Assembly (NCBI GenBank): GCA_963663765.2
Contig: CAXXUA010000013.1
Span: forward strand, 1-64,000
Length of the DNA stretch: 64,000 nucleotides
Source: Candidatus Poribacteria bacterium
GTDB taxonomy: Bacteria > Poribacteria > WGA-4E > WGA-3G
Direction of reading: 5' to 3'
The position numbers and the translations under genes are program-made. How positions within the stretch are numbered: position 1 is the stretch's first letter; every line of letters starts with the position of its first letter. The notes beneath the pieces are model-generated. The model had not been told where the DNA came from, did not search any database, and saw nothing but the letters and a program-made list of their open reading frames with translations. This document shows, one piece after another, positions 1-64,000 of the stretch.

Positions 1-169
1 GGCAATGATGTATAAACTCTTGAAGGTTACTGAATTTGATGATATATTGAATATATTCAAACGAAAAATACACAAACAATAGTAATGAGACCAGGACTTA
101 CGCAGTTTTCACGATCCAATCAAGAATTAAGACGAAAACGATGTAATTTACAGCATTTTTTAGGTTTCC

Positions 170-194
170 GGCGCGCTTACAAAGCACGCCTACC
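170..194 (-). repeat. Single REP-like palindrome, same family as the 31-bp array at 17.7 kb
   Basis: ggcgcgcttacaaagcacgcctacc, which reads GTAG + imperfect hairpin on the minus strand. Confidence 0.8.
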
Positions 195-230
195 GTTGGG
201 TGCGTAAGTCCTGGAGAAATTAGGTTGATT

Positions 231-1010
231 ATGCTAACAAAACGTATTATTCCATGTTTAGATGTTCGTGATGGAAAGGTGACAAAAGGCATAGCCTTCA
301 AAGGGAATGTTGATGTGGGTGATCCTGTTGAGATGGCGCGGTTTTATTATGATGGTGGCGCTGATGAGCTTGTCTTTTACGACATAACTGCAAGCAATGA
401 ACGACGTGATATTATGATAGATGTTGTTTCGGCAGTTGCGTCAGAAATATTCATTCCATTTTCTGTTGGTGGTGGGTTGCGCACACTTGAAGATATGCGG
501 CGAGTACTACTTGCAGGTGCTGAAAAGGTGAGTATAGATTCAGGAGCAGTGCGAAATCCAGACATAATTGCTGAAGGAGCGCGCGCATTTGGAAGTCAAT
601 GTGTTGTACTGAGCATGCAAGTGAAAAAGGTTGAAAAAAGCGAACTGATACCAAGCGGCTATGAAATCTATATTGATGGTGGACGAAAACCTATCGGTTG
701 GGATGCACTGGAATGGGCAAAAAAAGGTGTGGACTTAGGTGCTGGAGAAATAGTCGTAAACAGTATTGATGCAGATGGCACTAAAGCAGGATATGAGTTA
801 GACTTAACAGGTGCGATTGCAGACCTTGTTTCTGTACCTGTCATTGCTTCTGGGGGTGCAGGCAATCCAAAACATTTGCGTGATGTTTTTGTCCAAAGCA
901 ATGCGGATGCTGCAATTGTCGCTTCTATTACGCACTATGGGGAATTCACAATTGATAGCATCAAGAACTATCTAAAAGATGAGGGTGTCAGTGTGCGTGA
1001 TACATGGTAA
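231..1010 (+). CDS. hisF: Imidazole glycerol phosphate synthase cyclase subunit HisF
   Basis: [56 protein letters not shown] motifs; ATG at 231. Confidence 0.97.
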
Positions 1011-1371
1011 GGAAATCAAAATGTATTTTTTCTCTTGATTTAAACCTGAAGTGCATGAAGTTATATATATGAGGGTATAAACCAAATAATGATGCAAAAG
1101 TTCACAGTCCTCAAAACTGTGTTGTATCAAAACCATTTTCTAAATGTTATCATATTTTACAGAAGGAGTCAATGTAATTTATCTTATCCCATTTCTAATT
1201 GATAATGCCTCTTTATTGTAGCATAAACTTACAGTTTGTGTCCATTTCTGTTTCATTTGTAACAGTAGGTAATGAGAGAGACAATTAATAGAAATGGTAT
1301 TATTACACGATTTTTATTGACTTAGACATCGTCAATCTGTATCCTTTATAATAACAGTTCACTTCTACCCA

Positions 1372-2116
1372 GTGGATTTCATGAATAGTTGTCCAAGATG
1401 TCAAAATAAGCACTTAGTGAAAAATGGGTTCGTCAACGAAAATCAACGCTATAAATGCAATCGTTGTGGGTATCAATGGACACCCACGACACCCCGAGGA
1501 CACCCACGCGCGACTAAAAGGTTGTCTGTGTTTTTATATTGTCATGGTATTTCAATGCATGCTATTTCATAACTTTTGAAGTCTCTGTAACTGCTGTACT
1601 GGAATGGATACGTACCTTCATAAAACAGCATGCATCTAAACCCATGCTTTCACCCGACCCCTTGTTGTCTTAGAACTCAATGAGATGTGGCACTATGTCA
1701 GGAACAAGAATGACTTTTGGAAAAGGAAGGCACTTGATAGAATACCGGACATCTCATAGATTGGGAATGTGCGGACGCAACAAAAAATACTTGAGACACC
1801 CACAACACGCCTTACTGCAATAGATGTTAGAGTATATTTTACTGATAAACGGCACGTTCATGAAACTATAATGCCTGCTTCAAAACATGTTCAGACGAAA
1901 TCAGAAACGCATCGGATAGAACGTTATAACTGCTTAATGAGACATTGGTTCAGACGCTTCAAACGCAAATCCAATATTGTTTCAAAAAGCGTGCAGATGG
2001 TGGACCTAACGATTGCTTTGTTTGCACGTTTTCGTATCAATTGCAACGTATTTGATATTTTAAATACCAGCGATATAGCCCGGAATATCATTATTTATGG
2101 TAAATTATGGAATTAA
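1372..2116 (+). pseudogene. Degraded IS1-family transposase (InsA zinc ribbon + InsB remnants)
   Basis: CPRCQNKHLVKNG...QRYKCNRCG; ELNEMWHYV near 1672-1700; YFTD...ETHRIERYN...FKRKS...SKS; broken by stops and frameshifts. Confidence 0.85.
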
Positions 2117-2123
2117 TTACACA

Positions 2124-2218
2124 CTTGTATTCGGTAGTAGCGACCTCCTGGTCGCGACCGTATAGAGGACATGAATCAAGACAGTCGTGTCTAGGAGGTC
2201 GCTCCTACCGAATACAAG
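2124..2218. repeat. Inverted REP doublet (REPIN-like), GGTAGGAGCGACCTCC family
   Basis: cttgtattcggtagtagcgacctcct ... aggaggtcgctcctaccgaatacaag. Confidence 0.8.
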
Positions 2219-2312
2219 AGGCAAAATAAATAACACACCTACCAAAGCAGCTAACTGAAAGCAATGTAAAATTATTTTCATATTTCACCATAGTTAACAC
2301 CCTTGAAAATAA

Positions 2313-4541
2313 ATGGAGATTAAAATTATGAGAAAAAGATACTTAATGATTCTATTAACGATATTCTTATCGGTCACAAATAGTTTTGCCCAAGATGCAT
2401 CAAACTTGGGTTTACCGGATGGTGCAAGGGCGCAGCTTGGGAATGGTAAGATAACTAGTAATATTACATACTCACCAGATGGTGATAAATTGGTTGTGGC
2501 AACTAATTTTAGTGTGCTGACTTTTGATACAAAGACAGGTGAAGAATTGGACAAATTTGCTGGTCATACAGCGTCTGTCAATAGCGTCGCATTTAGTCCT
2601 GATGGTACAGTGCTTGCAAGTGGAGGTAATGACGAAACCATCCGTTTGTGGAACGCAAACACAAAAGAACATATACGCACGTTATCGGGTACTGTAGCCC
2701 CAGTCAGCAACGTATCGTTTAGTCCGGATGGCAACACAATCATAAATGGGAATGGCGATTATACTGTCTGTTTGTGGAATGCAAATACAGGTGAACATAT
2801 CCGAACATTAACAGGACATACGGACCGGGTCTATAGCGTTGCATTTAGTCCAGATGGCAACACAATCGCAAGCGGGAGTGGAGACAAAACCATCCGTCTA
2901 TGGAACACTGATACAGGAGAAAACATACGAACATTAACAGGACATACGGACCGGGTCTATAGCGTTGCATTTAGTCCAGATGGTAACACAATCGCAAGTG
3001 TAAGTGGGGTAAACACCATCCAACTGTGGAATGCAAATACAGGTGAACATATCCGAACATTAACAGGACATACGGGCAGGGTCTATAGCGCTGCATTTAG
3101 TCCAGATGGCAACACAATCGCAAGCGGGTGTGGAGACAAAACCATCCGTCTATGGAACACTGATACAGGAGAAAACATACGAACAATCACTGGTGTTGAG
3201 TCCGATATTAGTGGTGTATCATTTAGTCCTGATGGTAATACAATCGCAAGTGTAAGTTGGGTAAACACCATCCAACTGTGGAATGTGAATGATGGTGAAA
3301 ATATACGCACAATCACATTAGAAGGTCACGCACATTTTGTCGAAACAGTAGCATTTAGTCCAGATGGCACCATGATCGCAAGTGGTGGTAAAGACAGTAC
3401 AATCCATTTATGGAATGCCAAGAATGGTACACATATACACACACTAAATGAAAGTACTTTCGGTGTCATAACTGTAGCGTTTAGTCCGGATAGTAATACC
3501 CTCGCAAGTGGAGGTATTGAGCGTGATATCCGCTTGTGGGATGCAAACACAGGAGACCATATCCGAACATTATCAGGACATACGAGTGAAATCTATAGTT
3601 TATCATTTAGTCCTGATGGGAACATACTTGTCAGTGGAAGTCGTGACAGAAGCATCCGTTTGTGGAACGCAACCACAGGAGATATTATCCGCACACTGAC
3701 AGGACATACGGGTTGGATCAACAGCATCTCTTTTAGTCCGGATGGGGACATGTTTGTCAGTGGAAGTGAGGACAGTACAATCCGCTTTTGGAATACAACC
3801 ACAGGAGCACATATACGGACACTATCAGGACATACGGGTGGGGTCAAAAGCGTCTCTTTTAGTCCGGATGGTACAGTGCTTGCAAGCGTAAGTTCGGACA
3901 ATACCATTCGTATGTGGAATGTGGAAGATGGTAATCATATCCGCACACTATCAGAGAATATTAACGGGTCAGGTCGTGGCAATACATTTAGTCCTGATGG
4001 GAATACAATTGCAGCCCCAGGTACATTATTTCTTGGATCTATCAATTTGTGGAACACAAAAGATGGTTCACTCTTTAAGACACTAACCGGACATCAGGGA
4101 TGGGTTACAAGCATGGCTTTTTCTCCCGACGGACGCACCCTCGCAAGTGCAAGTTATGATTATACTGTGCTGTTGTGGGATATTGAAATTGATGATACGC
4201 GTGCAGTTGATCCAAATGGTAAGACTTACACTAAGTGGAGTAAGATAAAAACGACTGCAGTTTTTCAGAACTATCCTAATCCATTCAATCCTGAGACATG
4301 GATACCCTATCATATTGATAAAACAACTAACGTAAAACTAACGATTTTTGCATTAAACGGTACAGTTGTCCGCAACCTTGAACTTGGATATAAACCATCA
4401 GGCTTTTATCTCGACAAACAACATGCCGCATATTGGGACGGTAAGAATAATTTTGGTGAAACTGTAGCGAGTGGAGTCTATTTCTATACACTGACTGCAG
4501 GAGATTTCACTGCAACAAAAAGGATGTTAATTCTGAAATAA
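2313..4541 (+). CDS. Secreted WD40-repeat protein with C-terminal FlgD-like/T9SS-type-A-like domain
   Basis: Signal peptide (..TNSFAQD); ~13 GH-x-V-x-SVAFSPDG...IRLWN repeats; C-terminal QNYPNPFNPETWIPY...WDGKN...SGVYFY. Confidence 0.92.
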   Translation: MEIKIMRKRYLMILLTIFLSVTNSFAQDASNLGLPDGARAQLGNGKITSNITYSPDGDKLVVATNFSVLTFDTKTGEELDKFAGHTASVNSVAFSPDGTVLASGGNDETIRLWNANTKEHIRTLSGTVAPVSNVSFSPDGNTIINGNGDYTVCLWNANTGEHIRTLTGHTDRVYSVAFSPDGNTIASGSGDKTIRLWNTDTGENIRTLTGHTDRVYSVAFSPDGNTIASVSGVNTIQLWNANTGEHIRTLTGHTGRVYSAAFSPDGNTIASGCGDKTIRLWNTDTGENIRTITGVESDISGVSFSPDGNTIASVSWVNTIQLWNVNDGENIRTITLEGHAHFVETVAFSPDGTMIASGGKDSTIHLWNAKNGTHIHTLNESTFGVITVAFSPDSNTLASGGIERDIRLWDANTGDHIRTLSGHTSEIYSLSFSPDGNILVSGSRDRSIRLWNATTGDIIRTLTGHTGWINSISFSPDGDMFVSGSEDSTIRFWNTTTGAHIRTLSGHTGGVKSVSFSPDGTVLASVSSDNTIRMWNVEDGNHIRTLSENINGSGRGNTFSPDGNTIAAPGTLFLGSINLWNTKDGSLFKTLTGHQGWVTSMAFSPDGRTLASASYDYTVLLWDIEIDDTRAVDPNGKTYTKWSKIKTTAVFQNYPNPFNPETWIPYHIDKTTNVKLTIFALNGTVVRNLELGYKPSGFYLDKQHAAYWDGKNNFGETVASGVYFYTLTAGDFTATKRMLILK

Positions 4542-4587
4542 ATTCAATAAAAGTTAATTACTGGTTAATTACTGAAGGAATCACGAA

Positions 4588-5175
4588 ATGGAAATATCGC
4601 GCAGTATTCGGAGTGCGTTGTTAGACGCACAAAACTCACTCAATCAGTTTATACAGAATCCTAACAATATCACTGTAATTGCAGAGACGGTTGCCTTGAT
4701 GTGCAAAGTATTTGAGAATCAATCTAAGATATTTACTTGTGGTAATGGTGGGAGTATGTGTGATGCTGTCCACTTTGCAGAAGAATGTACTGGCAAGTTT
4801 CGAGACAACAGGAAACCCCTACCTGTGATAACATTGAATGATCCAGCACACATCACTTGTACAGCAAACGATTTCGGTTTTTCTGAGGTATTCGCGCGTC
4901 CAGTATTGGCATTGGGTGGTATAGGCGATATGTTAGTTGTGTTATCAACGAGTGGGAATTCTGAAAATATTATACGTGCAGCAGAGGCAGCAAAGACTAA
5001 AAAGATGCATGTGTTCGGACTACTTGGGAGAGATGGAGGAAAACTAAAACACCGCTGCAATAGTTATCTAATCGCACCTGGAGAGACAGCGGACAGAATA
5101 CAAGAAATACATATAAAAGTTTTGCATATTCTGATTGAACATGTTGAGCGGTTAATGTTTCCTGAGAACTATTGA
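4588..5175 (+). CDS. gmhA: Sedoheptulose-7-phosphate isomerase (SIS domain)
   Basis: CGNGGSMCDAVHFAEE, ANDFGF, STSGNS, DRIQEIH motifs. Confidence 0.93.
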   Translation: MEISRSIRSALLDAQNSLNQFIQNPNNITVIAETVALMCKVFENQSKIFTCGNGGSMCDAVHFAEECTGKFRDNRKPLPVITLNDPAHITCTANDFGFSEVFARPVLALGGIGDMLVVLSTSGNSENIIRAAEAAKTKKMHVFGLLGRDGGKLKHRCNSYLIAPGETADRIQEIHIKVLHILIEHVERLMFPENY

Positions 5176-5200
5176 CAAAATTATACGTTTCTGATACTAT
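5172..5200 (+). promoter_or_regulatory. Sigma70-type promoter for the symporter operon
   Basis: TTGACA (5172-5177), 17 bp spacer, TG-n-TACTAT (5195-5200). Confidence 0.65.
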
Positions 5201-5245
5201 TGAACTCTTACTTGAAATATAATCTACAACACAGACAGCATCACA

Positions 5246-5545
5246 ATGGAGGGTAACTTATTGACGACATCTGAAAAAAACCGCGCATATTGGCGGAAAA
5301 ACCTTCAATATCTTGCTATCCTACTTGGAATCTGGTTCGTCACATCATATTTGTGTTCAATAGTTTTTGTTGAGCAACTGGACAAAATAAGGTTCGGTGG
5401 TTATAGACTCGGATTTTATTTTGCACAACAAGCATCTATTTGGATTTTCGTTGAACTTATTTTTGTCTATGCATGGTTAATGAACCGTTTAGAAAAGAAA
5501 TTTCGTGCAGAACAAGATAATGGGGAGGAATCAGAAGAAGCATGA
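5246..5545 (+). CDS. DUF4212 small membrane subunit of a solute:sodium symporter
   Basis: AYWRKNL...IWF...LGFYFAQQ; two TM segments; overlaps the start of the SSS gene. Confidence 0.88.
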   Translation: MEGNLLTTSEKNRAYWRKNLQYLAILLGIWFVTSYLCSIVFVEQLDKIRFGGYRLGFYFAQQASIWIFVELIFVYAWLMNRLEKKFRAEQDNGEESEEA

Positions 5546-7233
5546 ATGTACAAGCTTGGACATTCGTCATGGTGGGCATCTCCTTCGCTCTGTATATCGG
5601 TGTTGCCATCTGGTCAAAAGCACGTTCCACAGGAGACTTTTATGTTGCTGGAAGTAACGTGCATCCAATAGTCAATGGAATGGCGACGGCTGCAGACTGG
5701 ATGAGTGCTGCCTCTTTTATTTCAATGGCAGGTATGATCGCATTTCTCGGACGCGATGGATCGGTCTACTTGTTGGGATGGACTGGTGGGTACGTTCTGC
5801 TTGCACTCCTAATTGCACCCTATCTGCGGAAATTCGGAAAATACACAGTACCTGATTTTGTTGGTGACAGATATTATTCTCAGTTAGCACGTATAGTTGC
5901 TGTTGTATGCGCAATTTTTGTCTCCTTTACTTACGTTGCAGGACAGATGCGTGGTGTTGGAATTGTGTTTTCTCGGTTCCTCAATGTTAATGTTACCATG
6001 GGTGTCGTTATCGGCATGGGAATCGTCTTTTTCTATGCTGTGCTTGGAGGTATGAAGGGTATCACATATACACAAGTTGCACAGTATTGTGTTCTGATTT
6101 TTGCATACCTTGTACCTGCAATATTCATATCAATTTTAGTAACCAATAATCCTATACCGCAGTTGGGTTTGGGGGCAGCAGATGAATCAGGTGTTTACCT
6201 TTTAGAACGACTAAATGGACTGCATGAAGCACTGGGTTTTGATAGGTACACAGATGGAACAAAATCTACTATAGATGTCTTTTTTATAACTGCTGCTCTC
6301 ATGTTAGGTACTGCAGGACTACCGCACGTAATTATTCGCTTTTATACAGTTCGAAAGGCATCAGAAGCACGAATTTCTGCAGGTTGGGCATTGCTTTTCA
6401 TTGCTATTCTCTACACAACAGCACCAGCAGTGGCAATTTATGCACGCACGAATCTACTAACGACAGTAACTCAAGAACAAGATGGACAATTAGTAGGTGC
6501 TAAGTATGAAGATATGCCAGAATGGTTCAAGAACTGGGAAAAAACAGATTTAATTAAATTCAATGATATAAATGAAGACGGAGTGATACAGTATCGTGGG
6601 GCAAAATCTGACATAGAGAATGAGTTGGAAATTGATCCTGATATTATGGTGTTGGCGAATCCAGAAATTGCTAATCTACCGAATTGGATTGTAGGTTTAG
6701 TTGCTGCAGGTGGCTTGGCGGCTGCCCTGTCAACAGCTGCTGGATTGCTTTTGGTTATATCAACAGCAATAGCACATGACCTACTAAAAGGTTGTATCAA
6801 ACCAGACTTATCCGAAAAAAACGAACTCTTTGCAGCACGAATTGCAGCAGGTTTTGCAGTCTGTATCGCTGGATATCTGGGGATAAATCCACCGGGATTC
6901 GTATCACAAGTCGTTGCTTTTGCGTTTGGACTCGCCGCAAGTTCGTTCTTCCCCGCAATCGTCCTGGGTATCTTTTCAAAACGGATGAACAAAGCTGGGG
7001 CAGTTGCTGGTATGATAGTCGGTATTACCTTTACTGCAGCATATATTATATTCTTCAATTATATCAATACAGACCTAAACACACCAGAAAACTGGTTATG
7101 GGGTATTTCCCCAGAAGGTATCGGTACTATCGGTATGATACTAAACTTTATCGTTGCTATAGTCGTGTCTAAATACACATCACCACCACCAGATGAGGTG
7201 CAAACATTGGTGGAAGATATACGCGTTCCATAA
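5542..7233 (+). CDS. Sodium:solute symporter, ActP-like (cation/acetate-type subfamily)
   Basis: NGMATAADWMSAASF, GGMKGITYTQVAQY, GTAGLPH, AAALSTAAGLL; ~13 TM segments. Confidence 0.93.
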   Translation: MNVQAWTFVMVGISFALYIGVAIWSKARSTGDFYVAGSNVHPIVNGMATAADWMSAASFISMAGMIAFLGRDGSVYLLGWTGGYVLLALLIAPYLRKFGKYTVPDFVGDRYYSQLARIVAVVCAIFVSFTYVAGQMRGVGIVFSRFLNVNVTMGVVIGMGIVFFYAVLGGMKGITYTQVAQYCVLIFAYLVPAIFISILVTNNPIPQLGLGAADESGVYLLERLNGLHEALGFDRYTDGTKSTIDVFFITAALMLGTAGLPHVIIRFYTVRKASEARISAGWALLFIAILYTTAPAVAIYARTNLLTTVTQEQDGQLVGAKYEDMPEWFKNWEKTDLIKFNDINEDGVIQYRGAKSDIENELEIDPDIMVLANPEIANLPNWIVGLVAAGGLAAALSTAAGLLLVISTAIAHDLLKGCIKPDLSEKNELFAARIAAGFAVCIAGYLGINPPGFVSQVVAFAFGLAASSFFPAIVLGIFSKRMNKAGAVAGMIVGITFTAAYIIFFNYINTDLNTPENWLWGISPEGIGTIGMILNFIVAIVVSKYTSPPPDEVQTLVEDIRVP

Positions 7234-7245
7234 TATGGAGGCTAA

Positions 7246-8934
7246 TTGATGAAAACTAAAATCATTTTACAAAGGCTTGAATCATTTTTATTACCTTACC
7301 AATATATATTAACCAATATCCTTCTTGCGACACTCATTTTTAGTATTCCTGTTTCAGGATATGCAGCCAAAGTAACTGACTTTATACCAAAAGACAGTAT
7401 CATCTATGGTGAATTTAACAATTTAGATGAAATCGTCAGTGAGTTAAGTATGTCAGAGAATTGGGACAATCTAAAAAACCAGCTCATAGATGAACAAGAG
7501 ATGCAGGAAATGCAAGAAGGAATTCTGTTTATTGAAAACATCATTGGCGCAGATCTTTTCAGTGTAATAGACTCAGTCGGATACCAAATTGGTGTAGCAA
7601 TGTGGCAGCGAACCATCGGTCAACCCCGTGGTGGATTTGTTATTCATTCAGGAGGTAACCTTGCTGAATTACAACGATTAACCAATATCTTAACAGGATT
7701 TATTGGTATGTCAGGCGGGACATTAAAAATAGATGCGGGGGAACATAGAGATGTAAAATATAGCATACTTGAAACCCCAGATACTGTTGATATAACTTAT
7801 GGTTTTGTCGGAGATTTTCTCGTTGTCGGTATAGGACCTAGTAGTTTTCAAAAATTTATTGATACCTATCGAAAGAAATCTGAATCAATCAAGCAAAATC
7901 AATCCTTTACAGAAGTTTTTGATAAAATAAAATCTGATCAAGTAAAAGTATATTGTAATCTCCAAAGAATTCTGACTTTAATGGACGATATTGACACAAA
8001 CATTCGTGTTCAACTACAAGCATTCTCTAAGATAGGTGCAGGTCTCAATCTATTGGAAGTAGGACCGTTACTTCAAGTGTATACAAAATTTGATTCAAAT
8101 TTTCCTGAAAGCATCCCTACACGTTTTCTAAAGGCGGGTCAAGAGTTAAATACACTGAACAGTTTATCTGGTGATGAAGAATTATTTGTGGCAGTTGCCC
8201 CAGGTATACTGGAAACCGGATGGGAGATGATGCAAGACGCATTAGCAAACGATGACTCCGATGAAGCCAATCAGTTTATATCCTATCTGGAAGGATTGCT
8301 GAATCTAAATTTTGAAGAAGATGTAATTGCCAGTTTAACGGGTGAAGTCGCACTCTCTGTCAACGATTTAGCAATGTTTGAACCAAATGCATTGAATAGT
8401 CTTGATGTTCAATTAGAAAACAGCCTTTATGTTGATGCAGCTAACGTTCATACACCCGGTAGTCTCATTTTCTCCCCAAGCAAACCGCAAAAATGGGAAC
8501 AATTGGGAAATAGTCTTTCCAACTTACAGAACACATCAATTTCAAAATATCAATACAAGGGAACTGATGTGTCAGTATTCGCTTCTAATATACACTATGT
8601 TGAGAAGGATGGATTATCTTTTTTATGTTTTTCTGAAGAACAGATGCAATCAAACATTGATGGACTCGGAAAAAAAGAGAAACCGTCTTTCCTAAAGAAG
8701 GTACCGAAAGCACCACTTGCAGTAGCAACAATCAATCTATTGAAATTATTGGAGTTAACTGCTGGAGCAATACCAATTGATGAATTAGATAAATTACCTG
8801 ATGATTTATCTTCAATAGTAGCGTGGATAACAGTGAATAATAATCAAGGTATGTTAGAAGTCTTGCTATCTGACAAGAAACCACCTCTTCAGGTATTGGT
8901 AGAGCTTGCACCGTTTATAATTAACATGAAATAA
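7246..8934 (+). CDS. Exported protein, DUF3352-like
   Basis: Signal-like N-terminus, TDFIPKDS, L-N-FEEDV-x-x-LTGEVAL pattern; long ORF with RBS ggagg. Confidence 0.55.
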   Translation: MMKTKIILQRLESFLLPYQYILTNILLATLIFSIPVSGYAAKVTDFIPKDSIIYGEFNNLDEIVSELSMSENWDNLKNQLIDEQEMQEMQEGILFIENIIGADLFSVIDSVGYQIGVAMWQRTIGQPRGGFVIHSGGNLAELQRLTNILTGFIGMSGGTLKIDAGEHRDVKYSILETPDTVDITYGFVGDFLVVGIGPSSFQKFIDTYRKKSESIKQNQSFTEVFDKIKSDQVKVYCNLQRILTLMDDIDTNIRVQLQAFSKIGAGLNLLEVGPLLQVYTKFDSNFPESIPTRFLKAGQELNTLNSLSGDEELFVAVAPGILETGWEMMQDALANDDSDEANQFISYLEGLLNLNFEEDVIASLTGEVALSVNDLAMFEPNALNSLDVQLENSLYVDAANVHTPGSLIFSPSKPQKWEQLGNSLSNLQNTSISKYQYKGTDVSVFASNIHYVEKDGLSFLCFSEEQMQSNIDGLGKKEKPSFLKKVPKAPLAVATINLLKLLELTAGAIPIDELDKLPDDLSSIVAWITVNNNQGMLEVLLSDKKPPLQVLVELAPFIINMK

Positions 8935-9069
8935 ATATTAACGGAACTTGACAAAATAATCCATTTGTGATGTTTTCTGTTAGTAATGAACCTAACCTTA
9001 TGCTACCTTTTCTTTGTTTTTTTCTACAAAGGTCAGCATAAGGTTTAATTGTATTTTTTTGGTGTTGAT

Positions 9070-10440
9070 ATGCATAACGCAATAGTCTTAGCAGCAGGAT
9101 TAGGTAGAAAAGTATGGCCCTACGGCGAATTTCGACAGAAATGCACCATCCCAATTGCAAATAAGCCAATAATCCGTCGAATTGTAGAAAACCTTATTGA
9201 AATAGGTATCACAAGAATTATAGTTGTGGTAGGACATTACGGTCAACAGGTGCGTGGAGCTGTTGCAGATTTGCAAAATGTTGAATTCGTCACACAGAAA
9301 AAACCAGAAGGCACAGCAGACGCTGTTCTAACTGCTCTAAAACTTATAGATGATGAAGATTATCTTGTTGTATATGGAGATATTGTAACCGATCCAAACA
9401 ATATACGTTATATAGTTAAAGAGTTTTACAATCAAAATGCAGAAGTTGCTACATTAGTTCAAACACTTCGCGATGAAGATGCCAGTAATTGGATTTGTGC
9501 CAAAACGAAGAATGGATGTTTAGTCAATATTGAAGGGCATCCGCGGGGAGGTTCACATCGTCTATGCGGTGTATTTGCATTTAAGTCATCTGCAACACGA
9601 TTCCTATTAAGAAATCCAGGGATTGTTACACAAGTGCCAGTAGGAGGAATGCCACCACCTGAAGCTGAAATCGCACAATCTATACAACTGATGATTGATG
9701 ATGGTTTAGATGTATTAGCTATTGATACCAAAGGCTTTTTTGTTGACGTAGATAAACCTTGGCATGTATTGGAAGCAAACCGACATTATGTAGAGTTTCT
9801 GACATCACAAGTTGATGACAACCGCATTGCAAATAGTGCCAAAATATCTAACACTGCAGAAATCAACGGACATGTTGTTTTGGGAGAAGACACAGTAATT
9901 GGACCTCGCGTCGTTGTAGACGGCACTCTTATTGCTGGACCAAATAGTAAAATTACAAACGGTGCAATCGTCAAAGGACAAACGATAATTGGAGACCACT
10001 GTCGTGTCCGAGATTATTGCCTGGTTCAAAGCAGTTCCATCGGCAATAGATGCATTATAGGACATGGAGCTGAAATGTTGGGTGTGTTATTTGATAAGGT
10101 ATATCTCTACCACTATTGTGAAATGTCGGGTGTTTTTGGAAGTGCAACTGATATAGGGGCTGCAACTGTTTGCGGTACATTGCGTTTTGATGACCGTGAC
10201 ACACAGATTGAAGTAGAGGGACGTTACGAAATACCAAATTACGGAGCAAACGAAACTTACATGGGGGATTATTGCCGAACTGGTGTTAATGCAATGATCA
10301 TGCCCGGAAGACGAATAGGGTCATACAGTGTTGTTGGTCCAGGAGTGATCGTCTATGAGGATGTACCCAGTAAGACAATGGTAATGGTAAAACAGGAATT
10401 AGTTTCAAAAAAGTGGGGACCAAATCGTTATGGTTGGTGA
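9070..10440 (+). CDS. Bifunctional sugar-1-phosphate nucleotidyltransferase/acetyltransferase, GlmU-like
   Basis: AIVLAAGLG, GTADAV, VVYGD, DVDKPWHVLEAN, C-terminal hexapeptide repeats. Confidence 0.85.
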   Translation: MHNAIVLAAGLGRKVWPYGEFRQKCTIPIANKPIIRRIVENLIEIGITRIIVVVGHYGQQVRGAVADLQNVEFVTQKKPEGTADAVLTALKLIDDEDYLVVYGDIVTDPNNIRYIVKEFYNQNAEVATLVQTLRDEDASNWICAKTKNGCLVNIEGHPRGGSHRLCGVFAFKSSATRFLLRNPGIVTQVPVGGMPPPEAEIAQSIQLMIDDGLDVLAIDTKGFFVDVDKPWHVLEANRHYVEFLTSQVDDNRIANSAKISNTAEINGHVVLGEDTVIGPRVVVDGTLIAGPNSKITNGAIVKGQTIIGDHCRVRDYCLVQSSSIGNRCIIGHGAEMLGVLFDKVYLYHYCEMSGVFGSATDIGAATVCGTLRFDDRDTQIEVEGRYEIPNYGANETYMGDYCRTGVNAMIMPGRRIGSYSVVGPGVIVYEDVPSKTMVMVKQELVSKKWGPNRYGW

Positions 10441-10478
10441 GATATCGGAGTCTGTAACATAAAAAATACACTTACTAT

Positions 10479-10865
10479 TCAATCGGATAAAAGTTCCTTA
10501 AGCAGTGATGAAAGTTCTTCATTGTCTGCAGCCAATTCAAAGGCACGTTTCTTTTTAGTTTCAAGAGAGTTTTCAGTTGAAGAGGATGAACCCGGTTCCC
10601 AGAGCACTTCAACAGTTTTGGGATTTAAACGATCATAAGTGATTTTGACAAGTGTAAACGGATAATCTTCAGGAATTAGCACGATCCAGTCAATCTTTTC
10701 GCCACGTTCTGTATAGTTTCTATCTACGGTCAATTTTGAATCTTGATAGGGAACATTCTTCTTTATCCACTGTTTTCGACCGAGTGAGTCAACTTCATAG
10801 ACTCCAACCTCAAGCCAATTCCGTCCAGCTCCGTTAGGTTTAGTTGTAACTTCTATACGTTGCAT
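10479..10865 (-). CDS. Hypothetical protein
   Basis: 128-aa ORF with RBS (ggag); no overlap with neighbours; no recognised motif. Confidence 0.7.
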   Translation of the reverse strand: MQRIEVTTKPNGAGRNWLEVGVYEVDSLGRKQWIKKNVPYQDSKLTVDRNYTERGEKIDWIVLIPEDYPFTLVKITYDRLNPKTVEVLWEPGSSSSTENSLETKKKRAFELAADNEELSSLLKELLSD

Positions 10866-11004
10866 ATTTATTCTCCATTTCTAATAACTATTCTTATGGT
10901 TTAGGAACTTGGTCAAAAACATGTAAATTCTAACATGTCGTGGAAAAGAATTCAAGGTAATATCTATTGTGTTAAAGATCATTTAATGTCAGGAATTTAA
11001 TGTG

Positions 11005-11033
11005 TTGACTTCAATATTTGTCAATGATATAAT
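11005..11033 (+). promoter_or_regulatory. Sigma70-type promoter upstream of larA/minCDE
   Basis: TTGACT, 17 bp spacer, TG-n-TATAAT. Confidence 0.7.
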
Positions 11034-11094
11034 CATAATTTGTATAAATTGGAATAGTCATACACACATTTTTTGCAATTAATGGAAATACATT

Positions 11095-12372
11095 ATGCAA
11101 GTTGATATGAGATATGGTCATAGCACTGTTTCCGTAGAAATTCCAGATAAGAATTTAGCTGCTGTGTTGGAAACGAGGGAAAGCACTCCGTTAGCTGATG
11201 AAGACAAAGCAGTACGCGATGCAATCATGCAGCCAATTGCATCCCAACCACTATCAGAAATTTCTAAGGGTAAGAATTCTGCATGCATTGTAATCTCAGA
11301 TATTACACGACCAGTACCTAATAAAGTCATTCTTCCACCGATGTTGGAGATACTTGAAGAAAATGGGGTACAACGTGAAAAAATTACAATCTTGATCGCA
11401 ACAGGTATTCACCGTCCAAATGAGGGTGATGAACTTGAGGAACTGGTTGGTCGATCAATAATGGACTCTTACCGCATAGTCAACCATTTTTCTCAAAAAC
11501 CTGACACACACACTTTTCTTGGTGAAACAAAAAACGGTACACCGGTTTTTATTGACAAGACATACCTTGAAGCCGATTTAAAAATTGTGACCGGATTGAT
11601 TGAACCCCATTTGATGGCAGGTTATTCTGGTGGTAGGAAAGCAATATGTCCAGGACTCGCTTCTGTTGAAACGATGAAGGTGATGCACGGACCTGAATTG
11701 ATGGAACATCCAAATTCTGCTGTTGGTATATTGGATGGAAATCCATTTCACGAAGAAGCAACCGAGATCGCGTTGATGGCTGGAGTAGACTTCAGTCTAA
11801 ATGTAGCAATAGACAAACAAAGAAAAATAATGGGAGTCTTTGCAGGAGATGTCGTTGAATCTCATCTTAACGGTGCAAAATTCGTTGAAGAACAAGCGAA
11901 AGTGACGATCCCCGAACCTGTTGATGTTGTGGTAGTTTCCAGTGCTGGGTATCCTTTGGATTCTACATTTTATCAAGCAATTAAAGGGTTGTTGACTGCG
12001 TTTGAAATCGTCAAACAAGGCGGTAGTATTTTGCTCGTTGCTGCTTGTAGTGAAGGCATTGGAAGCAAACCATTTACAGATCTACTTTTTAAGACTGATG
12101 ACTTAACTGCATTTGTGAACGGACTATACAATCCAGCAAACTTTGTGATTGATCAGTGGCAACTGGAAGAATTGGCAAAAGTTGCACGTAAAGCGGATAT
12201 ATATTTTTATACGGATGGTATACCTTATCAATATAGATCAAAATTATTTGTACATCCTTTAAATAATCCTCAAGAAGGTATTGAAGAATTTCTAACTCGA
12301 TACGGAAAGGATGTCAAAATTGCAGCGATACCAGAAGGTCCTTATGTTTTAGCTAAAGTGAACAGTGGATAA
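11095..12372 (+). CDS. larA: Nickel-pincer-dependent lactate racemase family protein
   Basis: SDITRPVPN, ATGIHR, IEPHLMAGYSGGRKAICPG, GYPLD-x-TFYQ. Confidence 0.9.
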   Translation: MQVDMRYGHSTVSVEIPDKNLAAVLETRESTPLADEDKAVRDAIMQPIASQPLSEISKGKNSACIVISDITRPVPNKVILPPMLEILEENGVQREKITILIATGIHRPNEGDELEELVGRSIMDSYRIVNHFSQKPDTHTFLGETKNGTPVFIDKTYLEADLKIVTGLIEPHLMAGYSGGRKAICPGLASVETMKVMHGPELMEHPNSAVGILDGNPFHEEATEIALMAGVDFSLNVAIDKQRKIMGVFAGDVVESHLNGAKFVEEQAKVTIPEPVDVVVVSSAGYPLDSTFYQAIKGLLTAFEIVKQGGSILLVAACSEGIGSKPFTDLLFKTDDLTAFVNGLYNPANFVIDQWQLEELAKVARKADIYFYTDGIPYQYRSKLFVHPLNNPQEGIEEFLTRYGKDVKIAAIPEGPYVLAKVNSG

Positions 12373-12438
12373 ACATAATAAATACTATGATGTTTTCTTT
12401 ATTACTTCCAAACTGGCTTTGCTGTATAGGAAAAAGAA

Positions 12439-13122
12439 GTGGGTATGGAAATGGCAAATTCTATCGTTAAACTTAGAGGCTATAAAGACGGTCTACATCT
12501 CATTATAACACCGAAATTTTCTCTCACAGATGTAGAGGAAGCAATACAAGATCTGATGGATGGCATGAATCAGACTTTAGCAGGTAGTTCTGTTCATATT
12601 GATATGTCGCCATCCTTACTAACTGATGATGATCTAAAAGAATTAGAAACGCTCCTTATACAAAAACACGATCTTGTTGTGAGTGGAGTCAGTATTGTTG
12701 ATGATAAAGGTGAGCAACCAATCTTGGCGGCTCCTGCAACACATAGTATTTCAACGAGCTTGCCAGTGGAGAATCTACCTGACTTTGGCAAAGCTCAGAT
12801 TGTACGTCAAACAATCCGGTCTGGACAAACGACTTCCTGTTTAGGCGGGAGTGTCATCATATATGGAGATGTTAATCCGGGTGGTGATGTCGTGGCAGCG
12901 GGTGATATTATCGTCCTCGGTTCTTTGCGCGGTAGTGCACATGCTGGTGTTCACGGTCGACTTTCCGCCGTAATAATCGCTATGGAATTGGTACCACTAC
13001 AATTACAAATTGGATCCTATGTGAATCGCCCACCGATTGGACAAAAACCACGAGGTTACCCCGAAATTGCACGAGTTGGAGCAGAAGATATAATCATCGT
13101 AGAGGAATTTATCAAATTCTAA
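12439..13122 (+). CDS. minC: Septum site-determining protein MinC
   Basis: IRSGQ...GDVNPGG-x-V-x-A-x-GDIIVLGSLRG-x-AHAG; upstream of minD. Confidence 0.9.
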   Translation: MGMEMANSIVKLRGYKDGLHLIITPKFSLTDVEEAIQDLMDGMNQTLAGSSVHIDMSPSLLTDDDLKELETLLIQKHDLVVSGVSIVDDKGEQPILAAPATHSISTSLPVENLPDFGKAQIVRQTIRSGQTTSCLGGSVIIYGDVNPGGDVVAAGDIIVLGSLRGSAHAGVHGRLSAVIIAMELVPLQLQIGSYVNRPPIGQKPRGYPEIARVGAEDIIIVEEFIKF

Positions 13123-13139
13123 AATAAGGAAGGTTGACT

Positions 13140-13934
13140 ATGGGTAAGGTTATCGTAATCACATCTGGTAAGGGAGGCGTTGGTAAAACAACGTCTACCG
13201 CAAACCTCGGTACTGCATTAGCGATTCTCGGTAAGACGGTCGTTCTCGTTGATGCAGATATCGGGTTGCGGAACCTTGATGTCGTCATGGGTTTAGAGAG
13301 CCGAGTCGTTTTTACCTCTATGGATGTAATAGAAAAAAACTGTGATCTTGACAAGGCTCTAGTCAAAGATAGACGTGTTGAGCAATTAGTACTTCTTGCC
13401 GCGTCACAACGAAACAGAAAAGATGATATCAAACCTGAACAGATGCAAGATATTTGTGAAAGATTAAAAGAAATATATGATATTGTGCTTGTAGATTCAC
13501 CGGCAGGTATTGAACAAGGTTTCCACAACGCTGCTGCTGGAGCTGAAGAAGCAATCATTATTACAACACCTGATGTCTCTGCAATCCGTGATGCTGACCG
13601 CATCATCGGTCTTTTGCAGAACCAAAACATCGAACCAATAAACCTAATAATAAACAGATTATCCCCAACACTCGTTAAAAAGGGAAATATGATTAGTAAG
13701 AATGACGTATTAGATATACTAAATATTGATCTTCTTGGTATTGTTCCTGAAGATACTGGTGTTATTGCCTCTACGAACCGCGGTATCCCCCTTGTTCACA
13801 ACGATGGATCCCCTGGGGCTGAAGCGTATATGCGTATTGCACGCAGAATGACAGGACAACGCATACCAATCCCTGAAATGCGAGATGACAACTTCTTTTC
13901 AAAACTACTAACTTGGTTTTCAAGAAATCAGTAG
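13140..13934 (+). CDS. minD: Septum site-determining ATPase MinD
   Basis: SGKGGVGKTT, DIGLRNLD, DSPAGIE, RDADR; C-terminal amphipathic helix FFSKLLTWF. Confidence 0.97.
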   Translation: MGKVIVITSGKGGVGKTTSTANLGTALAILGKTVVLVDADIGLRNLDVVMGLESRVVFTSMDVIEKNCDLDKALVKDRRVEQLVLLAASQRNRKDDIKPEQMQDICERLKEIYDIVLVDSPAGIEQGFHNAAAGAEEAIIITTPDVSAIRDADRIIGLLQNQNIEPINLIINRLSPTLVKKGNMISKNDVLDILNIDLLGIVPEDTGVIASTNRGIPLVHNDGSPGAEAYMRIARRMTGQRIPIPEMRDDNFFSKLLTWFSRNQ

Positions 13935-13942
13935 AGGTAACT

Positions 13943-14194
13943 ATGGATTTTAGAAAATTATTTTCACGAAAAACAAAATCAAGTAATATCGCAACTCAAC
14001 GTCTCCAACTCATTCTCAAACAGGATCGATTTGATGTGGGTGAAGACTCAATGAAAAAACTTCAATACGAATTAACGGAGGTGTTGTCAAAATATTTTGA
14101 ATTTACTATGAATTCAGTCAATATGTCCTTAAAACAGGAAGGTAATTCTTATGTACTAATAGCAGATTTTCCATTTTCAGAATCGGAAAACTAA
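13943..14194 (+). CDS. minE: Cell division topological specificity factor MinE
   Basis: S-x-x-IA-x-QRLQLIL-x-x-DR; follows minD. Confidence 0.9.
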   Translation: MDFRKLFSRKTKSSNIATQRLQLILKQDRFDVGEDSMKKLQYELTEVLSKYFEFTMNSVNMSLKQEGNSYVLIADFPFSESEN

Positions 14195-14453
14195 TAATGA
14201 CAAATTTACTGACACATAATAGAATAAATGTTTACGCGGTAATATAGAATTTGTTCAATACACCATTATGTAAATGAATAACTCAGAAATGAAATTAAAA
14301 ATAATAGAAGCTCAATTGGCATTATGATGTATTTTCAATATGATTGAGCAATTTGTTATCTAAACTTTCCATTTCCCACATAAACCTAAAAACAATAAAA
14401 AACCAATATTGAAATCGCTTGCAATAAACAAGAACCCTATCATCCATGTGAAA

Positions 14454-15485
14454 ATGAAAATCTATCAAGTAATACAATCATATCTATTCCTTCTCATGCT
14501 ATTCTCAATTACATTCAACGCAACAGCTGAGAATGAAAAAGATCCAATACGTACCCTATTGCCTTATGATGCGATTCCCGCAATAATAAAGCCGCAATTT
14601 GTTTCATCGACTAAAGCAAAAATAGATGCAGATGCTCCCGTTATTGGTGTAAATTTCAATGACGAAAGTCATGCTTACTCGCTATATATCCTGAACGCAC
14701 ATGAGATCGTCAATGATGTTGTCGGTGGTAAAAAAATCGCTACTACATGGTGACCACTCTGCAATACCGCTATCGTGTATAGCAGGGAAATTGATGGTAA
14801 GACCTACACCTTTGGTGTCAGTGGTAAATTGTGGCGTGATGCCTTGTTGATGTATGATCATCAGACGCGATCCTTGTGGTCACACATCACAGGGGAAGCC
14901 ATACAGGGGAAACTGAAAGGCAAAAAATTGACGCCGCTTATATCTATGCCACAGATTGCTTGGAAAACATGGATGGCAAATTACCCACAGACAAGAGTAT
15001 TGTCAGTCAGAAACCAAGAAAGTCTGGAAAGAGATAATTATGCTAACTACCACAAGAGTCAACGTGCCGGTGTGAGCGGGACTCAATACACAGACAAGAG
15101 ATTACCCAACAAATCCCTTGTGATTGGTGTTCAAATTAAAGACAAGAATGGAAAGAAACATTATCGTGCATATCCACTCACGCAATTTGCAAAAACAGCG
15201 TTAATCCAAGACACAGTTAACGGTGTTGCTTTATTAATATTTCACAACAAGGATTCTTTTGCTACTGCAGTCTACAAACGCAATGTAGATGGAAAGGTTG
15301 AGAACTTTGAACTCAAAGATGACTACCTTAGCCAAGATAGTCAAGGAAGACAGTGGAATCTCATCACAGGTAAGGTAACATCAAGTAAGCAACAGGATGT
15401 GTCCTTAGAGCGGTTAACTGCCCTCAACATCTATTGGTTCGCTTGGGCACGTTTCTATCCGAATACATCAATTTACAAGCCTTAG
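14454..15485 (+). CDS. DUF3179-family exported selenoprotein (UGA at 14751-14753 read as Sec)
   Basis: ORFs 14409-14753 and 14775-15485 share a frame; the junction reads IATTW-[TGA]-PLCNTAIVYSR; DAIPAI-x-x-P-x-F, HEIVND, FGVSGKL, MYDHQT-x-SLW, YWFAW-x-x-FYP are DUF3179-like. Confidence 0.85.
14754..14797 (+). promoter_or_regulatory. Putative bacterial SECIS hairpin
   Basis: CCA...CAAT-A-CC-GCTAT-[CGTGT]-ATAGC-A-GG-GAA-ATTG-A-TGG; the apical loop starts 20 nt after the UGA and has G at its second position. Confidence 0.7.
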
Positions 15486-16247
15486 TCAGTCGTCCAATAC
15501 AACAACTTCTCCTGTCATATTTCGGTACATTGTCGGACGGATAATCAATTCTGGTATGTTGCTACGTATAGGCAGCGTTGCTATGAGAAGAATCGCTTCG
15601 GATGTCTCAGCAACATCAACCATCATCGTGCGTGCATCAGAATCTGGTGGAATTGGACGATTGTCCAGAATCGGCGTTGCTACCTCACCCGGTATAATCA
15701 CGCTTGCTCTAATACCGGTATTCCTTAAGTCATTGTTCAGAAATTCTGTAAAGTTGATGACACCTGCCTTCGCTGCACCATAAGCAAAACCACTAAATGG
15801 TCCTGGTGTTACTGCTGCAAGTGATGAGATGTTGATGATCGTACCAGACTTTGCTTTCAGCATTGAGGGTACAACTGCTTGCGTGCAGTAAAACGTTCCT
15901 ATCAGGTTTGAATTAATGACTGACTGAACCTCTTCAGGTGTCGTATTGAGGAGTCTACGATTAAATGAACTGTGTCCAGCATTGTTCACAAGCACATCAA
16001 TCTGTCCGAATCTTTCAATCACATCGTCAACCATTTTTTTAACTGCATCATAGTCTGCAACATCCAGGGAGTAACTAACTGCTGTTCCACCATTGGTCAA
16101 AACTTCAGATTTGACGTCATCCAGTTTGGATTCAGTTCTACCGACAATGACCACTTTAGCACCTTCTTGTGCTAATTTCATAGCGGCATCACGACCAATA
16201 CCACTCCCACCACCAGTGATGATACACACTTGTTCATTTAGTCTCAT
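15486..16247 (-). CDS. SDR family oxidoreductase
   Basis: TGGGSGIG, NNAG, YGAAK catalytic motif. Confidence 0.93.
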   Translation of the reverse strand: MRLNEQVCIITGGGSGIGRDAAMKLAQEGAKVVIVGRTESKLDDVKSEVLTNGGTAVSYSLDVADYDAVKKMVDDVIERFGQIDVLVNNAGHSSFNRRLLNTTPEEVQSVINSNLIGTFYCTQAVVPSMLKAKSGTIINISSLAAVTPGPFSGFAYGAAKAGVINFTEFLNNDLRNTGIRASVIIPGEVATPILDNRPIPPDSDARTMMVDVAETSEAILLIATLPIRSNIPELIIRPTMYRNMTGEVVVLDD

Positions 16248-17080
16248 TCTTCTCCTCCATTAGGTAGAATACGTTTGACAGCTTTCTTCACCTCTTTTGA
16301 AAATGATTCCAATTCATACTGTTCTTCTGAGATCTTGTCACGATGTTCTTCATACGGATATCCTCCCTTTCCATTTTCATTGAAATAGACACTCAACTGA
16401 TAACGTTGAAATATGTTCATACGAGGATAATCTTCTGTCCATGGACTTGCATCGTGCAGAAGATTTGTTGAAAAAATAGCAGCATCACCTGCTTGCATAG
16501 GGAGCGTTATTGATGTTGGTGGATCGTGTCGAACAGGCAGGTTTTCAGGTGTCCGAAATTTGGACTTATGACTACCAGGGACAAGACAAAATCCAGTACC
16601 TGGTGGCACATCTACTAAAGCAACCCACGTAGCTAAATGATTACAATAGATATGATCAGCTGAAGTCTGATAGTCATTGTGCGGATTGCGAAATCCCAAT
16701 GGAAACTTGAAACCGCTATCATCCCGATGAAAATGTTGAGGGTAGTCGTGTTTCGTCATCATTGTGAAATTGTAGTGAAACAGACGAGGGGCATTCATCA
16801 TTAACCCAGCAACAACTCGAATAATGTGTGAATTCATCGCAAGGTCTTGAAACAAGCGATGCCCGTATTGGATATGACCAATATGTGTCTTACACGGTTC
16901 TTGTCTCCCACGGTGTAAAGGTGATGGGATTTTAGATTCATCAATTGAAAGCCAATGTTGAAGCACTTTTAACATCTCATTAACTTCATCACTTGAAATA
17001 ACATTTCGCAATATAAGGTAACCGTGTAAATCAAAAAACCACTTTTCTTTATCGGTTAAAGTGGAATGAATAGTATACAT
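16244..17080 (-). CDS. Phytanoyl-CoA dioxygenase (PhyH) family Fe/2OG enzyme
   Basis: FDLHGYL, HRD, VPGSHK, AGD...LLH. Confidence 0.88.
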   Translation of the reverse strand: MYTIHSTLTDKEKWFFDLHGYLILRNVISSDEVNEMLKVLQHWLSIDESKIPSPLHRGRQEPCKTHIGHIQYGHRLFQDLAMNSHIIRVVAGLMMNAPRLFHYNFTMMTKHDYPQHFHRDDSGFKFPLGFRNPHNDYQTSADHIYCNHLATWVALVDVPPGTGFCLVPGSHKSKFRTPENLPVRHDPPTSITLPMQAGDAAIFSTNLLHDASPWTEDYPRMNIFQRYQLSVYFNENGKGGYPYEEHRDKISEEQYELESFSKEVKKAVKRILPNGGEE

Positions 17081-17161
17081 AAAACTACTCCAAAGTTGCT
17101 GTTTGTGTAGGACAATAGGTTATCAAAATCAACTAAAAATTGCAAGTCGTGTATGATTGCC

Positions 17162-17512
17162 GGGTGTGTAAAGTTTTTGTAGAAATACTGATATTATAGT
17201 AGATTTTAGAATTATTTTTACACATTCAGGTGTAGGAGGGAACTCCGATTCCCGACTATCAAGGCGTTCAGTCGCGATTCGGAGATCGAAATCAACGGTA
17301 TGAATGCCTATTGGCATTCCCCGTCTACAGAACAAGTGTAAACTTAATTGTATATTTCACTAAAAAAGAAGTATCTAAAGTTTCTATCAAAGCTTGCTTG
17401 ATGTAAGGATTCTGTGGACATCGTAGGGGCGAGGTTTCCTCGCATGCGTAAAACCTCTGTTCGGGCGGGGAGACCCCGCCCCTACGCACAGTAACCAAAA
17501 CTTTGCACACCC
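17162..17512. mobile_element. Non-autonomous element A (MITE-like, TIR GGGTGTGTAAAGTTTT) carrying REPs
   Basis: gggtgtgtaaagtttttgt ... accaaaactttgcacaccc flanked by identical 9-bp atgattgcc (17153-17161 and 17513-17521). Confidence 0.8.
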
Positions 17513-17521
17513 ATGATTGCC

Positions 17522-18256
17522 GGGTGTGTAAAGTTTTTGCACAGAGGTACAAACTTTTGTTCTCTTTAGTCCCGTATGAAGATTAATTTATTTATAGGGT
17601 AATAAATTTTTCTCAAATGGTAGGCGTGGTTTGTAAGTGCGCTGTTGGGACTTGATGTGCCAGCGCGCTTACAAAGCACGCCTACCATCGGGGGCACGCT
17701 TACAAACCACGCCTACCATCGGGGGCGCGCTTACAAACCACGCCTACCATCGGGGGCACGCTTACAAACCACGCCTACCATCGGGGGCGCGCTTACAAAC
17801 CACGCCTACCATCGGGGGCGCGCTTACAAACCACGCCTACCATCGGGGGCGCGCTTACAAACCACGCCTACCATCGGGGGCGCGCTTACAAACCACGCCT
17901 ACCATCGGGGGCGCGCTTACAAACCACGCCTACCATCGGGGCGCGCTTACAAACCACGCCTCCTACCATCGGGGGCGCGCTTACAAACCACGCCTACCAT
18001 CCGGGGCGCGCTTACAAAGCACGCCTACCATCGGGGGCGCGCTTACAAACCACGCCTACCGTGGCTGGATTAGTTATCTATAAACATATCGTCCCGACGG
18101 GACTGAAGAGTATGGTTGATATTAACAATATTTCCTTATGTTGACAACACCCATGGGTCTTGTTCCTGCAATCTCTCATTTAATCAGTTGCGGCGGGGCA
18201 CAGAGACCCGCTCTACAATCGAGAATGAGCAGTTTGTGCAAAAACTTTACACACCC
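17522..18256. mobile_element. Non-autonomous element B, same TIR family, carrying the 31-bp REP array
   Basis: Perfect 22-bp TIR gggtgtgtaaagtttttgcaca / tgtgcaaaaactttacacaccc; flanks atgattgcc / atgatcgct. Confidence 0.8.
17663..18060. repeat. Tandem array of 13 x ~31-bp REP-containing units
   Basis: Unit gcgcgcttacaaaccacgcctaccatcgggg; 13 'ttacaaa' cores; one inverted copy at ~17619-17642. Confidence 0.95.
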
Positions 18257-18278
18257 ATGATCGCTATTCACTAACCTC

Positions 18279-18306
18279 TTGACAAAAATCAGTAAACACC
18301 TATAAT
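18279..18306 (+). promoter_or_regulatory. Sigma70-type promoter
   Basis: TTGACA, 16 bp spacer, TATAAT upstream of the oxidoreductase. Confidence 0.7.
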
Positions 18307-18410
18307 TCTGAATAGCAATTACAACTCACAATTTTCCAGAACAACTATTGCTGAACAGATTAAATAAAGAATCAATACTTAGAACTATTACACCGTTAAG
18401 GAGCATTATA

Positions 18411-19655
18411 ATGGCTAAACGGATAAAAATCGGACTAATCGGTTGTGGTATGATCTCTGGTTCGCATATCAACGGATATCTTGCACACCCACAACACGCT
18501 GAAATAGTCGCGGTATGTGATACCGTAGAGGAAAACGCGAAACGAAGGGCAGCACAAGTGCTTGCTGGTGCAGAGACCCGAGCTACCGAAGCAACTGAAA
18601 ATGCAAAAAAAGCAGACGCTGCTGATGTACGTGAACGATTAAAAGAGAACGCAGCACGATGGACAGAATATAAAGATAACGGAGTCAAAATATACAATGA
18701 TTACAACGAGATGTTGAAGGAATGTGATTTAGATGCCGTGAGTCTGGCTACCCCGCCTTTCGTGCATGAAGCACCGACAGTCGCAGCTGCAACAGCGGGT
18801 AAACATGTCTTCTGCGAAAAACCTATGGCACGCACAGCAACTGAAGCAAGAAACATGCGCGACGCATGTGATAAAGCAGGAGTGAAACTTGCATATCAGA
18901 GTGGTGGAACATGTCTTGATCCGAGGAGTTATGCTATCCGAGATTATGTTACATCGGGAAAAATCGGTGATGTCTACTATGGTCGTTTGACAAGTTATCG
19001 TGTTCGTGGAAGACCGAATGTTGATATGTTCGGTTTCGGTAGATGGTTTCTTAATTCAGTCTATAGTGGTGGTGGTACAATATATGATATCGGTGTTTAT
19101 GCAATCAACCGCACACTTTATTTACTTGGTTCACCACAACCTGCAACCATAAGTGGTATTGCCTATCGCGGTATGCTACCTGAATATACAGGAGAAGAAA
19201 TCAACGATGTTGAAGAGCATGCATCTGTTTTTGTCCGATTTACAAACGGCATGTCATGTACTTTTGAAAACGGTTGGTCAAGTAATATGACGGGACAACC
19301 ACAAGGCCTCTTCATCTTCGGTTCGAAAGGTTCGTTTAGCAATGATAGACTCTTTCTTGAAAAAGGTGAGTGGGACACTGATGATAAAGGGAATCGAAGA
19401 CGTTATCGTGAAAATCTGGTTGAGACTCAGTTGGAACTTCCTGATAAACATTTTCCTGATAAGTTCCGTGATTTTCTGAATGCCTGTAATAGTGATGCAC
19501 AACCCGTTAGCAATGGAGATATCGGTTTGAATGTAACGGAGATCATGAGTGGCGCGCTCTTATCAGCAAAACTTAGACGTGAAATCAACGTGGATGAACT
19601 TTATGATATTGAGGCACTCCGCTCTGAACCAACACATGGTTGGCCTATTACGTAG
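18411..19655 (+). CDS. Gfo/Idh/MocA family oxidoreductase
   Basis: KIGLIGCGMIS, ATPPFVH, GKHVFCEKPMA, GGG-x-x-YDIGVY; RBS aggag before ATG 18411. Confidence 0.92.
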   Translation: MAKRIKIGLIGCGMISGSHINGYLAHPQHAEIVAVCDTVEENAKRRAAQVLAGAETRATEATENAKKADAADVRERLKENAARWTEYKDNGVKIYNDYNEMLKECDLDAVSLATPPFVHEAPTVAAATAGKHVFCEKPMARTATEARNMRDACDKAGVKLAYQSGGTCLDPRSYAIRDYVTSGKIGDVYYGRLTSYRVRGRPNVDMFGFGRWFLNSVYSGGGTIYDIGVYAINRTLYLLGSPQPATISGIAYRGMLPEYTGEEINDVEEHASVFVRFTNGMSCTFENGWSSNMTGQPQGLFIFGSKGSFSNDRLFLEKGEWDTDDKGNRRRYRENLVETQLELPDKHFPDKFRDFLNACNSDAQPVSNGDIGLNVTEIMSGALLSAKLRREINVDELYDIEALRSEPTHGWPIT

Positions 19656-19752
19656 ATATGTATTGTAGAATTTAGAAATAATTACTCACCTAACATGTAG
19701 GAACGACCCCCAGTCACGACCGAGAGGTCGCTTCTACCTTAACTTGCTATTC

Positions 19753-19802
19753 AAGAACGTAGCAGTTTGCTGTATAATTACCCCAAACTTCTACGTTCTT
19801 TT
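19753..19802. terminator. Hairpin between convergent genes, likely terminator
   Basis: aagaacgtagcagtttg / caaacttctacgttctt (16/17 pairs) followed by T's. Confidence 0.5.
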
Positions 19803-19861
19803 GCTTATAGTTCTAATAGACATGTCTACTGTGTAAAAACTTATGTTTTCAATTATAGAAA

Positions 19862-21001
19862 TTAATATCGTTGCGGAGGCGGTTGTGCTACTCGAATCCC
19901 TCTGTTGTGAGTGAAGGGAAAAATGAAATCAACAGTCTGATAACGTTGTGCACCGCCTGGAGGCGGGGATTTTTCAATCGGTAGGACTATTTGAAGTTTC
20001 ACAGTATTAGGTTTCAGTTGAATAAATGGAATGAAACCTTCTACACTCTCGCCGGGTTGAACACCAGTGCGATGTAAACCAACTTGTCTTTCAACAATCG
20101 GCATGCGTTTTTCAAGCAGAATCTGACGTGCTGTTTCAAGACCTTTTTTTACATAGAGTCCAGTCACCCGAGTCATATCAGTAAAACGATCCCTCAAGTT
20201 CTCAAAATTTAGACCGTAATAAACAGTTTCTCCTTGGTCAAACAGATAGCATTTTTTTACATCAACAATGATATATTCATTACGATTATTAGTGATTTTG
20301 ACATAAAACACATCAGTCTTATCACCTTGATTCATTGCTTCTCTTTCATAAAATGGTGAAAATGCATTTCCTCTATTATATTTACGATCTAAGTCTGCTC
20401 GGCGCCAATAGCATATTGATATAGTTATTCCATCTATTGTTTTTGAAGCGATTCGTTGTTTAGCATGAATGTCAAATGCCTCTGGATATTCTGATAAGAG
20501 TATTACGTCAACTTTTTTTGTGTTTTCGCCGGGTCTTGGTAATTCTATTTTCTTTTTCACATCTGACCAATCGACAAGAAATTGATTCCATTTTTCTAAA
20601 GCATGCGTATATTCAGAAAAAGCTAACAAATACGTTAAATCGTTAGTGTTTGCCTCTTTTGATTTTTCAAAGCGATATCCAATAATTTGTAAACCATGTT
20701 TGTCAAATACCGGTTTTGCATCTTCTATAGCTGGAATTGCAGGCAGTTTCAATTCTTGGTTTGGATTTTCGGCTTTTTCCATCAATGCTACTGAAACATT
20801 GTCCACCGGTTGAACTGGTGATAGACCTTGCAGAGATTGACCACAACCGATCATAACAATTCCTATTAGAATACAACATCCCAAATTCAGAATTGACATT
20901 TTTATACAGTTCTTGTCAATCTGCTCATTTCTATAGATTGGTCCTTCCCTTTGTCTTGTTACAACAGTGAATGATTCTGTGAGATTATAAAGCCATTTCA
21001 T
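19862..21001 (-). CDS. Hypothetical lipoprotein (probable start 20899)
   Basis: MSILNLGCCILIGIVMIG-C lipobox-like; C-terminal VKITNN...VQPGESVEGFIPF resembles an Ig-like beta sandwich. Confidence 0.7.
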   Translation of the reverse strand: MKWLYNLTESFTVVTRQREGPIYRNEQIDKNCIKMSILNLGCCILIGIVMIGCGQSLQGLSPVQPVDNVSVALMEKAENPNQELKLPAIPAIEDAKPVFDKHGLQIIGYRFEKSKEANTNDLTYLLAFSEYTHALEKWNQFLVDWSDVKKKIELPRPGENTKKVDVILLSEYPEAFDIHAKQRIASKTIDGITISICYWRRADLDRKYNRGNAFSPFYEREAMNQGDKTDVFYVKITNNRNEYIIVDVKKCYLFDQGETVYYGLNFENLRDRFTDMTRVTGLYVKKGLETARQILLEKRMPIVERQVGLHRTGVQPGESVEGFIPFIQLKPNTVKLQIVLPIEKSPPPGGAQRYQTVDFIFPFTHNRGIRVAQPPPQRY

Positions 21002-21183
21002 TGATAAAATTGCCTCCTTAGTATACCATTTGAATATTAAACTTTGTTATTGTCGTAGTGGTAACCTAAAAATACCACAGATGCAATTTTTCGTCAAGTT
21101 TTTAATATCCTGCATTAATTTGATGTGATAGAAAATGGGATAATAGAAACAACATTACTATCAAACAAACCACGGGGGATGGA

Positions 21184-23358
21184 TCATCTGAGAATACTAA
21201 GTTTACCGATAGTTCGATCAACAATTTCTCTTTGAGTGGCAGCAATTTGGTAAATATAGATACCTGTCGCAAGCGGTATTCCTTTAGAATTGGTGCCTTC
21301 CCAATGAAATTTCCCAGGACCATTTACTCCTTTGTGCGTTTGACTATAGACTCGTTCGCCTTTTACCGTATAAATTTCAAGAGATACAGTGTCTGCAGAT
21401 TGGGAATGGGAGAGTTGATATATGAATGTCATCTTGGAATCTGAATTTGAAAGCCGTAATGGGTTTGGATAAACACGTGTCTTAGTAAGAGCAAAGGGTT
21501 GAGGTGCAATTTGTTCAACAGAGAATTTGTATGATGCGGTGCTACTGTATGTGCCATCTGATGATACGAGTAAATACAACGTCTGTGTTTCTATCGGTTG
21601 ATATAGTATTTCATAACCCAAACCATCGTGTGCTTTTTCACCTATTGCTAAAGTCTCTCCAGTTGATGAAAGTAGAGATATAAGGTAATTCAGGTTAGGA
21701 GGAAACTCTGAAAGGGTTGCCCGTATAGTAATTCCTCCTGCAGCTTCAACTCTGTAGACGTCTTGATTATCCGCTGCATCATATATAAATGAATAGTATG
21801 GTTGACTATAAAATACGGGGAACGCTGTAGGTATTGTATTATTAGGTTCATACGTATCACCAAACGAAACCTGTATCACCATATTCATTCCTTCTGGACC
21901 TATATTCGTTATTGAAACACCGGAAGGAATACCATTATTTGAATTGCTATTAGGTAAGGTTCCTGGAGTAAAAGCGGTTTGGTCATCATTCGCTGAATAG
22001 GCTGCGCCATCGGTGATTGTTAGTATATCTATATGATTAGGGTCTTCGGGATGTATACCGAGATGGTTCGGGTCATTTGGGTCTTCAAGCCAAATTTGAT
22101 AACCGGCATCATAACTTCCTACTGGACGTACCGCTGTTTCATCAATATGCCAGATGAGGATTCCAGATTCTGGAAGGTAAGTATCAAAAGTAGCACCAGA
22201 ATCTATATATCGGTTTTCAATTAGAAAGAATTCTCTATTAGTTTCACCGTTTGGTAATTGGTTTTGGTTAATAACTGATGTAAAGTCACTTCTCGCAAGG
22301 GGAATATCAATTTTGTAGAGTACTTCAGTCTTGGGAGGTAGCTCAAAACTGGGAATGATATACTGACCACCTTTTGTGATGTTTACAGGTTCAATCCAAC
22401 CAAGTCTACCATTCTCCGGACGTGCGTCAAAATCCCATTTCAAATAACCCATGATATGACTTGGCGCAAGACCGTTGCCGACCTCCCCTTCAACTGGACC
22501 TTGGAAGGGACCGAATTGCCCCATCAACCCATACTTATGGTCACGAGCATCAGTAAAGTTCAATCCGTATACATCAGGTGCACCGAAGTCGTGGAAAAAC
22601 TCATGAAAGTATATGCCTAAATGCGGTTTCGTAAAATCGGGTTCCTCACCAACTACGACTGCAGTATCAACTTGAACACCGTCCACGGTGATATTTACAT
22701 TTGGTGTCAATATTGACCAAATATCATCGGGTTGTTTAGATGTTGCTTCATCGTTGCCAGCATGTATTAGGAAAAGATGGTCAACTATTCCATCTTTATC
22801 TCGATCGTATTTTGAAAAATCTACGGAAGCATTTATAGCGTTACAAGCTTCAGCGACGAGTTCCTGATAACGAAAAACGTTTCTTGTACCTTCACCGTAA
22901 TACTTCATAGGATGCTTTGCGCGAATCCATTCATTTCCAGATGGTAAAACACCGCCAGCAGGTCCCGGCTGAACATCCATTTGATGGTATGAGTTTTCGC
23001 GAAAATAGGTCTTTAAAGAAACACCTTTATCGGCAAATAGATATTCATTGAATTCAGCACTTGTTCGTCTTCCCGGTTGATCGCTGAAATCTATTTTAAG
23101 GGCAAGTACATATTCAACACCGTCTGGTTGTATGATACTCAATTCACGTGCATTACAACACCCATCCAATGCTTGTAAGTATTCAGAGACTCCAAGCTGA
23201 TTACTATTTCCTGATTGTGTTTTTGGACGCATCGCACCGGTATTAGTATCAATGTCAAAATAGAGATAAGGACTGGGAGGGGCAGCCTGACTCAGAGTTG
23301 TCAGCATTAGTATACAGACAAAACAGAATAGACTTTGGATTAGAGGTCTATTAGTCAA
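21184..23358 (-). CDS. Secreted M6 (immune inhibitor A) family metalloprotease with C-terminal FlgD-like domain
   Basis: DFSKYD-x-DKDGIVD, IHAG, HEFFHDFGAPDVY, FLIENR, GILIWHIDE, DTYEPNN, VYPNP...GIYIY; TTG start at 23358 is inferred. Confidence 0.88.
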   Translation of the reverse strand: MTNRPLIQSLFCFVCILMLTTLSQAAPPSPYLYFDIDTNTGAMRPKTQSGNSNQLGVSEYLQALDGCCNARELSIIQPDGVEYVLALKIDFSDQPGRRTSAEFNEYLFADKGVSLKTYFRENSYHQMDVQPGPAGGVLPSGNEWIRAKHPMKYYGEGTRNVFRYQELVAEACNAINASVDFSKYDRDKDGIVDHLFLIHAGNDEATSKQPDDIWSILTPNVNITVDGVQVDTAVVVGEEPDFTKPHLGIYFHEFFHDFGAPDVYGLNFTDARDHKYGLMGQFGPFQGPVEGEVGNGLAPSHIMGYLKWDFDARPENGRLGWIEPVNITKGGQYIIPSFELPPKTEVLYKIDIPLARSDFTSVINQNQLPNGETNREFFLIENRYIDSGATFDTYLPESGILIWHIDETAVRPVGSYDAGYQIWLEDPNDPNHLGIHPEDPNHIDILTITDGAAYSANDDQTAFTPGTLPNSNSNNGIPSGVSITNIGPEGMNMVIQVSFGDTYEPNNTIPTAFPVFYSQPYYSFIYDAADNQDVYRVEAAGGITIRATLSEFPPNLNYLISLLSSTGETLAIGEKAHDGLGYEILYQPIETQTLYLLVSSDGTYSSTASYKFSVEQIAPQPFALTKTRVYPNPLRLSNSDSKMTFIYQLSHSQSADTVSLEIYTVKGERVYSQTHKGVNGPGKFHWEGTNSKGIPLATGIYIYQIAATQREIVDRTIGKLSILR

Positions 23359-24673
23359 ATTCACCACCACATTTTCTACATAAGATATAGAAATGAATTT
23401 CATCGGAATGAGCGTGTTGCTTGATGAGATCAACTGCTTGGTCAGGTAGGTCTTCTTCACACTTATGGCACTTGTAGAGTGATCCTTCAAGTTTTGGAAA
23501 CTTCCTTACGTCTCCCCAAATATCGTTCACCCAATATTTAAATTCCCAGGGGAATTCTGCCTCTACAGCTTTTGAAATCTCAATTGCATGACCAATCAAT
23601 CTCTTACATTCTTCAAAACTTGCGGGGACATACGGATGTGGAACTGTAAGCGGAGGGATCGGTCTTCCATCCGATGCATTTTGCGGTTTGAATCTGCGAG
23701 AACGTGTAAGGAGTATTTGGTCTAACAGTGTGCCTTGTTCTCTACCTTTTGACCAAAGTCGGTAGTATCCCTTCCGTTTTATACGGAAGTATCCAGGGAT
23801 AGACTTTCCGCGCGGATGTGTTGAGGTATCCCAAATCCAACGATTCCATTTAGACTCATCACCAGGAATTGCCCATATTTTGATGGCATTTGGACCGCCT
23901 TGTTCGTCCCAAGGGTATGGTTCCGCATCATCAATACCAATCCAGTATGAATCCTGGTTTTGTGCTTTGTAAAATGTACGAATCCACACATACCATTTCC
24001 CTGTTTTTGGAATAAAGACCTCATAGATTCCTCGGGCATTTTTCGGACTATCAATTGCCTTATTATTTGATGCTTCATCGTTATTTATAATTTTTATGCC
24101 ATTATCATAATGTGATGCAGTTTCAGCTTCAATAACAAGAGTATTTCTTGGTATACGTATCAATTCATCTTTGTCATCTGCATCCTTACCATCACGCTCC
24201 TCTTCATCACTTTCCTCTTCAGGCAAAAATTGTTTAGGGACAATGAAACTGTTACCAAAACGTTGACAGGTCCGTTCTAAGTCTTTTTCTGATAAGTTCG
24301 CATCATAGAAACAGTCTCGTATACCTTTCTTCCATAGGTCCAATAAAAGGAACATTGCCTTTAGATTACCGTTAGGACGTTTGCGAGTGCCAACCACAAT
24401 CACCATACCTGTATCTTTTGAATGACTCACAAGGCACAGATGTAGTGGATATTCGGGTGGTGCATTTTTCCGACTTCGGACGATGAGCGGACTAAAGAAT
24501 TTACAGCGATGATCACATCCTGGGATTTTTGCACGTTTTGAACTACAACATTCTGGACAGATAATTGTACCGCTAAGAGCAGGACAAGAACGTTTCCCAT
24601 TATTATTACGACAAGATCGGCATCGCTGCGTTTTAGTACGTTTATGCCTAGTAGGAATTCTTTGTTGGCGCAT
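23351..24673 (-). CDS. Cys-rich hypothetical protein with an internal CBM-like jelly-roll domain
   Basis: N-terminal CxxC...CP...ICxxCC...C...C; central IEAE...G-x-WYVW-x-R...DSYW...RE-x-G-x-x-LD-x-I-x-L; C-terminal CHKC...CRKC. Confidence 0.75.
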   Translation of the reverse strand: MRQQRIPTRHKRTKTQRCRSCRNNNGKRSCPALSGTIICPECCSSKRAKIPGCDHRCKFFSPLIVRSRKNAPPEYPLHLCLVSHSKDTGMVIVVGTRKRPNGNLKAMFLLLDLWKKGIRDCFYDANLSEKDLERTCQRFGNSFIVPKQFLPEEESDEEERDGKDADDKDELIRIPRNTLVIEAETASHYDNGIKIINNDEASNNKAIDSPKNARGIYEVFIPKTGKWYVWIRTFYKAQNQDSYWIGIDDAEPYPWDEQGGPNAIKIWAIPGDESKWNRWIWDTSTHPRGKSIPGYFRIKRKGYYRLWSKGREQGTLLDQILLTRSRRFKPQNASDGRPIPPLTVPHPYVPASFEECKRLIGHAIEISKAVEAEFPWEFKYWVNDIWGDVRKFPKLEGSLYKCHKCEEDLPDQAVDLIKQHAHSDEIHFYILCRKCGGEFD

Positions 24674-24863
24674 TTTTGTTATATCGGTACTTCATTTTAT
24701 ATAAAATGAAATTTGGCAAGTACTCAGGGAAAATAAAATTGCTACAGTTCATCAACTTAGATTTTAGCTCTTACACACAATATGCTGCAATATCGTGCAT
24801 ATAGATCTCACCTGAAAAAAAATGTACATTAAAATGATGTCAATATGTCTCTATTATGCACAA

Positions 24864-27185
24864 CTATTGATTTGGACGGTTAACAAGGTCGGCAAGGTAT
24901 TCCGCAATTTTGTCTGCGACCTGTTCAGCATCAACATCAGCAAAGTTAAATAATTCTTTAAGCATCGGTGAAATCGCACCCGTATCAAGCAATGCATTTG
25001 CCAAACGTCCCATACTACTTCGGTTGATTCCGCCTTTACCATCGTTGTTACCCATATCAAGAATTTTGATGCTTTCAATTTTCTCAGTGGGACGCATCAT
25101 CTGTTCAATAATATCTGGTGCTTCATCAATCAGTTCAAGGACTGCTTCTTGGACAAGGACTCGTTGGTCGGCTGCGTTCCGTGCTTCATATTCAGCCATT
25201 TCGCCTTGTGCTTTCGCACGCGCTTCTGACAAGACAGCATCTGCAAGACGTTCAATCGGTTGAGCTTGTGCTTCTGCACCGATGATAGCAACATCGCGCT
25301 GCCATTCAGCTTCTTTAACTTGTTCAGTAGCAGTAACAAGCACTTCCGCTCCCATTCTTTCAGCTTCCGCTTCAAGTTGCTCTTTTTCGGCAAGCGCTGT
25401 AATTTGCTGTTTGTTTGCAACATCAATTTTCCTGTCTTCGTCTGTGATTGTGACCTGTAATTCTTGGTCAATTCGCGATTTTTCTACTGCAAGCATTTTG
25501 GCAATTTCTGTGAGTTCAACTTGTCTGTTTTGATTAATCTGTGCAGTCTCAACAACAAGGTTCTTTTCAATTTCGCGTTGTTGCACCTGTTGTTCTTGAG
25601 CAAACTTAGCAGTTTGAACGACCAAGTCACGTTCAACATCACGCAGTTCAACTCCCTCTTCCTGAGCGATACGCGCTTTCTCCACGAAGAGTTCTTTCTG
25701 ATATTCTCGTTCCTGTACCTGTTGTTCTTGATCAATCTTGCTAATTTCAACTGTTAACATCTTTGCAATCTCAGCAAGTTCAACTTGTCTGTTTTGGTCA
25801 ATTTGTGCGGTTTCAACGACAAGGTTCTTTTCAATTTCGCGTTGTTGTACCTGTTGTTCTTGTGCAAACTTAGCGGTTTGAACGACCAATTCACGTTCAA
25901 CATCACGCAACTGTACACCCTCTTCTTGGGTAATGCGTGCTTTTTCAACCATAAGTTCTTTTTCAATTTCGCGAACATCAATTGTTTGTTCCTGTTCAAT
26001 TTTCTCCATTTGAACAGTTAAGTGCTGTTCAATTTCAGCGAGTTGTACAACTTTGGATTGCTCAATTTGTCTTGTTTCAACAATAAGGTTTTTCTCAATT
26101 TCACGTTCTTGTACGATCTGTTCCTGTTGTACCCGGAGGACTTCTACATCTCGCAACATTTCAATTTCACGTTCTTGTATGATCTGTTCCTGTGCGATTC
26201 GTGCACGTTCAACTTCCTGTTTCATTTCGTATTCACGTTCTTGAATACTCTGATCCATTTCATACTGGAATTTTATCGTATCAGCTTCTCGGTCAGCAGC
26301 ATAAATGGCAATGTTTTTCTGTTGATCAGATTCACCCCAAGCTTCATTCTGATCTAATTCAAGTTTTTGTAGTACCGCATCAACTTCAATCTGTTTTATT
26401 GCGACCTCTTTTTCCTGTACAATACGTTCTTTTTCCCGTTCTTGCTCAGCTGTAATTTCAGTAATTTCTCTTATACCAACTGAGTCAAATCGGTTGGATG
26501 GGTCTAAGTCTTGAATTGGTGTTTGATCCACTCTGATGATAGAAACAGTATCCAGAGTTAAACCATTGTGCAGCTTTAAGTTTGCACCGCATGCGTCTAA
26601 CACATTATCAGCAAATTCAACACGTTTTTGAAGCAGGTCTTGAATTATACTATCTGCAGCAACACTTCTTAATGCACCATCCAACATCGGTTCTATGAGT
26701 TCTCGCACTGTCTCTGGTGTCATGGATTTGTCACCAAGAGCCTGCGCAGCTGTTAGAATATCAATTTCATCAGGTTCATTTGGATACACTTTCAGGTAAA
26801 AAACCACCTCAACATCCGCACGGTTGAAGTCATTAGTGATTAGGGAGTCGCTACCTTCACGTAAAACTTCAATGCGCATCGTATTGAGTGAGATCTCTTT
26901 TATTTCATGTATGATAGTGTTCACCCAGAGACCGCTGGTAGTAACAATTTTTTCTCTTGCACCACCAGTTCTGACAAGTGCTACATCAGCTTTCGGTATT
27001 CTATAGCGAATAACAGAACCGACAAAAGCAGCTAAACCACAGAAGAATACTACTCCAATTACACCCATCCATCGAAGCACGTTAGTTTGGTTAGCTGGAT
27101 CGTCCTGAATCAGATATCTATATGCAAAGAAACCGATTACACTGACGACAAAGATTAAAAAGATTACTGCAAAAATGAGACGCAT
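24864..27185 (-). CDS. SPFH/flotillin-family membrane protein with a very long repetitive coiled coil
   Basis: Two N-terminal TMs; ALVRTG, ISLNTMR, RADVEVVFY, AAQALG, LDGALRSVAA; C-terminal P-x-EKIESIKI. Confidence 0.9.
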   Translation of the reverse strand: MRLIFAVIFLIFVVSVIGFFAYRYLIQDDPANQTNVLRWMGVIGVVFFCGLAAFVGSVIRYRIPKADVALVRTGGAREKIVTTSGLWVNTIIHEIKEISLNTMRIEVLREGSDSLITNDFNRADVEVVFYLKVYPNEPDEIDILTAAQALGDKSMTPETVRELIEPMLDGALRSVAADSIIQDLLQKRVEFADNVLDACGANLKLHNGLTLDTVSIIRVDQTPIQDLDPSNRFDSVGIREITEITAEQEREKERIVQEKEVAIKQIEVDAVLQKLELDQNEAWGESDQQKNIAIYAADREADTIKFQYEMDQSIQEREYEMKQEVERARIAQEQIIQEREIEMLRDVEVLRVQQEQIVQEREIEKNLIVETRQIEQSKVVQLAEIEQHLTVQMEKIEQEQTIDVREIEKELMVEKARITQEEGVQLRDVERELVVQTAKFAQEQQVQQREIEKNLVVETAQIDQNRQVELAEIAKMLTVEISKIDQEQQVQEREYQKELFVEKARIAQEEGVELRDVERDLVVQTAKFAQEQQVQQREIEKNLVVETAQINQNRQVELTEIAKMLAVEKSRIDQELQVTITDEDRKIDVANKQQITALAEKEQLEAEAERMGAEVLVTATEQVKEAEWQRDVAIIGAEAQAQPIERLADAVLSEARAKAQGEMAEYEARNAADQRVLVQEAVLELIDEAPDIIEQMMRPTEKIESIKILDMGNNDGKGGINRSSMGRLANALLDTGAISPMLKELFNFADVDAEQVADKIAEYLADLVNRPNQ

Positions 27186-27234
27186 TTATTTCTCCTCTGG
27201 TAATATTTCACTTTCAGATACAGATTCTCTTGAA

Positions 27235-28659
27235 TTATTTTTTTACTTGAAACATGATTTCACTGTTTTGGTTTGCAGCGTGCCTTCCCTTTAGGGGTTG
27301 ACGTGGAGATGTCTGCCACGCAAGGTTTGCTAAATAACAGAGTATGTTTTCAATTAAAGGTTTAGCGATAGCAGTCTTATGCGCATCACGGGTATCAATT
27401 GCAAAACCCACATAATAACCTTCACCCCAAGGCAACAAAATACTGACGGCATCCTTATTATCTTCTCTTATGGCAAGTTTGTGGTAACTTGGATCATTCG
27501 TAACCCAATGGTCATCCGTTATTAAGGAATCTACATTGATTTTATGTGGCCATGTAAACATCCCAGTTTTTTCTCCGTCTTCTGTAATTTCTACATTTGA
27601 ATCACTGGAATTGGTAACCTTTATTGGATGGCGGTGCACTGGGAGCCAATCACCACGCCATTCGGGTTCAGTTGCATGCACACCATCGGGTTTCACAATA
27701 TTGTTGTCCATCGCCGATGCCCAGACGATACCACCCTTTCTAACGAATTCTCTTATTTCCTCATCAGCATCATCAAGGAAGTATTCACCATCATGTCCCG
27801 GTGCATTCCAAGTGAACCAAATGATGTCGTATTCAGATAGAAGTAAAGTTGACAGTCTTATAGCGTTGTTGGCATCGCCACGGTTATCAGGATTGTCATT
27901 AATATTCACAGTTGTATATTCAAAAACTAAACCTTCAAGCATCGTGAGTGACTCTAATACGGCAGGTTCACCCGTAAGGTTATCCCCTACAACAATCAAC
28001 ACCCTGAATACGCCTAATGGGACAATCTTTATAGATGAGATAATGTCTGAAAATGATTGTGAGTTTGGAAGTGCGCGCATATTCCTGATGGACTGTTGGA
28101 ATTGGCGCGAGTTAAGACCTAAATTAATTCTACGACCCTCAAAATTCACATGTTCGTATAAGAAAATATGACATCCACTAAAAGGAAAATTCGGACCACG
28201 TTGAATACGGATGGAAGAAATTGCATCATTCATACCAATTTCAAACATTGAACTCACATCTCGAAGGATCACGCTTTGCTGTCCACTGAAATCTATTTCG
28301 CGAAAAACTTCTATGATGATAGGCACTGAACCATACTCAGGTGGAGTCGAGTGCGCAGCAGGACTAAAACTTATTGATGTGATGGCATCACCAAAATTGT
28401 AAGGTATTTCATGAATATTCGGATAGAATCCAGGTGCTAAAACCAGTCTTCTACCACGAAAATTGTGGTGTTCATGAAAAATTGCTTTGTAGTTTGGTGC
28501 CGCAGTGAAACTGGGCCCCTTATATATCTTTACGGAAGATATAACGTCCTGTGCACCAATTTCGGTAGTATTCGGAATGGAATCTATAAGGGTTATTTTG
28601 CGTCCATGATAGTTGACATGTTCAAAGACTTCAACAACCAATCTTGGCCTACTCGCCAT
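27235..28659 (-). CDS. Beta/gamma-crystallin (Protein S-like) domain protein with a C-terminal alpha/beta domain
   Basis: Four Greek-key motifs: FEHVNYHG..DVISSVK, HEHHNFRG..DAITSI, FREIDFSG..NDAISSIR, YEHVNFEG..DIISSIK. Confidence 0.85.
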   Translation of the reverse strand: MASRPRLVVEVFEHVNYHGRKITLIDSIPNTTEIGAQDVISSVKIYKGPSFTAAPNYKAIFHEHHNFRGRRLVLAPGFYPNIHEIPYNFGDAITSISFSPAAHSTPPEYGSVPIIIEVFREIDFSGQQSVILRDVSSMFEIGMNDAISSIRIQRGPNFPFSGCHIFLYEHVNFEGRRINLGLNSRQFQQSIRNMRALPNSQSFSDIISSIKIVPLGVFRVLIVVGDNLTGEPAVLESLTMLEGLVFEYTTVNINDNPDNRGDANNAIRLSTLLLSEYDIIWFTWNAPGHDGEYFLDDADEEIREFVRKGGIVWASAMDNNIVKPDGVHATEPEWRGDWLPVHRHPIKVTNSSDSNVEITEDGEKTGMFTWPHKINVDSLITDDHWVTNDPSYHKLAIREDNKDAVSILLPWGEGYYVGFAIDTRDAHKTAIAKPLIENILCYLANLAWQTSPRQPLKGRHAANQNSEIMFQVKK

Positions 28660-28712
28660 TTTAATATCCTTTGCCGTAGGTCATAATATTTTACTTCCGA
28701 TGTTAATAATTT

Positions 28713-28741
28713 ATTATATCATTCATTTTTTGATTTGTCAA
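28713..28741 (-). promoter_or_regulatory. Perfect-consensus sigma70 promoter for the crystallin/flotillin operon
   Basis: Minus strand TTGACA (28741-28736), 17 bp spacer, TG-A-TATAAT (28718-28713). Confidence 0.8.
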
Positions 28742-29082
28742 GGGAAATGAAAAACACATCTTCATTTTGGGTGTTTAAAGTTAAATTTAAAGCATCTTGT
28801 TGTTCTTTTTTTGCGTTGTTTTAACCAAATTTTGCATGTATAGTAGACTTTAAGAATAAATAGAACATTATGATCGGTCTGCTAAACGCATAAATCAAAG
28901 TGTTCAGGTAATCCTAAAACCTACTATAATTCATTATACTACCGAAAACATATTGTCTAATTAACGCATAGTCTATGCAATGCAATTTATGGTGGAACTC
29001 TTATCCGCGAAAACCGAGAAATCCGCGTAATCTGTGAAATCCGCAATTCTGTAAACCAAGAACTTTACAGACCATCAGTCCA

Positions 29083-29204
29083 TAGGGTTATTCAGTTTTA
29101 ACCATTTTTCACATTTTTGTGAGAAAATCGCGACCGGGAGGTCGCTCCTACCGGGGGGTTTCTTTTTTGAAAAATCCAAAAATATTGAAAACTGAATATC
29201 CTTG
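29083..29204. mobile_element. ISAs1-like MITE carrying one REP
   Basis: tagggttattcagtttt / aaaactgaatatccttg TIRs; flanks atcagtcca / accagtcca. Confidence 0.65.
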
Positions 29205-29331
29205 ACCAGTCCAATTTTACACTTGACATCTAAGAAAGAATATGATAATTTTTCATACTTGCAGATAATAAAAAAATGAAAAATCACCCTACCTAATTAA
29301 CAATCTGTTCAGAATCACTGGAATTAGACCG

Positions 29332-30204
29332 ATGTCCATGAAAAAAATATTGCTCTTATTTACCTTGTTTTGTGTCTGCGCTTTCTTAGTCTATTTTCTC
29401 ATACAAATAGAGGAATCTGAACAGAAAAAACGAGCATTAAATACTCCCGTTGAACTGCCTTACACATGGGAAGGTAATATAAATAAAGCAGAAATTGCTG
29501 AACCATCTGGTATTACGTTTCATCAAAAACGGAAAACATTGTTCGTTGTAGATGATGGTGGATTTATATATGAAATCCGTACAGATGGCTCAAGTATTCA
29601 GTCAAAGAATCTCCAAGAACGTGACCTTGAAGGTGTAACAACAAATCCGACAACAGGAATATTGTACGCAGTGGTTGAAGATAATGAATCTATTTTGGAA
29701 ATTAACCCTGAAACACTCACTATAGATAGGGAATTTACTATCAACCGAACATTTGAGGATAAAACACTATTGATAGAAGGTGGGATGGGTGTAGAGGGGA
29801 TTGTATTTGTCCCTGATTCTTCACATAAGGAGGGAGGAACTTTTTGGATTGGAAATCAATCCGATAGTTTGAAACCAGATGATGAACCTTCCATCGTGTG
29901 TGAAGTTGTGGCACCATTGAACTCTTCTAAAGCGAAGGTCTCTGAAGCCTTCATTGCCAAATATATTCAGATGGATTTCGTTGATATTTCCGGACTTTCT
30001 TATGATGCTCAATCGGATTATCTCATGGTTATCAGTGATACGACAAACCTGCTGGTTGAAATGAAACGCAATGGAAACCAATTTCATCATTACATGTTAC
30101 CGGGTAATGATCAAGAAGGCGTAACTTTAGATGGTCTTGGATATATGTATATTGCACAGGAAAGTGGACAGATAATTAAGTTTGCAGATAAGCGATTACG
30201 TTAG
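29332..30204 (+). CDS. SdiA-regulated/YjiK-like beta-propeller protein
   Basis: N-terminal TM; EPSGIT, DLEGVT, VEGI, DISGL, QEGVTLD repeats. Confidence 0.8.
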   Translation: MSMKKILLLFTLFCVCAFLVYFLIQIEESEQKKRALNTPVELPYTWEGNINKAEIAEPSGITFHQKRKTLFVVDDGGFIYEIRTDGSSIQSKNLQERDLEGVTTNPTTGILYAVVEDNESILEINPETLTIDREFTINRTFEDKTLLIEGGMGVEGIVFVPDSSHKEGGTFWIGNQSDSLKPDDEPSIVCEVVAPLNSSKAKVSEAFIAKYIQMDFVDISGLSYDAQSDYLMVISDTTNLLVEMKRNGNQFHHYMLPGNDQEGVTLDGLGYMYIAQESGQIIKFADKRLR

Positions 30205-30220
30205 TAATGTTGAGATTTAC

Positions 30221-30424
30221 TCAATCAGATTCAAGGAGACGTATCAGAACCACACCCGGCATGAGATCTAATACAAGATTGATTGACGAATACTGTTCTG
30301 CTGTCCAACCTATATCTTTACGCCACATTACCTGTACATTACCCTCATCATAGATTATACCAGATGCCAGTTTATTACCCTTATCATCTTCTAGCTGAAA
30401 ACATCTACGGCGTTTCGTGTCCAT
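30221..30424 (-). CDS. Small hypothetical protein
   Basis: 67-aa ORF that fills the intergenic space and has globular-looking composition. Confidence 0.55.
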   Translation of the reverse strand: MDTKRRRCFQLEDDKGNKLASGIIYDEGNVQVMWRKDIGWTAEQYSSINLVLDLMPGVVLIRLLESD

Positions 30425-30571
30425 ATCTGGACCTTTTTGTTAAACCTTCTTGTAGGAGAGGTTTGTAACCCCGATTTAAAACAAAAACATCAAAATTAGT
30501 TAATCATCATTTTTTCCGTAATAAAAATGTATCTAACTGCTCAAAATATTGTAAGTGGCAACTGGGTTATC

Positions 30572-31408
30572 TTAGATGTTAACAAAATCCGCTTCTACTC
30601 TGTGTGGAATAATACCCGCTTCATGCCCTCGACGGAGCAGTTCATGAACAGCCTTTCTACCGTTTTCTCCATAATCAAGAGTATAATCATTTACATACAT
30701 ACCAACGAATTTGTCTGCAAGATCTGTTTCCATGTCACGTGCATACGTCATAGCATATTCAAGTCCACGGTCACGATATTCAAGCGAGTACTGTATACTC
30801 TGTTTTAGTAACTTTGTGAGAGACTTTATTTTTTCTGCACCAAGATTGCGACGGATCACATTAGCCCCCAGTGGTAACGGCAGTCCAGTCTGTTCATGCC
30901 ACCATTCCCCTAAATCAACAATTTTGTGTAGTCCTTCGCGAGCATAAGTAAGTTGTCCTTCATGAATGATGAGTCCTGCGTCAACTTTGCCGTTCTGCAC
31001 TACTTGAATTATCTCATCAAATGGATGTGTTTCTATCTTTACATCAGGTTGATAAAGTTTCATCGTCAAATAGGCAGTCGTCATTTCACCCGGAATAGCA
31101 ATGCGTTTGCCCTTAATTGATTTCATCGGTTCTTTAGATACAATCAGTGGTCCGTAATTATCTCCAATGCTGGCACCACATGGCATTAGGGTATAATCTT
31201 TTGCAACATAAGCATAAGCATGAACAGATATTGCTGTAACTTCTAACTCGGCTGCTAACGCACGTTTATTCAAGGTTTCAATGTCTTCTATTACATGGAC
31301 AATTTCATAAGGTCCGGTCGGTATCAGCCCTTTTGCAAGCGCATAGAACATGAAAGCATCATCAGAATCGGGACTATGACCGATCCTAATTTTCTCTGTT
31401 TCTGACAT
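30572..31408 (-). CDS. mqnD: 1,4-dihydroxy-6-naphthoate synthase (futalosine pathway)
   Basis: GHSPDSDDAFMFYAL, DIETLN, AIPGEMTTA, IIHEGQLTY, LPLPLG, MYVN. Confidence 0.92.
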   Translation of the reverse strand: MSETEKIRIGHSPDSDDAFMFYALAKGLIPTGPYEIVHVIEDIETLNKRALAAELEVTAISVHAYAYVAKDYTLMPCGASIGDNYGPLIVSKEPMKSIKGKRIAIPGEMTTAYLTMKLYQPDVKIETHPFDEIIQVVQNGKVDAGLIIHEGQLTYAREGLHKIVDLGEWWHEQTGLPLPLGANVIRRNLGAEKIKSLTKLLKQSIQYSLEYRDRGLEYAMTYARDMETDLADKFVGMYVNDYTLDYGENGRKAVHELLRRGHEAGIIPHRVEADFVNI

Positions 31409-31523
31409 CAGGTGTCCTTTCTAACATTGTTATTTTCAAAAGTTTATGTTATTATGGTGATTCAACATACCTATTCTTCGTAGTTGGATAATAGATTCAT
31501 GATCAAAAAAGTTTCTGCTTATT

Positions 31524-31819
31524 CAATACCTTCGCCATTTTTGAGTGCTTCAGTTGAATGAGTATATAGTGTTGATCTACCATTGCTCTGTGATATTGTT
31601 AGGATTACATAAATAAAAATAACTTCAGGTTTTCGTTGTAGTATTTTTAATTATCATAGCGTCTAATTTGACAATAGAAATGACTATATCAGCGATCTGA
31701 CAGAATAATTTATATGCACAATCTGGCAGAATGTGCTACAACAGCCCGCACAATCTGGCAGAATGTGCTACAACAGCCCGCACAATCTGGAAGAATGTCT
31801 ATAATTGGCGAAGGTATTG
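31524..31819. mobile_element. MITE with TIR CAATACCTTCGCCA (copy 1), containing a 2.6 x 32-bp internal repeat
   Basis: 14-bp TIRs; ~180 bp near-identical to 50525-50700; gcacaatctggcagaatgtgctacaacagccc at 31716, 31748 and partially at 31780. Confidence 0.85.
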
Positions 31820-31849
31820 TTTATTCTAATCCTATTCATTAATAGATTT

Positions 31850-32785
31850 ATGACAACAAAAAAGTTCCTTTATCTTGTTGCAATTCCTTTTCAATTAGAC
31901 GAATTAGCTTCAGCAGAATCCATGTCATTGACAGGTGCTACGCCAAACGAATACGGTATCACGCTTTCTAACACATGTGTTGATACGCATAGAGGCGCGT
32001 TTTTAAAAAGTTGTTCGGAAATATATTTAGAAACAACAAGTATTACAGAACTCTTCAAGTACATTAAAGCCGCTAACTTACATGCAGATGCGTTTCGAGT
32101 TTCAGTTGTAAAAAAACCTCGTAGCCTTAAAATTGACTCCATGGATTTGGCGCACAAGATTGGTAGTATGATAGCTGGCAAACCGAATTTATCCGAACCG
32201 CAAACGGTATTCTTAACCGTGATTACTACCGAAAAAATCTGGTTTGGCAGACTTCTTTCTGAAGCAGACGGTAAGTGGGTTGAATATAACCAAAGACCCC
32301 ATGTAACTTCCAGTTCACTACCCGCAAGGTTAGCGCTGGCACTTGTGAATATAATCTCATCACCAGGTGAACACCTGCTTGACCCGTGCTGTGGAACTGG
32401 AACGATTGTCATGTCAGCAGCTCAATACGGTATGAAAGCAAGCGGATCTGATATCAACCCGCGAATGGTAGGCGCTACAACAAAAAACCTTTCACATTTT
32501 GGACTTCATGCCGATGTTCAATTAAAAGATGCACGTGAGATCCAAAATACATTTGACGCAATCGCTACAGACCTACCTTACGGTCTCAGCCTCGTAAAGG
32601 ATTCAGACGCAACTTACGACATACTTGCTAATCTACGTACATGCGCTCCTAAAGCCGCTTTCATTGATATTCGTGACATAAGCCAACAACTTACGGACAT
32701 AGGGTATAGAGTTGAAACAATTATTCCTGTCCCAAAATTACAACTTATTCGTCGCGTCTTTATAACCTCTAACGCTGATCAATAA
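31850..32785 (+). CDS. SAM-dependent RNA methyltransferase (Trm11/UPF0020-like)
   Basis: SSLPARLALALVN, LLDPCCGTGT, GSDIN, ATDLPYG. Confidence 0.82.
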   Translation: MTTKKFLYLVAIPFQLDELASAESMSLTGATPNEYGITLSNTCVDTHRGAFLKSCSEIYLETTSITELFKYIKAANLHADAFRVSVVKKPRSLKIDSMDLAHKIGSMIAGKPNLSEPQTVFLTVITTEKIWFGRLLSEADGKWVEYNQRPHVTSSSLPARLALALVNIISSPGEHLLDPCCGTGTIVMSAAQYGMKASGSDINPRMVGATTKNLSHFGLHADVQLKDAREIQNTFDAIATDLPYGLSLVKDSDATYDILANLRTCAPKAAFIDIRDISQQLTDIGYRVETIIPVPKLQLIRRVFITSNADQ

Positions 32786-33210
32786 TCATCAATGTCTTCA
32801 AAAAAATCTGTTTCTGGTAAGTACTCACCCTCATCTAGTTCATCTTCCTCATAATCTTCGTATTCTTCAAGTGTCATTAACGATTCCAATTCGCTTAGGT
32901 TGTCAATATAAATTTTGCAAATCCAACCATCCCCTTCTGGTAGACTATTTATTATATCAATATCATCTTCAAGTACTGGGTTGACTTCGTATATTTCTCC
33001 TGCTACAGGTGCATAGAGGTAGAAATTACTCCCGGCTTCAGTTTCAATCCTGCCAATAATCTCACCTTGTTCACAATCTTGTTCAGGTGAAATATCAATG
33101 TAAATAATCTCTCCATGTATGTGTTGGGCGCGCTCTGTAATGCCGATGGTTCCATCTGAGTCAACAACTTCAATCCATTCATGTGTTGTTGTATATTTTA
33201 CTTTACTCAA
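32779..33210 (-). CDS. Glycine cleavage H-protein-like paralogue lacking the lipoyl lysine
   Basis: YTTTHEW, GIT, APVAGEI-x-EVN, IN-x-x-P-x-GDGWI; IETEAGS replaces the ESVK motif; TTG start with ggagg RBS. Confidence 0.8.
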   Translation of the reverse strand: MSKVKYTTTHEWIEVVDSDGTIGITERAQHIHGEIIYIDISPEQDCEQGEIIGRIETEAGSNFYLYAPVAGEIYEVNPVLEDDIDIINSLPEGDGWICKIYIDNLSELESLMTLEEYEDYEEDELDEGEYLPETDFFEDIDDY

Positions 33211-33237
33211 CGTGCATACCTCCAACAAGTATTTTCA

Positions 33238-33840
33238 TCAATGTATTTCGTTTATTGTAATTCCAATGCTTTGAAGCTGTGCTTGGAAAGTTTCCAATTC
33301 ATTTGTCTGAATTTGTATATTAATGAGTGGGTTTGGGTTATATTCTATGTTGTTTATTTTACCTCCTAAACGTATACAGAGTGAAACTACTCTGCCAATC
33401 TGATGATAAGATGTACTAATCTTGAGGTTGTTGTAATTCAAAAGTTTCTTAACTGAAGCATTCTCAAGACAGGACCGAGCACATGCACCGTAAGCCCTAA
33501 TCAATCCTCCTATACCGAGGTTGATTCCCCCATAGTACCGTGCAACCACTAAGATTGTATTAGATAGACCTTTATTGCGAATCGCTGCAAGAATTGGAGG
33601 TCCTGCAGAATTCTTCGGTTCACCCGCATCAGAAGCATATTCCGTTGTTTCAACACCACCACCGAGAGTATACGCATAACAGTAGTGTGTGGCTTGCCGA
33701 ACTCGTGCTTGAACATCAGCAACAAACAACTTAACTTCTGTGAGGGCACCAATAGCTGTAGCTTCGGCAATAAACCTTGACTTCTTCACTACATGTTTAG
33801 CAGAAGCAATTCCAACAATGGTTCTGTTTTCTCCTGACAT
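33238..33840 (-). CDS. YigZ/IMPACT family protein
   Basis: KKSRFIA, ATHYCYAY, SDAGEP, RYYGGINLGIGGLIRAY. Confidence 0.9.
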   Translation of the reverse strand: MSGENRTIVGIASAKHVVKKSRFIAEATAIGALTEVKLFVADVQARVRQATHYCYAYTLGGGVETTEYASDAGEPKNSAGPPILAAIRNKGLSNTILVVARYYGGINLGIGGLIRAYGACARSCLENASVKKLLNYNNLKISTSYHQIGRVVSLCIRLGGKINNIEYNPNPLINIQIQTNELETFQAQLQSIGITINEIH

Positions 33841-33865
33841 AATAAGCAGATGATCAGTAACCCCG

Positions 33866-33892
33866 ATTTACCGGACACGTGATCCGGTAAAT
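33866..33892. terminator. 10-bp stem hairpin between the PorV-like gene and the yigZ-family gene
   Basis: atttaccgga-cacgtga-tccggtaaat. Confidence 0.35.
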
Positions 33893-33948
33893 TTAGACAA
33901 AATTGCATTTATGAGATACACTGAAAATAAATTAGATAGTTTTGACCT

Positions 33949-35091
33949 TTAAAATGTCTGTCCAATTGAGAAGGTGTATACAGATGCACCTTGAACAATA
34001 TGTAACCGTTCATCAGTTCCTACAGTTGGTGTGTATTGCGGCGTATATGCTGTATTAAGTGTCCAGTTCCCGATACGTACACCTAATCCCAAACAGATAC
34101 CTTCTGCTTTCCATATTCGTTCCTCCATTTCAACGGACGTATTTTCCAAAAGAGAAACTGACGCATAACGACTATCTGTGTCCCTAATGTAACCTATTCG
34201 TAAACCAAAACGAGTAAGATACCAGATTTCAGTTCCAACGTTGGTTCGTATACCATTATTAAATGGTGGATGAATATCAAAACTAAGACTCAACGAGGCG
34301 TTTGAAAAATCATGTTTATAGACACAACCGGCACTGATACTCCGTTGGATTCTGTCAGGTATAATCGGATCAATAAATGACAGACCATTACTTAAACTAT
34401 GTGCAACTACGCCAAACTGAAAACGTCCTCCAATCCGTTGAATGAGACCAACATTGTAGGCATAACCGCGGCCAAAATGTTCAAAACCAGACTCATCAGT
34501 TATCTTGGAACGTAACCACTTCACATCAAATCCAATATAGGTGTTATCAATGAATTTTATACCATAACTTGCTCCAGCTGCAAGGTTATTTTCTGGATAA
34601 TTGTTGAGTGCTTTTCCTTCGTGATTGACACGACGAAAAGTACCTTCATGTGATGTCGAAATGGATATTCCCAAAGTACCGAACTTACCTATCGGAAATG
34701 CACAATTCAATGTTTCTATACCAGAAGCAAGTTCTTCATACTGACTATAGTCCTCATAGTTGTCATCATAATTTTGTTTGGATAGAAGTGCAATCGTCCG
34801 CGGGAAGCGAACCATGTGAATTGAAAATCTATTCCCTGAATCCATGGATATACCCGCAGGATTGTTACCCAAAGCATCAGCTCCATCGGTTAACCCCACA
34901 AAACTACCACCCATACCACGATACTCAGCACCAAATAGTTGTTTCAAGAATATATCAGCTTTAGCATTTGCAGCCGTTTCTGATGCGAATCCAACTGGAA
35001 CCACAGCAAAACAAATTATGCAAAATCCCAATAATAACAAACTACCGAAACGATGTCTATAGAGTACCATAAGACTTAGTAAATTTAACAT
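33949..35091 (-). CDS. Outer-membrane beta-barrel, PorV/PorQ (FadL-like) family
   Basis: Signal peptide; GA-x-x-RGMGG-x-FVG-x-x-D-x-x-x-A-x-x-x-NPAG; alternating beta strands; C-terminal F. Confidence 0.75.
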   Translation of the reverse strand: MLNLLSLMVLYRHRFGSLLLLGFCIICFAVVPVGFASETAANAKADIFLKQLFGAEYRGMGGSFVGLTDGADALGNNPAGISMDSGNRFSIHMVRFPRTIALLSKQNYDDNYEDYSQYEELASGIETLNCAFPIGKFGTLGISISTSHEGTFRRVNHEGKALNNYPENNLAAGASYGIKFIDNTYIGFDVKWLRSKITDESGFEHFGRGYAYNVGLIQRIGGRFQFGVVAHSLSNGLSFIDPIIPDRIQRSISAGCVYKHDFSNASLSLSFDIHPPFNNGIRTNVGTEIWYLTRFGLRIGYIRDTDSRYASVSLLENTSVEMEERIWKAEGICLGLGVRIGNWTLNTAYTPQYTPTVGTDERLHIVQGASVYTFSIGQTF

Positions 35092-35149
35092 TTCGTATTT
35101 TTTCTATTTGCTAACGTTATTTAGTTATACTAATATTTTGATTTTTTGA

Positions 35150-35505
35150 AAAATCAGTCCGCGGTAGGAGCGACCTCCCGGTCGCGATTATCTCACAAAA
35201 TAGTTATTCTAATATTTTGATACTTAAAATCAGTCCGCGGTAGGAGCGACCTCCCGGTCGCGATTATCTTACAAAATAGTTATTCTAATATTTTGATACT
35301 TAAAATCAGTCCGCGGTAGGAGCGACCTCCCGGTCGCGATTATCTCACAAAATAGTTATTCTAATATTTTGATACTTAAAATCAGTCCGCGGTAGGAGCG
35401 ACCTCCCGGTCGCGATTATCTCACAAAATAGTTATTCTAATATTTTGATACTTAAAATCAGTCCGCGGTAGGAGCGACCTCCCGGTCGCGATTATCTTAC
35501 AAAAT
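35150..35505. repeat. Tandem array of 5 x 76-bp units, each with one REP
   Basis: aaatcagtccgcggtaggagcgacctcccggtcgcgattatct.. starts at 35151, 35227, 35303, 35379 and 35455; enclosed by degenerate ISAs1-like TIRs (35112-35128 and 35520-35536). Confidence 0.95.
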
Positions 35506-35563
35506 TGTAATAAATGATCAAAACTAAATAACCATGATTATTTGTAGAAAAGTAATCTGTAGC

Positions 35564-35956
35564 TTATTCTGAACAAAGAGTTACTTGTGCGACTGCATAA
35601 TTCACCGAGTGTGATAGACTGACAAATGTTGCAACAACACCAAGTTCTACGGCATATTCCTTAACTTTACCATGTAAATCTATAGACGGCTTACCGACAC
35701 TATTTGAACATATTTCTACATCTTGCCAATTCATCCCTGTCGTTAACCCAGTTCCAAGTGCTTTCAATGTTGCCTCTTTAGCAGCAAACCGTGCTGCAAG
35801 TCGAGCATAACGCGTTGGTGTGATTCCACAATAGTCAAGTTCTCTTAGCGTAAAAACGCGATGCTCAAACCGCTTTCCCCATTTAATAGAAAGTTGTCTA
35901 ATTCGTTCAACTTCAATAATATCAATGCCGATCCCATATATTCTTTGTTGAAACAT
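35564..35956 (-). CDS. acpS: Holo-[acyl-carrier-protein] synthase
   Basis: GIGIDI, ARFAAKEA-x-x-KALGTG, SLSH. Confidence 0.95.
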   Translation of the reverse strand: MFQQRIYGIGIDIIEVERIRQLSIKWGKRFEHRVFTLRELDYCGITPTRYARLAARFAAKEATLKALGTGLTTGMNWQDVEICSNSVGKPSIDLHGKVKEYAVELGVVATFVSLSHSVNYAVAQVTLCSE

Positions 35957-35979
35957 CTATTAATATAATTTTATTTATT

Positions 35980-36807
35980 TTATCGGTATAGTACATCTGT
36001 TATTCGCGCTACACGTATTGTTGCCTGGACATCATGAACACGAACAATATCAGCCCCATGTGCTATTGCCCAGCACACCGTTGCAAGAGTACCTTCAAGC
36101 CTTTCAGTTACAGGTAAATCTAACAATTTGCCAATAAAGGATTTTCTGGATGTTCCGATTAGAACTGGTTTGTTAAGTTGTTTAAATACTTCAAGGTGCT
36201 TTAATATCTCTAAGTTCTGATTGATCGTTTTGCCAAACCCTAATCCAGGGTCAATAATAATACTGTCTGGGTCAATATCGTTTTCTGTAGCAAAAAAAAT
36301 CCATCTTTCCAATGAATCACAAACATCCTTGACAACATTATCGTACTTCGGGGAACGTTGCATTGTTTCGGGTGTTCCCTGCATGTGCATCAAGATTACA
36401 CCAGCATCCATTTCAGCTGCAACATTTACCATCGCAGAATCACCGCGTAAAGCAGTAATATCGTTAATGATGTGTGCCCCTGCTTCAAGCGCTTTTCTTG
36501 CAACTACAGCTTTTGTGGTATCTACTGAGTATAATACGTCCAATTGCTCAGAAATAAGTGCTTTAATCACAGGTATTACTCGGTTGATTTCTACATCTGT
36601 AGGTACAGGGTCAGCACCAGGACGTGAAGATTCACCCCCAATGTCAACAATAGTTGCACCTTCTACGACCATTGTCTTGGCATGCAACACAGCAGAATCA
36701 ATATCTAAGTAAGTTCCACCATCCGAAAATGAATCTGGGGTAACGTTTAGAACACCCATGATATGAGTGTGTTCACCAAAAATAAGTTCTTTGCCTCGGC
36801 AGTTCAT
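35980..36807 (-). CDS. folP: Dihydropteroate synthase
   Basis: [40 protein letters not shown]. Confidence 0.97.
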
Positions 36808-38738
36808 GTAATAGGTTTTGATGGTAACTGCGGTCTGGGACCGAGGATTTCTTCTATCTCTTCAGTGATAAGGGTCTCTCGTTCTAACAATGCATCAGCA
36901 AGAAGTTTTAATCCATCAAGGTTGGTTTCTATGATTTTTCTCGCCTTTTCATAACACTCCATAACGATGTCATAAACTGCTTTGTCAATTGAAATAGCTG
37001 TCTCCTCGCTGTAGTCTTGGTGAACTGCTAATTCTTTACCGAGAAAGATCTGTTCATCCCTTCTACCGAAAGTCAAAGGTCCTAATGGACTCATGCCCCA
37101 TTGAGTCACCATCCTACGTGCCAATTGTGTAGCTTGTTCAAAATCATTCTGCGCACCGGTAGTCTGCTCATCAAAAATGATCTCTTCAGCAACACGTCCA
37201 CCTAACGCAAAAATGATATGCGCAAGGAGACCTTTTCTGTTCAGATTGTGACGCTCTTCAAGAGGGAGTTTTGCAGTTACACCCAATGCTCTACCACGAG
37301 GAACGATAGTACATTTGTAGTTTGGATCACTTTCGGGAACAAAATGTAACATCAGCGCATGTCCAGCTTCATGATAGGCAGTGATACGTCTTTCTTCTTC
37401 ACTAATAACCAGACTCCGCCGCTCCGGTCCCATCAGAACTCGGTCTTTCGCCTCATCAAAGCATCTCATATCAATATTTTCTTTGTCCTCTCTTGCTGCA
37501 AGCAATGCGGCTTCGTTTGCCATATTCTTCAAGTCAGCACCTGAAAAACCGGGAGTTGCTTTCGCTAAGATCTCTAAATTTACATCTTCAGAAAGTTTGT
37601 AAGGTTCTTTCGTATGCACGCCAAGAATGGCTTCTCTCCCACGCACATCTGGTAAATCTACAATAACTTGTCTATCAAATCTTCCGGGACGAAGTAAGGC
37701 AGGATCAAGAACATCGGGACGGTTTGTCGCTGCAATTAAAATAACACTTTCAGATTCCTCAAAACCTTGCATTTGTACAAGCAATGCATTTAATGTCTGT
37801 TCCCTTTCATCATGACCGCCACCAATACCCGCTCCACGGTGACGACCTACAGCGTCAAGTTCATCTATAAATATAATACAAGGGGCGTTTTTCTTACCCG
37901 TTTCAAAAAGATCACGAACACGGGATGCACCAACACCGACAAACATTTCTACAAAGTCTGAACCACTGATAGTATAAAACGGTACATCTGCTTCACCCGC
38001 AACTGCCCTCGCAAGCATCGTTTTTCCCGTACCTGGCGGTCCAACTAACAAAACACCTTTCGGAATAGTACCACCCAGTCGCTCATACTTTTTCGGAGCT
38101 TTCAGGAATTCAATCACCTCTTCAAGAGCATCTTTTGCTTCATCCACTCCCGCGACATCATCAAATGTTATAGGTTTATCATTTTCCGTATGCAACCTCG
38201 CTTTGCTCTTACCAAAAGAAAGCGCACGATTCCCACTCCCTTGCATCTGACGTGACAAGAATATCATCAAACCCAGAAATATCATCAACGGTACGACTGT
38301 AGTACCGATAACAAGCAACCAGTCAGGAAAACCGGATGGCGTTTTTACAGTATAACCTATCCCTTTCAGATCCAACTTTTCTTGATAATTGTAATCTTCA
38401 ATTGTATCCCGACTTGTTTTAAATAAGCCTTTCCAATCTTTAGAAATCGGTATTTGTCTCACTTCAAAGTCTCGAAATACATGTCCTAAGAAATTTGGAT
38501 GAAACTTCCCTTCTATCCATTCGTCATCAAGAAGCAGATAACCTTCAAAGTAAGGATTTTCTTCTTCAATTTTAATATCTTCTTTATCATCAATTTGATT
38601 GATGTAATAATGAAAATCGTATGTTGCTAATTCAATAACTTGGTCATTTCGATTAATAAGTTGATAGATAGCGACAACAACCACCAAACCCAAAATAAAC
38701 CAAACGAACATGTTTTTAGTGTTCTTGTTCAAAACCAA
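36804..38738 (-). CDS. ftsH: ATP-dependent zinc metalloprotease FtsH
   Basis: Two TMs, [11 protein letters not shown] motif [15 protein letters not shown]. Confidence 0.97.
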
Positions 38739-39267
38739 TCGCCTCGTATTTTAACGTCATTAATTATTTGCATAAACAACTATGCAGCAGACTATGGCGC
38801 GCATCAAAGAATGACATTCAATCTTGAGTCCACACAACCTAATAGATACGCTAAATTTTTGATGTAGTGTCTGTTATAGTAAAATATGTATATGATATTT
38901 TCTGAAAGAATTATAACATACTTTTTACTTAATGGCAACTGAAAATAGAATTTACTCTCAAAAACCTAACCACAATAAGTATATTATGAAGAAGTAAACT
39001 CAAATTGTTACATGGAAGAACATCGTAAATCTTTGAACATGATTTTAAAGATTTATTCAATATTTCCAATTATTCTGTAGAAAAACAATAAAGTATATTT
39101 TAATTTGGCAATAGATAATTTTATACTATAGTTTCCTTGTTTTTGTCCAATGAATACATATTTTCATTATTTACTTTAGAGTGTCTGAAAGTAGGAATAA
39201 TATACCATTGAACATCTAAAAAGGTTATACTAAAAGTATTTAAGCCTTAGACTTTTAGAGGTATACA

Positions 39268-40683
39268 ATGGCAAAAAGAAGTATAGCAAGAAAACGGAGC
39301 AAGCACAATGTAAAAAAATGGGTCGTAACGCCTCAGGCACCGTTGTGTGCTCTCGGAGAGGTGTTGCGTGTTCGTGAGGTATTTCAGCCGATCCATGACC
39401 GCGTGAGCATTCCGCAGAAAACAGTTGTGTATCGTCCGACAGACAAGTTAGTTTTCGTCGTGTTAGGGATACTATCCGGAGCGGAGACGGTATCTGAAAT
39501 CCAAACCAAAGTTCGCCCGGATCGTGGTTTGTTAGCGGCGTTTGGTTACGAAAGATGTGCGGATGCCTCAGTGATCCAGCAAACATTAGATGCATCAACG
39601 GAGGCGACTGTTGCTTCTCTTGAAGCGACTTTAGCGGAGATGCGTCTCCAGCAAGGTCATAAGCGTCAGGTGTCTCTGGCGTCTCAAGAGGCGATACATG
39701 TGGATATAGACCTCTCTTCCTTGCCGATTAGCAAGCGTGCCGAGGGTTCAGAGAAAGGTTACGTTGCGAAAAAGCCGAACACTTATACCCGTCAGTTGGC
39801 CCGGATGGTCTGTGGAGACACCCAAGAGATATTTACGCAGGGGTTATACTCCGGTAAAACCAACAGTAATACTGTTTTCAAGCCGATGCTTGGTAAACTT
39901 GAGACTGTTTTGACACTTGATACGGTTGAGAAACGGAACCGAGTTCGGATTCGCTTTGATGCTGGATTCGGCACGGATGCCAATATCAATTATGCGTTAT
40001 GGCGCGGATATCAACTGCTTGGGAAGATGTATAACACCCGCCGCATCCAGAAGTTAGTAGGAACCGTGGAGGCGTGGGAGCCTGTTCCGACTTCCAAAGG
40101 CGTAAAGGGTAGAGAAGCGGGATGGGTTAGAGAGCCGCATCGGTATGCAAGACGGACAGTTCAAGTCGCTGTGAGAACACCGAAAAAAGATGGCAGTTGG
40201 AGTTATGCGGTGTTGGTTTCAACCGACACTACCGCTACGCTTGAAGACCTTGTGTGTGAATATGACCTACGCAGTGGGGGGCCGGAGAACTCATTCTGCC
40301 AGGATTATCAAGCACTCTCTTTACGAAAATACCGAAAAGCAGGATTTATCGCACAGCAAGTTTTGCTTCTACTCTTTGAACTCGCTCACAACTTGATGAT
40401 TTGGATGAAAGAGTGGTTCATAGAAGCGGTTGAGACACCTCAAGATGCCTCGGAGAAAACCGAAAACGCACACCGAAAGGCGACAAAGATGCTTGAAGAA
40501 CGAGGACTGAAACGGTTGAGGAGAGACATCTTGGTGATCCCAGGAAAAGTCTGCATCGAAAGAGGTAAGAAGGTCGTTGGCATACGGATCAACCCATTAT
40601 ACCCCTTCGGACAGCAAATCACCACTGCTACCAAGGCACTTTTCGGACAGTATGAGATACTCTTGTTAATGGACAAAATCTAG
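39268..40683 (+). CDS. DDE transposase, probably IS1380-like
   Basis: VDIDLS, RIRFDAGFG, YDLRSGGPENSF pattern; ORF ends inside an IR-like end (ggacaaaatctagg) that resembles 39135-39153. Confidence 0.75.
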   Translation: MAKRSIARKRSKHNVKKWVVTPQAPLCALGEVLRVREVFQPIHDRVSIPQKTVVYRPTDKLVFVVLGILSGAETVSEIQTKVRPDRGLLAAFGYERCADASVIQQTLDASTEATVASLEATLAEMRLQQGHKRQVSLASQEAIHVDIDLSSLPISKRAEGSEKGYVAKKPNTYTRQLARMVCGDTQEIFTQGLYSGKTNSNTVFKPMLGKLETVLTLDTVEKRNRVRIRFDAGFGTDANINYALWRGYQLLGKMYNTRRIQKLVGTVEAWEPVPTSKGVKGREAGWVREPHRYARRTVQVAVRTPKKDGSWSYAVLVSTDTTATLEDLVCEYDLRSGGPENSFCQDYQALSLRKYRKAGFIAQQVLLLLFELAHNLMIWMKEWFIEAVETPQDASEKTENAHRKATKMLEERGLKRLRRDILVIPGKVCIERGKKVVGIRINPLYPFGQQITTATKALFGQYEILLLMDKI

Positions 40684-40684
40684 G

Positions 40685-41215
40685 TAAATACCCATCCCGG
40701 TATGCGTGCTTTGTAAGTGCGCCGATAAACACAGGATTGGCAACGGCGCACTTACAAAGCACGCCTGCGGGGGAGGGCAGTTAGGGGGCCGCGCTTACAA
40801 AGCACGCCTGCAGGTGAGGGCGGGTGAGTACGGGGCGCGCTTACAAAGCACGCCTACCTTGAGTGAGAAAATCGTGGTTTCAAGGTTTCCCTCCAACAAT
40901 AATATGAATCGCTAAGTTGACACCTATGGGTATCGTGATTTGAGACCCATAGGTGTCAACTTAAGAAAAAGTCAAGTGCTAAATACCCCATCCCGGTATG
41001 CGTGCTTTGTAAGTGCGCCGATAAACACAGGATTGGCAACGGCGCGCTTACAAAGCACACCTGCGGGGGAGGGCAGTTAGGGGCCGCGCTTACAAATCAC
41101 GCCTGCAGGTGAGTACGGGGCGCGCTTACAAAGCACGCCTACCTTGAGTGAGAAAATCGTGGTTTCAAGGTTTCCCACCTACAATAATATGAATCGGTAA
41201 GTTGACACCTATGGG
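40685..41215. mobile_element. Two tandem copies of a ~270-bp REP-carrying MITE (TIR CCCATAGGTGTCAACTTA); first copy left-truncated
   Basis: 40685-40930 is nearly identical to 40980-41215; complete copy 40946-41215 has 18-bp TIRs; tatcgt(g/a)atttgaga at 40931-40945 and 41216-41230. Confidence 0.85.
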
Positions 41216-41562
41216 TATCGTAATTTGAGACCTTTCGATCCCTTTTGAAATTAGATAGGGACTGGGATTGATAGCCTCTCATTGATCAACTGGATCCCGA
41301 AATGTTTGGACGAAAACAAGGAAACTATAGTAATAGTAAGCAAAGAAATTTCATTACACATCTCGTGTTGATTGATGCGCGGATGACACGGTACGTGCGG
41401 ATCACGTAGTTTGTGTTTTTGATGTTATCTATCCAAACAATCTAAAGAATGTGTCACAAAGAACCTGCACGTTAAATGACACATCAGGTGCGGTTTCCCG
41501 CTGAATCCGTGTATGGTATTTGTCGGGAAACCGCACCAACTTTTCGCGTGGCATCAAACGTG

Positions 41563-43776
41563 CTATTCTTCAGAGGCAGCAACCGTATTCCCAAATGCTT
41601 GTGCAACAATCACCAAATCCTGAATATTGACAATCCCATCGCCGTTGAGATCCGGTGCCGCTTCGCCAAACGAATTTGCCACAATCACCAAATCCTGAAT
41701 ATTGACAACACCGTCCATGTTCACATCTTCAGTCAGTGGTAAAGGTGTAATATCCCACAAAAGCACCGTGCCATCACCGCTGCCACTTGCGATTTTTTCT
41801 CCATCTGGGCTGAACGCAACGCTATTGACATTATCCCTATGCCCCGTGATTGTGCGGAGATGTTGTCCCGTGTCTGCGTCCCACAAGCGGACGGTGCCGC
41901 CGCGCAAACGGATGTCCCCACTGCCGCTTGCGATTTTTTTTCCATCTGGGCTAAACGCAACACTATAGACAGGCCTCGTATGTCCTGTTAGGGTGTGGAT
42001 GTGTTCTCCCGTTTCTGCGTCCCACAAACGGATGGTGCTGTCAAAACTGCCGCTTGCGATTTTTTTTCCATCTGGGCTGAACGCAACGCTATAGACAGGC
42101 CTCGTATGCCCTGTGATTGTACGGAGCTGCTCGCCCGTGTCTGCGTCCCACAAGCGGATGGTATCGTCGTCACTTCCGCTTACTATTTTTTTTCCATCTG
42201 GGCTGAACGCAACGCTATAAACATCATTTATATGCCCAGTGAGTGTGTGGATGTGTTCTCCTGTGTCTGCGTCCCACAAACGGAGCGTTCTGTCGTCACT
42301 TCCGCTTACTATTTTTTTTCCATCTGGGCTGAACGCAACGCTATTGACATACCTCGTATGCCCATCCGGGTCGAAACCGCCGACAAACGGATCCCCATTG
42401 ATTGTGCGGAGATGTTCGTCCGTGCCTACGTCCCACAAGACGATGGTCTTATAACTTCCGTATACGATTGTTTTCCCATCTGGACTGAACGCAACGCTAC
42501 GAATTGTATACCAATTCCCCCCACGGAGGCCGATCAAGTGTCCTGTGTCTGTGTCCCATAAACTGAAGTTTTGGTCTTCACCTCCGCTTGCGATTTTTTT
42601 TCCATCTGGGCTGAACGCAATGCTATTGACAGGCCCCGTATGCTCTCTGATTGTGCGGATATGTTCGCCCGTGTCTGCGTCCCAAAATTTGAGGGTGCCG
42701 TCATCACTGCCGCTTGCGATTTTTTTTCCATCTGGGCTGAACGCAACGCTATAAACATCATTTGTATGCCCAGTGAGTGTGTGGAGGTGTTCTCCTGAGT
42801 CTGCGTCCCACAAACGGAGCGTTCTGTCGTCACTTCCGCTTACTATTTTTTTTCCATCCGGGCTGAACGCAACGCTATTGACATCTCTCGTATGCTCTCT
42901 GATTGTCCGGATATGTTCTCCCGTTTCTGCGTCCCAAAATTTGAGGGTGCCATCGGAATCGCCGCTTGCGATTTTTTTTCCATCCGGGCTAAATTCGACG
43001 CTACGGACCGTACTACCCGTACGCCCTATGAGCGTTTGGAGAATTTTTCCTGTGTTCGTATCCCAGATATAGATGTCCGAATATGGATACTCGCTTGCGA
43101 CTGTTTTGCTATCTGGACTGAATGTTACACTCCCATATATCACATGCGTTATACTATGCGGTGCCCTGAGAATTGTTCTTTTGCCTGTGTCCACATCCCA
43201 CAGAATGTACCCCATGAAGATGCCGTGAACGTGATTGAAGCTTGCGAGTTTTTTGCCATCCGGGCTAAATTCTAGGTATCGAATAGGATGTGGGGTACCC
43301 GTGTACTGATCCTGTCTAATGGTGCGGATGAGTTTGCCTGTGTCCACATCCCACAGATGGATAGTGTATCTACCATTTTCCAAATCATCTTCACTGCTAC
43401 TTGCGATTGTTTTTCCATCCGGACTTAACGCGACAGTAGTGCCCCTTCCAGGCTCTGCGATCTCCAGAATGTGTGTGGCGGGGCGCAGGTGTTGTCCTGT
43501 GTCCGCATCATCCCACAAGATGATGCCCTTTTGTCCTGTGAGTAGGTCAAGTTCCTCACCCGTTTGTGCGTCGTAGAGCCAAATGCCGAGAGCACTAGAC
43601 ACCGCAAGCCGCGTGCCATCCGGAGAATATTCAATATTGTAAATTACGCTTTTACCGAGTCGCAGGACGGCTCCATCGGGTAGATGCCAGTGTGGTGAAT
43701 TTTGGGCAAAGGTGTTGGGTATAAATGTAAGCATCGTAAACAAAACGACTAAAATTAAAAATAATTTGGATTTCAT
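41563..43776 (-). CDS. Secreted WD40-repeat protein with C-terminal dockerin-like domain
   Basis: Signal peptide; many SVAFSPDGKKIASGS..LWD repeats; EDVNMDGVVNIQDLVIVA..DLNGDGIVNIQDLVIVA. Confidence 0.92.
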   Translation of the reverse strand: MKSKLFLILVVLFTMLTFIPNTFAQNSPHWHLPDGAVLRLGKSVIYNIEYSPDGTRLAVSSALGIWLYDAQTGEELDLLTGQKGIILWDDADTGQHLRPATHILEIAEPGRGTTVALSPDGKTIASSSEDDLENGRYTIHLWDVDTGKLIRTIRQDQYTGTPHPIRYLEFSPDGKKLASFNHVHGIFMGYILWDVDTGKRTILRAPHSITHVIYGSVTFSPDSKTVASEYPYSDIYIWDTNTGKILQTLIGRTGSTVRSVEFSPDGKKIASGDSDGTLKFWDAETGEHIRTIREHTRDVNSVAFSPDGKKIVSGSDDRTLRLWDADSGEHLHTLTGHTNDVYSVAFSPDGKKIASGSDDGTLKFWDADTGEHIRTIREHTGPVNSIAFSPDGKKIASGGEDQNFSLWDTDTGHLIGLRGGNWYTIRSVAFSPDGKTIVYGSYKTIVLWDVGTDEHLRTINGDPFVGGFDPDGHTRYVNSVAFSPDGKKIVSGSDDRTLRLWDADTGEHIHTLTGHINDVYSVAFSPDGKKIVSGSDDDTIRLWDADTGEQLRTITGHTRPVYSVAFSPDGKKIASGSFDSTIRLWDAETGEHIHTLTGHTRPVYSVAFSPDGKKIASGSGDIRLRGGTVRLWDADTGQHLRTITGHRDNVNSVAFSPDGEKIASGSGDGTVLLWDITPLPLTEDVNMDGVVNIQDLVIVANSFGEAAPDLNGDGIVNIQDLVIVAQAFGNTVAASEE

Positions 43777-44047
43777 TATAGTGTTCTCCTTTTAAAGACA
43801 AGACAGATAAAGACAGGACAGACGCATTTTCCCTTTAAGGTCCTCTTCCCCACTTTCGGGGGGTTAAAAGGGGACTTTTTAGGAAAATGTGACTGTTCCA
43901 GCTCACGTCGCGTCAGTCCTGAAAGATATGAATATAGTGTAAAAGGTTATTTCTTGTCTTATGTCTTTACAGTTTTCACTGGAGCAAATTTGAGACTCAG
44001 CCTCCACCTATGCCGTGTCATTGTAGACACAGGGATAGACTGGCGGA

Positions 44048-45742
44048 CTACTGTGAAGAAGTAGCAACCGTATTCCCAAACGCATCTGCTACAAGATTCA
44101 AGTCCGTCTCATTCACTTTACCATCCGCGTTAACATCTTCAGGAATGGCTCTTATAAGACTTGAACCCAATTCTGATACGACCCGGATAAGGTCCAAAAT
44201 ATTGACAACTCCGTCCGCATTCACATCTTCTCGAAGACTGGTAAAACACACGGATCCCGTAGTCGTCATTGCGTTAGCAACCCTCACTAAATCAAGTATA
44301 TTAACAGCGTCGTCACCGTTAACATTGGCAATATGCGGGACACTTGTGCCGAAGTTTAACGCAATAATGACTAAGTCTGAAGCATTAACAACACCGTCCG
44401 CATTCACATCTTCCACTTGGCGTGCACGTATTCCCACCCCCTCCACATAGATTCTATCAACATAATAGGCGTTGTAATCTGCTATCCGTGGCCAGAAGTA
44501 ACCATCAAATACTAAATTATAGTCACCATTATGATGACTCGCAAATACATTTTCATGGTGAACCACATCATCAGGTAGGTTCCACATGTAGCAGTTGAGA
44601 TCATCCAAGCATGGACAGTGCCCGAGATTAACAGCGTGCCCGATCTCATGGGCAATGACAGCATTTATATAATCTGTTCTTATAGTATTTAAATCATCGT
44701 CTTTATAATAATACGATAACCGTTCGGTGTAGATGGTCCCCAATGAGTTTACTGATGGAGGTCCCACATACATACTTCCCAGACGATTATCTATAACATT
44801 ATCATCTTCAACATTATCATCTTCGTCCAGTTCCACTTCGGCTGTATCCTGCTGAAGTCTAATGGCGTAAACGCTTGGAGATGGCCCACCGCTTCCACCT
44901 GCGATTTCATAAGGAAAGACGTATCCATCAACCATATTCACCCACGGTGCTTCGTGAATAGTCATTGGTAAAGCGTACGCACCGCTGATGCTATATGCCA
45001 TAGCGAGATCAGGACCGATTTTGACGAAGACATCCCATCCATTTGGATCGGTATCTGTCAAACTCTCGTTGACATGGAAACCTCGGTACTCATTGATGAC
45101 AGTGATATTATCGCCAGTCCTTGTATTGGGGCCCGTATCGTTATCGTCATCGCGCCCATAGTTCATGGTTGCGTCGTTTTGCCAGCAGTCGGCGATTTGA
45201 TTCCCATTATCATCTTTGGGAATTTTGACAGTGGCGGTGTTGGAGGTATAGCCGGATCCGGATGCAGTCAATGCTAATTCGCCATAAGCGGCAGAGTCGT
45301 AACAATTAACAGTAAGGTTTATTGACTTCTTATTCGTTCCGTTGAGCGCGTAGCTAAGCTGACTTTCGCTTCCAGTCCAATTCGTCGTTTCATCAAGTCC
45401 TAGATCTGGAGCTATTGTTAACGCGCCGGTTGTAGCATCGAGTTTGTCATTTGGGTCAGATACATTTCCACTCTTACCTGCATACTGAGTCACATTCTGG
45501 AGAGTTGCGACAAGTTTACCACTATTGAAATCAGTAGGAACGGTGATCTCTATTGCAAACGTCAGATCGTTACTAATGTCTGGTTCGTTACTAATGTCTG
45601 GTCTCCAATTTTGAAGCAAGGTTTCATGGTTTGTCACTGCAATCTCAATGGATGGTGTTTGTTGTGCTACAAGTTTGGTGTTTCCGGGGGTAAAAAGGCA
45701 TAGGAGGCATAAGATGCCGAGTAAAATATATGTGAATTTCAT
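44048..45742 (-). CDS. Secreted metzincin-like zinc metallopeptidase with two dockerin-like domains
   Basis: Signal peptide; AHEIGHAVNLGH...CYM (Met-turn); four DVNADG-x-VN-x-x-DL type repeats. Confidence 0.8.
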   Translation of the reverse strand: MKFTYILLGILCLLCLFTPGNTKLVAQQTPSIEIAVTNHETLLQNWRPDISNEPDISNDLTFAIEITVPTDFNSGKLVATLQNVTQYAGKSGNVSDPNDKLDATTGALTIAPDLGLDETTNWTGSESQLSYALNGTNKKSINLTVNCYDSAAYGELALTASGSGYTSNTATVKIPKDDNGNQIADCWQNDATMNYGRDDDNDTGPNTRTGDNITVINEYRGFHVNESLTDTDPNGWDVFVKIGPDLAMAYSISGAYALPMTIHEAPWVNMVDGYVFPYEIAGGSGGPSPSVYAIRLQQDTAEVELDEDDNVEDDNVIDNRLGSMYVGPPSVNSLGTIYTERLSYYYKDDDLNTIRTDYINAVIAHEIGHAVNLGHCPCLDDLNCYMWNLPDDVVHHENVFASHHNGDYNLVFDGYFWPRIADYNAYYVDRIYVEGVGIRARQVEDVNADGVVNASDLVIIALNFGTSVPHIANVNGDDAVNILDLVRVANAMTTTGSVCFTSLREDVNADGVVNILDLIRVVSELGSSLIRAIPEDVNADGKVNETDLNLVADAFGNTVATSSQ

Positions 45743-45874
45743 AATGATTCTCCTTCTTTGATAGTTAAATCAATAACAGTTAAACATTTTCTTTCATTTT
45801 GGTGCGGTTAGGAAACCGCACCTACCGTGGTTGGGATTTTTTGTTAGGAACAGTTCGAAACATAGAACTCCTTT

Positions 45875-47389
45875 TCACTTCCTGTTTTGCGGATTATTGC
45901 GGCGAGGGGGTCGTCTTTCTTCAATAAGACGTTCCATCTGTTCCGCAAGTTCAGGGTCTTTTTCCTTAAGCCGTTGCAAGCCTTCTTCGGGACCGTATCG
46001 TTCAATCATTTCAAAAGCGCGGACAGTACGTTCTGGTGCAAACAGAGGATCGCCGCCCTTGAGATGTGCAGCAAACTCCTTGGAAAGGAAGTCATCAAAG
46101 TCAATAGACTCCTCAGCGTTCATGATACTCTCTGCCCATTTGAGGAATTTCTCAAATTCCTGCTGTGCGGTTGTTTGCTGTCGTTGGAATTCTGTGCGTG
46201 CAGCTTCGGCACGTGCAGCTTTTCGACTTTCCTTATCTGTTAGTTGATTTTCCGATGTGTCATGCTCTTCAGGTGGGAGTTCCGGGATCCAAGGGGTTTC
46301 TTGATCAACTGGGGCAAACGATTCTTCGTGTGTCATCTCTCCGATATCTATTAGCATTTCATCGAATTCGGGTATCAAGGAAGGTGTGCGCGAAATCGGT
46401 TTATATAATGGTTTGCCCATTTCAATCGCGCGTTTACGCAGTTCAGTCAAACCACTGTTCAGTATCGTTTGCTGCTTTCTGTAGTAAAGCCATGCGGTTT
46501 TGAGATCTCCGAGTCGCTCGGATGCCAACCCTAACCCTAAATATCCGAGTGTAGCGTCAAGACTGTTCACCTTCTTTAGGTACTGAATCGCCTCTTCTGG
46601 ATAGTCATAATGCAATCGGTGTCCTAATGCACTAAGGGCACGAAGATTCTCAGGGTCCCTGTTAACGATCTCTCGGTAACCAGCTGCTGCTATAACGTTG
46701 TCCGGTTCTGTACTTAGCAGCACCAGTTGTGCATCTGTGTTGTCTGGGTCCCTGGCAAGCACACGTCTCGCGTAAGTTTCTCTGTATTCCTGAGGTGCAT
46801 TTACTTTATAGAGGTAGTCTATAGCGCGACGGGTTTCCAGCTTATCTAAAATGAGAGGATTATAGATTCCGTGTGTTTCAAGGAAGACTACAGCGTCCTC
46901 TGGTAACATATCGCCAACGAGAACCTCATATTCTCTTTCATAGGCTTCCACTGTGATAACGTTTTCGCCACCCACCACCTCATACCGGGTACCTGCGATA
47001 ATCATTTCCTGATATATCCGGTTGAGACGTGCCTGAAGATGTGTTGGCAGGGGTGCGGGGTGTGGTAAAATGGCACAAGTGATGGGAAGCGGAGGACCAC
47101 TGTTCTTCAACACAAGGTTTTGGCGGGTATTCGTCTTGGTACGCGCGCGTTTGATTTTTGGCGTTGTGTCGTGAGGTGTATCGTGCCATTCGTCTCCGTG
47201 CCAGTGTCCGCCAGGTGCTGCACCGGGTGGAGGTGGTTTTGTGGTGTGGTGGGTGCCATCATCTGCTACTTCTGATGTTGTGCCCTGGGTCAGCCCATTG
47301 TAAATAAAGAGTCCGATGTAGAGCAACACAAGTGCGCCAAGTGCACCGAGTAGAAAAGATTTCCAAAAGTCTCTTATAAATGTCATCAT
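45875..47389 (-). CDS. Membrane-anchored protein with TPR-like region and His/Trp-rich motif
   Basis: N-terminal TM; PPPPGAAPGGHWHGDEWHDTPH; RDPDN/RDPEN..AL..LG..EEAI-x-YLKK TPR-like helices. Confidence 0.75.
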   Translation of the reverse strand: MMTFIRDFWKSFLLGALGALVLLYIGLFIYNGLTQGTTSEVADDGTHHTTKPPPPGAAPGGHWHGDEWHDTPHDTTPKIKRARTKTNTRQNLVLKNSGPPLPITCAILPHPAPLPTHLQARLNRIYQEMIIAGTRYEVVGGENVITVEAYEREYEVLVGDMLPEDAVVFLETHGIYNPLILDKLETRRAIDYLYKVNAPQEYRETYARRVLARDPDNTDAQLVLLSTEPDNVIAAAGYREIVNRDPENLRALSALGHRLHYDYPEEAIQYLKKVNSLDATLGYLGLGLASERLGDLKTAWLYYRKQQTILNSGLTELRKRAIEMGKPLYKPISRTPSLIPEFDEMLIDIGEMTHEESFAPVDQETPWIPELPPEEHDTSENQLTDKESRKAARAEAARTEFQRQQTTAQQEFEKFLKWAESIMNAEESIDFDDFLSKEFAAHLKGGDPLFAPERTVRAFEMIERYGPEEGLQRLKEKDPELAEQMERLIEERRPPRRNNPQNRK

Positions 47390-47989
47390 ATCCGTTCTCC
47401 TTTATTTGTTGTATCCATATATGGGATGTATTCTAATAATTTACTGGATGATCAGTGGGATTCTGTCTTGTGTCCATTCACTTGAATACCAAACAAGACA
47501 GCAACACTCGCAAAGACAATAGTGATGTTTCTTTAGTTGATGGTAGTTGATTTTCTCTGTAAATAAATTTCTTTATCTAAAAATTGTCAACAATGTAAAT
47601 CTTAAGTTAGAAATCATGCAACACATAGATAATCTATATAACAATAAGCATATATTAACTGACTGACTGCAAATCTTTGTTTTTGATGGATAACAATGCA
47701 ACCTAATCATAACCATATAATATCATTAAGTATATTATTGCATAGTTTATAATATAAATCTGACTTTATATGATTATATTATCTTATGCAAAAAAAAATC
47801 AAGTTAATTTTGAGAAAAATAGAATATTTTGTGGAATTTAGACAAAAAATCGTGAAATATGCTGAAATTGTTTGGACATGGCAGATAAAATTGGACAAAT
47901 TTGTGTATTTGATTCTGATTACGCTACTGGTTTAGTTCAGCAATTCCTGCAGTGTTTGTGAACGGTATTCAAATATCTTTTCTATCGTG

Positions 47990-48267
47990 AGTTTGGACAG
48001 TTTTTTTAGGCGTGATGCTTTTCATTTTCATTTTGAATCTCGTGCTAAAACACATTTCGCCCTCTGTGGCTTGGAGTGGGACTGGTAATGATCTATACAC
48101 ATTCCGTCCTTCTGTGACCGCCACTTTGATCTCTGATATATTTTCGTTGAGTTACAGCACTGTCTGAAACTCATAGAAAAAGAATTCTTTTGTCAATATT
48201 GGCAGCACCTGCGGTGTGAAAGGTGTAAAAAACATTTACAAACGAAAACACGAAAACTGTCCAAACT
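47990..48267. mobile_element. MITE-like element, TIR AGTTTGGACAGTTTT
   Basis: agtttggacagtttt (47990-48004) / aaaactgtccaaact (48253-48267), perfect 15 bp. Confidence 0.55.
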
Positions 48268-48459
48268 ACCTTGTTTTTGTCCTATGAATGTGGAAAACCA
48301 TACCAACTATGAGCGAACACAAACCCATACCCGCATTGAGAAAATAACACCTCAAAAGGTAGCACAGAACTTGTACGGACCTTTTAAAGAAAAAGTAAAC
48401 AAAAACTACGATTTTTACCGCTTTTTCCGACACCAAAGATGCCTTGAAAATGTTGGTGC

Positions 48460-48603
48460 CTAGTGCTTAGTCAACATACTATTGTAGGTCGCGATTCGGA
48501 GATCGCTCCTACAGAAGTCTTGTGTATTGTGTGTATTGTAGGAGGGAACTCCGATTCCCGACTACTTTTTAGACCCATCAATAAACAGTTGACTAAGCAC
48601 TAG
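48460..48603. mobile_element. CTAG-targeting MITE with REP cargo
   Basis: ctagtgcttagtcaac / gttgactaagcactag perfect IR; contains tgtaggtcgcgattcggagatcgctcctaca and tgtaggagggaactccgattcccga. Confidence 0.75.
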
Positions 48604-49860
48604 TAGATAGTCCAGACTAAAAGTTTGTATTTATTTTTTTGTTTCTTAGTATCTTGACAAACAAGAGATTTTCTCTTATAGTATAGCAAAACTTAAGGAG
48701 GAACACAACCTTGACTAAGAAATATGTTGTAAAACTCACTGATTCGGAGCGGCAGGAGTTGTTAGATTGTATAAACACAGGTAAAAAAGAGGCGTATAAG
48801 ATAAGGAATGCTCATATTTTGCTGAAATCAGATGTCAATGGCCCCGGTTGGACTGATGGGAAAATAGCTGAAGCGTATGAGTGCACTGATAGGACAGTCG
48901 CGAAAGTGCGTAAGCGTTTTGCTGAAGGTGGTTTTTCTCGTGTCTTATTTCGTGCTAAGCGAGAGCATCCTCCCACACCTCGTAAACTTGATGGTGAAGC
49001 TGAAGCCCACTTGATAGCACTGAGTTGTAGCGAACCTCCCGAAGGTGCTGCTAAATGGACTTTACGCCTACTTGCGTCAGAATTGGTAAGACTTGAAATC
49101 GTGGAAAACATTTCTCCAGAAACGGTAAGACAGACACTAAAAAAAAACGCTTTGAAGCCACACCTTCAGCAACAATGGGTGATCCCCCCTGAAAAAGATG
49201 CTGAGTTTGTAAAGTCGATGGAAGAAGTGCTTGATCTTTACCAGAAACCTTTGGATACAGAAATACCTATTGTGAACATGGACGAACAATCTGTCACGCT
49301 TAGGGATGATGTTCGGGATCCGCATCCTGTGAAACCGGGGCAAGTCAAGCGTATAGATAATGAGTATAAACGCAAAGGTACGGCAAATATCTTCCTATTC
49401 ACAGAAGCATTATCGGGATGGAGGCGTGTGTCTGTTCGGACGCACGGAAAGACAGAGGATTGGGCATGGGCAGAAGAAGTAAAAATACTATTGGATCAGG
49501 ACTACCCTTTAGCAGAAAGTGTGATTTTAGTTTGTGACAACCTGAATATACACAAACTTTCGTCGCTCAATAAAGTGTTTGGAGATGAGGAAGCAAATAG
49601 GTTGCGTAAGCGTTTAGAAATCGTGCATACGCCAGTACATGGGAGTTGGTTGAATATAGCGGAAATAGAACTGAGTGTCCTTACGCGTCAATGTTTGTGT
49701 CGGCGTATCCCAGATATAGAGACACTCCGTAGAGAGACACAAGCCTGGCAAAAACGGCGAAATGCAGAGCAAAAGCAGGTAGACTGGCAATTTACAACGG
49801 ACGATGCGCGCGTACGATTAAAACATCTATACCCGAACAATTAGTCTGGACTATCTACTA
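48601..49860 (+). mobile_element. Intact IS630-family insertion sequence
   Basis: Perfect IR ctagtagatagtccagactaa / ttagtctggactatctactag with TA (CTAG) target; internal promoter TTGACA-17-TATAGT at 48654-48682. Confidence 0.93.
48711..49844 (+). CDS. IS630-family transposase
   Basis: HTH region, WTLRLLA, MDE, EYKRKGT, CDNLN-x-H, TPVHGSWLNIAE, WQFTT-x-DAR-x-x-LKHLYP. Confidence 0.95.
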   Translation: MTKKYVVKLTDSERQELLDCINTGKKEAYKIRNAHILLKSDVNGPGWTDGKIAEAYECTDRTVAKVRKRFAEGGFSRVLFRAKREHPPTPRKLDGEAEAHLIALSCSEPPEGAAKWTLRLLASELVRLEIVENISPETVRQTLKKNALKPHLQQQWVIPPEKDAEFVKSMEEVLDLYQKPLDTEIPIVNMDEQSVTLRDDVRDPHPVKPGQVKRIDNEYKRKGTANIFLFTEALSGWRRVSVRTHGKTEDWAWAEEVKILLDQDYPLAESVILVCDNLNIHKLSSLNKVFGDEEANRLRKRLEIVHTPVHGSWLNIAEIELSVLTRQCLCRRIPDIETLRRETQAWQKRRNAEQKQVDWQFTTDDARVRLKHLYPNN

Positions 49861-49884
49861 GTTATGATGAGGGTTTCAAAGGTA

Positions 49885-50003
49885 GGGAATCGTGATTTGA
49901 GACCATTCGATCCCTTTTGAAATCAGATAGGGACTGGGATTGATACCCTCTCATTGATCAACTGGATCCCGATATGTTTGGACGAAAACAAGGAAACTAT
50001 AGT
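49885..50003. repeat. Second copy of the element right end seen at 41213-41331
   Basis: ~120 bp near-identical, ending ttggacgaaaacaaggaaactatagt; partial left end ccttgtttttgtcc at 48269. Confidence 0.8.
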
Positions 50004-50059
50004 AATTTTATATGTTATACCATTTTCATGTGATAATGTCTCATTAGCAGCGAAAATCT

Positions 50060-50103
50060 GGTAGGAGCGACCTCCCGGTCGCGACCGGGAGGTCGCTCCT
50101 ACC
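50060..50103. repeat. Perfect 44-bp palindrome made of two fused REPs
   Basis: ggtaggagcgacctcccggtcgcgaccgggaggtcgctcctacc. Confidence 0.9.
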
Positions 50104-50524
50104 GAAGAGAGTAACCCCCTGCCAGTAAATAGTAGAATTCCTTAATGAGACAAGATTTATTTGAATTAGTACTATACTATATTTAACATATTGTTTTAGT
50201 GTTAGATCAATATTACATCTACCGAAAATATAGGTGTGAATCAAATGAATTTATCACCAATCAACAGGAAACAAAAAACTACAAAATTACTCAAAAATTA
50301 TATGTCAAAAATGCAGAATTTCAAAATAATCTAAAATGTTACACTTTTCCAAGAGATATTTTTTTGAAATTCACAAAAAAATATCTCTAACCCTTACTAC
50401 ATCTGGGATAACATCCATTTTAAAAAGTTACCAAAAAACGAAAAATGTTTTCATTTGAAAACATTTTAAGAAAATGATCATCCAGAAAAACAGATGAATT
50501 ATAATTAAAACCCTTCACAAAAAT

Positions 50525-51181
50525 CAATACCTTCGCCATTTTTAAGTGTTTCAATTGAATGAGTATATAGTGTTGATCTACCATTGCTCTGTGATATTGT
50601 TAGGATTACATAAATAAAAATAACTTCAGGTTTTCGTTGAAGTATTTTTAATTACAATAGCGTCTAATTTGACAATAGAAATGACTATATCAGCAATCTG
50701 TCAGAATGTCTATTATTGGCCAGGGTTATTTAGTTTTCAATATTTTAGATATTATTTTGCTATGTCGTTAATTTTATGGGGTACCATCTTGTCCAGTTCT
50801 TTAGTGGTTCACTCGCTAAACATTTATCATGTAGAGAACGGACAGAATAAACCCAAAAGCCCCTTCCCCCCGCTTTCGGGGGGAAGGGGGTGGATTTAGG
50901 GAATTTAAAACACAAATACTTAGCGAGTCAACCATTTAGTCCCGTAGGGACGATATGTTTATAGAAAATGTTTTCCACCCTAATTGAGTTCCGTAGGAAC
51001 GACATAGAAGAATAAACATATCGTCCCTACGGGACTAAAGAGCGATGTTCATGTTTCAATAATCTAAAACTGATGCAGAAAGTTCGTTTAGGAAATCGAA
51101 CCTTGGTATTAACTTTCAGTAAATCTCAATAACAGAAAACTCTTAAAACTAAATAACCCTGTATTATTGGCGAAGGTATTG
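50525..51181. mobile_element. MITE with TIR CAATACCTTCGCCA (copy 2) containing a nested ISAs1-like MITE
   Basis: 6-bp TSD aaaaat on both sides; nested element at 50721-51161. Confidence 0.85.
50721..51161. mobile_element. ISAs1-like MITE (CAGGG ends, 10-bp TSD)
   Basis: cagggttatttagtttt / aaaactaaataaccctg; tattattggc duplicated at 50711-50720 and 51162-51171. Confidence 0.85.
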
Positions 51182-51370
51182 AAAAATTAGATATAATAAA
51201 TACAAACTTTTCTACACAAATTTAGCATTGACATACAAATCTAAATTCCAGCATAAAAAATGAAATACTTGAAATATTAATACCTCTAACCAACTGTTTT
51301 CTTGTTGAATTATTTGTGTATTTATGTGAAACTATGATAATTCCATATACATATAGAGGAACAACAGAAA

Positions 51371-51784
51371 ATGAGCAGAAATGCATTGATAATTGATTTT
51401 GATAGACTGAAACCTATTGACCGAGGCACTGGTGTACGGACCGTCCCTTTAGCAGGTAAGTGGAACAATTCAACTTCACTCACCAACGGAATTACAATGT
51501 TTGAACCCGGTGCAGCAATTGCAAGACACTTCCATAACTGTGATGAATCCGTTACAATCCTTGAGGGGAAAGCACAATGCGAAGTTGACGGTGATGTCTT
51601 CACATTGCACACCTACGACACCACTTATGTTCCAACTGGAATTCCACATCGGTTTTGGAATGAAAGTAATGCACCAATGAAGATCTTGTGGACCTATGCG
51701 TCCGTTGATGTTACTCGCACTTTTACCGACACAGGTGAAACAGTCGCACATTTATCTGCAGGTGATCAAGCGGTTGTCTCCTAA
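51371..51784 (+). CDS. Cupin domain protein
   Basis: HFHNCDE...G, PTGIPHRFWN. Confidence 0.88.
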   Translation: MSRNALIIDFDRLKPIDRGTGVRTVPLAGKWNNSTSLTNGITMFEPGAAIARHFHNCDESVTILEGKAQCEVDGDVFTLHTYDTTYVPTGIPHRFWNESNAPMKILWTYASVDVTRTFTDTGETVAHLSAGDQAVVS

Positions 51785-51802
51785 ACTAAAGGATATATTA
51801 AA

Positions 51803-53041
51803 ATGTCCATACAAGCATATATTAAGGACAAACAAGAATCCTTGTGCCGTCTACTACAAGAACTTGTCAGAATCCCTACCGTTAATCCACCAGGAGAAAA
51901 CTATACAGAGATGGTGGAACTTCTTGAGGAAAAGTGCAAGACAATGGGTATGAAAACAAAGGTGGTAAAGGTACCAAAACGACGTGCTGATCAGGTAATT
52001 TCAAACAGCAAAACTCATCCCCGATTAAACCTCATTGCAAGGTGGGATGTCGGTGCCAAAAGGACAGTCCATTTCAATGCACATTACGATGTTGTACCTA
52101 TTGCAGGTGAATGGCGGTTTGGAGACCCGTTCAGTGCCAAAATTGAAGGTGATTGGCTGTATGGACGCGGTGCCGATGACATGAAGGATAGCATCGCTGC
52201 ACTGCTATTTGCAATCCAAACTATTCAAGAATACAAACTTGAACCTTCCTTTAACATTGAATGCTCGTTTACTTGTGATGAGGAAACAGGAGGACAATTA
52301 GGTGCTGGGTATATTGTCGAAAAGGGATTAGTCAAAGCGGACTACGTTGTCAACTGTGAAGGTGGAACAGAAATGAACATCGGCAACGGACACAACGGTG
52401 TACTCTGGTTAGAAATTGAAGTCCAGGGGAAAGCAGCACACGCTTCTCAACCAGACAAAGGCGTAAATGCTTTTGAGAAGACTGCTGAACTTGTGTTTGC
52501 ACTCCAAAGAATTAAAAGAGATTTAAAATCAAATACACGAGCATTTAAATTACGCGATGGGAATGAACGCTTTCCAACTATGAACATCGGCGGAACGTTC
52601 CATGGAACCGAAGGAGATAAAGTTAATACGGTCCCCGCACATCTCACGTTCTCAATTGACCGAAGAGTTACCCCTAATGAAAAACTGGAATTAGCAGAAC
52701 TTGAACTGCGCGAAGCAATTTTAGGTGCTTGTGATTACTATGAAAATCTTAAAGCAGAAATGAAAACTATCCTACGCATTGAGCCTTGTCTCACAAATAC
52801 AGAGTCCGTGTTAGCAGAAAAATTTGCAGATGCTGTGCGTACTGTACGTTACAACCAACCGAAGTTCAAAAGCACGGCAGGATTCACAGACCTACACTAT
52901 TTTGTAAATGCAGGTATACCGGGAATAGGCTACGGTCCGCGCGGGGAAGGCGGACATGCAATAAATGAACGAGTCTATATTCCCGATCTGGTACGAACTT
53001 GTGCTATATACGCCATTTTTATGACACGCTCGGAATTATAA
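51803..53041 (+). CDS. M20 family ArgE/DapE-like deacylase
   Basis: IPTVNPPG, FNAHYDVVP, GRGADDMK, DEETGG, GKAAHAS, H-x-x-NE. Confidence 0.92.
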   Translation: MSIQAYIKDKQESLCRLLQELVRIPTVNPPGENYTEMVELLEEKCKTMGMKTKVVKVPKRRADQVISNSKTHPRLNLIARWDVGAKRTVHFNAHYDVVPIAGEWRFGDPFSAKIEGDWLYGRGADDMKDSIAALLFAIQTIQEYKLEPSFNIECSFTCDEETGGQLGAGYIVEKGLVKADYVVNCEGGTEMNIGNGHNGVLWLEIEVQGKAAHASQPDKGVNAFEKTAELVFALQRIKRDLKSNTRAFKLRDGNERFPTMNIGGTFHGTEGDKVNTVPAHLTFSIDRRVTPNEKLELAELELREAILGACDYYENLKAEMKTILRIEPCLTNTESVLAEKFADAVRTVRYNQPKFKSTAGFTDLHYFVNAGIPGIGYGPRGEGGHAINERVYIPDLVRTCAIYAIFMTRSEL

Positions 53042-53057
53042 TCAAGGAGTTACATCA

Positions 53058-55256
53058 TTGCCTAACCCAAAACCAGCACCTTTGAACGTTATACCTGAAG
53101 ACCCAACAGGAGATACTTGGGCATTACCGGAAGACGCAATTGCACGATTTGGAAAAGGCACACATACTCGTCACGCAAATTTGGGTGATGTTGCCCTTTC
53201 TCCTGATGGTAGACATTTTGTTGCTAGGACCAACATGGGGTTGTGGTGGTATGATGTGTCGTCCATGTTGCCAATCGCCTTGTGGGAAACGGAACGAGGC
53301 TTAATCATGGCGGTTGATTTTTCCCCAAACGGAAAGTGGATTGTTACCGCTAATTGGGATGGCGAAATTAAAATATTAGATGTTGAGAGCGGAGAATGCG
53401 TAGCAAAAGTAAAACACTACATGTATTCATCTGTCCACTGTATTGGATTTTCACCAGACAGTAGGTGGATTGCTACGGACAATCAAAACGGTGAGATTGA
53501 GGTGTTAGATGTTCAACGAGACATGCACGTCACAAAAATGGAATTAGAACCAGCTGATCCTTTTGGGGAACACGATGAAAAAGACGAACTTAAATTTTCA
53601 CCTGACGGGCAATATCTTGCTGTAACAGGAATTCCATTGCGCAGTTCACGACATGAAAAGGGAGTATCTGTTGTTGCTTATGAACTTTCGCAAACTATTA
53701 TCTGGGATCCGAAGACTGGCAAACAAATAGCCAAATTTCCCTGCAGTAAATTTGCATTTTCACCAGACAGTCGTCTGATTGCAGGCGCGAGTTCAGACGG
53801 TAGTAGTGATAAGACATATTGTTCACACCATCACTCCATTTCAGTATGGGAGATAGCAACGGGGAAACGCATCGCATGCTTGCAAGGAAACAAACCTTGG
53901 ATTGATGCTGTTACCTTTTCACCGTGTGGTCAGTTTCTTACGTCATGTGATAGAGGCGGAACATTACGCATGTGGGAACTGGCAACTGGTAAGCTAAATA
54001 AGAATTATATATACTCAGAAAATGTTTCAAAGAATTTGATTGTGAAATTATTGCACTGGATGAGTAAAAAGATTGATTCAAAAAACGCTGGATGGATCAT
54101 GCCTCGGGTTGAACCATTCTATTCGCAGAAAGGCACGTTATACGCTGCCGTTTTACCCCGTAAAACTGATATTATTGAAGTATGGGATGTTGACCGCAAT
54201 GAAAAACTACGCACTTATGAACGGCAAACGGAAAGCATCGGTGCTGTCTGGTTTTCAGAATGTCCACAATTGGCAATAGTCCACACACTTTCTGATAAAG
54301 GAAAGACATCCGTTAAAACGCACACATTTTTGACATTGCGTGAACCTACCTGTTTTCCAGAACCGATAGTATTTTCACCGGATGGAAAGACTTTAGCAAG
54401 TACAGGAGTCTGGAATGGTATTATAATATGGGACGTTGAACGCAAGCAAGCACAGAAAGGATTAATGAAAGATGGACATATTTGTTCTTTCACATTTTTA
54501 GATAACGGTAGTCTGCTTGCGGCTGACAGATTTAATGAAAATTCACTTAAGATATGGAATTTGGGTAAACAATCCAAGTTAATTGCTCGTTTCTCAATCC
54601 GTAGATTAGGAGCTCATGTCGTATTCGCTACAACAGGTGATCGAATTGCAATGCTGCGTATCAAGTCTAACAAAGAACGTAGTGATGAGCAAACACTCTA
54701 TATTTGGAATTTTCAATCTCGCAAAAAGATTGAAGTGGACACAAGACATAAGGATTACATTCCTTGTATGATGTTTTCTAAGGATGGGAGTCGATTGGTT
54801 ACAGGTAGTTGGAATGGAATTGCCCAATTATGGGATGTTAATACTGGTGAAGAAATTGCCACAGCAGAAACCGGTCAAACAATTCGGACAATAACCTATT
54901 CTCAGTGTGGCAGTATAATTGCTGGTGGAATTGAGGGCGAAATTCGTTTGTGGTGTGCTGAAAGATTGAGCCTCATTCGGACGATACCGCAACCTGGGAA
55001 CAACCGACAACCGTATGCACTCGCTTTTTCTTCATGTGGTCGGTATCTTGCCTCTGGGAGTTGGTGGGAGCATGGAATGAAAAAAACAACAATCCGTTTA
55101 TGGAATGTTGAAACCGCCGAAAATATCCATACATTTTGTGGACATAACACAGACGTACAATCCCTTGCATTCTCTCCAAATGGCAAACTTCTGGCAAGTG
55201 GCGGATATGATGGTATTATCCTGTTATGGGATTTAATACCTTTTATAGATATGTAA
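53058..55256 (+). CDS. Divergent cytoplasmic WD40-repeat protein
   Basis: TWALPEDAIARFGKG N-terminus; FSPDG/FSPCG...WD repeats; GH-x-x-DVQSLAFSPNG. Confidence 0.9.
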   Translation: MPNPKPAPLNVIPEDPTGDTWALPEDAIARFGKGTHTRHANLGDVALSPDGRHFVARTNMGLWWYDVSSMLPIALWETERGLIMAVDFSPNGKWIVTANWDGEIKILDVESGECVAKVKHYMYSSVHCIGFSPDSRWIATDNQNGEIEVLDVQRDMHVTKMELEPADPFGEHDEKDELKFSPDGQYLAVTGIPLRSSRHEKGVSVVAYELSQTIIWDPKTGKQIAKFPCSKFAFSPDSRLIAGASSDGSSDKTYCSHHHSISVWEIATGKRIACLQGNKPWIDAVTFSPCGQFLTSCDRGGTLRMWELATGKLNKNYIYSENVSKNLIVKLLHWMSKKIDSKNAGWIMPRVEPFYSQKGTLYAAVLPRKTDIIEVWDVDRNEKLRTYERQTESIGAVWFSECPQLAIVHTLSDKGKTSVKTHTFLTLREPTCFPEPIVFSPDGKTLASTGVWNGIIIWDVERKQAQKGLMKDGHICSFTFLDNGSLLAADRFNENSLKIWNLGKQSKLIARFSIRRLGAHVVFATTGDRIAMLRIKSNKERSDEQTLYIWNFQSRKKIEVDTRHKDYIPCMMFSKDGSRLVTGSWNGIAQLWDVNTGEEIATAETGQTIRTITYSQCGSIIAGGIEGEIRLWCAERLSLIRTIPQPGNNRQPYALAFSSCGRYLASGSWWEHGMKKTTIRLWNVETAENIHTFCGHNTDVQSLAFSPNGKLLASGGYDGIILLWDLIPFIDM

Positions 55257-55399
55257 AGAATTTGCTAAGCTTCTATCTGGCGTAATCATGATGCTGTCCA
55301 ATTTATTATGACTACTTATGTTGTATTCTATCCTCAAAACATGCTATCATCTTTATATCACATTTGTGTACATATCCACTGTAGAGGAAACTTATCACT

Positions 55400-56548
55400 A
55401 TGATTGTTAATCGACTTATCGTAAAAAACTGGAGAAATTTTCAGCAAATAAATGTTCCTTTGAGAGAACGAATATTTATCGTAGGTCCAAATGCCTCGGG
55501 TAAATCTAATTTGCTGGACATTTTCCGCTTTCTTCGTGATATTGCTAAAGCGGAAGGTGGAGGAATCCAGAAAGCAGTTAAAGATCGCGGTGGTGTTTCC
55601 AAAATTCGGTGTTTAGCAGCCCAACGTGACCCCAAAGTTGAGATTGAGATCCACATTGCTGATACACCAGATGCACCCGCAACATGGCGATATAGCATTG
55701 GATTCCATCAAGAGAAATATCAAGAAGGTCCCGCTTATCTCACCTATGAACGAGTTTGGCGAGAAGGAGAATTACTGCTAAATAGACCGGATTCGGAGGA
55801 TAACGAAGACCCAGACCGTCTTATCCAAACAGCCCTTGAACAGAACGCTGCCAATGCAAAGTTCCGGGAAATCGGAAAATTCCTTAGAAATGTTAAATAT
55901 CTTCATTTAGTACCGCAATTTATCCGCTATTCGGATGTAATTCAAGGCAAGATAATTGAAGATGATCCATTTGGACAAGGATTTCTTCAAAGAGTAGCAA
56001 GTACACATCACAGCACCCGTCGATCACGTCTTAAAAGGATTGAACGGACGTTGAAACTTGCTATACCGCAGTTTGAGAAATTGGAATTTGTTCGGGATAA
56101 AAACACAGGACACCCACATTTACAAGCACGATATGAACATTGGCATTCAAGTGAAACAACACATCAAGAAGATCAATTCTCTGATGGAATGCTTCGACTT
56201 ATTGGATTGATGTGGTCCCTTCTTGAAAACGACTCTATAATTCTGTTAGAAGAACCTGAACTTTCATTAAACCTTGGAATTGTTGCACAACTTGCCCCTT
56301 TGATATCTAATATGCAAAAGGATAGACGATGTCAAGTGTTAACCAGCACACAAAGTGACACACTCCTTATAGAACCTGGTATTGATGGTTCAGAAGTGAT
56401 TCTGCTTATGACTACAAAAAACGGAACTGAAGTTAAACCTTCCTCTGATTCTGATACGGTGTGTACACTTCTAAAGAATGGCGTTACAGTAGGTGAAATT
56501 GTCATGACAAGATGTCCAAAAGAATCGAGTCTATTAGAATGGCATTAA
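55400..56548 (+). CDS. ABC-type (AAA_21/SMC-like) ATPase
   Basis: GPNASGKSN Walker A, FSDGMLRL signature, LLEEPE Walker B. Confidence 0.88.
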   Translation: MIVNRLIVKNWRNFQQINVPLRERIFIVGPNASGKSNLLDIFRFLRDIAKAEGGGIQKAVKDRGGVSKIRCLAAQRDPKVEIEIHIADTPDAPATWRYSIGFHQEKYQEGPAYLTYERVWREGELLLNRPDSEDNEDPDRLIQTALEQNAANAKFREIGKFLRNVKYLHLVPQFIRYSDVIQGKIIEDDPFGQGFLQRVASTHHSTRRSRLKRIERTLKLAIPQFEKLEFVRDKNTGHPHLQARYEHWHSSETTHQEDQFSDGMLRLIGLMWSLLENDSIILLEEPELSLNLGIVAQLAPLISNMQKDRRCQVLTSTQSDTLLIEPGIDGSEVILLMTTKNGTEVKPSSDSDTVCTLLKNGVTVGEIVMTRCPKESSLLEWH

Positions 56549-57168
56549 ACAACGTAATTCTTGCAATTGAGGATAGACTCAGTGATGTTGTTGCTACTAA
56601 AATTCTTAATCATTTCGGTGGTGAAATTATACAAAAAGCTGGATATAAGGGTAATTCTTACCTTCAACAGAAAGCACAAAGTTTCAATAAAGGAGCTCGC
56701 AAAGAATGTAGTATCTTTATGTTGACAGATTTAGACTCTCCTCAAGATTGCCCTCCAGGACTCATTCAATCTTGGATTAGAGGTCCACTTAATCCATATT
56801 TCTTGATTCGTGTGGCAGTCATGGAGGTTGAATCTTGGGTGATGGCAGATAGAGTAGGATTTGCTAATTTCCTATCTATACCTATACATCGAATTCCATC
56901 ACCGACAGTCGACATCCTTAACCCTAAAGAATTTTTGGTATCGTTAGCACGAAAGAGTCAAAAGAAAAGAGTACGTCAAGCATTAGTTCCAGGACCAGGT
57001 ACAAACCTTTCTGTTGGACCACAATATAACGAGTATTTAAGTGATTTTATACAAGACCATTGGAATTTAGAACGCGCTGCAACCGTATCTCCATCTCTAA
57101 AACGCACTATAGACCGACTCACACAAGAAATGGTGACAAATGAACAAGAAATTCCAACGCAACATTGA
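56539..57168 (+). CDS. DUF4276-like TOPRIM-fold protein
   Basis: ILAIED, LTDLD, CPP, VAVMEVESWVMAD, SPSL; overlaps the ATPase stop. Confidence 0.78.
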   Translation: MALNNVILAIEDRLSDVVATKILNHFGGEIIQKAGYKGNSYLQQKAQSFNKGARKECSIFMLTDLDSPQDCPPGLIQSWIRGPLNPYFLIRVAVMEVESWVMADRVGFANFLSIPIHRIPSPTVDILNPKEFLVSLARKSQKKRVRQALVPGPGTNLSVGPQYNEYLSDFIQDHWNLERAATVSPSLKRTIDRLTQEMVTNEQEIPTQH

Positions 57169-57436
57169 AGACTTTACATGCAGCAATTGCGGTCATTTCG
57201 TAAAAGGAAACGGCTATACCAACCACTGTACAGAATGCCTATGGAGTCAACACGTAGATGTCAATCCAGGTGACCGCGCCGAAACTTGTAAAGGTCTAAT
57301 GGAACCTATTGGGTTCGGATTAAAACAAAGTAAATACATTCTTATTCATCATTGCACAAATTGTGGTATAATAAAAAAGAATAAAACATCAGAAGATGAT
57401 AACTTTGATGCAATTCTAAAACTACAAGGAGTATAA
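57140..57436 (+). CDS. RNHCP domain zinc-binding protein
   Basis: F-x-C-x-x-CG...TNHC-x-x-CLWS-x-HVD-x-x-PGDR...C-x-GLMEP...H-x-C-x-x-CG. Confidence 0.9.
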   Translation: MNKKFQRNIEDFTCSNCGHFVKGNGYTNHCTECLWSQHVDVNPGDRAETCKGLMEPIGFGLKQSKYILIHHCTNCGIIKKNKTSEDDNFDAILKLQGV

Positions 57437-57437
57437 G

Positions 57438-58337
57438 ATGGGAACAAAGGGCATAATATCAATCATTTCTATCGTCATTGCTGTTTTCGCTGCCATCGTT
57501 CTGAGTGTGCTGCTATATACAACTTCCGAAGAACTCAAGGAAACACAAACAGAATTGTCTTCAACACAAACAACATTACAGACTACTGAAACAGAAAAAA
57601 CAGCATTAGAAACAAAGTTAACAAAAACTGAGAAGAACCTGAAAGACACACAAACTGAACTTAACCAAACAAAAGAAATCCTGGAAAATGCAAGTGAAGC
57701 TACCAAAAAAATTGCTGCTGAGAGAAACAAATTACAACAAGACAAGAGCAGCCTTGAAACCGAAAAAAACAACCTAAGAACAAAATTGAATGAGATTGAA
57801 GCGGAATTAAAACGTATACGTGATCAATCACAAAAGTCAATCGCATCTATTCAAGAAAGGTTCAAAGATTCGGTCGGGGCAGTACTGGATGAAGCAGGAA
57901 GGCTAACACTTGATGTTAAAGGTAAAATCTTGTTTGAAACAGGGAGTGCAAAACTTAGCAAAGAAGGCAAAGAACTTCTTGACGCAATTGCAGAAGAAGT
58001 TCTATTAAATACAGAATACTCAGAATATGATATACGGATTGAAGGACATACAGACAACAACCCAATCGCCGGGGATGAACTACGCAACTGGGACCTATCC
58101 ACTGACCGATCAATTGCTGCTGTCAAATATCTACAACACAATGCCAAAATTGAACCTGAACGGCTAACTGCAACGGGATATGCATTCTATCAACCTATAG
58201 ATAAAGCAGATACTGAGGAAGCAAAAGCAAAAAATAGACGGATTGAGATTATCCTCGTTCCACCACAAGATTTCTCATCAGAGCTGCTCAAATCACTTCA
58301 AAATGTCATGCAAACAATTGATGCAAACGTGGAGTAA
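57438..58337 (+). CDS. OmpA/MotB-family peptidoglycan-binding protein with coiled-coil stalk
   Basis: N-terminal TM, coiled coil, ILFETGSA-x-L, IEGHTDN, NWDLS, NRRIEI. Confidence 0.88.
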   Translation: MGTKGIISIISIVIAVFAAIVLSVLLYTTSEELKETQTELSSTQTTLQTTETEKTALETKLTKTEKNLKDTQTELNQTKEILENASEATKKIAAERNKLQQDKSSLETEKNNLRTKLNEIEAELKRIRDQSQKSIASIQERFKDSVGAVLDEAGRLTLDVKGKILFETGSAKLSKEGKELLDAIAEEVLLNTEYSEYDIRIEGHTDNNPIAGDELRNWDLSTDRSIAAVKYLQHNAKIEPERLTATGYAFYQPIDKADTEEAKAKNRRIEIILVPPQDFSSELLKSLQNVMQTIDANVE

Positions 58338-58382
58338 AGAGCATTTTTCAAGTATTGCAGAACTATTCAATTGTCACTTACA

Positions 58383-58671
58383 TCTCTTGTGGGAGGGGTT
58401 TTCAACCCCGATTTTTTAGTGCATTTCCGCTCAAATCGGGGTTGAAAACCCCTCCCACAAGAGAAAATGCAAACAATATTTTCTTAAATTGACGCTTATG
58501 GTGCGGTTTCCTAACCGCACCTGATTTCAACAGAACAAGATAAATCCTGTTAATTTGGTATTACATCTCTTGTGGGAGGGGTTTGTAACCCCGATAATTT
58601 TGGTAGGAACGACCCGGGGAATGCCATAAGGCATTCATACCGTTGATTAACCGGTCGCTCCTACCAAAATT
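58383..58671. repeat. Cluster of REP doublets from three families between convergent genes
   Basis: tctcttgtgggaggggttttcaaccccgattt IR pair (58383-58464); ggtgcggtttcctaaccgcacc (~58500); ggtaggaacgacc...ggtcgctcctacc (~58601-58665). Confidence 0.85.
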
Positions 58672-59473
58672 ATTGTACTGATGTCCGCTTTGACTGACCC
58701 GCAAGTTTTGCTGCTTGAAGCGCAAGCCGTTTTGCACTTTCAATCTGACCCATCATCTCAGCATTCGACCACGAGACAGAAGTAAGAAACCGTATTTCTT
58801 CAGATTTGTTCACGGTTTCAACCCCAAGAGCAACACGTAAACCACTATCAGCAATATGCTGCAAACCTGCGTTTACACCGTTACCGTCATATTCCATACT
58901 CAAGACGATTCTTCCTCTTGTAAATGCAGGATCAAATTCAGTACTTATACCAGCAAAAACACCGACAGGACGATCTTCATACGCAAAACGATGATTACCT
59001 ATACCAAAATGACCTGAAATCAAGTGGATTCGGGGGAGATTAAATGTCTTGCTAACACACAGGAAAGCTGACTGAGATTGGTAAGTTTCCCAACTGGTAT
59101 CTAATTTATCACCGAGATTCTCAATACCAATTGCAACATGTGGAATTGCCCCTGATTCTTTTAATAATTGTGCTTTTACATGTGCCAAAGCATAGTTAGT
59201 ATGCTTACTTTCACGTGGCATTAAATTGGATAATCCGAATTCAACGCGGTCATACATGCCAAAGTTGACACGAAATACAATTGAATCATGGCGTAAACCT
59301 GATTCATTCTTAAATGAGGTATACACACCTGCACCAAAAATCCCATGATCTAACACCTTTCCTGATGGTATATCTACAAAACCGGTATCAGTAAATATTT
59401 CAGAAGATACAATATCAGAAACCATGAAGGGCAAAAAAAGCAACAAGGTGACAAGCAATAGGTGTCGAAGCAT
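58670..59473 (-). CDS. YjbH-like outer-membrane protein
   Basis: Signal peptide; TGFVDIPS, AHVKAQLLKE..P-x-VAIG, GVFAGI, EYDG-x-x-VNAG. Confidence 0.65.
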   Translation of the reverse strand: MLRHLLLVTLLLFLPFMVSDIVSSEIFTDTGFVDIPSGKVLDHGIFGAGVYTSFKNESGLRHDSIVFRVNFGMYDRVEFGLSNLMPRESKHTNYALAHVKAQLLKESGAIPHVAIGIENLGDKLDTSWETYQSQSAFLCVSKTFNLPRIHLISGHFGIGNHRFAYEDRPVGVFAGISTEFDPAFTRGRIVLSMEYDGNGVNAGLQHIADSGLRVALGVETVNKSEEIRFLTSVSWSNAEMMGQIESAKRLALQAAKLAGQSKRTSVQ

Positions 59474-59478
59474 TGCGA

Positions 59479-60159
59479 TTATTCCAAGTAGTGAATACCG
59501 TTTGAAGTTCCAACAAACACTTTGTCTGCAAGCTTAACAAATATACCATTCTCAACGACACCAGGAATATTGTTCAATTGCTGCTCAACTAACTCTGGTC
59601 TCGGTATACCATCAAAGTGACAATCCAATATATAATTACCGTTAACAGTGATCAATGGATTGACAATACCCCCTCGTATATCTGATTCCACACAAATTTT
59701 ATTGACTACACGTTGCGTTGCTTCCCAGCCAAACTTAACAATTTCCACTGGGAGCGCAAAAGAAGTACCAACTATACGTGAAACCTTACTTTCATCAACA
59801 ACAATCAGAATTCGTTCCGATGCATTAGCAATGATCTTTTCTCGAACTAAAGCAGCACCCCCACCTTTAATTAGATTTAAGTGTGGGTCCACTTCATCTG
59901 CTCCGTCAATTGTCAAATCTATCGATGAATATACTGAAAGCGATGACAAAGGGATACCTTGTTCTACTGCGATTTTCTCCGTACCATCCGAGGTAGGAAT
60001 ACCAATTATATTCACCCCGTTTTTCACCATCTGTCCAATCTTTAACAACGCATAGTAGACCGTGGAGCCTGTCCCCAATCCTAATATCATGCCATCTTCT
60101 ATCTCTTCAGTGGCTTTTTCTGCTGCTATTTTTTTCAAGTGTTCTCTGTTCATGCCCAA
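59479..60159 (-). CDS. rpiA: Ribose-5-phosphate isomerase A
   Basis: [23 protein letters not shown]-x-[12 protein letters not shown]. Confidence 0.96.
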
Positions 60160-61367
60160 CCTTGACTTTCGCCACCAATACGTTCCTTACTGATCTTCTC
60201 ATAATAACCGCTCTTTCGATATGCAGCCAACGGATGTGGATCACGACCCATCTCCAAACGAACCTCTTCCAATAGCGGATTCACATCGGTTTCATAAGCA
60301 CGTTGGATGATGCTTTCTGCTTCTACCAAGTCTTCTGCTTCCTGTGCTTCTGATAACGCTTCCCGATCAACTAACAGTGCCTTCGCATAAGCTTTCTGTA
60401 GATTACATACAGACTGTATACTCGCTTCAACCTTCGGTTTCAAATTATGACTCTGGTCTATCATATAGGCTATGTCTGTTTCCGTTTCTGGATCAAGCTC
60501 AGCTGCAACAAGTTCTGTATAAATTAGGAAGAGTTCCTGTGGATTGATAGAACCTACCGTCAAGTCATCATCTGCATACTTGCGGCAGTTGAAATGGAAA
60601 CCACCAAGTTTGCTTTCATCAATCAAGTATGCAACGATAAACTCAATATTTGTGCCTTGCGGATGGTGTCCAAGGTCAACAAGTACCTGTGCTTTTGCTC
60701 CAAGTTTCGTTGCCATTAAATAAGCAGTACCCCAATCAGCCAAATCCGTGTGGTAAAATGCTGGTTCAAAGAACTTATACTCAATCAACATGCGTGAGTC
60801 TGCTGGAAGTACATCGTAGACCTCACTCAATGCTTCTGTCATCCACTGTTTGCGTTGCCGAAAGTTGGCTTGACCGGGAAAGTTTGTCCCATCAGCAAAC
60901 CACAAACTTAGCAAATCTGAACCCGTTTTCTTCATTATATCAACACATTCCAACATGTGATCTATAGCAAGTCTCCGCACCTCTGCCCTTGGATTGCACA
61001 CACTACCAAGTTTATAGACCTGATCCTGAAATACGTTAGGATTAATCGCACCAATTCCGATGCCAACATCTGCAGCATACTGCTTCAACGCACCCCAATC
61101 GTCTGTCTTGTCCCAAGGAATGTGTAGCGCTACAGTCGGCGCAACACCAGTAAAACGGTGCACAGTCGCAGCATCCTCTAACCGTTCCGCTGCATTTCTC
61201 GCCGCACCTGCTTGTTCAAAAACACCAAAACGTGTACCAGAATTACCATAACCCCAAGATGGTGTCTCAATATGTTGTTGCTTCAGGTGAGTCTTTACTT
61301 CATCCGCCTGAATTCCCTGTTTTTCTAAGGTTTCTGCTAACAAATTATACGCAGGATTATTACTCAT
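60150..61367 (-). CDS. rhaI: L-rhamnose isomerase (RhaI type)
   Basis: [47 protein letters not shown]. Confidence 0.9.
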
Positions 61368-61747
61368 GTATCTCCTCTCAATCGCTCATGAATTTCTGTG
61401 AATTATAACATAGTAACGATCTATTAGTAAAGTGTTTTTCAGATAATGTCTGTGTAAAGTTCTTAAGCATGGTGTTGTCTGATTCACAGTTGTAACGGAT
61501 TACGCGGATAGAATCTTTGACTAAAGTGATATACTACTCAATAAACATCATATAAGCAATACGATCTATGGTAGATGAATTATCCGCGTTCTCTGTGTAA
61601 TCCGCGTAATCCGCGATTCTGTCTGTGAAAAACGTACACATCCCACTTGATTTTTAATTTGCGTTATTTCTGTTAACTGTGATATAATATATTTATGATA
61701 ATATTTTGAATTCTATTGCTACGAAATTCTTCTATTTGAAATATAAT

Positions 61748-61776
61748 TTGACTTGATTACGTATTTAAGTTAGAAT
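61748..61776 (+). promoter_or_regulatory. Sigma70-type promoter for the cohesin/spondin gene
   Basis: TTGACT, 17 bp spacer, TAGAAT; implies a ~175-nt 5' leader. Confidence 0.6.
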
Positions 61777-61802
61777 AAATTTATCCCATAAGTGTATAAA
61801 CA

Positions 61803-61917
61803 CGTTTGAGCGATTCACCTGTGTCGTATTTTCGGTGATACTTAGGCGCGCATGATTCCCGATGGTTTGCGGTGATTTCTTCTCTCAAACGACTATTAAA
61901 ACCTGTACCGAAAGGTA
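61803..61917 (+). ncRNA. Candidate structured 5' leader RNA
   Basis: cgtttgag/ctcaaacg and tcacc/ggtga closing stems, internal hairpins, then tacc-GAAA-ggta. Confidence 0.4.
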
Positions 61918-61959
61918 GAGAAAACAATATATTGTAAATGAATTAGTAAGGAGTGTTTT

Positions 61960-64000
61960 ATGAAAAATCAGCTTTTTAAGAGGAAAGTTTTATGTTCCTT
62001 TATGGCTGTTGTAATGTTATTTGGTTTGACAGCATTGAGTTACGGTGCAGCTAACGTTTCAGTTGATCCTGCTACGGTTGAATCTCCTGCTGTCGGCGAA
62101 CAGTTAACAGTGAATATCAATATTGCAGATGGTGAAGGTGTCGGGGGTTTCGAAGCTCAAATTAATTATGACAATACTGCTCTAAAATATGTTTCCGCAG
62201 CAAAGGGAGACTATATTCCCGGCGACCCAGCCGCTGGAACTTTCTTTACACTAATACGACCAGGTGATTCACATGTTGTCATTGCAGGAACATCCATTCA
62301 AGTAGGAACTGGAGAAGGGGATGGCACACTTGCTACAGTGACATTTGAAGTCGTTGAGGTAAAAGCATCTGCTATTACACTTTCGAAAGTTTCACTCGCT
62401 GATGCTGCAGGTCAACAATTAGATGTCACAACTGCAGATGGTGCTGTGACTGTTCCTGCACCTGACCCTGTTTATGGTGTTATGTTAGAAGGTGTAGGTG
62501 AGTTGAAAACAGAAACATCTGATCCAGGTGAAGGTGTTACCTATACGCTCAAAGTCACAAACGCTGGCGATACTGATGATGTGATAGATTTAGCTGCATC
62601 AAATGCTGATGCTACTTTAAGTGAAACCTCTCTATCACTGGAATCAGGTGCTTCAGCAGAAGTAACATTAACTATTCCCGCTACAGCACTTGCTACACCA
62701 GGGGATTATGAAATCAAAGTTACCGCGACTTCACAAGGTGATAGCACAAAAACTGCTGAGGTATCAACAACTACAACTATATCAGAACCCGTTGAACCCG
62801 AACCTGACCCTGTTTATGGAGTCATGTTAGCAGGGGTAGGTGATTTGACAGCAGAAGTATCTGATACAAGTGAAGGTGTTACCTATACGATCAATGTCAC
62901 AAACGCTGGCGATACAGATGATGTGATAGATTTAGCTGCATCAAATGCTGATGCTACTTTAAGTGAGACCTCTGTATCACTGGAATCAGGTGCTTTAGTA
63001 GAAGTAACATTAACTATTCCCGCTACAGCACTTGCTACACCAGGAGATCATGAAGTCAAAGTTACTGCGACTTCACAAGGCGATAATACAAAAACTGCTG
63101 AAGTCACTACAACTACAACTGTGAGCACTGAACCCGTTGCCCCCGAACCACAAGTGTTCAGTATTACTCTTACCAACCTAACTACCGGCGATCCAGGTGT
63201 TGGTGGACAAATCTTCTCACCGCCAATCTTCGCAGCACATCCTGCTGGTGTCAAAATCTATGAAGTCGGTAAAAAAGCTGAACCTTACATGGTTGCACTC
63301 GCTGAAGGTGGAGATGTCACAGGACTTGCCGCACTTGCAACCGTTGCCGGCGCAAACAGTGTTATCGCAGACGGAATGGTACATCCAGGTGCATCTGTTA
63401 CAGTCATGGTTTCTGCTGATGCAATAAATTCAGCTCTCTCTCTCACAACAATGTTAGTATCTACAAACGATGCATTTATCGGTGTTGCAGACTTACCACT
63501 CTACGATGAAGCTGGTATGCCAATCACAACAACACTTGATCTAAGATCTTATGATGCAGGTAGTGAACAGAATACGGAACGTGGAACAGATATTCCAGGA
63601 CCCGTTGGTCTGTCTGCAGAAGAAGACCCTGAAGGTACAAATGCTCGTGTTCCCACTGAAGGTGGCGTTATTACAAATCATCCCGGTATCATGGGTGTCG
63701 GTGATGTCGCTGACTCCTTTGCTTGGACAGAACCAACAGCAATGCTGACCATCGCTCCTTATGTGCCAGAACCACCAGTAATACCACCACCACCCCTACC
63801 CACTTATGATGTTACCCTTGAACCCGGTTTGAACATGATCTCTGTACCGTTGATGCCAGCAGAACCCTATTCAGCAAAAACACTTTCTGAAATGGTCGGT
63901 TCTACTGTTGTTATTAGACTCAACAGTGAAACACAAAGGTTTGAAGGTTATGTCGCAAACGAAGAAAGCCACGGTTTCTATATTGAAGGTGGAAAAGGAT
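61960..64000 (+). CDS. Secreted multidomain protein: cohesin-like + 2 Ig-like repeats + Spondin_N-like; runs off the window end and is absent from the ORF track
   Basis: RBS aaggag; MKNQLFKRK..LSYGA signal; SPAVGEQLTVNINIA..YDNTALKYVS..GDGTLATVTFEV; 342-bp repeat (62461 / 62803); FSPPIFAAH..LAEGG..TMLVSTNDAF..YDAGSE. Confidence 0.88.
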   Translation, partial: MKNQLFKRKVLCSFMAVVMLFGLTALSYGAANVSVDPATVESPAVGEQLTVNINIADGEGVGGFEAQINYDNTALKYVSAAKGDYIPGDPAAGTFFTLIRPGDSHVVIAGTSIQVGTGEGDGTLATVTFEVVEVKASAITLSKVSLADAAGQQLDVTTADGAVTVPAPDPVYGVMLEGVGELKTETSDPGEGVTYTLKVTNAGDTDDVIDLAASNADATLSETSLSLESGASAEVTLTIPATALATPGDYEIKVTATSQGDSTKTAEVSTTTTISEPVEPEPDPVYGVMLAGVGDLTAEVSDTSEGVTYTINVTNAGDTDDVIDLAASNADATLSETSVSLESGALVEVTLTIPATALATPGDHEVKVTATSQGDNTKTAEVTTTTTVSTEPVAPEPQVFSITLTNLTTGDPGVGGQIFSPPIFAAHPAGVKIYEVGKKAEPYMVALAEGGDVTGLAALATVAGANSVIADGMVHPGASVTVMVSADAINSALSLTTMLVSTNDAFIGVADLPLYDEAGMPITTTLDLRSYDAGSEQNTERGTDIPGPVGLSAEEDPEGTNARVPTEGGVITNHPGIMGVGDVADSFAWTEPTAMLTIAPYVPEPPVIPPPPLPTYDVTLEPGLNMISVPLMPAEPYSAKTLSEMVGSTVVIRLNSETQRFEGYVANEESHGFYIEGGKG

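Follow-up and report, generated by a model that had tools for sequence, protein, structure and literature searches.

An in-frame TGA in a DUF3179 gene of Candidatus Poribacteria is predicted to encode selenocysteine in an exported protein of two Rieske-like modules

Introduction

Does the TGA codon that separates two neighbouring open reading frames of a Candidatus Poribacteria contig end a protein, or does it encode selenocysteine (Sec) within a longer one? The locus lies in a 64,000-nucleotide stretch of DNA, the whole of which is referred to hereafter as the window, on contig 13 of a genome of 6.35 Mb (15 contigs, 97.8% complete). A first-pass annotation, made from the letters of the window, proposed that the two frames together encode a selenoprotein of the DUF3179 family, and stated that Sec versions of this family had already been annotated. 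Two reviews bear out the latter statement, both tabling DUF3179 (pfam11376) as a prokaryotic selenoprotein with a 'UxxC/T' motif (PMC9312934, PMC13188914) and both citing Zhang and Gladyshev 2007 (PMC1976440). No family is called DUF3179 in the passages available from the 2007 paper; DUF3179 presumably corresponds to one of its 'OS_HP' families, although to say which one would be a guess. Sec use by the DUF3179 family is thus already known, and the window gene is a further member. The available passages of PMC9312934, PMC13188914 and PMC1976440 contain no function, fold, SECIS analysis or distribution in Poribacteria for DUF3179. A search of the full-text literature on DUF3179 returned nothing on function, and one on selenoproteins in Poribacteria returned hydrogenases only; in both cases, supplements may hold more.

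Results

Two open reading frames form one DUF3179 gene

The two listed open reading frames, 14409-14753 and 14775-15485, share a reading frame, are parted by the TGA at 14751-14753 alone, and are one gene [Table 1]. Read-through translation from the ATG at 14454, a start which agrees with that of a full-length Cys homologue (P0003), placed T-T-W-U-P-L-C at residues 97-103, as expected from the earlier proposal of one frame in which a single TGA yields W-U-P-L-C. The read-through protein matched PF11376 (DUF3179) in Pfam from residue 39 to residue 338 and over profile positions 2-292 of 292, scoring 257.5 bits where the cut-off is 27 (E 2.3e-76). The gathering cut-off is thereby passed across the entire domain, which places the protein in DUF3179, and the full-length match indicates that the domain spans the TGA. 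No NCBIfam family matched the read-through protein, nor did any PDB chain in a sequence search at E up to 1. A genome-wide search returned the window gene as the sole DUF3179 match of this genome. Gene callers cut the gene at the TGA and report a 236-residue tail alone, as they do in most relatives; this product, like many relatives of 214-240 residues, spans 61-69% of the read-through protein.

Table 1 Features of the DUF3179 locus (positions in the window).
Feature	Positions	Strand	Details
Whole DUF3179 gene, predicted selenoprotein	14454-15485	+	ATG 14454, Sec codon 14751-14753, stop TAG 15483-15485; 343 residues
Putative signal peptide	14454-14528	+	Residues 1-25, hydrophobic in the core; A-T-A followed by E (by eye)
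N-terminal Rieske-like beta module (modelled)	14637-14981	+	Residues about 62-176; U100xxC103, H83-E84-x-x-N87-D88
In-frame TGA, probably read as selenocysteine U100	14751-14753	+	Aligns with Cys; same codon in relatives
U-P-L-C motif (U100, C103)	14751-14762	+	The protein's only Cys/Sec residues
Alternative hairpin, this copy only	14757-14787	+	MFE fold; lower stem 14757-14762/14782-14787, loop CUAU
SECIS-like hairpin, conserved register	14767-14785	+	Stem 14767-14773/14779-14785, loop CGUGU 14774-14778
C-terminal Rieske-like beta module (modelled)	15117-15455	+	Residues about 222-334; without Cys

The TGA is conserved among relatives and aligns with cysteine

Of 41 genomes from the genus and order of this organism, its own among them, 37 contained DUF3179, and each of the 37 had a match with a single in-frame TGA, two of these matches being partial. 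The TGA occupied the same codon, in the context TW-TGA-PLC, in 30/30 fetched loci. A scan of one genome per species, seeded by a 14-sequence alignment and returning records mostly titled Candidatus or uncultured Poribacteria, found TGA in 79 loci out of 80 and TGT in the remaining one (L093); the 30- and 80-locus counts are not independent, since the organisms are related and some genomes probably occur in both sets. In the exceptional locus (L093, about 4290-4360), which has TGT (Cys) at the site, the letters of the hairpin described below are unchanged, suggesting a recent Sec-to-Cys change. Two genomes harbor a second DUF3179 match without internal stop (G032:C1:5551874-5552704 and G029:C1:4265684-4266556); these are probably Cys paralogues.

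The first-pass annotation had also asked whether sequencing data show TGC or TGT at this codon; the assembled DNA contigs of two studies show TGA. Over 14300-15600, these contigs matched the letters of the window with no difference, and either study may be the source of the assembly. Contigs from RNA libraries covered 14300-14444 and 14922-15101 only, leaving the TGA uncovered, and the two RNA runs look like a single data set filed twice. Two DNA runs also yielded an extra contig of 35-39 letters lying exactly on the TGA and hairpin (14748-14783), with three differing letters and a depth of 65 and 442, against 3.9 and 194; it may represent a segment common to co-occurring relatives.

The residue held at the TGA position by more distant homologues was read from a 70-sequence alignment, consisting of the query and 69 diverse full-length homologues hand-picked from the best 150 of 8750 representatives and from a second search. 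Position 100 is Cys in 64 of the 69 homologues and Ser in the other five, whereas position 103 is Cys in 55/69 and A, S, T, V or R in the other 14. Six full-length homologues with an ordinary Cys align TWCPLC over TW-U-PLC. The U thus falls on a conserved Cys, the first of the (C)PLC motif, an alignment that the first-pass annotation had put forward as a check, and the UGA stands, as in bacterial selenoproteins, at a position otherwise held by Cys. Other near-invariant residues of the alignment are H83, E84, N87, D88, D135, W142, W328 and W331. On these comparisons, the UGA at 14751-14753 is very probably decoded as selenocysteine.

The genome carries the selenocysteine machinery

Inspection of the genome for selA, selB, selC and selD, another check suggested at the outset, found all four, each above its curated cut-off: selA (620.8 bits), selB (361.6 bits), the tRNA-Sec gene selC directly 3' of selB (78.5 bits), and selD (367.6 bits; C2:220603-221529), which has an in-frame TGA of its own in the context CAG-U-ASK. 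In addition, the genome has 24 AhpC-TSA matches, of which 9 contain one in-frame TGA. These nine, on contigs C5, C6, C8 and C15, present the TGA in U-x-x-C-type contexts, including W-U-P-Y-C, W-U-P-F-C and L-U-P-N-C, and a hairpin is predicted after each. Judging from these genes, the genome appears to be rich in selenoproteins and the organism to make wide use of Sec.

A conserved hairpin follows the TGA

The hairpin originally described downstream of the TGA, with a GCTAT/ATAGC core enclosing a CGTGT loop, was found as described (GCTAT at 14769-14773, CGTGT at 14774-14778 and ATAGC at 14779-14783), its loop starting 20 nt past the A of the TGA; the proposed CC/GG extension is also present, with a bulged A in the constrained fold. 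In 30 orthologues the 7-bp stem CGGCUAU/AUAGCCG was paired in 98.6% of 210 cells, and sliding the 3' partner by 1-3 columns reduced pairing to 14-43%. Three of the stem pairs are invariant, two depart by mismatches only and two vary one-sidedly, from G-C to G-U in 10 sequences and from A-U to G-U in one; no two-sided change was seen at any stem pair of the 30 orthologues. A shuffle control was uninformative, the observed pairing being reached by 30 of 500 shuffles. Constraint on synonymous sites is stronger evidence for the hairpin than pairing is. Normalised codon entropy is 0.07 over the five codons T105-A-I-V-Y109, whereas the gene averages 0.72; none of the 200 five-codon windows (204 scored codon columns) has a lower value, and the eight lowest-entropy windows all overlap the stretch from P101 to L113. 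Of the four codons with zero entropy, three (I107, V108 and Y109) fall within the hairpin, across its loop. Comparable elements occur elsewhere in the genome. Nine other TGA genes were examined, and in six of them a stem of 6-7 bp begins 17-18 nt from the U of the UGA and encloses a small loop that contains a G, a placement like that of the window stem (start +16).

The copy in the window departs from this pattern. It has ACC and AGG where 28/30 orthologues have G and C at the paired letters (typically ACG and CGN). These synonymous changes hit both partners of stem pair 2 (14768/14784), which becomes a C·A mismatch, and they give rise to pairs of a different register. The conserved register is predicted at -10.2 kcal/mol against -14.5 kcal/mol for the best fold, with a pair probability for the conserved stem of about 0.001. 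The earlier hairpin therefore stands as the register conserved in orthologues but not as the predicted best fold of the window copy. The best fold itself, the tetraloop of which is without G, was rejected as the conserved SECIS, only 72.1% of its cells being paired in the 30 orthologues. Pair 2 seems to be dispensable, as it is also mismatched in three other loci (L046, L103 and L120).

Stability was not unusual, with a z of -1.47 for the 66-nt fold (18/200 shuffles as good) and of -0.3 to -1.1 for the 45-nt folds of four relatives. No Rfam family matched anywhere in the window at gathering scores, and relaxing the search to E up to 10 over 14700-14860 returned merely two chance-level rows. 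The UGA is nevertheless followed, as in bacterial selenoproteins, by a SECIS-like hairpin which is conserved among orthologues and coincides with the lowest synonymous diversity in the gene, with the reservations that no stem pair changes on both sides and that the copy in the window is weakened.

The protein is probably exported and modelled as tandem Rieske-like modules

An AlphaFold model built with 70 sequences (pLDDT 93.5, pTM 0.88) consists of a helix at residues 3-18, a low-confidence linker and two beta-rich parts. The helix is hydrophobic and, together with the A-T-A/E site noted by eye, fits the original description of the protein as exported; orthologues likewise have signal-peptide-like leaders, with an L-x-G-C lipobox in at least 5 of 30 (by eye). 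From its N-terminus, the protein is likely to be exported.

Modelled alone, the N-terminal module reached a pLDDT of 96.4 and gave as its best fold match a Rieske ferredoxin (2qpz_A, Z 8.1, rmsd 3.2, 92 residues aligned), rows 1-43 of the matches consisting entirely of Rieske-type proteins. The C-terminal module matched Rieske domains at Z 9.3 (3gkq_A, rmsd 2.4, 83 aligned) and up to 9.5, so that both modules resemble the Rieske fold at Z 8.1-9.5, values to be read with the caveat that a common arrangement can be enough for a Z of about 8. Foldseek matches were weak: neither model had one at E up to 0.001, the best E of any row was 7.5e-3, and the best Rieske row had 1.6e-2. Aligned with one another by hhalign, the N- and C-terminal modules matched with a probability of 99.9% (E 9.5e-35, 122 columns), U-P-L-C falling on N-K-D-S in the second half; by this profile comparison the two modules are homologous and would form a tandem pair.

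The ligand motif of Rieske proteins is CxH...CxxH. No such CxH/CxxH cluster ligands are present in the window protein, in which U100 and C103 stand alone and the C-terminal module is Cys-free; the absence of the ligand set makes this a Rieske-like fold, not a Rieske protein. U-P-L-C does have the form of the CxxC-type motif of thioredoxin-fold oxidoreductases. No thioredoxin-type match was obtained, however, in Pfam at E up to 0.01 or among the listed fold matches, and the fold of DUF3179 appears, as modelled, to be Rieske-like rather than thioredoxin-like.

In many orthologues (P0018, P0022, P0024, P0047, P0056 and P0098), the C-terminal module contains a collagen-like insertion of G-X-Y repeats, located before YRAYPL at a site corresponding to about 15140-15165 of the window; the window copy is without it. 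PF01391 was found in three such orthologues, and genes of this kind appear as split matches.

The gene neighbourhood was considered as a clue to function and rejected. The DUF3179 gene is preceded by minC, minD and minE; on its downstream side are an SDR gene, convergent with it, and a PhyH gene. Among 30 loci, minD/minE occur only in that of the closest relative (L038). An SDR gene adjoins DUF3179 in 73 loci of 80 and a PhyH gene in 50, both on the opposite strand and convergent. No redoxin or CcdA gene was observed among the neighbours, and no redox partner adjoins the DUF3179 gene. Just upstream of minCDE, a homologue of LarA-type lactate racemase (Lar_N, LarA_C) was observed at 11095-12372.

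Redoxin fusions point to a possible redox cycle

The DUF3179 family comprises 8750 cluster representatives at E up to 0.001. Thirty-two long homologues were picked by length from two homologue searches, and in 10 of these DUF3179 is preceded by an N-terminal AhpC-TSA/Redoxin domain; other domains among the 32 are CarboxypepD_reg (3), WD40 (1) and fn3 (1). Each of five fusions examined has a hydrophobic N-terminus or membrane anchor and, further on in its redoxin part, WCPFC or WCPPC, the motif of the DUF3179 part being TYCPLC in four and SYCPLC in one. Two further long proteins combine several copies: P0122 (1587 aa) contains five DUF3179 stretches and fn3 repeats, and P0123 (1004 aa) two DUF3179 domains that come after a redoxin domain. 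An architecture of this type is that of membrane-anchored extracytoplasmic reductases of the TlpA/ResA type joined to their client, and the thioredoxin-Msr fusion PilB is an example of a redoxin fused to the enzyme that it serves.

In the mechanism that we propose, SelB and tRNA-Sec would decode the UGA at 14751-14753, guided by the short SECIS hairpin 13-34 nt downstream, and the protein, made of two homologous Rieske-like beta modules of which the first bears U100-P-L-C103, would be exported. Outside the cytoplasm, the U100 selenol would attack an oxidised substrate, C103 would resolve the adduct to form a selenenylsulfide with U100, and a separate TlpA/ResA-like redoxin would re-reduce this bond. 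Many such redoxins are present in the genome, nine of them with a TGA, and the first Cys of the motif is more conserved in homologues than the second (64/69 vs 55/69). We regard the arguments for and against this redox cycle as evenly balanced. More tentatively still, and with the odds somewhat against it, DUF3179 may represent an unrecognised class of extracytoplasmic selenol/thiol oxidoreductases built on a duplicated Rieske-derived module and recycled by TlpA-like redoxins.

U100 and C103 might instead form, with H83, E84 or D88, a metal site on a Rieske-derived module that would serve as chaperone or sensor for Cu, Zn or Fe, the TlpA-like redoxin, fused or separate, only keeping the ligands reduced. 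TlpA does so for the ligands of Sco1, and the redoxin fusions fit this possibility equally well. The likeness of the fold to the domains of Rieske metalloproteins (Z 8.1-9.5) also favors it, as does the conservation of H83 (67/70 sequences), E84 (65/70) and D88 (68/70); the strand order of the model would be expected to place H83/E84 near U100. However, the second Cys is replaced in 14/69 homologues and the first by Ser in five, which is unusual for a metal site, and it is the frequent loss of the second Cys that disfavors this reading. Sec, moreover, mostly stands in for a catalytic redox Cys, and no twin-arginine leader was seen by eye in the N-terminus, suggesting that no preassembled cofactor is exported. 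A metal site thus appears unlikely, although it is the best placed of the alternatives, and we retain the redox cycle as the working proposal.

Discussion

Taken as a whole, the observations are best explained by an exported DUF3179 protein with a Sec-decoded UGA and the proposed redox cycle, an overall account in which we have good confidence. Were the TGA instead a true stop, the locus would be a pseudogene or would consist of two genes, one for an exported peptide of 99 residues and the other for a protein of 236 residues started at GTG 14775. Gene callers do report the downstream piece only, and relatives of 214-240 residues look alike in this respect. Against this, the same TGA is flanked on both sides by conserved protein in 79/80 loci and the one exception has TGT, the Pfam domain crosses the codon, Cys forms are continuous, the Sec machinery is present, and synonymous variation is restricted immediately 3' of the TGA, all of which makes a stop highly improbable. 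Bacteria are known to read UGA as Trp or Cys by near-cognate decoding, but nothing specific favors insertion of Trp, Gly or Cys here through a changed code or suppressor, and it is more improbable again, given that homologues hold Cys and neither Trp nor Gly, that a dedicated tRNA-Sec and selB are present, and that TGA, which closes 273 of 1513 stop-to-stop frames of at least 400 codons and 8 of the 30 orthologous DUF3179 genes, is an ordinary stop of the standard code in this organism.

With selenocysteine as the preferred reading of the TGA, two points are new relative to the tabled family. The DUF3179 domain is modelled as tandem Rieske-like modules without cluster ligands, and long homologues include fusions to a putative N-terminal TlpA-like redoxin (10/32). 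Combined with the Sec/Cys site, they provide a testable starting hypothesis for the large DUF3179 family. Should DUF3179 prove to be a new oxidoreductase class of this kind, the near-universal Sec form in the sampled Poribacteria would suggest that the redox task matters to these organisms. This genome and those of most relatives also under-report selenoproteins, since callers cut at the TGA and many database matches cover only the fraction of the protein noted above.

Bacterial SECIS elements are represented by the fdhF type of E. coli and by the bSECISearch consensus. Like these, the hairpin studied here lies directly 3' of the UGA, within the coding sequence, and has a G in its apical loop; unlike them, it has a short stem (7 bp, or 5 bp plus a mismatch in the window copy), no bulged U was seen in it and no Rfam model matched it. 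Each half of the protein shares the fold of Rieske ferredoxins and of the Rieske domains of oxygenases, whole ferredoxins being covered, whereas DUF3179 is without the CxH...CxxH set of Rieske proteins. The window protein differs from TlpA/ResA-type fusions in having neither a redoxin domain nor an adjoining redoxin gene, yet the 10 fused homologues follow the same plan, with an anchor, a WCxxC redoxin and a domain with its own CxxC. With the DUF3179 selenoprotein tabled in PMC9312934 and PMC13188914, the protein shares both the Pfam family (PF11376) and the UxxC motif.
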